DNA of 63,935 nucleotides, counting the filler, from Collodictyon triciliatum (Eukaryota): the NCBI GenBank assembly GCA_043381765.1. It is 5 parts of 5 records of this genome, joined end to end, with 100 filler letters (N's around TTAATTAATTAA, not from the genome) between each part and the next. Parts side by side here need not be neighbours in the genome. Positions count along the whole stretch, not along the records: positions 57,605 to 63,935 come from JBHJMP010001851.1; 4 more parts are not named here. The stretch is one strand, 5' to 3'. Positions within the stretch are counted from its first letter, which is position 1; the number at the start of each line of letters is the position of its first letter. The notes beneath the pieces are model-generated. The model was given only the letters and a program-made list of their open reading frames with translations. It was not told the origin of the DNA and searched no databases. Both the position numbers and the translations under genes were made by a program. Positions 1-63,935 of this stretch are shown one piece after another.

Positions 1-2373
1 CGCGTTGGAGCTTAATCACTTCTGGTAGAATAGTCTGCGTGTGAGAACACTTTCTCTCCTTTCTTTTTTCTTTTTCTTTTTTTCCAAAACACAAAAACTC
101 CAACCACACGACACGGGGATTTCCACTGCCTCGTCCACAGCTCATTTCTTGTCCTAGAGGCGAAGGCGGTTTCCTTGGCTTTGTTTTCTCTCAATAAACT
201 GTTAAAGGAAACCAAAAATGATCTTTAAAGCCTTTAAATAAGTAAATATCCTTTCAAAAACTATGAATTGGTAAGGTCTACTCACAGCATAAGTTGTTTA
301 AGAATTAAAAATGCGAGCTACAGAGCTCCTTGTATGATGAAATGAAGTGATATATGAGCCCTTCCTGAAAGTTCGTAAAGTGCTATTATAAATAGTTTTG
401 TTAGAATCCATCCTGAGAAATAATCATGTTTATTTAATGGTCGAAAATTGTGTATGAATGAAAAGATATATGTTTTAATTATATGAACTCCCCTTTAATA
501 ACTTTTAATCAACTCATGATTGATTTTTCCAACTTTGTTATTTATAATTCATAAATAATTAAATCTCATCCATGCTCTTTGATAAGTAAATGCATAAATT
601 GTGACGTAAAAGATTCAGACTACATTTTTTTATTTTTTTTTATTCTTCCTTTCAATTTTGTGCAGGATGGTGGAGATGTTGGCTTTGGCAGACTACATTT
701 TATTTAAAGTCATAAAATCAAAATACATGTAGAGATATTCCTATAAAGTGTTTTGTACCTAAATCTGGTTGATTAAAATATGGTTTTGAGATTCGAGTAG
801 TCAAGTCGAACGAACAAGTATCTTCGAAATATTAGAATGGATAATCCATGATTTGTGTTTCCAAAATTTTGGCTTAAATTAAAGTTACTTATTCAAAAAA
901 AATTAAGTATATTCATTCGGAATCTGCAAAAATAATTTCACAATATTCTTGCCTATTCCACTAATGTCTCTTATGGAGAAGTTATGCAGATTTGTCAGCT
1001 GTTATTTGGTATCTGTTGAATACTAGACATATATTAGTCTATGTTATTGAAATTTAGAGTTGAATAGAATGAACGAATCAAAGGAATCTGATACTAGAGG
1101 AGGAAGGAGTAGTCGTGCGGACATTCGTCTTCAGGGGGGTTTGGCCTTCGATCAAATCTAAGTCAGGGCTCTGTTAGTCGCACCTCCTAGGATTTGTAAT
1201 TTTTCTCGACCCTCTCGAGTGCATATTGATGAGCCAAAAATCTAGATTATGTACACTGTTAGTCTTTAACCCTTATCCGATATGTGTCACTGCTTTCGAC
1301 CAAGACACAAAAACTACGGCGGGCTGTATAAAAATTGTAAAACCCTTCCCTTGCCTAGAATCGAATGAAATTATATTATATGGATGAGGAATTGACTTTT
1401 TTCACCAGTATGCGAATCCTATTAAATAGGCCAGGTTGAGGAGAGAAAAGCAAACATATGAACAACCAACCTGAAAGCAAATCCAATATCAAAGATACAT
1501 TCTTCAAGTCTGCGTCTGTAGAAAATCCTTCGAAGTGATTGTAATGTGGGCAGCAGAGAAACAAGAGACTCAATCTCCCAGTAGCTTTTGAAAAGCATCA
1601 CAAACTGCATGATATGGGAATAGAGTTCACTTAAAACTCATAATAACAGATAAATGATAAATCAGCTTAAGTTTTGATAAAAAAACAAAAACAGAATTAA
1701 GGCTTTTCAGATTGTGAGGGTGCGCGGCTAACAATGCTTTGCAATAGAAATACCCAGAAATCCGGAAGATCCCAGGTCTCCTTGGCTTGCGAATTATTAT
1801 AATGACAAGGGCCCAAAAACATCCGCAGGGCAGAGGAATAGTTTAATTTATTGTTATCTGAATATGAAAATGAGCTTCCTGTATAGTCTAGATTTTTGGT
1901 TGGTACGCAACACCATGTAACCCAGGGATTATACAGGGCAAGACCAGTGCTAATCATAAAATTTTTTTTTGAAAGGACTCCTCTTTTGCTTGTTTTTTGT
2001 TTCATTTTACTGCTATTTGCCAGCAGTTGATAGGTATCCCCGCTCTCGATTAACACTTTTGGCTTTTTGGTAAAGGTTATAGACTTGCTTAGGTTTAAAC
2101 CTTTGTTTTTCGTAGAAAAGAAAGGAAAGCTATGTTTTAATGTTAGATTTTTCTGATTGATTGGCGTTATGTTGATCGGTGGTAATTTTTTGTGTGTTGT
2201 TACGTGGTAAAAAAGAATGAGGGTCCACGCGAAAGGGATTCAACGACTCTGCTCTGTTGGTCTTTGGCTTTGGTTCTTGAGTGGTTCTGTGATCGTTTCG
2301 ACAGGTTAGTGCTAGCGGTGAAATAGACTTCATATATACCGTTTGTTTTTTGTTTGTTTTTTGGTTATGAGAT

Positions 2374-2477
2374 TTGGGAGTTGGGAGTTGGGAGTTGGGA
2401 GTTGGGAGTTGGGAGTTGGGAGTTGGGAGTTGGGAGTTGGGAGTTGGGAGTTGGGAGTTGGGAGTTGGGAGTTGGGA
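2374..2477. repeat. (TTGGGAG)n heptamer tandem array, ~15 copies
   Basis: Perfect tandem heptamer read directly; it produces the spurious WELGVGS / PTPNSQL ORFs. Confidence 0.97.
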
Positions 2478-3980
2478 ATTCGGATAGTTGGTTTAGTGAT
2501 TGTCTTGATAGTAAATTACTAGTAATGATAATGAATGCTAATTTTGCGAACCATTCTGTCGCTTCAATCACATTATCAATTCTTGGTCGAATTTTCATTT
2601 TTATTTGTTGACGGCCTTTCAACAGAGGGAATTATTACAACTGGGCATAATAATTTGTGCAAATGGAAGGTATTTTAATCGTACCACATTGAAATTCACA
2701 TAATAAAGCACGAAAGCCCCAGAACATCCCATTGTGTTAGCTCAAGAGAAAATCACATTGTGCGCAACAATTGGCCCACTTATCGAACATATCCATTCGG
2801 ATATCTGGTTGAAAGGGATTCAGTACGTGATTTAAAAAAACAGTCAATCAAAGCCATTTGACAACTTTTACTGCTAATTGTTGCTCTTGAAAGGACTCCA
2901 GACACTTTTAGATATTGGAATCCAAAGTCTAGTTAAATAGCTTGTAAATTTCTTCCTTCTTTTCTTTCTTTCTTTTCAAGTGTTTATTGATCTAGCACAT
3001 CGCTACAGACAAATATACTTTTCTTTCATTTTTATGTTATGTTTTTTGAAAGGGCTGATACTTGATGCAAGCATAAGTGACGCGGGCTACCTATCGAGTA
3101 TCTTTTCTGACCTATTTTAGTGGCTCGCAAAACCTAAACACAAAGCAAAAGATTATGCTCTATTATTACATTTTAATTATATATTCTTATTATTAAGATA
3201 TATATATGATCTTTTTAAATAAATCGGATAAAAATAATCTAGCAAATCACTGTTAGAAAAATTTTATGGAAGTTGTAGATTCTTGATTACCATTAAGGTA
3301 TAAGCGGCTTGATATTTCTTTTCCTCTAATTTTGTTCAAAGAAAGGATTTTTTTAATCATTCTACAGCCCGTCATTATTTTTGCACCATGGTTGAAAGCA
3401 CTAACGCGTTTTAATTGGATTTTAGGTCAGTTTGGTCCAGAAAATGAATTCGTGACTCACCTAAATACATCTATAGTGGATCGAGGATACTTATAACACT
3501 AAAGAGCTGCAACTACCAAAGGCTCTGACCTGGATTCAATCCAAGGCCAAAATTCGGGCAAAGACAAAGCAAAGCACCAAATTGATATCAGACAATAAAT
3601 GTGTAAATAGCAAATCCAGCATGTGAAAGTCACAAATCTAGCAGAAAAGAAAACATTCAATTCGTATGAAATCCTAAATTGTAATTTTTTGTTTTTTATT
3701 TGATTGAATGCCGTTTGCCCATGATAAATATGTGTTTTTGAATTGCACTAACTCAGTATAATCCATTTCTCGAGTAATCTCATTTCACCGTGTGTTGCAA
3801 AGGTCTGTTTAAGTGCATTGATCAAAAATCTATCGCATTCACATATTTATTTGATCCAAAAAGCCGAAGTCGCAGCGATTATGACCAGCTAATAAAACCA
3901 TCTTCTTGTTTATTTTGATATTCTTATTTTATTTATTTTTCTTCGCGTGGAAATAGAATTCTTGCATCTGACTCACCAGC

Positions 3981-4303
3981 CATCGTTCGCATTAACGCTA
4001 CTTGGTGACCGGGTGGCAGATAAATAGACAACCATGAGGAATTGTATCCTGCGGGTTGACTTGTAGCCTGGGTCCTGTGCATGCATAAGAGATACAAAGT
4101 GAGGTTGAATCTATTTCTCAGCTTCCTTCTACACGTCTCTTCTCACAGGGTAGAGTAATAGAAAAAATACAAGTGACTAAGGAAGTTGTTGATGAAGGAG
4201 ATTTTTATGGTTTAGTCTAGTCTATTATCAGGAATGGGTTTCTGGTTGTTGAGCCTTGCTTTGCGTGAGTATATGCGTGCTATCCACATAGTCCATAGCA
4301 AAT
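3981..4303 (-). mobile_element. Degenerate LINE ORF2 C-terminal fragment
   Basis: Aligns by eye over ~320 bp with 34059-34382 (shared blocks TTGTAGCCTGGGTC-like, TCAGGAATGGGT, TTGCTTTGCGTGAGTATATGCG, TATCCACATAGTCCATAGCAAAT), with many substitutions. Confidence 0.85.
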
Positions 4304-5305
4304 CCCATCCATATTATTTTTAGCAGTGGGATTCCTGAAAACTTAGGAACCGTTTCCTCGAATAAATTCTCATACTTATCCAAATCCTCTAGATTAGGAA
4401 CCCTGTGAAATTCAGGAATATTTCCCATTATTTCATTCACATACAAACTATAAAAAGGTTTGGCTTGGCGATTTTAAGTATACAAGGCTCTCAAAAATGT
4501 ATTTTAATCTCAAATTTACGTAGGAAAGGAAATCTCTCTAGAAATGGTGATATTGTATCGAATTATTCAACAAGATTGTTATTTGACATGTGGAATTTTA
4601 CCACATGGCACATATTCCCTATCACATATGAATTAATTTTTGACATCAGGTACGAAAGATAGAAATAGAATAATTACTTAGTAATCTTCATCTGTACAGT
4701 CTGTACGACAGTTGGCTCTGTACCATTCACATATATCTAAACTACTATATTTCCACCCTTTGTTGTTGAATCAATTATCCCCTTCAAGGAGATTTTAGAA
4801 TTGAATGATAAGATCTAGTTGATCTGTGCTCTCTCTGTCATTATCTATCACTTTGTCTACTAATGCATTTGTATGAAACGCTTGGCTTTTCTTCGAATTC
4901 AACAAACTAATTCTTTCTAAAAATACACCACGTATCTCCACGTAGTATTTTTGGGCATATTACCCACTGATATCGTCTGCGTTAATTTTTGGACTCTTCT
5001 TCATTAATATTATGAAGATCTTTCGATTCATTAAATTATACGGTATCAGAACTTCTTTGTCGTAAAAACCTGTCAGTATTCTAAATGAACTCCCTGCCTT
5101 GATCGATAACAATAAATCATTTAATATTTGCAGCTTTTCGACAGTCTTATCTGCTGCGTGTTTTTGTTAATTATTAAAAGCAACCTGTAAATGAACAAAA
5201 ACGAAAACAAAGCTCGAATTTACCCTGGAAATCCAAAAGCAGAGGCTGTAAATGTGATAGAAATGACCATAAAAAGCAGTGCAAATAATTGATGATATTT
5301 CTATT
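4304..5305 (-). pseudogene. Extracellular leucine-rich-repeat (LRRNT-capped) protein pseudogene
   Basis: Manual translation: LIIQF*NLLEGDN*FNNKGWKYSSLDICEWYRANC resembles an LRR N-cap (L..FY....G.NW.NN.GW....C.W.G..C) with two stops. SLYVNEIMGNIPEFHRVPNLEDLDKYENLFEETVPKFSGIPLLK gives plant-type LRR units. A signal-peptide-like exon (LFALLFMVISITFTASAFGFP) lies at ~5225-5305. Truncated by the LINE fragment. Confidence 0.65.
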
Positions 5306-6959
5306 TTGGAAAAAAAAGAAGGAAATTAGAAATATCCATGAGTATTAAATCGATGGGTCGTTATATTCTCACCTCAGCATAGATACGTCTCCAAGTCTAT
5401 AACAATCTGGAAATTAGCTGTATGCATTTTGTTTCATTTTAATCCACAATTTTGCGTCAATCCTAATTGTCGATGTTCATAGTAATTGTACGAATTAATA
5501 TTTAGACTCTGGACATCTTAATTCCTACATATATGCCTCTTTATTATGATAAACCTTGAAAATTACAGATTTTATACTTAATAATTGATTTATTATAAAT
5601 AATTCATTATGTATATAAGTATTTTTCGGAAAATTTTATTTGCAAAAATATATTACATGACGTAAAAATGTAAAAAAAAATGCATTTTCGAAAAAAATTT
5701 TATTAGACATTCTACTCCTTAATTATCCAATATTCTCCATATAATATATATAAGTGGAATTTTTATCTCAATAATTATTATTTCAGATCTTTTATTAAAT
5801 GGAAATGAAATTATTGTTTCAAGTAAATTTTAATTAAACTCATAAAATCGTGCATTATTATGCATTTATAAACTGCCAAGAATATTTATTTCACATTCTG
5901 ATAATCCAAATTATTATTTACCAATCCATTATCGATCGCATACTGGTTAAACTAAAATACTTTACAAAACACAAGTAAAATATTTCATCCAGCAATTTTA
6001 ATGACAATTGACCAAAAAAGATTCAGTCTAGATTTAAGATATGCATTACATACTCCATAAGTACGATTCCTGGTGTTGAAAACATATCCACCTAATTTTA
6101 TTTTATTATTATTTTAAAATATTTACAATAAATAAAAGGGAGGCAATTTGTATTATATTTTGGTTCATATTGTAAATTAATTATCTTATAATAATATTTT
6201 TCTTTATTAAACAAAATCCATTCCAATAATTGCAACATAATGTCAAGATGAAACTGACGCCTAAACCTGCACTTACCCTTATCTGATAAACTTGTACTTC
6301 TGTTAAAGAATATATGGCAATACTTCTGTAAATGTCTGTCCACTGAATTTTATTTCTGGAAAATAAGGAAGAAAGAGAATGAAATAAAAACTTGAATTCA
6401 ATAATAGATGTGATATCATAGTAAATTTCTGCCCTCTAATTACTTTAGTAAAAATAAAAATGTGAGCCATGAGAACTTTATTAGCCAATTAAGCCAATTT
6501 AATCACCAAAATTACATCCAAATTGACCAGCATTTTTCAATCAAGTGTAATAGAATCGGCCTTCCGAAAAAAAGTAAAAAGCTTAGTAATCTTCTTGGCA
6601 TTGAATAAAAGAAAAAATTGTTTGTAATCTTGAAAAGGTATGCTTATCAGAAACTGTCGCAGGATGATAATATGTCCTGGGTTTTCAATATTGAAAACCT
6701 CCCTGCTTCTTTTCCTCGATTATATTATTTTCCATTTATTATATGATAAATTAGAGAAAAGTGAGATTACGTAAAAATATACAACTATGTATTATTTCAA
6801 ATGTGAATATGGCAGTTATTGTTCTATCATTAATATTGCATTATCGATTCAACAGCTGGATTTTTTAGGCATATCATTCACTATCTCAATTTTTTCTGCC
6901 TGTGGCAGAGCTTCATTTTAATTGACATTCGGTGTTTGATCAATTCAAAAATATATGCA

Positions 6960-7620
6960 TCCGTGAGACATTAGAAACGTGTATGAGGACTTTGGTAACA
7001 TACCTGTCCGTGCATCGATAGATGGTTGAAGGCCACTTGGTTGCCAGCACACCACCTGGCCTTGAATGAGCGCCACAAAACGTCTGCCCCGTAACCTAGA
7101 CTCGTCAAGTTTCATCCGCACATAAAGTTGGACAGAATTGGATACCATACACAAGTTGCATCATCTGTAGACCGACTCTTCGCACCGCTTCCCATGACGA
7201 TGTCACTCTCCTTATGAATTCACATCTGATGCAAATTCAGCAATGAGAGGAAAGCACGTGAGGTGGAGGTGTATCGGTTAAAGTAGTAATGCCGCGCTCG
7301 GAAAAATGGCTTTCTATCTCTCAGCGTAACTGGTCTCTGCGCGATTGTGATTGAAGTCTTAGTTTTGATATCCCTCTTTGCCCACGACCCTGGCCTGATC
7401 AAATTTAGCCTGTTTCCTAATGTTTAAGATGCCACGCTGCGCCAGTGGGTTGATATCTGCTCGCTTGATTATTCTCACAGCTTCTTGGTTTATCAGAGCG
7501 TCATCATCGCTGTGATGAAATGCCCTATTGTGCATTATATAAACCAATATCCCACAACGAAGGAAATAAAAGGACACGGTGCAACTTGCGGTGGTGTTGA
7601 TTAAGCGAGGCCATGCCAGC
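6960..7620 (+). mobile_element. Possible highly decayed PIF/Harbinger DDE transposase remnant
   Basis: GC-richer block. Broken translations give RASIDG, ASHDDVTLLMNSHL and ISARLIILTA in the order of the Harbinger motifs GAIDG / GS.HD..V...S.L / S.AR..IE.AF. Many stops and frameshifts. Confidence 0.3.
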
Positions 7621-8561
7621 AGTGAGAATAACCGGTATTATTGTGAAACTCCATGCATCGAACGACTCTTTACATAATGAAGAGACACTCTTCCGTGGAG
7701 ACTTTGGCGAAATATATCAGGTACCGCCTCCATAAACGTTTGCTTTTTTATGTACTTATCTATTTTGGTTAAGTTGATACATCTTGCGTCAGAAAAGTCA
7801 GAAAATGCACATTGCTTGTGGCGGTGTCGTGAGATAAAGCTAACGCGAATAGGACTTGGAATATATTCCGAAATACACAAAGTGGACGACGAGACATCCA
7901 CTAGTTCGATTGCCTGAAAGCGTGAACGATGCTCTCCTCTGCAAATTAAAATGTACGAATGCTTATGCCCATTTCGGCATACATGCGAATAACCAGCTAG
8001 CCGTCTTTTTTCATCTCTTCAGTTTAACAAAATACAAAATTTTTATAATTTCGTGTAGCCTTTTTTTTTTTCTGATAAAGCAGTCTGTGATTTATTTGAG
8101 GCATGGCAGCACCCCTTCGCCTACTCTCAGACTGCTCTTTTCTTACATTTCCAACACTTATGAGCCGTACATTACCGCGAATTACTTGTGGATGCGAGTG
8201 CTTTTACTTTATTTTATTTTGAAAAGAAACACTATATAACTATCCGACAATAGTTTCTCACTTACTTTTTGCATACAGTCAAAACACTGGCAGCATAAGC
8301 GAAGATATGTGAATGTACAGTTCCAACTGAGCTTAAATAATTGTTTCTTGAAAGCAAGCGTAAGGTAGGGAAATAGCGTTTTGCAACAAAAGCTGGAAAC
8401 CCAGAAATAAAAAGTGGTAGCGATTTCCCATGAAATAGGAAAGTTCATAATTTAAGCGTGGTAAAAGATGGCAAGAGTCTTGAAGCAGCAATCATCCTTT
8501 TTTTTTCTCCTCTCTTTCTGCTCTGTCTCCCCATCCAGCTCGTGAGATGAGCGCTGGTACA

Positions 8562-11500
8562 TTACTGGAGGGTGAATCCGATTGTGCGTTGAATTTGTTG
8601 CCCATTCATGAATCGAATCACTTTTGTGTTCACTTTGAGTCCGTCGTTTTCAGTTGCAAACAGTGCTAGCACCTGGGCAGATATGTTAAGAAATACGTAA
8701 CCAAATGAATCGAGAACAACACTTCCTGAGTATAGAAAAAAAAAGAGAGAGACACTATCCTTTATATTGGTATACCTCATGGACTCTGGATACAGGTTGG
8801 CCTTCTAACTCGACTATCACATCTCTCGCTCGCAAGCCAGCCTTAGCAGCGTTTGTTTCTGGTAATACCTCGACAATTAACACACCTTCTAAAACAGATG
8901 GCGAGTCAGGATCCAAGGCGACAAACAGGTCATGTGTCAGTGTTGTCAGCTTCAGGCCTATAATTATCAATAGGAGTAAGCTTACACTCTTTTTTTCAGC
9001 ACATAAGAACCTCCAGGATATTTTGGGTCGGGGCTATTCAAATCAAGCACCTGAAAATGGTCCAACAACACGGTCGGATAGTATTAATGTGTCAAGGGGT
9101 GACTGTCTCCTAGTGTTCAATTAAAACAACATAAAATAATAAGAAAAAAAACAACTCTTAGAATTACCTTTATGAGCATGATTTTCTTCTCTTTTTCTCT
9201 TTTTTTTCTCTTTTTCTCTTTTTCTCTTTTTTTCTCTTTTTTCTCTTTTTTCTCTTTTTTTCTCTTTTTTTTCTCTTTTTTTCTCTTTTTTTCTCTTTTT
9301 TTCTCTTTTTTCTCTTTTTTCTCTTTTTTTCTCTATTTTCTCTCTTTTTTTTCTCTCTTTTGCAAATGATTGAAAAATCTTTGTATATTCGAGTGCTTAC
9401 ATTTCTGCGGGCAATGACAGGACTTCAGAGGAATTGCTTGCTGAAGGCCGAGCTACAATGCGAGGAGTGGGGATATTGGAATCGGACGCAGAGTTTGGCG
9501 ATCGAAATACCTTGAAATATCGAATTATTGAATCGATAAAAAAAAGGATTAAGTTGCATGATGACTATAATAAATGACTCACGCAATAATATCTTTAAGG
9601 TGATAAATTGAGAACATACCTTGTCAGGCACATCAAAAGAAATTAAGATGCCCGTTTCACACCCCGCCCATATCATCTGCCTTTCTTTCCAATAACTCAA
9701 GCAACACAGCTCAGATGTGTGTCCCCAAACCTATTTCCAAGAAAATCACTTAAATATGTAAGAAAATGATATTTACAACCCCAAATGATGTGAAAGGAGA
9801 AAACCTAGTCAGCCAAAGAGTATTTATAAAATCACATACAGAAACAAGTCTTTCGGTAGAGTATTCCCACATCCTTATTGTCATGTCCCGAGAACAGGAG
9901 ACTAGAAATCCAAACTCAGGCTACATGAATTATTATTACGCATGTCTCAGATAAGGGCGATGCATTCCAAATAGAAAAAGGAAGTTAAATTGCAAAATAC
10001 AATCCAAATTCTGTAACATTCATAACGCAAACCAGCATAATCAAATCTCGAATAGGGCCAGCATGTCCTGTTAGTTTCCGCAAAAGCAACCGACTAAGGT
10101 GTGAAAGATACTGATGAGATGAATATTTAAACTGACCAGATACTACGTAGTAAAATATATGGCCAAAATTGGGATTTGTAAATTAAAAAATATTCAACTA
10201 CGTTATTCCTGCGTTCTCGTTATTATTTTGGTAGATTGTTTTAAAAAAAATTTTTGAAAAAAATTTAGCTCACAAATTCTGCCTTACCTGAAAACATCCC
10301 AAATACCTATGGTAGAGTCGTCTGACCCAGTGAAAAGAAAATTCCCGTCCAAAACCATGCATGTTACAGCTACAAGAGTGAGTTTTTCTTAAATAAAAAA
10401 AAAATGGTAAAATAGCAATAATCGAGACCCACTCCCCATTTTATAATCGCTTAATGGAATAAGGGCAATCACCTTCTGTGTGCTCTCTCATTGATTGAAG
10501 TTCACGAAACGGCGGCCGATGGTCCCATATTTTTATAGTCCCTGCAGCAATACATTTTAGTCGATATTTATGTAATGAACCAAACCTTGTCTTTTGACCA
10601 TTTTGAAAAACTTTTTCCCGTATGAATGGAAATTCAATACAAAGGCGTATGTGTATTATACGTAGCCAGGACTTACCATCATTCGCTGCTGTTATGAATG
10701 AGTTGTTGGCTGGATTGAACTTAACGCTGAGGATTTCGCATGGATGGGCCTGGATTGACGCCACAGCGGTTATTGTACCGGTAAGTCCCGCTTAAAAAAT
10801 AATTGCATCGATTTAGTTGAAGGCGTAATTGGTGCATGTGCTATAGATAGCTAGGAGCTTATGACTTTAGGATAACCAAGGAAAGAAAACAGGGTACCGC
10901 CTTGTGTTGTTATATCCCAGATTCCAATCTTTCCATCAAACCCAGCACTGATAAGATACTCCTTTGATTTGAATGAAGATCCTGCATGGAAGTTAATACG
11001 AAACATTTTTCGTGAAAGAATGATGAACTACTAGACGAGATTACACCATAAAATGTGGTTTAGATATCCAGCTGCTTGTAATAAAGGCTGCATATATGGG
11101 GTAAGGGAATGAGGAAAGAAAAAAACCGGTAATAGATGTGACTGAATTGGAGTGTGCCTGCACAGTGCTGACATGAGCTGTGCATAGAATAAGTGGTTGG
11201 TGTTGGTAAACTTTGTTGAGCAAGGCATACGAACCAACCGATGATAAAATGAACTAAAAGAACGAGTAAAGGGCGTGCATCAAAGATTAACCAGATTCTA
11301 GATGCCAGAGACTAATTTTGCCATTTTCATGACCTAGTTGGATTGTTACGATAATAAATACAAGATGAAAATGTATGTAAATATGACCAAATTAAATGCG
11401 TGTGTCTGTTTTTATTTCGATGTATTAGTTACTCTCTGTCTGTTTCCATGTTTGGTTTAATTGATTATTTTTTTTTAAAAAAAAAAGTGCGTGCTGATAA

Positions 11501-14080
11501 CCGATTACCCGTGCACATAATTCTGAATTCAGCGTGGTAGAATGATGACATGATTTCAGAAGACTTCTCATTGAACTGTTGAAGGCATATTAAATCTCTA
11601 GGGTCCAGTTTGCGAATAAAGTTATCCATCGACACAGTAAGCAGTCTATTAAATACAGTGTTAGATATGTATTTCAAGTTGAACCTATGAAATATAACTG
11701 GAGCGCAATTACGAAAGTGAATAAAAACTTGATGCTATCCTTTTTAGAGGCTGGCTCAGCAAAAGTTAGAGACACAATGGGGCCTTGATGTGTTTGATAT
11801 TCATGGAAGTGGCTTTGTCTAATAATCTCGAAAAACTAGAATAAAACAGGCGTATCAGCACATGAACAGAAAATAAGACATAGACAAACAAGGTGTGCTT
11901 TGATTGATATGAATGAAGAAAATACTATATTCCATCGATATGTAAGTTCGATGCATTCGGTGCATGTAACGAAGCGTGAATAAATACCTGGACTCCCTCC
12001 ATCGAAGTTATCATAAACTCTCCTCCTTCACGTACGGAGAGGCTCGATATCTGGAAGAAATCAGCAACATTTCTGGTTATATCTGTTTCCAATGAGATGA
12101 CTTATCTTGAAAAATATTAGTGTTTCTCAGCGTTGACACGCATACTTACAGGTCCAAATCCCGGATCCATTTCCAGAACGCATTTGTCTCCATAAACACT
12201 GTATATGTAAACACGGCCTGACATATCCGTCAGTAGAATTTCCTAAGTGAGAGTACACTATTTATATGATAATTTTCTACATACTAAGGTTAGATAAAAA
12301 AGTGTAGGTCATACATATTGTGAAAAACCTTAAAATCTGCCAACCAAAGAACACCTGTGAACTTCACACGATAAGGGTTCTTGATTTTGGAAAACACCCT
12401 CCCGTTCTGGCTGTTCATCACAGCAGCTAAAATTCGATTAGATCATCCCAGATTTCGTTCCAGATATGATTATTATTATTATTATTATTATTATTATTTT
12501 AAAAAAGAAAGAAACGAGTGTAAAAAAAAAATTACTAGTGAGCAGTGGTAAAGAATTCATAATTGAAGGGATTAGTGAGATATCAGAGAGTAACAGCCAA
12601 AATTTTAGATTACTTCCTAATCATACAGAAAGGATAGCTCAATCAAATAAAAAAATGAGAGGGAAACCTGTAGTATCCGAAGAAATTGTGATGATGAAAT
12701 TCTCTTTAACTGCGTGGACTATATTCGAAATACCCAAATGATGTGACCGAGTAAATTTTTTCAACAACTCCAGAGATATGCTATTCCTTTTTTTAAAAAA
12801 TAAATTAGAAGAATCAGATATTGCGAATCTATTACATAGAGCAACTGGATTAACATAAACTGCGTAGTCTGTGTTTTCTCAAAATGTTTGTCCAAATAAC
12901 ATCGTGTTGGGGGATAGTTAAGAAATGAATGGAAACCTGTTTCCAGAATAATCAATAACAGGCTTCATAATAGATAGAGCACCCGAAGAATCACCAACAT
13001 AGAGCTCTCCCATCTCATTCAGGTGAGGATTCGAAGAATAAGACATTGATGTCACCCAGCTATGAAACATTTATACTGTTAAATGTATATGATATGTTAT
13101 TCTTACAACTACCTCCAGAACGATTTAGAGTTCATCGCGCTTTTTGCAATCACACTAAAAAAATATGTCGGAACTGTCAAATTTTCGTATTATTCATCTT
13201 ACTTTGCTCCAAAGTTCTTTACAACTTGGGTGCATGTGAACCATGGATAGAGAAGCAAACTGCGACCCTCCTCTGCTTTCCATACACGGAGAGAACAGTC
13301 AGTGCTGGATGTGAAAAGCTGGCCACGAAATGTGATGATTCCTGTAATTGTGCCCCCGTGTCCAATCAGAGTCTGGACGCAGGGCTTCTCAGCTTCACGA
13401 ATATTGACGTCCCAAACTAGACACAATCATGAATTGATCGATCAGACTTTTTGATTTGTAATAACCAACCATATATACGAAGTACTGTTGATCAGTATAT
13501 GAATATGAATAGCTGGATTATTTGCGGTTCATTAGTATGATTCAAGGGACCAGACATTTGAGATGAAGTGAATAGCAAAAATGAGTGACCAAAATACACA
13601 GAGGGATCATTACAAGAAGACTTCTATTAAAAAAAATAATTTGTAGTTACCTTTGATGCTAAAGTCAGACGAACCACTGAAAAGAAGTTGGTGGTCTGCG
13701 GAGTAGTATAAAAACGTTACTGCGCCTTTGTGACCCCCCGCAAATGTCATCACTTGTTTTATTGGAGGGCTTGTTTGAATAGGTGAAGATGCGGCACTAG
13801 TTGATGGAAGGTTATGAACGCTCAAAATAAATAATCGCTTTAATATCCAAAATAACGACTAAATAACTTAACATATGTTTACAATTTTTATCGCGTAGTA
13901 GCTCTTGACATTTTATTATATTTAATTATATGTTTACGTGGCAGAACCAAGCATAATAGTTTGGAGCGGTCCGCCTTTCTTTTGAGCGGATGTAGATATC
14001 CCGGCTCCATTGTATAACTGAGAGGAATCAGACTTGTATCTAGAATTTTGTATCGCGTTCATATTCCATTCATTTGCCAT
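8562..14080 (-). CDS. Multi-exon WD40-repeat protein with C-terminal PDZ domain
   Basis: Exons contain WD repeats (GHKGAVTFLYYSADHQLLFSGSSDFSIK, GHGGTITGIITFRGQLFTSSTDCSLRVWK, AHPCEILSVKFNP..TAANDG.IKIWD) and a PDZ (GVLIVEVLPETNAAKAGLRARDVIVELEGQPVS). GT-AG introns. Start codon (MANEW) is tentative. Confidence 0.85.
9183..9360. repeat. Intronic (T)nCTC pyrimidine-rich low-complexity repeat
   Basis: Read directly. Confidence 0.9.
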
Positions 14081-14183
14081 CCATTTAGTACTCGCAAATA
14101 TGTATATTAACGTTGCAGACAAATTAAAAATGGCCATAGAATTGAATACGAATTATACGTTAAAAGAGGATGGTGCGCTGGTG

Positions 14184-14268
14184 TTTTTTGTTTGTTTTTT
14201 TTGTTTTTTGTTTTTTTCGTTTTTTTCGTTTTGTTTTGTTTTGTTTTGTTTTGTTTTGTTTTTGTTTT

Positions 14269-14357
<89 letters not shown>
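14184..14357. repeat. (TTTTG)n and poly-T at contig end
   Basis: Read directly; abuts linker. Confidence 0.9.
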
Positions 14358-14457
14358 NNNNNNNNNNNNNNNNNNNNNNNNNNNNNNNNNNNNNNNNNNN
14401 NTTAATTAATTAANNNNNNNNNNNNNNNNNNNNNNNNNNNNNNNNNNNNNNNNNNNN
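14358..14457. other. Artificial contig linker N44-TTAATTAATTAA-N44
   Basis: Exactly 100 bp, with a core that gives stop codons in all six frames; identical at four positions. Confidence 0.97.
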
Positions 14458-14740
14458 TTTTCTTTTTTCTTTTTCTTTTTTCTTTTTTCTTTTTTCTTTT
14501 TTCTTTTTTCTTTTTTCTTTTTTCTTTTTTCTTTGCTTTTTGTTCTTAGGTTTAAAAGGTTTTTTTTGATTTGCACGATTTTCGTACTTCGTACATTCCA
14601 CATCCGGATATCCAACGGGAGGCCATCACAGGCTATCTTTTTCCCTAGTTTCTTTTTTTCACAGCATCGCGCATATGGTATTAAAGGCTTTTTTTCGTGT
14701 GTGTTCCAATTTGCTTTATGCGCTCTCATTGAGTCTTAGG

Positions 14741-16420
14741 TTAGAAGACCGTGCCATCACTGACAATCTTGATTGGTGGCCCGCCATCGGGTCGAAGCTC
14801 CTTGGCCACTTCTCTCCCAACCTTCCAAGTTCCTGCCTCCAAAACCTGTGTAGTGATTGATAATTTTTTTTCAAAAATTTTTATTAGAAATCACAGGGAT
14901 ACGCAGATTATTCATCTCTTCCATTCAAACGCACCATTCTCAAGATACAAAGTCTTAACAAGGTTTTTGATTCTGCTGAATGATTCTCGTTATCTTATTT
15001 CATTCATGAAAGAAAAAGTACATATTCGGCAACTGTATGGGTTGAAACCTTAATTAAAGGAAGTTCGTCTGAGTTCATTCCAAGAAGTTGACGGACATGC
15101 GAGGCTACTTCGTCCAAGAGAACGACTGTAAGCGCTCTCCATTCCACAATAACATCTGAATCCGTAGTGTTAGGCTGCGATAGGATTTCATCCTCGATGG
15201 GCACGAGGACTTTCATATCGATAAGTAGTCCCCCGTTGCGATATTCCTTGGTTGGGTTGGGTCGAGACCAGGTTGTAATCGCAAAGGAGAAGAAAAAGAC
15301 ATATTACAATCACTCAATGCAAACTTAAGCATATTTGTAAAAAGAAAAAAAATAGTGGTGAGCGATGGAAAGCTGGGAATATGGAGAAAATGTGCGCCTT
15401 GAGAATGGAAAGAGCTTGAACAATACCGGAAGGCCAGTCATCTCATCTAAACCAGCCACGTGAATCCCAGCCCAGCGAAAGGGCTCGATTAATGAATAAG
15501 TCAGCCACTGTGACAATTTGTGGAAAGGAACAAATGTGTCAAACTCTGTCCCGACCAGTCCTTCTTCAAGAAGTGCATGAAACACCCAGACGTCGCCCAT
15601 GTTTGTATCATGCAGAGTGGTTCGGGTGGATGGCCATACATTCTGCATTCCATCTATAAGCAAGGCCCACAAATCACGGACATGTAGAGTTCCCTGGTAT
15701 TTGCACAATTTTTTTTCAAGTTGTCAAAAGTGTATCCTAGATTCATAACTCAATGCATATATGAAAGCAAAAGAAATGTTGGTATTTTGTACATGAGTTT
15801 ACGATGCAAACGAGATTTTTTTTTGAAAAACTGTTCCTTTTTTCAAGGAACGAGATAGAGGAGAACCTTTTCGTCAAGCTTTGATTGCAGAGTGTCAATA
15901 ATCCCACCCGGTCTCATCTGCGATGTAAAAACATCCTGCCTTGCTTTCAGCGTCTCTCCAAGGTTTTTTAGTAACGTCCACCTCCCTTCTAACCCAACCA
16001 TAGGGTTTTGTTCCGATATTTGAAACCCTTGAGATAGTGATTCCAATGATAATTCGCGAAGAGCCTGGGATGAATTTGTATAAATTATGCACCTCAAACT
16101 TCAATCACAAAAAAGGTGATACGGTCGTACTCTTCTTGTGTATCACAATGGAGTATCATATGATCGGAGCATATAATGAAGGCATCCAAGAGCGATGTTT
16201 ACTTTCCCATCCACCCGAGTGGGGTCACTAGAATCCGAGCTAAATAGTCCACTTAGAAACATATTCCAAGAGGCAATCCCAAGTCCTTCGCTTCTCCCTA
16301 TCACAACACCCGTATCGCTCTCGCTGTATCTCCACACAGGTCCTGCACCAGCATCCAACAACACGCTCACGATGGCTATGTCGAGATATCTGCGGGCTTT
16401 TTCGATTTCGCTTAATCCCT
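14741..16420 (-). CDS. URC4: URC4/urg3 family protein (DUF1688), 5'-partial
   Basis: Exons encode VSVLLDAGAGPVWRY, GRSEGLGIASWNMF, NPMVGLEGR, FVPFHKLSQWLTYSLIEP, MTGLP-EYRNGGLL, VIVEWRALTV and C-terminal VLEAGTWK...ISDGTVF-like IVSDGTVF*. N-terminal exons not found, possibly lost in the gap at 16685-16703. Confidence 0.9.
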
Positions 16421-16581
16421 GATTTGAAAAAAATGAATACGCAGCATTCCTTTTAAAAAAAACTGTCGATGGGCAGTAGTTGCGTGTATTTCTGTGTGAT
16501 ATTTGCTATCAAAACACATCAAAATGAAGTATATAATATGATTTTAAATATCTGAATACCAATTCTACCATGTAGATATAC

Positions 16582-16820
16582 CTTTTTTTTATCCTTTTAT
16601 CTTTTTTATCTTTTTTTATCTTTTTTTATCTTTTTTTATCTTTTTTATCTTTTTTATCTTTTTTATCTTTTTTATCTTTTTTATNNNNNNNNNNNNNNNN
16701 NNNCTTTTTTTTATCTTTTTTTATCTTTTTTTATCTTTTTTTTCTTTTTTTTCTTTTTTATCTTTTTTTATCTTTTTTTATCTTTTTTTATCATTTTTTA
16801 TCTTTTTATATCTTTTTTTA
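16582..16820. repeat. (TTTTTTATC)n repeat spanning an assembly gap
   Basis: Read directly; N run at 16685-16703. Confidence 0.9.
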
Positions 16821-17066
16821 GTGGCGAGCCAGACAATCATTCCCGACAGCCAGAAAGCCAATCAACAGCAAGCGAACAAGACAAAAGCAACGATCCAAAA
16901 AAGAAAGAAAAAACAGAGACATATTCAACCCTCCTTTTTTTTTTTCTCTCCAAGTTGTCTTCACAACCACTCTAAAGGAAAAAGAAAAAGAAAAAGGAAA
17001 GAGTGCGTCTATGCCAACGAAACCAAGAGCCGCTCAACTCCCTCTCTCCCAGCAGCAGCAACCCCG

Positions 17067-20000
17067 ATGGCCCACCGACGCCCACACGACGCCCAACCGC
17101 ACAAAGAGCGGCACCTGCGAAAAGCAGACGACGACTCAGGCCACCCGCCCAAGCGAACCGCAAGAGACGATCACAGAGAGCGAGGCCAACCCAGAAGCTC
17201 ACGGCCGCTTCCGCCAGCCGAGCCCGACGAAGACGACGAGATGGCGCGCGAACTGAAGCGCAAGGCCGAAGAACGGCGCCACTACCAGGAGAAGGAGGAT
17301 CGCCTAAGGGGAAAGCACGAAGCGCTTCTCAAGAGTCATCAGCTCGCTTCGATCAAGCAGCATCTCGCCCCGGGCGGGAGGGACAAGTCTGAGAGGCCGT
17401 CGGCCACGAAGCAGGTAGAATCGGCGGCAGAGTCTGGGCAGGTTGCGCATATCAAGAAAGATGTTGTTGTGAATAAGCCTGAGCCTGTACCTGTGAAGAG
17501 AGTCGTTGTTTTGAACAAACTTGAGCCTGTGAAGAAAGACGTTGTTTTATCCATGCAAACGACAAAGAAAGACGTTGCTGAGTCGATGCCTAAGCCTATG
17601 CCTGTGAAGAAAGACGTTGTTGTGAACAAGCCTGAGCCTGTGCCTGTGAAGAAAGACGTTGTTGTGAACAAGCCCGAGTCTGAGCCTGTGAAGAAAGACG
17701 TTGTTGTGAACAAGCTTGAGCCTGAACCTGTGAAGAAAGACGTTGTTTTGAATAAGCCTGAGCCTGAGCCTGCAAATAATGATGTTGTTTTGAACAAGCC
17801 TGAGCCTGCAAATAATGATGTTGTTTTGAATAAGCCTGAGCCTGCAAATAATGATGTTGTTGAGTTGATGCCTGAGCCTGCAAAGATCGGTGTTGCTGTG
17901 TCGATGCAGATTACGCCTGTGGAGGAGACTGATATGCAAAAGATGAGCACGTCTTCTGGGTGCGATGACTCTGTAGATTTGTTGGTCCCGTCACAGGATC
18001 AAGTTCTTTTGACACATGAGATGAAGACAGAGTCGGAATGCGACGATGTGGTGGGTCTATATTTCTTATTATTAGAAATGGTGAAGGTATTTGTATGATT
18101 AATTTGTCCGGAATAGGACCAAGGGAGCCAAAGATTAGATGTCTCTCAAATAGCAGGGAAAGCTAGCGATTCGCAAGGAAATCAGGTTTTTACTTTTTAT
18201 ATAAACTCTTCTGCTTTGGCTATAACCTAGACACAAGCTTGCATGCTTGGCCTATTTTGTTTCCATTCGCGTTTCATTTTCCCCTCACTCTTTTTTCACT
18301 GTTGTAAGATTCTATTTCACTCTTATATAGCTTATCATTTACTCTCTTTTCTTTCTTTTTCTTTCTTTTTTTGTTTCTTTCCATTTCTAACCCAAAAAAC
18401 AATATAACAGTCTGATACAAATTCGAGTGATGGCGAGAAGGTTCAAGCGCCCGTGGTAAGCAAAGATGTTTACGGCCCATGCGGAAGAAAAGTAGATCTC
18501 TTTACAGGTTGTCGCCGCGTCGACGCCTTTGAGCGTTTGAACGAAATCAACCAAGGAACGTACGGCATTGTTTATCGTGGCAAGGACAGGAAAACAGGAG
18601 GCATTGTTGCTTTGAAAAAATTGAAGCTTGAAAAAGAACTCGAAGGATTCCCAATCACTTCCCTGCGCGAAATAGCTCTGCTGATGTCGCTAGAGCACCC
18701 GAATATTGTGAACGTAAAAGAAATCGTCATAGGGCGCACGGTGGATGAGTAAGATAATATATCAATCAATAAGCATAATCACAATGTACACAATATGGTT
18801 CCATGCCATCATGAATTACAAATACAATATGTACTGGATAAAAAAATCTCTTTCTTGATTTTCTTCCATTTTTTCTCTGTGTGAGAAGCATATTCATGGT
18901 GATGGAATTTGTGGAACATGACCTTAAAGGCTTCATGCGTGTTATGAAAACCCCATTCATCGAAATGGAAGTAAAGTGTTTAATGCTTCAGCTTATACGT
19001 GCAATTCTCTATTTGCATGAAAACTGGGTTCTTCATAGGTAACAAATTGCTCTGTTATATTATCATAATTTGAGTAATTGCCTATTATTTTTATTTTTGC
19101 ACAATCTCGTGCCATTGTAATCCCTTTTTGTTTCCAATTCCCATTTACTCCATTTCTTTCGCTTCCTTCCATCCAAAAAACTCATCCATCCTTTCAACCA
19201 AAAATTAACATGGCGGAAATTCATTCATTCAACATTATCTGTTATGAGTGTACATATTCCAATAGTCAGACTAAATCGAATCATAATGAAGGGATTTGAA
19301 GGCATCTAATATTCTTATTACAAATCGAGGGATTCTAAAGGGTAAAATACCCATAGCGATCTTGAGACATATGAAAAAAAATCTGATATATATATAATAA
19401 TAATGCATGCTCTCGTCCATGCTTACTAACATAAGTACCCAATTTAGTGTGCGATTTTGGCCTAGCTCGACGTTATGGAAGTCCTATCCAATCGTACACT
19501 CAACTGGTTGTCACGCTTTGGTATCGGTACTGAGATATAAACTCATAAGTTCAGCTTGTCCACGAAGTCGATAAATGTCTTCTCTAAAATAATAATATCC
19601 CACAAATTTAACGCAGTATCGATTTTTTTTCTATTTTAATTTGCTTTTAATTTGCTTTTAATTTGCTTTTAATTTGCCTTTATTCTGCTTTTATTTCATT
19701 TATGAATGCTTGTTTCGTGAGATAATTTAGCGCGACTATTTTGTTGATTGAACAGATCTTAACCCCAATCATTCTTATTTTATATCGAAGAGCCCCCGAA
19801 CTTCTCCTCGGTCAGAATCTCTACAGCACTGCCATAGACATGTGGTCTGTTGGTTGTCTCTTTGGCGAGCTCATCCAGAAAGCAGCCCTTTTTGAAGGAC
19901 GGGACGAGAACGACCAATTGAAAAGAGTATGTGCAAGAGAGAGAAAACATGCGTATTCGTTCTTGTGGTTGTTTTTATTTATTTATTTTTTGAACTATAC

Positions 20001-20805
20001 GTGGGTACCTAATAAGAGACTTCTTTACCTCATAGTCACTGTTTGCTTCGTAATATTTTTTTTAAAAGAACGAATGAATTCTTACCTGATCTAAAAAAAT
20101 CATGATGAATCAGTCTACCTCACCCACACTCAGATTGAAATGAATGTCTACGCAATGTGTAAGGTGTCCTTTTTCTAGATATTTGATATTATGGGAACAC
20201 CCACCGACGAGGACTGGCCTGGACACAAGTCTTTGCCATTTTATCGGGACGGTAGGTACAAAGACGCTTTCAGGATACACAACTCGTAAGTGTGCCTCGC
20301 TGGTGATAATTTGCTTCTCCAAGTGATAGTTTTGAGCCAAAATGCATCTATTACGGATAGCAACTTTCGTTTCGCTTTCTAGGATTTATTTCAACCAAAC
20401 TTTCATTCTCACTTTACCTTCTTTCTTCTTTTTTATTCCCTTTAGTACCAACCGACTCGCAGACAAACTACGGTCCCATCAGTTGGTCACACACTCGTCT
20501 GGCTTCGAGCTTCTGTTCCAGATGCTAGCTTACGACCCGAAGAAAAGGTATCGATAACGCTGTCTGCATTTATTTTGCCGCACTTTTGCCTTTCTTTTCT
20601 TGTTTTACAGAATCAGTCATTTATATGAGAATTTGTTCATCAATTCTGTGTATTTATTCCAAGTTTCCCTCTGGCAGTCAATTGATTAAATTGTCGGTGA
20701 TTTAGAATCAGTGCCTCAGACGCCTTAAATCACAAGTACTTTACAGTTCCCAATCTCGCGTGTGACCCTTCGTTCATTCGAACATATCCTTCCACCAACG
20801 AATAA
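17067..20805 (+). CDS. CDK11: Cyclin-dependent kinase 11 (PITSLRE) homolog
   Basis: [88 protein letters not shown] across GT-AG introns; charged N-terminal extension; ends TYPSTNE*. Confidence 0.93.
17455..17882 (+). repeat. In-frame coding tandem repeats ([13 protein letters not shown] / [12 protein letters not shown]) in CDK11 exon 1
   Basis: About a dozen 33-39-nt units visible in ORF 16821-18098. Confidence 0.9.
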
Positions 20806-21177
20806 AATAGATGTTTTTGAACTATTTAACCCCATGAATACTTCCTTTATGAGCAGTGGAGTAAAACCATGGCACATGAAAGTTTTCCATGCTCTAATTA
20901 ATTTTTATTTCCTACCTTAACCCATTTCCCTTGATCAATTTTTAGTGAACTATCTTCGCGATATAATTTATGTATATGTGTATTCTGAAGAAAAGCTTTC
21001 ATATCCTTTCTCACCACTTCTCAATCGCTCATCTGTCCGAACATATTTTCATCATTATGTTTTTTTTTTCCTCCAAAAAATAATAAGAACAAGAACACAT
21101 CCATGCAAATCATCATCACTCCTCGCACATCATTTTTCTTCTTCCAAAGAATATCGCTTCATCAGTGATTTGGTTGT

Positions 21178-28537
<7,360 letters not shown>

Positions 28538-28692
28538 CAGCCCTTTGAAAAGCTGAGCGCCTCTAGCAGCCTGACAAACATAGATAAAAGTCAGAGACCG
28601 CATTGATGAGTATTTTTCAAGCGGATGAGTGGGAGTGTGACTGAGTACACCGTATCAAAAACAATAACAGCCACATACTGATAAGTTCAACC

Positions 28693-28822
28693 AAAAACAA
28701 AAACAAAAACAAAAACAAAAACAAAAAAGCAAAAACAAAAATAAAAACGAAACAAAAAAACAAAAACAAAAAAGCAAAAACAAAAAACAAAAAACAAAAA
28801 ACAAAAACAAAAACAAAAACAA
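28693..28822. repeat. (AAAAAC)n microsatellite at contig end
   Basis: Read directly. Confidence 0.9.
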
Positions 28823-28922
28823 NNNNNNNNNNNNNNNNNNNNNNNNNNNNNNNNNNNNNNNNNNNNTTAATTAATTAANNNNNNNNNNNNNNNNNNNNNN
28901 NNNNNNNNNNNNNNNNNNNNNN
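28823..28922. other. Artificial contig linker
   Basis: N44-TTAATTAATTAA-N44. Confidence 0.97.
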
Positions 28923-29240
28923 TATCAGAGGCTAGAAAATCGAGAGACAGCAACAGGCAAATGCTGCAGTAGTATTCTTTTTGGACACTTTGGACCAATT
29001 ACATGCAGTGTACATTTTTAAGAAATTATTCTTTTTACTATTACTTATTATATCTTCTCTTTTGAATGTCTTGTTAAAACCAATTATATATTCCTATAAT
29101 TTTGCTATATGTCAAATTCCTATATCCTATTTTGTCATATTTCTGATTTCATAATCCTTTTATGTCTGGCTCTTCACTTGAAAAAAAAAAAAAACGATCT
29201 TCCGTCTCTGTTATATGTTTTAATCTTCAAAATTGGATAG

Positions 29241-31481
29241 TTGAAGGACCGGCGCTATCTATTTACTGCATCACAAGACACACACATTCGCTCTTACAGA
29301 GTTCCATATTTGCGTAATTCATATCGTGTTCACAAGGTTAGGTCAAATTTATTGTCATTTTTTATAAACCAGAATTGATTCTTTCAATTGAAAAATTATT
29401 GACTAAATTTAACAATTTATTATCTTCAATAGGTTAACGCTACTAAATTTGAATAGAAATATTTCATTATTTTATGTTAAACTTTATTTAAAACAGAAAT
29501 CGTCTATGAAATCAAAGAACGTGTACGCATCTTTGGCAGAGAGAATGACTTACCAAATCAAACCTCAAATTATGGCACCAATTACATTTTTTCTCCTTTT
29601 AGTTGACTTTGCTCGTAAGATTATGATACCCTCTCGTGTCATCTTGATATTTCTCCCTTTAAATTTTATGCTGGTCTTAAAAAAAATAGCGCGCGGTTAC
29701 AAATACCAAGATGGCTCTAAGTAAATGGGTTTATAGAAATGGTTGCCTTGCCATTCACAACAGAAGACCGCCGAAACCATGACCAGAATGTACAAGAAGC
29801 TAACGGTGTAATGAGGATGTTCCAGCTTTCTTTCTCGGTAAGTTGGTCGTATCAAACTTGTAAGAATTTTTATTAAAAAAAAGCTGCCTATTTGTATGCG
29901 TTAGGACGGATGGCGCTTGTTCTTTTGGTTGATATGCGGTTGTTTCGTACCGATTTTTTTAGTAATGTTCCATTTTTCCCCTGAGGTGAACTATCAAAAT
30001 ATTCGATTTAAGCATGTCAGTAAGTGTATCAATTGTGATACTTGCTTTATATTAAATAATTTTTTATATATGTTCCTTTGACATTTATATGCGGACACTT
30101 TGTGCTTCAATTATATCTTTGCTATTGAATGTCATAAACCATTTCAAGTTCATCGATAAAGAACAAAAAATAATAATAATCTTATCTATACCTGTATTCT
30201 ATATAGCACGATCTCCTAATCCGTGGAATTATGTTTGGCTGTTCTTTGTCATTTACATTGTCCTTGTGACGGGCTCTATGTTTGTTCCATTAACTCGTCA
30301 ACTTCTTGAAGGTAAGAGTCATTGATGTCTCTCACGGGTGATGTTTGTTTGATTCATTCGATTTACTGTTCCATCACGCTCCCTGACTCCACCTTTATGT
30401 TTGAGCCACTTGTAACAAACCAACTCGTCATTCAATCGACTAGAGGAGCTCTTTCTGTGGCACTGTGCTACTTTCCTCTAAAATCAATCTTTGCTTCAGC
30501 TTTGAACTGCAGATTTATGGTACCATCCATCGTGTCTGATTGCTACGGGAGCAGCCATGTTCTCTATGTCATCATATCCCTTTTGGCTCTGCTGATCTTT
30601 ATTATTCTCTTGTTTCGACTTGCTGGTGTAGAAAATGACATCTCATGTATTAATAAACAAGAATTAGACAGTCGTCTTAAAGGCGAACGCCAGAGGTATG
30701 GCATCCTTATCATCATGCATATTGTGTATTCGATTGGCGACTTTGGAGCTCGGTGAAAAGTGCGAGGCTGATTCAGTGCAGGGACTAAGTCATCCACCTC
30801 CTCGGTATGTGTGTAGCATACCCGGGCGCTCATATTTAGTTGAGATGAAAGAAAGGTGGCTGAGCTGGAAGGGCGACCGACCCGTCCACAACAACATTCA
30901 CTACATGTCTAAGCGACACTTTTCGATAGATCGATTGTAAGTAGCTTCTGAAGTATTAGCCTGTTGGTATAGGATGCATTTTAGAGTGTTTCTGATTGGA
31001 CGTCCCTTTAACACTTTTATGCTCTTTTTATGCTCTTTTTATGCTCTTTTTATGCTCTTTTTATGCTCTTTTTATGCTCTTTTTATGCTCTTTTTATGCT
31101 CTTTTTATGCTCTTTTTATGCTCTTTTTATGCTCTTTTTATGCTCTTTTTATGCTCTTTTTATGCTCTTTTTATGCTCTTTTTATGCTCTTATTCGGTGT
31201 GCATCGACTTACACGAACCACTTTGTGTAGATATGTAATTATCAAGACTGTCCTTGTGATGGTTTCGGTCTACTTTTCAGACGACCGGTTGGTTGTGGGC
31301 TATATCCTTTTTATACTGATGTCATTCATGGTTGTCGCGATTGTCAGAGACCCGCCATACTACTCACGCAAGATATCAGCACTCGTATGTTTTTATTTTT
31401 TTGGACTGTATCTATCTCGTTGATGTAAGTCAACAACTCGGTGTATATGTACGCAGAAAATATGCAGACCATGGCTGTCTA

Positions 31482-31567
<86 letters not shown>

Positions 31568-32132
31568 GATGATGATGATGATGATGGTGATGGTGATGGT
31601 GATGGTGATAATTAACTTTTGTGTTTTTTTTTTCTTATGCCAACATCTCTCTTGATTGCATTTACACATGCGTCATAGCGACTGTCGTTGGTGATGGGAA
31701 TGCTGTGGGCGTTTCTGCATAGCATCATATACTCATATATCGATGTGTCGCCCACAGAGGAGCTGGTTGTATTAGGAGGAGTGATGTGTGTCACAATACC
31801 GGTGTCATACTTTTTGTCATGTGCGTAGCAGCGAGGCCATTAGACAATTTTCGATTCGTCACATTGCCAGTGTTTATGCGCTATTTCAACTAAAACTCAT
31901 ACATGCCACAGATCAACTGTTTATATTCCGAAAGAAATCAGGCAAAGTAGCACCCTTGTCGCTCCCCACGACACATGAAGATGCTATTTGCAGAGTGAAA
32001 GAAGCCACTGAAATCATGCCTGTTACCGAGGTCATCGCCACTGTAAGCCTTGAGGGAAACAGTCCGGTTGACAACGGAGAGGGGACGAAGGAAGCAGACG
32101 CCATTAGAAAACCAGCCGCACTTTCTCCGTAA
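29241..32132 (+). CDS. Multi-exon multi-pass membrane protein of unknown function, probably 5'-partial
   Basis: Hydrophobic exons bounded by AG/GT (WLFFVIYIVLVTGSMFVP; CYGSSHVLYVIISLLALLIFIILLFRL; YVIIKTVLVMVSVYF...RDPPYY; LSLVMGMLWAFL); last exon ends KPAALSP*. Confidence 0.55.
31015..31190. repeat. Intronic (TTTTTATGCTC)n 11-mer tandem repeat
   Basis: Read directly. Confidence 0.95.
31482..31610. repeat. Compound microsatellite (ATT)n(GAT)n(GGTGAT)n
   Basis: Read directly; intronic. Confidence 0.95.
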
Positions 32133-32420
32133 ATGAGAAACTATATAAAATCTTTTATTTTAACTGCGTTATTTCGCTATCTCTTAATTTGATGGCAATT
32201 TGAGAAGTCAGAATGCGCCTTGGTATTCATATTATACAATTCATGCGTATATTGATATGCTTGTTGCTATTTATTGGAGAATTTTGTATGAATATTTCAT
32301 GAGATTTGAAGAAATCTAGGGGTTGTTCCATTCACTCTAAGTAAGGGTGTGACGTGTAAATGCGGTCCTCAAATAATTCAAACCTTGTAACATGCTTATG
32401 CAATTGTTTCATATGATTCC

Positions 32421-32520
32421 TTTGTTTGTTTGTTTTTTTGTTTTTTTGTTTGTTTGTTTGTTTGTTTGTTTGTTTGTTTGTTTGTTTGTTTGTTTGTTTG
32501 TTTGTTTGTTTGTTTGTTTG
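32421..32520. repeat. (TTTG)n microsatellite
   Basis: Read directly. Confidence 0.95.
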
Positions 32521-32544
32521 CTAGATATTTTCATCATGTACTCA

Positions 32545-33800
32545 GATACATAAGTGAACACCATTTTTCGTGCTTCTGTTCAGGGCCAGCAAGTAGAGGT
32601 TGTAAAGATTTCTAGTTCTCGACCATTTAATACACCTAATTCTATGAGAAAAGCTAGAGTTTTCAAAATTTATCCGAACGAGCCCCAACGACTGACCTTG
32701 TTATTCAATTATGAACAAGAAATAAAAAGTCTTACCGCGAAGCGGGCCCTTCGCAATAGAATAGGCTTTTATTTTTAGATTCCAAACATGTACTTGGAAA
32801 AAATATTATTCCCCCATGCACGTCCGGTCAGGGTTTCAGACTTGGTTAAATCGTGGCGCAAACAGGTTTTTTTCCGTTTGGGTTCCGTTTTTATGCCTCG
32901 GAGCTCCAAAGTGGGTAGTAAGAACTATGGAAACTCTACTTTTAATTTTAATACGTTCAACAGGAGTACAAAAAGCTCCAAAGTATTCAGAAACTCTACC
33001 AAAGACATCATAGAATGTTGGAGGTCAATAATAGAATCAAATAACTCACAAGCTGTTGGAGATCATGACATTTTATCTCGGTTAAATTCACTAATGCGGA
33101 GAACTAACCGATTCCTTAAGGCAGGTACGATTGTTTCAGCTTACAATTGCTGGTTTATTTGTTTTTCTTGTATTTTGATGTACTGCATTTATAAGACTTT
33201 CCATAAATGCTAAAAAATGCAAACCTCCATTGAGAAGGTAACACTTTATCCGTGTTCTCCGATCCATTTCTGTATCCCAGTCTCAGCAAATTAGCACTCA
33301 ACATCCCTATCTAAGCAAGTCCAGCAAGAAAAAATATCTTTAATACATTCGGGTTGAATGAAGTCCCTCTAAAGTTACAAGTTATTCGGAGACTCTTCTA
33401 ATACATCAACTACGGTTTCATTTAATATAACAGGAAGGGTATGTCTGAAGTCACCAGAAAATAGAACATTCACTTATTTAATTATGGCACTGCTCTTTAA
33501 TCCTTTGAAATACTGCTAACTTCTTCAATGGTTTTTCTGTTGTGTATAGTGCTCTCATCTTGTAAGATAATCTTGCAAGCTCCGAGTAATAATCTGTTGT
33601 CGAAATTTTATTCAGTGTACTGGGGGGTTGTAAAATAATGTAGAATCCTTATTACATAACCAGGTGCTCTGCCACCATTTAGTATAGTTACAGCTTTACC
33701 TGATGTTGCCGCTGGTGTCCCAAAAAATTTTCTCTATCAAGGCTTTTGTTAGTATCGTATTGATAAATATAATCAATTCGATGCCGCCGGTAGCACCACA
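32545..33800 (-). mobile_element. Decayed Helitron-type PIF1 helicase coding remnant
   Basis: Broken minus-strand translations in the correct PIF1 order: CGATGGIELIIFINTIL (motif I), AATSGKAVTILNGGRA (Ia), KIILQDESTIHNRKTIE (II), VLFSGDFRHTLPVI (III), VEFLNTL...LKLKVEFP, QGQSLGLVRINFENSSFSH (V), SRTRNLYNL...TKNGVH (VI/C-term). Many stops and frameshifts. Confidence 0.8.
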
Positions 33801-34058
33801 TTATAAAATTCACTTATATTTATCAGAAACATAATTCTTTTTTGTTTTTTATTCTTTTATTTTGTTCAAGATGGTGGTTTTGGTTTTTTATGACACAATC
33901 CATAATCTATTTGTAAACAAGCCTAAACTTTGTCGAAAAGGGGCTCATTCTCTTGGATATATTTCATCACATTTTTTTGTTGCAAAAATACACTAGCACC
34001 TTATATTTGACCTTTACTTGTGTAAAATGGTGTAATGTTTTGGCTTTGGTTCGTTTGT

Positions 34059-34975
34059 CATCGTTTGCATGGACGCTACTTGTTGGCCGGGTGGCGGAGA
34101 AGTAGTCGGTTATCAGGAGTTGCATCCTGCGGTTTGGCCTGTAGCCTGGGTCTTGTGCTTGCATGAGAGATACAAGGCGAGGTTTAATCTCCTTCTCAGC
34201 TTCTTTCCACATGTCTCTTCTCACGGGGTCGGAGTAGTAGAGAACGTGCAGGTGGCGAAGAAAGCTATTGAGGAAAGAGATTTGTATGATGTCATTCAGC
34301 CTGTTATCAGGAATGGGTGGCTGGTTGTTGAATCTTGCTTTGCGTGAGTATATGCGCGCTATCCACATAGTCCATAGCAAATGGCCTCGCGTCACTGCCC
34401 AGAATGTTTTTGCATCTGGACGCAGCTGTTGCAGAGGCCCAAATATCGCCTGGATTGAGCCAACAGCCGCAGCCGTCTTGAGTGTCAGTCGAAGAATCTC
34501 ACCGGCTGCTTTGCGCAGGTTTTGAGCGAAGGGACATTGCACAAATGCGTGCTCAATGGATTCATCCCTGTTGCTGCAAAGTGTGCATTGTCGGGAGACT
34601 TTGCCAGCTTTTGCCGCGCGTGTGCCTATCCATAGCTCCCTCTTGGTGATATTATGCATTAGAGAGCGGTGATTTGGAAGGACTTGCGGGATTCGTGCTT
34701 GTCTCCAGCTCGCGATGAGCGGGGTGTGGGTGATGCCCAGGGTTTCTCCCCACCGTTGATGTTTTGACTTTTTGTAGGGTGTTGGCGGTGGTATTTTGCA
34801 TCGAAAGAATTTGGACTAGGCCATAGCCATCGAGAACTGCATAGACTGCGCACCGTTAGACGAGCGTTCGTTCTTAAGGCGGAAAATAATGGCGACGGGA
34901 TGCCGTATGAGGTTGGTCTGCGTGAGCGCCATTTTCCTTTGTTATTCAGGACGGCTGTGGTTAGTTGAGCCCCTT
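34059..34975 (-). mobile_element. Non-LTR retrotransposon (L1/Tx1-like) ORF2 3' fragment with zf-RVT zinc knuckle
   Basis: CTLCSNRDESIEHAFVQCPFA (C-x2-C...E..EH...C) followed by LWTMWIAR (W..W..R). GC-richer than the flanks, and frameshifted near 34660-34760. Confidence 0.85.
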
Positions 34976-35049
34976 GGGCAATAATGATAACAAAATCCCT
35001 TAAAAACTGGTTCATTCAAAATTCATAAATCTCTTGAATTACTGGAAAA

Positions 35050-35430
35050 ATCCATCACCTACAAGAATCATCGGGTAAGACCATCCTGTTAACATTACGG
35101 AAGGTCAAATTATCCGCTTCATAATAATGGCGTAAGTATTGCTTTAACATGGGGTATACTCAGGGATAAACCTCGCTACTAAATGATCCCTGTTATCTTC
35201 AGCCTCAGTGACCTTTTATCTATTTCTCCAGGAGAGAGAGAAACAAAATATCTGCGTCTTTTGAGACATGGGTACCCCTCCTTATATTTTGCTCTTATTG
35301 GAGTTTATTTTGTGACGGTATCGTGGCGGTCTTGCTCTATCGATTTTCATGAACTTATCATCGTATGACTGTGTCTAATAGCGCTGAGTGCATTTGATTC
35401 GATCCCAACGAATTTTACATTAGTGAAAAG
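35050..35430 (-). mobile_element. Possible Helitron Rep-domain remnant
   Basis: Broken translation KEGYPCLKRRR...RFIPEYTPC resembles Helitron DGYP.YRRR...NRWVVPYNP; it lies upstream of the helicase remnant on the same strand. Confidence 0.35.
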
Positions 35431-35664
35431 CTTGTATAGAGCTTTGGTCTTAAGACGCAATTAAGGTTCAATGATTCATGGTCTTGACCCTCTCAAACAA
35501 CTTGCTTTGGAGCAAAATGTGACATTATCACTTTTTAACATATGGGTGATATTGCCACACAAAATATATATAATAATGAAATTTTTGACATGTTCGAGGC
35601 TTCAGAGTTATTATTTGTGGAAAAAGTACTCATTTTTGTTCGATGGGTCGCGGTTTTATTTCCT

Positions 35665-37371
35665 TCATTTAGAAGCAGGTGGGATTTGCATGGCACTTGA
35701 GGACAAAGGTTCCATGGCTCGGACTCCTTCCAACACTCTTAATTGATAATCATAGCGAGAAGCAAAAGCCCCCACCACACTAACACTGGACCCCAGAATA
35801 ATAGCCATTGGGAAGCAGACGAGGAGGCAGTAGTTTCCAAGGATCGCTCGTAATGTCTGTAAGAATTGTATTTCACAAAATTAATATCAACTATGTGCTT
35901 TTTTTCGTGTCAAATAGGATATAAGAATCATTCTAACTACTGTGTCCGTGTGTTCTCTCCAAATCAATAGTATATTATATTTACTTTCTCTCAACAAACT
36001 GTTAAAATGAACCCAAATTAAATTATAATTATACATGGCAATTAATTTAATACTTGTTCAAGAAAAGTGATTTTGGTTCTAAACCGCCAAAGTTGTGCTT
36101 ACCGTGTAATAAAGTCATTTTGGATCCACAGCAGTTTGGAAAAGGCATGTTGCGCCTTAGTCTCTTGCTCAGGAGGAAGGTTGAAGGAATGGATTATGCC
36201 GATGATAGCATCGGCGACAAACCCCATCAAGGCATTCATGTGAACCAGGCTAACGTGAATGTGCTTTGAGCCCTGCGACACAAGGGAAGAAGGAAGCTTC
36301 AAGTCAGTACAATCATATTTCTTTCCAGAAAGTGTTGTGGCATCATACAGCAAAACAAATGAACGTTTTCATTAGATTAAAATATTTTTTCAAGAAAAAA
36401 GAGGAGCTTACAGCGCGGGTAGTATGAATTTTTCCGACAAAGTCTGACAGGGAAGGAAGTTGAAAAAAGTCGCCGTTAGAGATGCAATAGGTTTCATTTC
36501 TGCTCATACACGTAGTTGCATAATGGTAACTACAAGTAGATAACGCCAAATAGACAAAACAAGACGTACCAAGGTACGAAACCAGCTTCTCATCAAACTC
36601 GGCAGTCACTAGGCGTGTCAAGTAGCGACCCAGCATGTTCTTCCTATTTATTTTATTAAAAAAAAATACAGTCAGTGATGGCATTCAATTACACCGCCGA
36701 TGCCGCGCCAAAACACCTGAATTTGATTTGTGGGTGGTCTAGATCCAGGTCCTCAAGTTTGCTGGCAACTTCTCCTTCGTATCCTTGCCCGCGAGGAACA
36801 AAGTATTTCTGTTTTTGAAAAGGTTGGCGAGTCGTTATCAAATTTCAAGGAATGTGGCCAGTTCAAACATGAGGCCCTCTAAATTTATCAAAAACTCTGA
36901 GAAAAAGACATGATTTGGTATACCTTCGTTGCGTCATATGAAAAAAGCTTTGCGTAGACAGCGTCAGCAATAGATGGAACCTATTGATGTCATGAAACAC
37001 TTACATGAAGCAGTTTTGTGCCATTCTATTACAAATCTATGTACTCACCAATGGTCCAAGAAGTGGCGCGGCACCTTTAACGACCTCTTCGTCCTCTTTT
37101 GTCCAGCCGATGAATCCAGCTAGATACTTGAATCTATTTATTTGTGCGTGAGAAAAGTAATAGCCTCATCACCTTGTAATGACATGCAAATAATAGAAGG
37201 TATGTTCTTTCCTTGCATCGAATAAAAGGAAATAAAAATGGACAATTTTCATCCATTCTATGTCCAGGGTGTATGAAGCAGCCTTGGATAGGCACGAAAG
37301 GTCTGTAACAAGGCTAACTCTCACCGGGCTGTGATGTCAGTTTCCAAGGCTTCCGAGTCAACGTGCTGCAT
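35665..37371 (-). CDS. Protoglobin/sensor-globin domain protein with C-terminal hydrophobic segment
   Basis: Spliced translation MQHVDSEALETDITARFKYLAGFIGWTKEDEEVVKGAAPLLGPLVPSIADAVYAKLFSYDATKKYFVPRGQGYEG...QIKFRKNMLGRYLTRLV...YLDFVGKIHT...MNALMGFV...AFSKLLWIQNDFITRHY resembles the single-domain protoglobin family known from fungi. Confidence 0.85.
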
Positions 37372-37681
37372 TTCGCTAGGTGGTTTCCTCTTTACTGGGT
37401 CTACTGGTCTGCTTGATGTATGAAGAGAAAAGGAACAGAAAGAGAAATGAAAATTCAATACTGAACTCGCAGGGCGAGACAGAGAGGGCTTTGATAACAA
37501 GAGATGACCAGGACATGATTAACAATATCACAAACATTTTCAGGGACGCTATTGTCTCCCACAAGTATGAAGAGCTTCTTGTTTCTAATAGTAAGAAAGC
37601 TGCTTTTTTTTATTGGAGGACGTGAGAATTACATTTAAGTACTGGACTAAATGCCTGGTTATATGGAAAATTTTATGTTCT

Positions 37682-37761
37682 GTTGACATTTTAGATTTCC
37701 GCGAAGTTGACATTTTAGATTTCCGCGAAGTCGACGTGGTAGATTTCCGCGAAGTTGACAT
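37682..37761. repeat. 24-bp tandem repeat (GTTGACATTTTAGATTTCCGCGAA) x3.3
   Basis: Units start at 37682, 37706, 37730 (variant) and 37754 (partial); no spacers. Confidence 0.92.
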
Positions 37762-38006
37762 GTTTAATGCCCATGGGATTGAAGAGGTTAATTTCCATGA
37801 AGGTTTCTTTCGCATAATTTTTCAAAGATTCTGTCTCATGACACCTCAATGGTGCATGCAGTTTCAATGTTTTGTTCTATGGCTACTGCTACATTCAAAC
37901 TATTAGATTTACTTTAGCTATTTTGAATTATTTGACTTTCAAATAAATGAAGTTGAAGTATATGAATAATTACTAAAGCCTTTGTGAATAGATTCTGGAC
38001 AAAGCT

Positions 38007-38064
38007 TCATTGAATATTAAAGTTTTTTTCCTTTATTCGATTCAAAGTCATTGAATATTAAAGT
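38007..38064 (-). mobile_element. 24-bp LINE-tail micro-insertion with perfect 17-bp target-site duplication
   Basis: TCATTGAATATTAAAGT (38007-38023) + TTTTTTCCTTTATTCGATTCAAAG (38024-38047) + TCATTGAATATTAAAGT (38048-38064). The insert's reverse complement matches the terminus at 56903-56929. Confidence 0.85.
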
Positions 38065-38892
38065 AATGTGCTGGGACGGTTGGCTCAGCTAGTGACTCAA
38101 GATTTAAATTTTTAGATATAACCATCTCAAAAAATGACATGTTTTACCGCGAAATAGAAAAATATTCCTTTCAATCGGCCTTATGCGTAAGATTCAAAGT
38201 AAATTCTTGGTAAAGCGCGCCAAATTTTATTTTCTTAAAAAATAGGAGTAACGACTTTCATAATTCTTTCAAGCCAATGGTGCTATTCATAGCATTTTGA
38301 ACTTGAGTCGGCGACTTAATATGCTATGTATGGCTATATTTTAGCGATCTTCATGAGTAAATTTTTGAATTATTCTTGTAACGGTTTGTAATCATTGAAA
38401 TTTGATATTAAAACTTTAGATTTTTTTCGCAAGAAACCAAAATATAAAGAGAGGGACGAAGAAACTCTTTCACGAAAAAAAACATTAGTTCCTTAAGAAT
38501 ATTTGCCGATAATTCTCATGTGATGCACTAAGGCATACTCAATTTCGTTAGTGTAATAGAAAATCTCAATTAGTTTTTTCTCAAGAGGTTATTGTAAAAT
38601 TTCAATATAAGAAAACCTAACGACCATACTTCCTACAAGATTTTTGATATTTACCATTTTTATCTCTTTTATAATAGAAATGATGGTAGAAATCAAGAAT
38701 AATAGTTTTCTTTATTCGAATCAAGAATATTATATTATTAGAAAAAATTATTAAGGGAAACTAAAAATATTTATTTATTGAAAATATAGAATATGAAATT
38801 TGAACTTAAGATGCTCTCAGTAAATATTCAGCAAAACTTAATTTCAACTAAACAAAAAACTTTTTGTATGTATGATGTATGTTATTAAGGGG

Positions 38893-41800
38893 ATGAAAGG
38901 TGTTGTTGAAGTAATCAATTCCAATGCACCGACAATTGGAGTCTACGAAAAAGAGTTGAAAGACCCTAAAGGAGACCGCGACCTGAAGAGCATGTCTCTC
39001 TCAAGCACAGCCACAGGTGCTCTGGACGTCCTCGACCTCTCATCAATATGGAACAGAAATTCTGGTTCCCAAATTGACGCCCTGATTTGCGAAGAAATTA
39101 GAGAAAACTATCAGATGGACAATTGGTTGAGCTTCTTGGTGAGAATTTCTCTATTTGAAAACTATATCCATATAAACCCGTAAAGATCTAATATTAAGTT
39201 GTTTATATATTGAAAAATATTGATATTGTAACTAAAATACTGATTTTCTCAGCTTTTGTATATTTTTACGGTTGAATGAAACTGCTTATTTTAATATCCT
39301 GCCTTATTTCCATAATGTAGAATATCGAAGTGGAAAAGGAGTTCATAGAGAAATACTTTAACGCCATCGAAACACACCGTGCTTTCTGCCTTGTTGTTGC
39401 GTGTATTTGGACTCTTTCAACATTATTCCTTATATTGGATTTCCATTTTTCACGGTGCATAATTTTTTTTGCTCTTGGAAGTAGTCATTTATGGGGTTAC
39501 TTCTTACTCAAAAATAGGTGATGTTAATACCCGATCATATTATTATAAAAAAAATTCTCGCTTCGGCATTCAAATATACAATAAATATTATAATGAGGAT
39601 TCACTGAATTATAGTGCGTGAAATTATATTCATATTCCTTCGTATACTTTTGCGTTTTGGAGCTAATTATTTCAATTCACTCCTCAGGAAAGCGAGGAAC
39701 TACCAACTGCAACTGATCTGTGTTTTGGTATTCTTTAATGTGGTTGGAATCGGTATGCTACTAAAACTCAGCCAAAATGAGTATGAAACCCAGAACCTGT
39801 TGCTGAATGACGGCCGACTTGCTGCAGCAATATACGTCTTCGTTCTTTACGCTGTCATGATATCATTACAGTTCACAATCAAGGTTTAATTAAGTTAACC
39901 TTGCTATTGCATTATTTCAAATCGATAATTCGTATTTCAGTAAACACTACTCAGCCTCTAGATTTTTCTGCTCCAAATAATCTAATAAAAATTATGTAAT
40001 TATTTTCATAAATGCGTTAAAATTATCAACTACAACAGATTATTGTCAAGATTTGGCTAGGGGTTATGATATACTTTTATGTGACTATTTCTACGTTGCC
40101 CTTGACTCAGTCTGTGCAATATCTGGATGGAAGTCTATTTCTCGTCGCCATCAGCATTTCTTTGGGCTTTTCAGTATACTCAAAGGAGCTTGGAATTCGT
40201 AACCAAGAGGTACCTTTAAAAAAATTATTTGAATTGCATCAAATTACAACATAATTTTTAATACCTTTGAAAACCCTCCTTAAATTTGTATTAAGCTCAA
40301 AAATTAAAGAACGTTTATGTCATAAACGAACATAGATAAGAAGAGCTGTTGCACTAAGACGAACAGAAGAGGCCATGAACGAAAAAGCAACAGCAGTTAA
40401 CAACTTACCTACTTCTCATACGATAATATTAACATAACATCGAACTGTTTAAATAATACGCACTCTTCAAAGTTTTACATATTAGCTTGAAATTACAGAC
40501 TTCATTAAAGTCACATATTCTAAAGGTATTCATAACCACAAAAAACAGGAATTACTTTTGCTCAACATTTTGCCAAGGAAAATTGCACGTCGCCTAAGAA
40601 ATGGAGAAGAAGTAAAAAAAATGTTATTATTTTCACACAAATCGAAAATTTTGAGTAAATGTGGACTTCTCTATTAGATTATTGCTCTCAATGAAAAACA
40701 GTCGATCAATATAGATTAAGGCAAAATCGCATACAGGTTATCGCAGACCAATACGAAAACGTGACTGTTCTTTTTGCTGATTTGGTTGGTTGGACTGAAA
40801 TCTCGCGGTCTATGAATCCTGTGGAAAGCATCGAGCTGCTTAATGAGATAGTATGCAATCTCGACCGTCTCGCGATGTTTCACAAAATGGAAAAAATCAA
40901 AACCATCGGCGATGGTGAGTAAGATGTAAAAGAATTTTTTTTCTTTGACTTTATCAACCAGGCACGAGTAAATAAATAGGTAATCAGTTCTTAATGGAGA
41001 AAAAATCGTATCTTATTACAAGTTTCATGTCTGATAAATTGTCTATAGGATACCTGGTGGCATGCGGACTACCTGAGCCCATGGAAGCTGTCGCAAGTTG
41101 CAGATCTATGGCAAATTTCGCATTAGGTGTTGTAGGAATCGTAAGTTTGGTATATAATGAAGTTTCCGTCGTTTAATACTTCGATATTTATATCATTTGT
41201 TTTGTTATAATCCTTCATAGTTTTTGACGGTATTGCGAGGTACAGACAAATTTGTTCATGATGAAAACTTTACTAAATAAATTGAATCTTTATGAAAGCT
41301 GCAAAATATTACAAAAGGAAAGAAGCACAGCTTCCAGATGACAATTGGTATGCACACAGGCTCAGTAGTTGCTGGGGTGATTGGTAGGCTTATTTTCTTT
41401 TACGATGTACTTGTTGTTTGGACATCAAATAATCTTAAATTTATAATTCTGGTTCTCCAAAACATCTTGGTAAATAAGCGTGATGCTAACAAATAATGAT
41501 TTCTATATTAAAAGGCAAGACTAAGTTTCTGTACGACCTTTGGGGCGACTCTGTCAACACAGGTTTCACATAGATTAGAGGCTTTGCCATAATTTCCTTC
41601 TTTATTTTGAAATCCTTATAATATTGAATTTTATATTATTGATATCATTTTCTATATCAATTTTTCAGAAATTTAATGATGCTCCATACAGATTTTCTAA
41701 TTGATAACGAAATATATTATCTGCAGCAAGCCGAATGCAATCTTACAGCGACCCGAACCGAATCCATGTATCAGAACGAGTTTATGAACTCCTGAGATCG

Positions 41801-42905
41801 GAATATGATTTTGAAAAGCGACCTGTGATGCAAATCAAAGGCAAAGGAGAGATGCAAACATACTTTCTTCAAAAAAAGCAAGGATCTTCTATTACTATTA
41901 TCTTCATTTATGTGAAAGTTATTAATTTAGTATGCTTATATTTATGGTATGGAAATCGTATTATTATCATATCTGTGAGTCAAACTTAAAAATAAAAATT
42001 TTCAAACATCATTAAGGAAAACACGAAAAAATTTCGATATCGAGGAAGATGAAGAAACACTCGTACAATCTGCTAATGGTTTTATAGAAATGCACTCTTC
42101 AATACCAATTTTTATTATTTTACTCTTTTAAAATGTAACATGATATATCAAGATGCAATTTTTTCAACGTAAAAACTAGTTTTCTTCTCTAATACTGAAA
42201 ACTGTAGATACAGTGGACGAAAATAAGAAGGATATGCCACACCCAGAGGAGTTGAAAGACGGAAAACCTGGAAATGGGATGTCTCGAAAAGAGCGCAAGG
42301 CTAGAAAGGCAAGAGAGGCGATGCAGAAAAAAATCCAAGAGCTAGATGGTCATCTAGATATCCAAATACAGTCCAGCTGGAGCATATTGAAGTTCACCGA
42401 TTCGAACCTAGAGGAGAAATTCTGCAATATCCAGGAAATCAATGTTAAGGAGCGTATGACATCGTTCACTGTATGTCTGATATTTGTGGAGCTGGTTGTA
42501 GGACTTGATATGTACGCATTTGACTCAAACCGCATTGATTTCTACTACATGGTCTTTGGACCGTGCGTCTGTGTGCAAGTAAGAGGTTTTGTATAAAATG
42601 TGTTTTTCAGATTTATTATTTTATTCTTACCTTGAAAGAAGAATTATTGGAAGCCTTGAGATATAAGTGACATGAAATCATTTTTTAATACCAATTTTTG
42701 GTGATTAATTCAGCACCTATTACATATTGAATATTGTAAATATTACTTATCATTAGATTTTATGTGATTCTCATTTTTAAATTTTACATCAGCTTGTGAG
42801 TGCAGTTGTCAGCTATTTTGCTCGTGATAGTTCGATGGAACTTGGTACATTCAACATCATTTTGAACCGATTTGCGATTACTGTTTTGTACGGCTATTGC
42901 CGGTA
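38893..42905 (+). CDS. Class III transmembrane adenylyl cyclase, 3'-partial
   Basis: TM exons, then LLLNILPRKIA, VTVLFADLVGWT, EKIKTIGDGY, IGMHTGSVVAGVIG, YDLWGDSVNTASRM, IKGKGEMQTYFL, then a second TM cluster. K (KIKT) and D (YDLWG) specify ATP rather than GTP. Cut by the contig end. Confidence 0.92.
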
Positions 42906-42908
42906 AAA

Positions 42909-43069
42909 TTTTATTCTTTTATTCTTTTATTCTTTTATTCTTTTATTCTTTTATTCTTTTATTCTTTTATTCTTTTATTCTTTTATTCTTTTATTCTTTT
43001 ATTCTTTTATTCTTTTATTCTTTTATTCTTTTATTCTTTTATTCTTTTATTCTTTTATTCTTTTATTCT
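42909..43069. repeat. (TTTTATTC)n octamer repeat at contig end
   Basis: Read directly. Confidence 0.95.
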
Positions 43070-43169
43070 NNNNNNNNNNNNNNNNNNNNNNNNNNNNNNN
43101 NNNNNNNNNNNNNTTAATTAATTAANNNNNNNNNNNNNNNNNNNNNNNNNNNNNNNNNNNNNNNNNNNN
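43070..43169. other. Artificial contig linker
   Basis: N44-TTAATTAATTAA-N44. Confidence 0.97.
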
Positions 43170-43208
<39 letters not shown>

Positions 43209-43290
43209 TGAGTGAGAGAGAGAGAGAGAGAGAAAATGAGAGAGAGAGAAAATGAGAGAGAGAGAGTGTGTGTGTGTGTGTGTGTGTGAG
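43170..43290. repeat. (GA)n/(GT)n dinucleotide repeats
   Basis: Read directly. Confidence 0.95.
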
Positions 43291-43346
43291 TCTGTGCATT
43301 GGATTTGGTTTATTCCCGGACGGTATGCTCGAGAGATACTACACGC

Positions 43347-44552
43347 TTATGAGAGATTCTGCAGAAGACACGCACAGCAGGCGGCGCAGCGCAATCGGAG
43401 TCATTATCGGAATAATAATAATAAAAGATGAATATGCAAAGTGAATTAGAAGTTAAAAGTGAACCATACAAAAGCACAGCAAAAACCCCCTCCAAAATCC
43501 ATGGCGTGCGTTAGTTAAGCAGCAACCAGGGGATAACACGACGTGGGATGGGTCGACACAAGGAGGGAAAGCGGAACAATCAGACAGAAAGAACAGAATT
43601 GAGAAAAGGGCTTGAAAGACAGGGAAGAGAAGAGAGGAGAGGAAAAAAGGGGCGAAACAACGAGAAAGTCGAGAGAACGCACCAGAATGGCGTTGACGAT
43701 GTCGCCGTTGGCCTCGCGAAGGGCACGGACAGCCTTGGCGCGGGAGACGCTTCCCTGGGACATGACGGTGGCGATGTCGCTCTCCTGCAGGCCGGTGGCG
43801 TCGACGTCCGCATCATCCTCGGCGGCAGCGCTTGTGCTTGCGGCACTCGGGCTGGCGACAGCGGGGGCGGCCTGGGCGGCGCTGGCGGGGACGGCTGGGC
43901 TCTGGGCCTTGAGGGCATCGGCCGCGCGGGCAGCCTGCTTGGCCGCAAGATCCTCGACCTTGACCTCACCAAAGACCACATACGTGTCGCTGTTGCTGGC
44001 CTTGAGCACATCCGGGTGCGCAATCACAAAGAGCATCGCCTTGCCGCGGCGGAACGTCACGCGTGTCACCTTGGGCACCTCCTTCAGCCCGAGCTTCTGC
44101 ATCGCCTTGCGCACCTTCTTCTCGCCCTTGGTCTGGCGCGAGCCTCCCTTGCCGGACTGTGCGTATGGTGTGCGGTTAGTATGTTATCGGCCTTGTCGGA
44201 GTTGGAGTCAGTATTTTCCCTTCTTTTCATTTCTTTTCTTTTTCGTTCTTTGTCGGCAGTTCCTGTTTCTGAAGGGTCGAGAGATGGGGTTTCTGAGGCG
44301 CAAGGGCACTTACTTGGTCGGCCTCGGCATCAGAGGGGTGGGGGGCTGTGGTCTCGTCCTCTTCGTTGTCGGATCCGTCCTCGATGTGGACTTCCTCTTC
44401 CTTCTGCAAAATGGTGGGAGAGCGTATTTCAGTGTTTGTGAGGAGTGAATGCAAGTCGGCGGGGTGAACGCCTGTTGGCCGGGCTTCAGCACAGCGGTTC
44501 GGTGGGGGTGGCTGATAAGACATACGGGGGCTTCGGTAGCAGGGTTGGCCAT
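43347..44552 (-). CDS. NACA: Nascent polypeptide-associated complex alpha subunit
   Basis: EKKVRKAMQKLGLKEVPKVTRVTFRRGKAMLFVIAHPDVLK..SDTYVVFGE (NAC domain) and DIATVMSQGSVSRAKAVRALREANGDIVNAIL (UBA); four exons from MANPATEAP to NLS*. Confidence 0.95.
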
Positions 44553-45389
44553 TGCGTGTGGGTTGTTTCTGAAAAGCAAAGCAAGAGCGTGTGAGTACGG
44601 GGCGTTGGCATGGGGTATTGTGGGTGCTCGAATGAGAAGAATGTCAGGCCATGGCGCAAGGGCAAGCAAAGAGCCAGAAAATCAGCATATGGCGTGGGGA
44701 AACAGGCGTGATCTGTTTGCAAAGTGTGATCGCTGGGGGAGTGATCTTGTGTTGCAAGTTTGATCTGAACGAAATTGTGGGCGTTTCATGCGGTGCCAGA
44801 GGATCGGAGTTCTAGGTCGTGGACAAAGGTGTATAATCTCTAGTCTCGAGGAATCCGGGGGGCTTCAGTTGGAAAGCGGCGAGGACTCGATAGACACGAC
44901 AGCACCCCACCGATACAACAAGGGGTCAAAATTGCTGAATACTGCCCGATCCAAAGAGAGGCAAAATTCTGTCTCCGTAAGACATGCCCACTTCCCTGAA
45001 ATGCCCACACAAAATTGACCTAACCCTGAATCAGTCGCTTTGTTACGCGCTCTGAGTCTGTGACTTCTACCGGGCAGCTAGGCTTTGACCTTTTCTTTCA
45101 TGCGGGAGGTGGGAGGGCGGAAGGGCACTTACGAGTAGTCTCGCTCCGAGTTACGGGCTTGAACTAATGGGTGACTTGCGGGGATTTAGAGGATTTGTGG
45201 CATCGATACCAGAATTTGCTGATCTGCTTCTGAGACTTTAATCTGTTTATTCTGCAAAAGGACATAGATCACTCAATTCTGGAAAAGGCCTAGAAAGGGT
45301 GTTGGGTGTTGGGTGGTGCAAGAGATGGGTGAGGCGTGGAAGGAAAGGTGGTTGCCACAAGCAATACTTCGACATGCCGACTTTGTGAT

Positions 45390-47534
45390 TCAGAACTTCC
45401 AGAACAAGCATAAGGAATAGAGCGCGCTGATGAGAGGAAACAGAACGTCTAACATATTTCTCGATGTGCTGTACTGACCGAAGGCCTGATGGTCGATTTT
45501 CAGAGTGTGTATCTCAAACGTCATGGAAACAAGATTCGAGAGGGATGTGGCAATAAATTGTATTGCGATACTAAAGACCAAGAAATATGGGTCGTTGTGA
45601 GTTGGTAGATTGACTTCTCCACGAATTGGGTGAATCAGATATATAATTACGGGGCATAGGAAGGACATCCGTAAGTCAGCAAACATTTCATACGAGAGTG
45701 AAATGGCACGAAGCTTCCTGAGATATTCTAGCTTTTTCTTTTTTCCTTCCTTGTAGCGAATCTGCGCATCTAGGGGTATATCCGCTGGAATGGAAATATT
45801 GCTTCTCTCTGATGTTCTTCTCCGCTGGGGATGGAGGCCAATACTACTAGAGCTTAATCTATGATTAAAATGCTGTAGCTGTCTTTGTGAGCCAGTCTCA
45901 CTCCCTGGTCTTGCCGAGTCTGAATTTCGTCTCCAGAAAAAGAGGCATTTTTGCAGTAGATAAGCGACTCGGTTCTCTTCATCCTCGACTGCAGGCACTT
46001 CAAAACTTTCAGCCACTTCTTCACCCAGTACATCGATAGCGAAGTGCGACCCATGCCTTGATGGTGCCTCGGCGTCGCTTGTAAAAAACCCAACTTCGAT
46101 AGTAGTACCCGATGTACTTGATGTCAAAACTCCATTGCTTTCGTCATAAGAATAGTTGACTCGTAGATTTAGCAATTTGGTCCACAAGAAAACGCGAATA
46201 GAGCTCAAAATGCGAATGTATCGCCTACGGAATTGATGTGTAGCTTTGATGTATTTGATGAAAAGGACGCGAGAGACGAAATCAATCACGGATGATAAAA
46301 CTGTTGATATTGCCATTTCTTCATACGAACCAGAGGTCGCAGAGAGTAATCGAGACAAACATATGACCACGCACATAAATGCAGAGCTTTGAAGATAACG
46401 GTCCTCCATGCTCTCAATTGACATGCCTTCGAAAAATAAATCACTCAATCCGATAATTCCATACAAGACAGGAAGCAAAACGAAGCACCTCAGAATCACC
46501 CGATATAGCGCAGTGGGGGTATAGATTGTAATCCAAAGTATTGACGTAAAAACAAGGGACCCAGTAAGATATATGTACATCCCATAAAAAAGGACCTGAG
46601 GTGTTCCGTCCTTCGTGAGAGCGAATTGCCTTTTGTATGTTTCTTCTTTTATTTTATCTTGTTCTTCGGAGTCAGTGCAAGTAAGTTCAGGTGGTTTTCT
46701 CTCATCTTGGACTGTTTCCAAGCCCGTAGATGTGATATTGGTTGAGGCCTCATTTGATGATGTAGGTACGCTATCTTCGTTTTTCTTCAATGAGATATCT
46801 TTCCCCTGCTGGAATAGATAGTTGCTTTGGTCTTCGCTCCTTACCAGAGCACGGCTTGCGTAAAATTGGTGGGAAAGTACAAAGAAAAATGAAGAAACGC
46901 CTAATCGAAAAATATTGAAAATCCCGCAGAATCCTAGAAACAAGAGCTGCAGAGCCATGCACGGGACAGATATTTGGTACAAAATTGGCTTTACTATGTG
47001 CCTTCCAAATACAACCGTCAATCCCATTATTAGAATGGTGTAATTCCCAAAGCTGGTGACCAGTAGCATCGCCATTCGGTATGTGAATTGAAGTCTTTGA
47101 AATCTGTTTCCAAGAGGGTCTGATTTTTTGTCTACGACTGGCTCATAGAATATATACCAAGGACGAGAAGAAACTGAGTCGATATGGCAAAAGGTCATGT
47201 TGACCAGGGCATCGCTTGTGCGTCTTGCTATTACGAGGTGTCCTTGTTCGCTGTGCCGCAGATTGTAAACGTCTTCATATTTTTGCTTATGATGGGAGTA
47301 TGCAGTTTGCACGTTGGTGTCGGTGTTGTTTTGTACATCCTTGCAAATTGTGTAGAACTCTTCGTAAAGTGTGTTGTAGTCGTAGATGTAAGTCGGGGCA
47401 AAGTAAAGAACAAGCGCAGATACGCATAACATATTGACCCAGAACGCGCGGGCCGCTATGGAGCGGTAGATTACCGTGGCCTTTGCTAATGAGTCGCGGT
47501 AGCTGGGTGTGTCGTCCTCCTGCCTATGCATCAC
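45390..47534 (-). CDS. Intronless 714-aa multi-pass membrane protein, function unknown
   Basis: Single uninterrupted ORF with many hydrophobic segments separated by S/T/E-rich loops; no motif recognised. Confidence 0.8.
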   Translation of the reverse strand: MMHRQEDDTPSYRDSLAKATVIYRSIAARAFWVNMLCVSALVLYFAPTYIYDYNTLYEEFYTICKDVQNNTDTNVQTAYSHHKQKYEDVYNLRHSEQGHLVIARRTSDALVNMTFCHIDSVSSRPWYIFYEPVVDKKSDPLGNRFQRLQFTYRMAMLLVTSFGNYTILIMGLTVVFGRHIVKPILYQISVPCMALQLLFLGFCGIFNIFRLGVSSFFFVLSHQFYASRALVRSEDQSNYLFQQGKDISLKKNEDSVPTSSNEASTNITSTGLETVQDERKPPELTCTDSEEQDKIKEETYKRQFALTKDGTPQVLFYGMYIYLTGSLVFTSILWITIYTPTALYRVILRCFVLLPVLYGIIGLSDLFFEGMSIESMEDRYLQSSAFMCVVICLSRLLSATSGSYEEMAISTVLSSVIDFVSRVLFIKYIKATHQFRRRYIRILSSIRVFLWTKLLNLRVNYSYDESNGVLTSSTSGTTIEVGFFTSDAEAPSRHGSHFAIDVLGEEVAESFEVPAVEDEENRVAYLLQKCLFFWRRNSDSARPGSETGSQRQLQHFNHRLSSSSIGLHPQRRRTSERSNISIPADIPLDAQIRYKEGKKKKLEYLRKLRAISLSYEMFADLRMSFLCPVIIYLIHPIRGEVNLPTHNDPYFLVFSIAIQFIATSLSNLVSMTFEIHTLKIDHQAFGQYSTSRNMLDVLFPLISALYSLCLFWKF

Positions 47535-47756
47535 TCCTCACCCTGGGTCAGGATCGATCTGCCTGGTGAACAATTGTCGTTAGACTCTTGACAGTTCGCG
47601 CTTCGCTGAATGCTTTTCTCTGTTCGGTCGTTCGCAGGCGTTTGGTTGTCGGCGTTGAGTTAAAATATCGCTTTGCTGTCACATAAACGCCGTTGCGAAA
47701 ACGTTTCATTTATCTATTTGTGGATTTTACTGTATTTCCATGTGATGGCCGCATTG

Positions 47757-48565
47757 NNNNNNNNNNNNNNNNNNNNNNNNNNNNNNNNNNNNNNNNNNNN
47801 NNNNNNNNNNNNNNNNNNNNNNNNNNNNNNNNNNNNNNNNNNNNNNNNNNNNNNNNNNNNNNNNNNNNNNNNNNNNNNNNNNNNNNNNNNNNNNNNNNNN
47901 NNNNNNNNNNNNNNNNNNNNNNNNNNNNNNNNNNNNNNNNNNNNNNNNNNNNNNNNNNNNNNNNNNNNNNNNNNNNNNNNNNNNNNNNNNNNNNNNNNNN
48001 NNNNNNNNNNNNNNNNNNNNNNNNNNNNNNNNNNNNNNNNNNNNNNNNNNNNNNNNNNNNNNNNNNNNNNNNNNNNNNNNNNNNNNNNNNNNNNNNNNNN
48101 NNNNNNNNNNNNNNNNNNNNNNNNNNNNNNNNNNNNNNNNNNNNNNNNNNNNNNNNNNNNNNNNNNNNNNNNNNNNNNNNNNNNNNNNNNNNNNNNNNNN
48201 NNNNNNNNNNNNNNNNNNNNNNNNNNNNNNNNNNNNNNNNNNNNNNNNNNNNNNNNNNNNNNNNNNNNNNNNNNNNNNNNNNNNNNNNNNNNNNNNNNNN
48301 NNNNNNNNNNNNNNNNNNNNNNNNNNNNNNNNNNNNNNNNNNNNNNNNNNNNNNNNNNNNNNNNNNNNNNNNNNNNNNNNNNNNNNNNNNNNNNNNNNNN
48401 NNNNNNNNNNNNNNNNNNNNNNNNNNNNNNNNNNNNNNNNNNNNNNNNNNNNNNNNNNNNNNNNNNNNNNNNNNNNNNNNNNNNNNNNNNNNNNNNNNNN
48501 NNNNNNNNNNNNNNNNNNNNNNNNNNNNNNNNNNNNNNNNNNNNNNNNNNNNNNNNNNNNNNNNN
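47757..48565. other. Scaffold gap (N run)
   Basis: About 810 N. Confidence 0.98.
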
Positions 48566-49903
<1,338 letters not shown>

Positions 49904-50365
49904 ACGCTGACTCTGTCGTGGAGCTAAAGTGATGCACAATCCCAAAGTTATCTCCAAACATCTCGTTTGTGTCCTTCACTCTGTGTGCGAGGTTCTTTTT
50001 ATTTCGCCTGTAGTTGTGTGTGACAAAGAAAAGGGGAATGAATAGTGCAAAAGAACAGAACAGATTATTTTCCAATCAAAAGTAAACGGAAGTGACAATG
50101 AAAGCCAAAGAGGAGAGAAGAAAAGAGTCCAGTCAACAAGAAAAAGTTGTAGGGTTGTCGGCCGGGGATTGTTTTTGTTTTTGTTTTCTTCCTCTTCTCA
50201 TTCTCTGTTGTACCCACCCACGGTTAGGGGTTTGAAAACTGAAAACAACAAAGCCTGTAGAGAAAGGGGTAGGAAGAGCAACCTCCACACAGCGATGTAG
50301 AATGCGTGGGGCTTTTTCTCCTGTGCCTGCCCTCGCGTGTCTGTTGTTCGGGTGACCGCCGCCCC

Positions 50366-53300
50366 TTACTCAAAACTCATCATCTCAAGACCAGTGATGC
50401 TGTTGTCAAGAGACGCCCGGTACGATTGCATCGAGCCGATATGTTCTGAATCAGACTTTTGCGAGAGAAACTCGTCCTGCGACTCGTGCTCGTGCTCGTC
50501 CCAGTTGATGTAGAGTGGCGCGATGAACCGGCGGGACTTGGGCAGTGTGTACGGGTCGAAGGGGAAAAAGGGATCCAGTTGGTATTGCCCGCCCCACGAC
50601 TGCCGAGATGGGAGATGAAAAGATACGTTCTGTTGGATGATGGGCGCACAGTCCATTAGCTGACGGCTGCCACATATCTTTGCAAACTCGTTTACGACGG
50701 ATGGCAGACACACCTATCCATCCAGACCAGGGTGCATACATATGCAAGAATAGTATTACAGGTCTTGCATATCATAAACGGTGGAATTACAAGAAAAGGA
50801 TAAACAAAATAAATAAATAAATAAATAAATAAATATATAAATGGAATTCATCAGATTGTCTAGTATATGTATAAAAATAAAGATGTAAGGGGTTCTCCTT
50901 CAAGATGTGATTCATGGGTATCTTGATAGCAAGGCCACTGTTTATTAACTCAATTATTCTCTTCCAAAAGGAAGGGTAGATGGATGCATAATTATGTCTT
51001 ACCTTCAGTGGGTTGAAGCTGGACTCAACAACCCCGCGAATGTTGAGCAGGTTGAAATATTCGATGGGCTCGTCCAGTTCATCAAGGATTTCATCGTGTC
51101 GAAAGCAAAAAATGTAGAATATAGACTATTTTGATGAAGATACAAAGTGATTGTAGGGTTGTGCTTGTTAGATTCTCTTCTTTCCTTTCTTTTGAATCAT
51201 ATTGATGCAATGGTCTCTGTGTTCATCGAGAGTATATTCACCTGACAAACGTAGTACAAAACACCATGTTTTTCAATCTCCGTCCAACGAAACCGAGCGG
51301 CGTTTGTGGTTACGTACTCGGATGCAAAGTAGGTAAGATGCTCGAGACAGTTTCTGATTATATCTGGGGTCACATTCTTTGATCTAAAGGCGGAATATAT
51401 GTAAGAAGCAAACCTAAGACATTACTTCAGTTTTTCTTTTTCCTTAAACAAACAAAAAAAAACTTTGCAAACCTAATATCATAAATTTATTTTCAAAAAG
51501 TATACACTGGTGAACACCAACTATGTTATCATTCATTTTTGTTTTCTCAAAATAGAAATTCATCCATCATCTATTCGACACCAATATCACATCATGAAGG
51601 GAAAAAAATAAGAAAAAAAACGCAAAATAGACAACGATATCTGAAAATCACTTGCCTCGCAATAAAACTACCCATATAAGCAGCACAAGTTTGTCGAATT
51701 ACTCTGGTGGGCTCATTTGCACGGAGGGTTTCCAGCAAATGCGCGAGAAACGCCTCTGCAAACGACGAATCGAACGAGCATACGTAAAATATGAGAAACT
51801 GGACATACTTTGACTTTTGAGTGCGAATCATAGTGTTATCAAAGGATTCGATAAGAGCACCAAGAATCTCCTCGCTTTGTTCCAATCCATTAGTGGTTTG
51901 TATGGTCAAGAAATGTGACATCATGATATCCATCAGGTCATCCAGTTTACAGGCAAAATTCTCGGATTCTGATTGGCGAGTTGGGAGTGGTATCGTCGTT
52001 TGTTGTGGCGTGATGATAAGAGCAGAGGCCCCAGCCTCGGTATCGAAAGTAAACACCCCGGAATCACTTCCTCCATCTCCATCTCCATCGACCTCGCTAT
52101 CTGTCTTCACCTCCACCTAATGAATAGTCACATGTTATTCAAGAAGAAAAAGTATACCACTTTGAATCGAATAAAGGGGGAGGAAGATGAAAAAGTATAA
52201 TAAAGGGGAAAAAAGATGAAAAGTATACATATTGTGGTTATCAATACTCTAATGTAAGGTTCGAAATATTCAGATAGCAAACTAACTAAAGTTGGATAAG
52301 AGGATAGCTTTCTTAAAAAAAAAACAAAAACAATAACAATATATGAACATACATCCACTAGAATCATCTTTTCAATGATTAGGGACAGGACTCGTTTCTT
52401 CATAGGAGGGATACGTGTTATCAAGGCAAGAATGTTGCGCACAAAGAAATTGTGACTTAATGCGTCCACTTTCATGTGGGGATACATTGCTTCTATGGCT
52501 GGAAAGAGCAAACTGATAGCGGTAGGTACTGCTGCAATAACAAGACAAATGGAATCTATAACTTTGTCTTGCACAACAATATCAGTGATAACACTGCCAC
52601 GTTCATCTAGTAAAATCATGTAAGGTTACTATATAGGAGAGATATCACGAAATGACACTGAATATAAACGAAGAGAAAAGAATTGAAGCTCCTTTGAGAG
52701 ACAGTAGTATACATATACATCAAATATTTATCCGATTTTTCTCTTTTTGATTGTTCCTCTTTTTAATTGGTACATGAGTAAGGAAGGATTCATATAAAGG
52801 AATCACTTACCACAAACAGGAAGAAAACGTTCTACCATGGCCTGCAGACACATCCTTGCATGTGTCGGATATACACTGACGAGTTGGATTATAAAGGTGA
52901 TAAACGCATTGCTGATCTCCTTGTCGAGAACCTCTGAGACCACAGCAAACCTGGAATCTTGAGCGTTGGCCAGGCTAAGAGTTCCTGCATCCTCTAGGAG
53001 TTCTAGGGACAGAGTGAGGTGATTACAAAGCACAAAAATTAGGCAAATTGGTGGATAAAAAGTAATCAATCTTGTCAAAAGGATATACAAAAAGGACGAT
53101 GAGGATAATTCATGGAAGAATATGTCTTGGTGATATACTGGTGTAGGACGAAAATGGTTTTTTTTATATTTCGTTTAATTTTATTAAACGTATAAATCAA
53201 AGAAACCTAGAGAGCGGGAGCGCCCTTCTATCAAATCGCAATCGAGTATATCAGAAAGAATATCAGAGTTGCTTTCGTTTAGAAGATGGACACATGCAGA

Positions 53301-53828
53301 CAACGCAGATAACCACCGAATAGCGTTCTTTGAAAGAGATTTGAGGGACCGAATCATAAAGTTGTAATTATTCAGCTGCCCCTGCGTTTGTAAACACACA
53401 TGTTAGCAGAGAGCACAGGCAAGTATCAATAGAATATAAAGAGAAAATTGAAAACAAAACAAAACAAAACAAAACAAAACAGATTATGCATAAGAGACTC
53501 GCATACGCATTATGCAAATCAGCACCAAGAACAACAAAATAAATAAAATAAATAAATAAGAAGGAAACAAATAAAGAAATGAAAACTCATCGGCTACCTT
53601 CTTGCGCTGCTCGAAACTGTCCATCAGATACCGCACATCAGCATCAGCCGCCTGCGGAAGGGTATATTTCTCGACAACTTCGCTGAGCGCCTGCTGAACC
53701 GCCCCGGAAACCCCGACGATACGACTCGGTGTCCCGCGAGCTCTTTGGGCCATTGGCGATGGTGGTGTTGCTTGGTGCGTCGAATTCTGCGACCAGAGCA
53801 GCGTATTTGTGGATTCACTCTTTCTCAT
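50366..53828 (-). CDS. RRN3: RNA polymerase I transcription initiation factor RRN3 (TIF-IA)
   Basis: KLDDLMDIMM, TQKSKYVQFLIFYVCS, RQTCAAYMGSFIAR, FYIFCFRH, SSFNPLKVCLPSVVNEFA, LDPFFPFDPYTLPKS...PLYINW. Confidence 0.93.
52141..52199 (+). mobile_element. 27-bp LINE-tail micro-insertion with 16-bp target-site duplication (RRN3 intron)
   Basis: AAGAAGAAAAAGTATA + CCACTTTGAATCGAATAAAGGGGGAGG + AAGATGAAAAAGTATA (one mismatch). Confidence 0.7.
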
Positions 53829-53943
53829 CTCCTCTGTTTTCCTTTTTCTTCCTTGTCCTCTTCCTCTTCCTTCTACCTTAGTGCGGCTCTGCGCTTCTTG
53901 GTTTGTGTCGTCCTACAGCAGCACATGAGCGGATAAATATATG

Positions 53944-54022
53944 AAGGAAAACGAAAAGGAAAACGAAAAGGAAAACGAAAAGGAAAACGAAAAGGAAAAC
54001 GAAAAGGAAAACGAAAAGGAAA
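53944..54022. repeat. (AAAAGGAAAACG)n 12-mer repeat upstream of RRN3
   Basis: Read directly. Confidence 0.92.
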
Positions 54023-54120
54023 TTTAAGTGTGTGAAAGAAAAAAAAGAAAAAGAAAAAAGAAAATGATATGAATTTTGAAACACTATATTTTGTCGGACC
54101 AATTCCTTTAAGTTATTACG

Positions 54121-54305
54121 GTACTACAAAAACTACTACTGAGACTACCAAAGTCTTCCAAGACTACTACTTAGGCTACTAAGACGACTATGACTACTAT
54201 TTTGAATCGAATAAATAGGGAGAAAAAAAACTAAGGCTATTGCCAAGACCAAGACTACTAAAACTCAGAATACTGCTAAGACTATTGCTAAGACTACTTA
54301 TACTA
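54121..54305. repeat. Degenerate (ACTACTAAG)-like repeat
   Basis: Recurrent GACTACTA / CTAAGAC units. Confidence 0.6.
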
Positions 54306-56579
54306 AAAAGGAAGAAAGATAAGGAGAGTTCCCAGCCAAAGTGTGTTGTGATGATTACATATTCAATGAATTTTTTCTCTTATATTCAATGAATCATAAT
54401 CGTATCATTTTTTTTTTGGCGTGATGATGGTTCTGTACTATGTGTGACTACAAAAAGAAAAGAAGGATGATGAATGCCTTGATTTTTTGACTATGATTTG
54501 GGCGTGATTATTCTTTCTTTGTTTCTTGGTTCTATTTCGACATGAGCAATTAGTGTTTAATCCTTAACATACAATTTTCTTGATTCTTTTCTTATTATTG
54601 CCCGAAGGATTTACGTTGAATGATTCTAAGTGAAGATATGTCCTCTGCAATAGCGATCATCTCTAAAATCTCTCGGCGGATAGATACATACCATTTGAGA
54701 CAAGCAACACAAAGGCCAGGCATCTATACACCACGACGAGATAAAAGGATGAAAAGGGGGGGGAAGGAAGGTTGTACCACGAACAAAAGGAGGAAGAGCA
54801 AAAGTTTAACAGCAAGGATGATATATGTATCAACAACACGTGATACCTTATCCACAGAAACATGCTTGGAATCACCCAGGCCAAAGAGTTTCGTGCAGAA
54901 AAGGAAGGGTTACGTGTAGTGTCGTCTTTGCCGTAGGTCTATGATGCCTCCTTTCAGCTTTGGGAAGACTCCCTTTCTGCTTGTTTGTATCTTGAAGATA
55001 TTTTGTTGACTCGCCGCGAGTCTCTCTTTTATTCTGATAGTTTCTTTGTGTCATGCTGTGAGAGTGGCTGTGTCCCAGAGTTTCGACACTCATTTTTCTT
55101 TGCAAAGAGCCGCGTTTCACCGCGGAAATCCTTCCAGGTTGTTGGAATTCAATCCGAAGGTATCCGTACAAGCAAGAACAAAAGAAGGGGAGGAAGGATC
55201 GAGGGATGATCTCTTGTGTCTTTTTTTTTTTGTTAAAAAAAAACAGTCACTTTTATAGCCTCTAGTAGCTGGTTACTCTTTGATTTCTAAATGTTTGTCT
55301 TTCCTTTCTCCAAGTTGTTTGTGTCGCATAGTGACTCCAAAACAACCGGGTAGATCAGAAACCCAAACATTTCAAAGGCAAGAGCACGAAGAAAGATTAC
55401 TTTTCTTTCTAAGTGACACGAAATCCCTTCCTCCTTCCTTCCTTTTTTTTTTCTTTACAAGTCTTTTCTTGCTAGCGGCAAAGAAAGGAGGCCAAAATTA
55501 TGGTCCGATTACAGACCACTCCACAGCAGAGACAAGACAACCAGACAATAAGCAGAAAATTGCCCCTGCTATGCACCGCCATTCCTTCCAGCTTGCTTCT
55601 CTCAATTCCTTAAAACTCTGTGCTGCCGCATACTCAAATTCGTTGTCTTTTCAACCTCACAGTTGAAGGAAGACCCACAATGACGAGAGTATGAGAACAG
55701 CTAGCAGGAGAGAAGAGAGCGCAAGGGAGAAGTGCTTAGGTTTTGCGAGAGTGCTCTTTGTCTGCCTATCGATTCTGGTGTCCTTTAGGGGGGAAAGATG
55801 GGTTCTTTGTTGTGCTGGACGACCTTGACTCGTCCGCTTGGATGAACCACTAGTTTGTCTTCTTGAGACGGACTCACAAGAGAGGCCGAGGAACAACCAA
55901 GCAAGGAGAATTCACTGCCTTGCTTGCGTTCCACAATGGCTCTTGACAAGGTTTCTTTAGAGACCACGTTGACGGGGTCGTAGTGCGTTCTTGTTCTTGT
56001 CTTTGTCTCTTCTATTCTCCAAGAAGAGGAGAGGCATTTCCCTTCTGCGTTTCCTTCCCTTCTTTAAAAGCGATGAGTGGATCACCACAGAACACACAAG
56101 GCTATGTGTTCAAGGATAATGGCCAGGCACTTCAGGGCAGGCTGAGGATCAAGCAGAGTGGGTATTCTTCAGTCGCGGAGGGCAGGTCTTTCGCACAGGG
56201 CGGGCTTTGGCAGTCTTGGCCAGAGTGCAACCAGTGATTACAACTCGCCCAATACCTCTCGCCGAGAATAATCTAAGAACTCGGGTATAAGAAATGGTGT
56301 GGGCGTGATCGTATCGAGTTTTCGTCGAAATTTCAATGAACAGATCCAATGTGGAAGAGTCGCCACAACTAAAATACAAAGAATGACGGAAAAGAAAGGA
56401 GTATATTTAATGAATGAAAGCGCCGAATCACAATCAATAAAAGTATTTCTGGAATTTATACTTTAAGCCTATATTTAAGTGACAAGCAGAGGTTTTAGCC
56501 TTATCTACTCTACACATCGATTACTACCTGAAATTTTAAATTGAATTAATAAAATTCTCCCCCTCTGATGATTCACTCG

Positions 56580-56929
56580 AACCAGAAATCAATGTATCCA
56601 GGCTTGAGAGCCTCGTGCAATACAGCTTCCTGAACAACCTGCTGAAATACGCCCGCATTCTCGCTACTCTGAATACAAGCGAAGAGAGATGTGGGAATGT
56701 GTCGTTAGATATCTCCCACAGCATACCCAACCACCTGCTACCCACGCAACTAATCAACCAGTTGGGCCGCCCACCTGGCCAACTCGCTATCACTGACTTC
56801 TTTCCAGTGCTAGACTCTCCATAGTAGTGTCTTCTCTCACTCTTGTTTGCTCTCTCCCATGCGCACCTATCCCGCCCCTTTGTATGGCATAACCTCGCTA
56901 CACTTTGAATCGAATAAAGGAAAAAAAAA
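56580..56929 (+). mobile_element. LINE 3' end: ORF2 C-terminus, 3' UTR, AATAAA and poly-A
   Basis: RLESLVQYSFLNNLLKYARIL/YSEYKRREMW...QLAITDFF aligns with RLNDIIQISFLNSFLRHLHVLYYSDPVRRDMW...QLLITDYF of the 34-kb element; ends CTTTGAATCGAATAAAGG(A)9. Confidence 0.8.
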
Positions 56930-57407
56930 CAAGAGAATTCAAAGACCTATACGAAAATTTCTTTTATCATGATTTTTCAAATCGCTGTCCATCACCCTGC
57001 GGTTGTGTTGCGTTGTGGCACAATATCCTTCGTCGGGTTGCAAAAGCTATATTTCCACATTTGAAAACACGATGTACGTACATTCAGCCGCGTTGCCGGA
57101 TTTAACCATTTTTATGTTTCCTCTGCTCAACCCTTGAATCGAACAAATGAAAAAAAAACAATAAAATCTTTCCTTTGCTCTCGGCCGCGCGCCAGCAGGA
57201 AGGAAGCTGGAAACCGGCGAGATCGAGCGGTTGCGTGTCTGTGATATTGGCTGGGCGTTGGGACGTGGAAAAGAGCGCACTTAGCCAAGTCATAAGAAAA
57301 AGAAACTATTGCTCGACGGAACAACATAATGTCCCTTCTGCTTCCATCTTTTCTAGCCCCTACCCCAATATGAGTGTCTCGGTTGATCGCTACAGCCTAC
57401 TCAAGAT

Positions 57408-57408
<1 letters not shown>

Positions 57409-57438
<30 letters not shown>

Positions 57439-57504
57439 CATTATCATTATCATTATCATTATCATTATCATTATCATTATCATTATCATTATCATTATCA
57501 TTAT
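57409..57504. repeat. (TATCAT)n hexamer at contig end
   Basis: Read directly. Confidence 0.95.
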
Positions 57505-57604
57505 NNNNNNNNNNNNNNNNNNNNNNNNNNNNNNNNNNNNNNNNNNNNTTAATTAATTAANNNNNNNNNNNNNNNNNNNNNNNNNNNNNNNNNNNNNNNN
57601 NNNN
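57505..57604. other. Artificial contig linker
   Basis: N44-TTAATTAATTAA-N44. Confidence 0.97.
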
Positions 57605-57670
57605 CCATATATTGAATTAGATATAATAATAAGTAAAAAAACGCAGAAAACAATTGAGGATGAAATAATC

Positions 57671-57712
57671 TGATATTTATTTATTCTATATATCTAGAAT
57701 AAATAAATATCA
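57671..57712. repeat. Perfect 18-bp inverted repeat with 6-nt loop
   Basis: TGATATTTATTTATTCTA-TATATC-TAGAATAAATAAATATCA. Confidence 0.9.
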
Positions 57713-57716
57713 AAAA

Positions 57717-59552
57717 CCAGAGTATCGAAATGTGAAAACATCTCTAAAGTCGATTGTAAAGAATGCGGATGACTATGAAAAAAAAATAATCAACGATACA
57801 GTTTTATTGTGTCATAATTTGGCTACCGAAATTTATCTGTTTGCAAGATGTTACATATTGAAATCATAACAACTCCCAACAATCGATGAAAAGTTTTTTT
57901 TTGTACGCTTTAAAGACAGTCGGAAAAATTTCACAAGATAGACCCGTAATATATATATATATATATGAGAGAAAACATGATGACTTTTATCTCAATGATT
58001 TTCGATTCGTTTTGTCCCGAGAAGAGCGCTTTCCGTAGGTTGGACTGTCTCATGTATTACCGTACTTGGCGAGGCAAATGCTAACAGCTCATCATAATAA
58101 CATTAAGGAACATTTTGCAAAGAGGTTACTGCGCTTTATAAATCAAATAGTTCCTAAAGATGAGAATATGACGGAAGCTATTAAAAAGGCAGAGTTACGA
58201 AAGTTAAAAAAAAGCCATCTTCAAGAAACTCGAAATACCGGAACAATATAAAGGATGGGCTATAATGCATTTGAATCGTATCATTCCCAGCGATATTGTA
58301 AATGGTATCGCATATCACGTCAAAGTAAATCCAAATAAGTACCTTTCCATGTCTGATTTACATAAATCGCATTTTTGAGGACATCGGAACCAAACTGTTT
58401 CAACCAATCTCTAGAAGAACTACCAATATACCGTGTCATAATACCTTAAATAAAGCATGTTTGATAGATATATTGGTATTATCTGGAAAAACATTATTAA
58501 TGAAGAATATATCAGGATGCAATGAGACCCTATGGGATGAGTTCTTTGAAATGAAGAAGAGGGTCTTACATCAAAGAGACTAAAATTTTAAATACATGAT
58601 ACAAACACACGAGTTGGCGGTGTCATTATTGTTTGAATAGAAAGTTATTTCAAATTCAAGATTCAGATATAATCAAACAACCGAAGAATGTGTTTATGTA
58701 GATGAACTTTCCGAAGAGCAGTTATCTTTATTAGCGACAAATAAAAAAAAATAGTCGGAGTGGACGCAGGTAAGTTTAATTTTGTTTACATGGTGGATGA
58801 GACAGATAAGAAATTACGTTACATGGCACACCAAAGGTGTGATAGCAAATCTCTTAAAAATCACAAAATACTTTTGTGCGAGAAAAAAAAGTGAAATGCT
58901 TCAGGGATATGCATGGCAACAGGTTTACAAAGTGCTATTTCTTTTGGTCTCAGGACTTTTTAAGAGTATCAGCAGTTTGAGACATTAAGAGTATATTTAA
59001 TCGATTTAGAGACAGAACTGAGTAAACATAATTCATGAACGTTGATTATGAATAATTTCGAAAATATGTATCTATAAAACCATGATTCCAGACAGAATTA
59101 TCCAGATTTTATGAAAAAGTAACTTTTCGAAAGATGAGATGGAGACAGTAATTTAATACAAAAAGAGGTGAACAATTGCTTGTGAACCGAATCGAAAAGA
59201 CATTTGGCAAGGATGTTGTACTGGCGTATGGAGACTGGAGTAGAAAATCTTTGATGAAACATTTCATGCCAACAATCGGAAGAGAATTATGAAAAATACC
59301 ATCCAAACGTTTTGAAACAGTGAGTGTGGATGAATTTAGAACCTCCGATATGTGTTGTAACCGCGAAAAAGAACTGGAATATGTGAAACCGAAAGGAAAC
59401 TCAAAAAAAAAGTGTATAGATGCCTCATATGTAAAGAACGCAATCGCTCAGAAAGCAAACAAAGTGTATTCTTGACAAAGGACTTTAACAGCGCCATTGA
59501 TATGCTCGAGAGTTCTTTTAACCCTTTAAAATATGCATTCACCTTCCTTTAA
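57717..59552 (+). pseudogene. Fanzor1 (eukaryotic TnpB-like RuvC nuclease), disrupted
   Basis: Joined frames: YRNVKTSLKSIVK, LPTIDEKFF, PYLARQMLTAHHNNIKEHFAKRLLRFIN, YMIQTHELAVSLLF, RuvC-I IVGVDAGK (D at 58763), LAYGDWS..MKHFMPTIG, RuvC-II VSVDEFRTSDMCCN (E at 59332), YRCLICKE, RuvC-III TKDFNSAIDML (D at 59481). Several in-frame stops and frameshifts. Confidence 0.88.
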
Positions 59553-59559
59553 AAAAAAT

Positions 59560-59626
59560 AGGCTGTTGGGTCTTTCCTGGCAGCCTTCACTGCTACACAA
59601 TCTTTGTGAAAAAAGTGGTGAGACCT
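59560..59626 (+). ncRNA. Putative Fanzor omegaRNA scaffold
   Basis: Two adjacent stems with G-U pairs starting 8 nt after the Fanzor stop: AGGCUGUUGGG/CCUGGCAGCCU (59560-59586) and UCACUGCU/AGUGGUGA with inner CACA/UGUG (59587-59621). Confidence 0.5.
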
Positions 59627-60387
59627 TGGATACTAGCGGACGAAGTTTACCAATCGAAGGATTGTTATAGTCATAGTTATACAAGCAAGCTGTCATTATA
59701 AAGTAATAATTTATGAGTCATAGCATCAAGATTTATTTAACCGTTCCCTTCTTTTCCCACTTTTATTTTTTTTTTTATTTTTTTTTTTTTTAATGGAAAC
59801 GAAAGCGAGATGTCTTCTGTGTTCTCCACTACCAGAGAGGCCAGTGAGCGAAAATCGGCTGGTGGGAGCTCCTGCAACCAGCGCGTGCCCTCCGAATTTC
59901 CGTATTGTGTTTCCAGAAAAGGATACATTTCCAGATCTGCTGACCCTCGAAGTTGTGTTTCGAAATTGACGGAGCCTGCTATCGACACCACGAATCCTCT
60001 CGCGCTCTCCCCGCTTCTGTCCTGTAACCTTGCGCCCGGTGGATTCTTGTGGAATCAAGCGTAAGTGTGGCCCAGTCTGCAACCCTACTTGAATGGCTAG
60101 TAGATTCACTTAACTCCTGAAGAAATGAAATACTGCCGCTAGCCCGTTCCCCTGCTCTTTTCATTTCATTGGGGATTTGTCTGGCTGCAAGCGTCGCGAA
60201 GAACGCACCTTTGATCACACACAAACTTACGCTCCGCATCCTCCCAATCCTATTTTTCCCTTGGAGATAACCAGTCGGAGCCCTGCCAAAGGCCATATGA
60301 TCCTACCTGCCAACCCACCTTGATCGCGTGTCGCACTCCTCACCCATATGTTTGGTTTGTAGCCTTCAAAAAAACTCTGAAACAAGC

Positions 60388-61402
60388 ATGATCGTCCCAA
60401 AGAAGGATCGCCTCGCTGTCTACAGATACCTCCTCCAAGGTCAGTGCACACAATTTTTGCCCACACCACTAGGAGGCAAGCTTGCTATCCAATCAACCAG
60501 AGCCCTTGAAGGACTCTTTCTTCCCTCTTATCTAACTGCGCAGTAGCAAAAGTCTCAGTCCCTCCCCTTAATTTTTTTTTTTTTTTTGCTGGGTTTAGTT
60601 CAAAGAGTGCCTGGCTCCTCCTCCTCCCTTTTTTTTTTTTTTTGTTTCTGCTCCTTCCTTTTCCTCTCCCTCTTTCGACTCTGTGGTCATATCGTGTCTC
60701 TGACAAAAGGGAGCACACTTTTCTGAGCCACAAGCTGTCAGGAAGCATACACACACACGCACACAAAAAAAAAATGGAAAAAAAAAAAAGAAACCCCCTA
60801 TACTCACGCACGCAACACCTCTGGTGACTCTGCCGCGCAGAGGGAGTGCTCGTTGCCCCCAAGGACTTCAACAAGCCCAAGCACGACATCCTCGATGTCC
60901 CCAACCTCTACGTGCTAAAGCTCCTGCAGTCCCTCAACTCGCGCGGCTACGTCAAGACGCAGTTCAGCTGGCAATGGTACTACTACTTCCTGACAGACGA
61001 GGGCCTCGTCTACCTGCGCCAGTTCCTGCGCACGCCCGAGGACGTCATCCCCAACACCCACAAGAAGACCGAGCGCGCCGTCCCCTCGCACATCCGCGAG
61101 TCCCGCGACAGTACGTATTCACTCCGTCCCTTTGCGAATTCACACATTCTCCCACTCTACCTATCTGTGTCTGTCGTTCTGTCTATCTCACTGATTCGCC
61201 CGCAGGATATCCCCGCCGCCAGGACGGTGAAGGCAAGAACATCGCCCCGGGCTCCGACTTCAACCCTGAGTTCCGCGGCGCCGGCCGTGGCACCGGCCCC
61301 CGCACCTTCAACCGCAGCGGCGCCGGCGAGTCCAGCGGCGCTGAGCCGCGCCAACCCCGCCCCTTCGGCCGCGGCCGCACAGACGCCCCCGCCTCCGCGT
61401 AA
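60388..61402 (+). CDS. RPS10: 40S ribosomal protein S10 (eS10)
   Basis: MIVPKKDRLAVYRYLLQ|EGVLVAPKD...VPNLYVLKLLQSLNSRGYVKTQFSWQWYYYFLTDEGLVYLR...PGSDFNPEFRGAGRG; three exons; AATAAA after the stop. Confidence 0.97.
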
Positions 61403-61499
61403 GCGCCCCACCCCTCAATAAACAGAGCCCGTTTCCTGTCGCCCTGCCGTCTGCTTTCGTTCTGCCACGGGCTTGCCTGGCAGGCGCGGGTGCTTTTAT

Positions 61500-63935
61500 T
61501 CACTTGGGGAGCAGGGCCAGCAGCAGGTCGCCGGCCTTGACCTCGTCGCCCGGGGCAACCGCCAGACCCTGGACGCGGCCGGCCGCCGGGGCCTTGACGA
61601 CAGTCTCCATCTTCATGGCGGACAGGACGAGCAGCGGCTGGTTGGCGGCAACAGCCTCGTTCTCGCGCACGCGCACAGCCACGACGGCGCCGCCCATCGG
61701 CGCTGCAACAGCCGCACCGTGCACGGGCCGCCCCGCCTCGGGCTTCTGGCGGACGCCGGCTGTCGGCGCCACGGCCCGGTCGCGCACAGTCACGGCCCGC
61801 GGCTGCCCGTTGACGCGCATGTGGACGGTGACCATGCCGTCGGCGCTCGGGCGGGGCGTGAGTGCGAGCAGCTGCACAGCCAGCGTCTTGCCGCGCTCCA
61901 GCTCGATGTGCGCCTCCTCGCCCAGGCGCAGCGGGCCCAGGAACAGCGGCGTCGGCAGCACCGTGACCGGCCCAAACAGCCCCCGCTTCTGCTGCAGCTC
62001 TGCAAAGACCTGCGGGTACTGCGCCGCACTTGGGGCCGCCCCGTGGAGAATGGTGTGTGGTGAGTTGCGTGTGTGCTTCTTGACTCGGCTGCACCGCACT
62101 CGCTCTTACCTCAGCAGGTCGCCCTCGGAAAGCGGCGCCCCGTACTTGGCCGTGCTGCTTTCTTGGAGCTGCTCAAAGTCGAATGGCGGCATGCTTGCTC
62201 CTGGTCGGCCTGGGATGGGGGTTATGTGGCATGGTATTGTTGCTGTTGCTGTTGCTGTTGCCGTTGTCACTGGGATGAAAGAGACGGAATGGATAAGGAA
62301 GAATTGCTAGCTTTTACCCTCCGTGACTCGCGATGATGACTTGACGACGCGGCTGCGGAATGGCTCGGGAAATCCCCCGTGTGGCTCGCCAAGGTTGCCC
62401 TCAAGGAAGTCGACCACGCTGGCAGGGAGTGACAGGGATTCGGCCTGGGCCACGAGGTCTTGCTCGCTTAGCTGTCAGTCGAGAGGGTGGTTGGTTAGTT
62501 GGGCCACACACGCGACGTGTTTGGTGGCAAGAGAGAGAGAGAGAAAGAGAAATAAAGACAGAAGAAAAAAAAAGGATGGAAAGAACCACCTTGTTCTGAA
62601 CCATGAACTGGGCAAGGTCTCCGACAACCTTGGATGAGGGAGTGACCTGTGTGGTGGCGGAGTGTGATGTGGTATTACGTAATATCGCGACAGAGTCCGG
62701 AGTCTGACGAGGCTGGGCAAACCTTGACAATGTCGCCCAGGACGCGGTTCGCAGCCGCATAGGCCTTCTTGATGGCGGGCCATTCCGCTGCGAGGCCCAG
62801 TGACTGTGCCTGGAACTGCAGGTTCGTGTACTAGTGTTTGTGGTGGGCGTGTTCGTCAGTGGGGTGGCTTTGTGGCTTTGTGGCTTTGTGGTTCACCTGT
62901 CCTCCTGGCATCTCGTGGTCGTATACCTCGGCACTCCCGCTGTCAAGATTATGTTATTCATGATGTCGGATTAGTTATTTGGGCTATTTTATTTATTTGT
63001 GCGAGTCTTGCTATAAATCGATTGTGTTGTTATTTAGCCAAAAAGAAGAAAAAGACCTTTTGATTGTCGATTCAAAAGGGGCGTAATGCGTTCGCACAAC
63101 TTCCCAATAGTCATTCAGCTCCTAAAGAATATGCACAAATTACAAAGACACTCACGCCTATGGGAGAGAGCAGGATGGGGCGCATCCATACACGGGGGAG
63201 GAAAAAGGACATCGATTGCCGAGAAAACGAAATAATGTGACATGGCATAGCAGAGTATGCATGTATTTGACGCGAATAAATTGGCACAGTGAATCCAGAG
63301 AGATTGATGCCACAGTTGAGCTCCTTCTGGTGGATGATGGCCCCCATGGATGGCTACCATCAATTTTTTTTTGTGTTATTTTTTTCAGTGACAATTCGTT
63401 GTGTAAATAGAGCTATAGGTGGACTTTAGATACAAATACTCGATTATGTTTTTTTTAAAAAAAATAAATAAATAAAATAGATATATCAATAAGCGAAAGG
63501 AAAAAATCACAGATGGAAGAAAAAGAAATTGCATCATAAAAATATGTATCACCTGTGATGTCAAACCACTCATCGAATCGATAGCAACATCAACAATATC
63601 AGCACCGGCCTTGGGTCAGTGAGAAAAAAATATTTCAAGATCCCCAAATAGTACAGGGTACGTAAATTAACAACAATTAATAAGCCGCTCAAAATTTTAT
63701 GGTTTATCTTTGGACATAGGACGCAAGCATTGTTTACATCGATTAGATTTAATCAAATAAAATGGGTGGTATACATCAGCACATTACTACCTTATATGCA
63801 GCAATCATAGAGGCAACTCCCGTTCCAGCGGTGTCGTGGGTATGTACATGAATAGGGGTGTTGGGGAATTCTATACACAAGGGGGGGGGGGGGGGGAAAA
63901 AAAAAATTTTTTAATTTTCTCAAAAAAAAGAAAAA
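61500..63935 (-). CDS. PC: Pyruvate carboxylase, 3' part (5'-partial)
   Basis: [94 protein letters not shown], and biotinyl domain SAMKMET. Confidence 0.96.

Follow-up and report, generated by a model that had tools for sequence, protein, structure and literature searches.

Within the TnpB-type RNA-guided DNA endonucleases, which are borne by transposons, Fanzor1 proteins make up the branch that belongs to eukaryotes and giant viruses. Both relics of Fanzor1 genes and multi-copy Fanzor transposons are already well described. Fanzor1 elements of mariner/Tc1 type from giant viruses and eukaryotes, PGv-1 and PUl-1 among them, are described in a passage of Bao & Jurka 2013 (PMC3627910), where viral and cellular Fanzors are also reported to intermingle. 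The active-site residues of SpuFz1, from Spizellomyces punctatus, are D383, E541 and D606 (Saito et al. 2023, PMC10432273), and a passage of PMC10530073 gives as the Fanzor signature a Gly or Pro in place of the canonical Glu, together with a shifted Glu downstream.

We compared with these systems a locus within a window of 63,935 nucleotides (the whole stretch of DNA analysed, filler included) from the eukaryote Collodictyon triciliatum (GCA_043381765.1). This locus is almost certainly a long-dead, 5'-truncated Fanzor1 copy from a multi-copy family of a probably freshwater eukaryote. The original prediction had placed a decayed Fanzor1 gene at 57717-59552, which is the right locus with bounds that need a small adjustment, as similarity to relatives begins at 57714 and the coding part extends to 59597.

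57505..57604, no strand: artificial contig joiner N44-TTAATTAATTAA-N44; the relic-bearing contig begins at 57605
57714..59597, + strand: Fanzor1 pseudogene, collinear with residues ~14-642 of P0158, an intact metagenomic protein of 648 aa

In the frameshift-aware alignment, which starts on P0158 at a residue given as 11 or ~14 and ends at 642, 621 codons are aligned and 367 of them are identical (59%), across 6 frameshifts and 13 stops; some 600 codons had been expected from the joining of frames. The alignment scored 1677; reversing the query brought the score down to 75, and three shuffled queries gave 63, 71 and 64. For protein searches the read-through pieces of the locus were translated with X at stops, and among 1.84 billion proteins the C-terminal piece had 1154 matches with E<=1e-3, of which 201 reached E<=1e-10, with the relic matching P0158 at E 7.8e-40. 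The closest intact relatives of the relic are P0158 and P0160, unnamed and uncharacterised 648-aa proteins encoded on 2.6-kb metagenome contigs, which differ from the window copy in being intact, with all catalytic and zinc residues present.

Among proteins of solved structure, the best sequence matches of the relic pieces and of P0158 are GtFz1 (Guillardia theta, 9CER) and PpFz1 (Parasitella parasitica, 9CF0). The C-terminal piece matched PpFz1 (E 1.4e-9) and SpuFz1 (E 1.8e-4), and the N-terminal piece matched GtFz1 (E 5.2e-5) and PpFz1 (E 0.011); no Fanzor match was found in this PDB sequence search for the middle piece (P0002) or for a 49-aa RuvC-I piece. P0158 itself matched GtFz1, PpFz1 and SpuFz1 at E 2.1e-28, 2.7e-24 and 3.7e-23, respectively. 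The relic is also collinear, in seven segments, with residues 14-585 of the protein P0005, whose residues 14-607 align to SpuFz1 (E 9.2e-37). The similarity to characterised Fanzor1 proteins is therefore both significant and collinear. On the other hand, no relevant Pfam family was found on nine raw pieces or three read-through pieces of the locus, or on P0158, and of six relatives just two passed the cutoff of PF07282.

Every motif named in the original prediction was found at the locus in + strand frames, with VKTSLKSI beginning at 57732 and HHNNIKEHFAKRLLRFIN at about 58095-58145. The catalytic and zinc-binding positions are the following:

58763..58765, + strand: RuvC-I catalytic Asp, retained (gac in VGVDAGK), equivalent to SpuFz1 D383 (chain offset 394)
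59230..59232, + strand: Gly (gga in AYGDWS) where TnpB carries its canonical RuvC-II Glu, in the column of SpuFz1 G505
59332..59334, + strand: shifted (alternative) catalytic Glu, retained (gaa in VDEFRTS), equivalent to SpuFz1 E541
59362..59364, + strand: first lost zinc ligand, Cys to Arg (cgc), CCNR versus CCNC in P0158
59439..59441, + strand: second lost zinc ligand, Cys to Arg (cgc), CLICKER versus CLICKEC in P0158
59481..59483, + strand: RuvC-III catalytic Asp, retained (gac in TKDFNSA), equivalent to SpuFz1 D606

The three acidic residues thus survive in the active-site columns of SpuFz1, as had been claimed, and the alignment bears out the reading of GDWS as the segment that bears Gly instead of the canonical Glu. 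This Gly is the normal Fanzor state (G496 is invariant in the P0005 alignment) and the shifted Glu follows it by 34 residues, so that Asp, Gly, Glu and Asp of the rearranged RuvC site are all in place. The two replacements of zinc-binding Cys by Arg were also seen where predicted: the Arg at 59362 takes the place of the latter Cys in the first CxxC pair, nearly invariant as C540 of P0005 among 20 relatives, and that at 59439 for the last Cys of the relatives, invariant as C567 of P0005 in the 8-row alignment A2. In addition, the conserved Arg that precedes the RuvC-III Asp is now Lys (aag, 59478-59480), which turns RD into KD. With two of four Cys replaced and KD for RD, the Bao-Jurka motif D-X(125,275)-[TS][TS]-X-X-[C4 zinc finger]-X(5,50)-RD is broken at the locus, whereas it is complete in P0158, as in the mariner-type elements; the window copy is therefore a Fanzor1 by descent only, as a pseudogene.

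By analogy with experiments on SpuFz1, GtFz1 and others, the living form would have been a protein of ~648 aa that bound an omega-RNA. This RNA would be transcribed from the 3' end of the element that carries the gene, and its guide would come from flanking sequence immediately past the transposon end. Such a protein would cut matching DNA beside a short target-adjacent motif, and cleavage would be carried out by the RuvC site made up of the RuvC-I Asp, the shifted Glu and the RuvC-III Asp.

Fold comparison was made on P0158, the closest intact relative, in place of the relic. The predicted model (pLDDT 83.6, pTM 0.82) has as its best seven PDB fold matches only Fanzor1 structures (TM 0.60-0.78, E 2.7e-26 to 2.2e-23), and the first match outside Fanzor1 is a Cas12 at E 1.8e-6. 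The Fanzor2 ApmFz2 (9B0L) ranks 22nd (TM 0.22 and 0.29) and TnpB structures rank 24th and 35th, with TM values of about 0.2-0.3 for Fanzor2, TnpB and Cas12; by its predicted model, P0158 has the WED/REC/RuvC/NUC fold of Fanzor1 as opposed to those three groups. SpuFz1 (8GKH, 9CEU-9CEZ) matches the model at TM 0.71-0.78 and E about 3e-26, shares with the relic the active-site columns and the Gly at the canonical Glu position, and is of similar size to the intact relatives, about 640 aa; it differs in having only about 20% identity to P0158 in the fold alignment, and in that the window copy is a pseudogene. GtFz1 and PpFz1 are likewise distant (18-20% identity in the P0158 fold alignment), PpFz1 being also larger. 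The P0158 subfamily is further set apart from SpuFz1 by an extra, apparently disordered loop:

58892..59035, + strand: subfamily-specific insertion of ~33 residues relative to P0005, P0021, P0024 and P0030

This insertion is common to the relic, P0158, P0160 and P0004, holds two stops in the window, and corresponds to a low-confidence loop in the P0158 model (pLDDT <50 at residues 415-437). A candidate intron within it (58892-58953, GT..CAG with a pyrimidine tract) was rejected, as the stretch is coding in P0158 and P0004. As for other classes of nuclease, a prokaryotic TnpB (IS200/IS605, IS607) was rejected on the Gly for the canonical Glu and on relatives of ~640 aa rather than ~400 aa, and is also disfavoured by the eukaryotic nuclear contig and the poor TnpB fold ranks of P0158. 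Fanzor2 was rejected on the fold rank of ApmFz2 and on sequence, no Fanzor2 chain being found among the matches of the relic pieces, P0005 or P0158.

Judged from its sequence, the window copy is dead and unable to make a Fanzor1 protein, a state that the original prediction had called probable. It carries 13 in-frame stops, with TAA, TAG and TGA all present, and the P0158 residues aligned to them are C, L, Y, Q, K, R or F; it has six frameshifts and no ATG; its N-terminal ~13 codons are absent, and it holds no ORF able to yield the protein. We considered a gene still alive, its breaks being homopolymer errors of sequencing or assembly, unrecognised introns or the mark of a deviant code. Four of the six frameshifts do fall within or next to A8, A9 or T9 runs and might in principle reflect errors of sequencing, and introns in Fanzor genes of some eukaryotes are mentioned in a passage of PMC10530073. 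However, the frameshifts at 58346 and 59036 are away from homopolymers; since seven different P0158 residues have given way to stops, with each of the three stop codons involved, no single recoding fits; and because homology continues straight across the breaks, an intron reading fails. What looks like an insert at 58892-59035 is coding in two relatives. The missing start codon and the two replaced zinc Cys also argue against a live gene. Furthermore, contigs from two other sequencing runs that match the window with zero differences (59121-59362 in run X3; 59212-59362 and 59341-59491 in run X1) carry two of its stops, those at 59149 and 59290, as well as its A9 frameshift at 59404, the only homopolymer frameshift to recur in an exact-match contig. 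A live gene is thus largely refuted and exceedingly improbable.

A dead Fanzor1 copy also accounts for the wider contig comparison, which took in four freshwater or drinking-water runs (X1-X4) of the 17 listed, in each of which the share of the window's sampled words was <=0.12. Short contigs, 80-100% alike, fell on the locus in all four (29, 141, 2 and 30, respectively). At positions 58583, 59083, 59151 and 59290, which fall in four of the stops, the differing contigs listed read TAC, AGA, TAT and CGA, which encode the P0158 residues, the other 9 of the 13 stops lying outside the contig rows listed; at the 59036 frameshift, two contigs in X1 and two in X2 have an extra G at 59040. Because some contigs repeat the lesions of the window exactly and others have sense codons at four of its stops, these sequences point to a multi-copy repeat family, although the contigs could derive from several species instead of from paralogs in one genome. 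The eukaryotic host of the family was probably freshwater. Self-comparison of the window revealed no further Fanzor1 copies. The suggestion of a wider family with intact members held in part, in that P0158 and P0160 are intact and near-copies are many, all of them in metagenomes.

Among labelled sequences, the relic is closest to Fanzor1 genes that giant viruses carry within mariner-type transposons. These genes (L002/L081 and L024/L099), on giant-virus contigs, each adjoin a divergently oriented DDE_3 and HTH transposase inside terminal inverted repeats of 32-34 nt, and the subfamily of the relic is nearest to the Fanzor1 genes of such Tc1/mariner-type (DDE_3) giant-virus transposons. In a FastTree phylogeny of 93 rows, the relic, P0158 and P0160 were grouped with support 100; the sister of this group (95) contains the viral rows L081 and L084, and both lie inside a 40-row clade (95) that contains all 27 viral rows used. 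This placement, the P0005 relatives encoded by 325 of 394 pattern-matched IMG/VR stretches, and the intermingling noted above would agree with a remnant of integrated giant-virus DNA, or with direct transfer from virus to host, in place of a transposon family multiplied in the host. However, the alignment used to retrieve the viral rows was centred on P0005, and their clustering near P0005 is built into that choice. For P0158, 36 pattern matches gave no confirmed viral contig, and the nearest viral protein is just 44% identical to P0158 and 39% to the relic. Moreover, the relic-bearing contig (57605-63935) encodes ordinary nuclear genes, namely that of ribosomal protein eS10, interrupted by a GT..AG intron, and the C-terminal end of pyruvate carboxylase, and no viral genes were found on it. 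The many short contigs that are 80-95% alike resemble a dispersed repeat. A direct viral origin is therefore unlikely.

The relic is a real but ordinary genomic fossil of an already known Fanzor1 kind; it adds one eukaryotic lineage to the host range of Fanzor1 and leaves unchanged what is known of how Fanzors work. The intact subfamily of P0158 and P0160 stands beside giant-virus Fanzor1s, which fits the existing view of viruses spreading such elements. Tentatively, and with more doubt than confidence, the relic may represent a P0158-type subfamily (648 aa, with a predicted extra disordered loop after RuvC-I) that is still an active multi-copy transposon in a freshwater eukaryote and has been exchanged with giant viruses. 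If so, its intact members would be compact, naturally nuclear RNA-guided nucleases and candidates for testing.

The ends of the element were analysed from the flanks of the relic and from contig coverage:

57671..57712, no strand: AT-rich palindrome of 42 nt (21-nt arms, 95% complementary) that abuts the end of homology
59598..59693, + strand: repeat tail by metagenome contig coverage, with the last ancestral codons and a short non-coding 3' end

The palindrome is either flanking DNA of no relation or a different repeat, which cuts the element short at its 5' end; loose contig ends, three in X1 and three in X4, fall at 57713 with one common consensus. On the other side the ancestral stop would lie near 59620, and the repeat extends beyond the coding relic to about 59662-59693: contigs reach the 59622-59693 bin, none cover 59694-59760, and loose ends occur at 59662. 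At this last position, two X2 contigs share a poly(A)-ended consensus (agreement 0.8), a hint of retrocopies too thin to use. The right transposon end and the 3' part of the omega-RNA would be expected in the tail. Because the window revealed neither paired terminal inverted repeats nor a target-site duplication, nor any remnant of a transposase (best E 2.1 with the DDE_3 transposases of L002 and L024 as queries), the transposon context is inferred from the relatives; the host family may have been mariner-borne.

That the 3' tail is still common to other copies, and that the eS10 start codon follows the end of the relic by about 0.7 kb, could be taken to mean that the protein died and the locus was kept for another role, for example as the source of an omega-RNA-like transcript or as a regulatory element lying upstream of eS10. 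Against this, the region 59440-59740 folds no better than shuffled sequences (z -0.94) and yielded no Rfam family, only a sub-threshold snoRNA match, and the lesions are evenly distributed over the element, as neutral decay predicts; such a retained role is very improbable. The ~2-kb, seemingly empty AT-rich stretch 5' of eS10 is now accounted for by the fossil of a transposon, missed both by ORF tracks and by Pfam.

A three-frame reading of 57.6-59.76 kb recovered every motif named in the original prediction. The best reference for the relic was P0158, an intact metagenomic protein of 648 aa that was retrieved with the relic's C-terminal piece (E 7.8e-40), and it was aligned to the DNA by frameshift-aware dynamic programming. 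Positions 57702-59597 paired with P0158 residues 11-642, with identity at 367 of 621 aligned codons (59%). The alignment score was 1677, versus 75 for the reversed query and 63, 71 and 64 for three shuffled queries, so the relic is real and far beyond chance. The gene had been located correctly, but the extent assigned to it (57717-59552) was slightly short, as homology runs from 57714 to 59597. Relative to P0158, the relic carries six frameshifts, at or near 57891, 58207, 58346, 58740, 59036 and 59404, and 13 in-frame stops.

In-frame stops of the relic (+ strand)
TAA: 57867, 58581, 58742, 58961, 59053, 59149, 59550
TAG: 58036, 58638, 59559
TGA: 58892, 59083, 59290

To assign the family, pieces of the locus were translated straight through, with X at stops, and matched to PDB sequences. 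The C-terminal piece matched the Fanzor1 proteins of Parasitella (PpFz1, E 1.4e-9) and Spizellomyces (SpuFz1, 1.8e-4), and the N-terminal piece matched those of Guillardia (GtFz1, 5.2e-5) and Parasitella (0.011); neither the middle piece nor the RuvC-I piece of 49 aa had a Fanzor1 match among solved structures. Against 1.84 billion representative proteins, the C-terminal piece found 1154 matches at E<=1e-3, of which 201 had E<=1e-10; many matches were 610-690 aa long. Residues 14-607 of one database relative, P0005 (634 aa), align with SpuFz1 (E 9.2e-37), and P0158 matches GtFz1 (2.1e-28), PpFz1 (2.7e-24) and SpuFz1 (3.7e-23). P0158 was modelled with AlphaFold from a 48-row alignment (mean pLDDT 83.6, pTM 0.82), and the model was used in a PDB fold search, in which the best seven structures were all Fanzor1 (E 2.7e-26 to 2.2e-23, TM 0.60-0.78). 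The first non-Fanzor1 was a Cas12 (1.8e-6), with Fanzor2 ranked 22nd and TnpB 24th and 35th, at TM about 0.2-0.3. By sequence and by predicted fold, the intact relatives are thus Fanzor1 proteins, and the relic is a decayed Fanzor1 gene, as originally identified. Pfam assigned no family to the relic pieces or to P0158, and PF07282 exceeded its cutoff in only two of six relatives; the subfamily is almost invisible to Pfam, which accounts for the gene being "hidden".

The magnesium ligands reported for SpuFz1 are E541, D383, N385 and D606 (Saito et al., PMC10432273). In an alignment of P0005 with SpuFz1, allowing for the offset of 394 in the MBP-fusion chain, D372, G496, E530 and D581 of P0005 fall in the columns of D383, G505, E541 and D606, and these four residues are invariant across 20 relatives. 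All four are retained in the relic.

Catalytic-site residues of the relic, placed by alignment
58763-58765, + strand: Asp, SpuFz1 D383 column
59230-59232, + strand: Gly, SpuFz1 G505 column
59332-59334, + strand: Glu, SpuFz1 E541 column
59481-59483, + strand: Asp, SpuFz1 D606 column

The proposed reading of GDWS and DEFRTS holds, as their Gly and downstream Glu occupy the G505 and E541 columns. The Fanzor signature described by Jiang et al. (PMC10530073) has Pro or Gly for the canonical RuvC-II Glu and an alternative Glu about 45 residues downstream; the relic has the same layout, with its Gly and Glu 34 residues apart. The predicted loss of two zinc ligands was also confirmed, the relic having CCNR and CLICKER where P0158 has CCNC and CLICKEC.

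The stops, of all three kinds, stand at positions where P0158 has C, L, Y, Q, K, R or F, and an alternative genetic code was ruled out because it cannot explain three kinds of stop replacing seven different residues. Introns at the breaks were likewise ruled out, since homology continues through each of them. Four of the frameshifts lie in or beside runs of A8, A9 or T9 and could be sequencing errors; the other two lie elsewhere. The relic has no start codon, and this absence, together with the stops and frameshifts, bears out the view that the copy is probably dead. No listed sequencing run contained more than 0.12 of the words sampled. To look for the lesions in other data, Logan contigs from four runs of freshwater or drinking water (X1-X4) were placed on the locus. 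Three contigs matched without any difference (X3 at 59121-59362, X1 at 59212-59362 and 59341-59491), and together they carry three of the lesions, namely the 59149 and 59290 stops and the frameshift in the A9 run at 59404. This support is partial, and it is not independent if the assembly was made from one of these samples.

Short contigs placed on the locus numbered 29, 141, 2 and 30 in the four runs, mostly 125-355 nt long and 80-100% alike to it. The rows listed cover 4 of the 13 stops, and there the differing contigs carry sense codons that match P0158.

Sense codons at window stops (differing by depth; runs with the window letter)
58583 A>C, TAC, Tyr: X1 14.4/14.4, X2 29/29, X4 2.62/2.62; window letter in none
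59083 T>A, AGA, Arg: X1 16.8/16.8, X2 43.1/43.1; window letter in none
59151 A>T, TAT, Tyr: X1 7.2/7.2, X2 64.1/64.1; window letter in X3
59290 T>C, CGA, Arg: X2 64.1/64.1, X4 3.02/3.02, X1 4.3/7.3; window letter in X3

At the 59036 frameshift, two contigs each from X1 and X2 carry an extra G behind 59040. Upstream of 57713, three X1 and three X4 contigs share one consensus that is absent from the window, where it is replaced by a palindrome exactly at the truncation point, indicating that the window copy is 5'-truncated.

57671-57712: AT-rich palindrome, 42 nt

On the other side, contig cover stops between 59662 and 59693. We read the locus as a member of a dispersed repeat family with other, less decayed members; the short contigs could instead come from several related organisms. 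The flank 57606-57712 may be another repeat, as it also occurs in metagenome contigs, which diverge from the window at 57713.

P0160 is a twin of P0158, and both are encoded on 2.6-kb metagenome contigs. When an 8-row, P0005-centred alignment was used as query, 598 pattern matches were found in metagenome contigs, 493 of them encoding a relative (80 kept), and 394 in IMG/VR, 325 encoding a relative (80 kept), many of the latter on long contigs labelled as giant-virus assemblies. In the two viral loci inspected, L002 and L024, an intronless Fanzor gene adjoins a divergent DDE_3 and HTH transposase, and the pair lies within terminal inverted repeats of 32 nt (100%) or 34 nt (97%).

L002, 2637-5952: complete element of 3.3 kb, with terminal inverted repeats, transposase and intact Fanzor1 on opposite strands
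L024, 2006-5902: complete element of 3.9 kb, with the same components, also on opposite strands

In L002, 16 nt separate the Fanzor stop codon from the right repeat. Neighbouring genes of the two elements include a ribonucleotide reductase small chain, an XPG nuclease and a glycosyltransferase. Both elements are of the mariner-type Fanzor1 kind described in 2013 (PMC3627910). No transposase relic was found within the window.

A FastTree phylogeny was built from 93 rows: the relic, with its breaks as X, 65 proteins from the databases in the 510-800 aa range, and 27 viral loci, taken as one in three of the 80. It excluded the remaining 53 viral loci, the 80 metagenome loci and any match outside that length range. 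The relic grouped with P0158 and P0160 (support 100), this trio was sister (95) to a group with viral L081 and L084, and both fell inside a 40-row clade (95) holding all 27 viral rows; the tree is unrooted, FastTree supports are optimistic and the viral rows were retrieved by the P0005-centred query. Identity to the nearest viral protein is 44% for P0158 and 39% for the relic, and P0158 as query found no viral contigs. Of modest interest are P0158 and P0160, as an intact, uncharacterised sister subfamily and for their position near giant-virus Fanzor1s. Both have an additional loop, some 33 residues long, that is disordered in the P0158 model (residues 415-437, pLDDT <50). P0006 (378 aa, metagenome) is a Fanzor1 fragment whose source name, "6-pyruvoyl-tetrahydropterin synthase", looks like a misannotation.

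By analogy with the family, a living copy would encode a nuclear protein of about 648 aa; P0158 begins with a basic MKKRKR stretch, and nuclear localisation signals are reported in about 60% of Fanzors (Jiang et al., PMC10530073). This protein would bind an omega-RNA whose template is the 3' end of the element itself, with the flank immediately beyond the transposon end as guide; Fanzor1 RNAs extend about 15 nt past the target-site duplication (Yoon et al., PMC10711439). The complex would then cut guide-matching DNA beside a short motif (PMC10432273). At this locus, only the ancestry and death of the protein are demonstrated; the RNA, the motif and a carrier transposon are suggested by the family.

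Because the window is put together from separate contigs, sequences on either side of a joiner are not proven to be adjacent. The contig bearing the relic begins at 57605, just after the last joiner.

14358-14457, 28823-28922, 43070-43169, 57505-57604: four identical artificial joiners (44 N + TTAATTAATTAA + 44 N)
16685-16703, 47757-48565: plain N runs
60388-61100, + strand: ribosomal protein eS10 gene (S10_plectin, E 3e-32)
61500-62105, - strand: pyruvate carboxylase C-terminus with biotinyl domain, very GC-rich (0.70)

The window DNA is eukaryotic and nuclear. The eS10 and pyruvate carboxylase genes are ordinary nuclear genes on the same contig as the relic, and eS10 is interrupted after codon 17 by an intron of about 400 nt, exon 1 closing at a GT donor and a CAG acceptor preceding exon 2. 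GC is 0.34 across the AT-rich 57702-59662, versus 0.49-0.70 in the following gene-bearing kilobases; exon and intergenic GC in this genome lie about 30 points apart. Elsewhere, a 282-aa open frame at 33967-34815 (-) has a zf-RVT domain (E 1.9e-8) and probably represents the tail end of a reverse transcriptase from a non-LTR retrotransposon. An unbroken 715-aa frame at 45390-47537 (-) has no Pfam family, and an atlas look-up gave weak leads only, to membrane proteins of the TMEM39 type (score 0.77) and the TMEM117 type (0.75). A long (CAGA/TCTG)n tetranucleotide array at 49422-49975 produces artificial open frames on both strands, and the contig preceding that of the relic closes with an (ATTATC)n microsatellite at 57410-57504.
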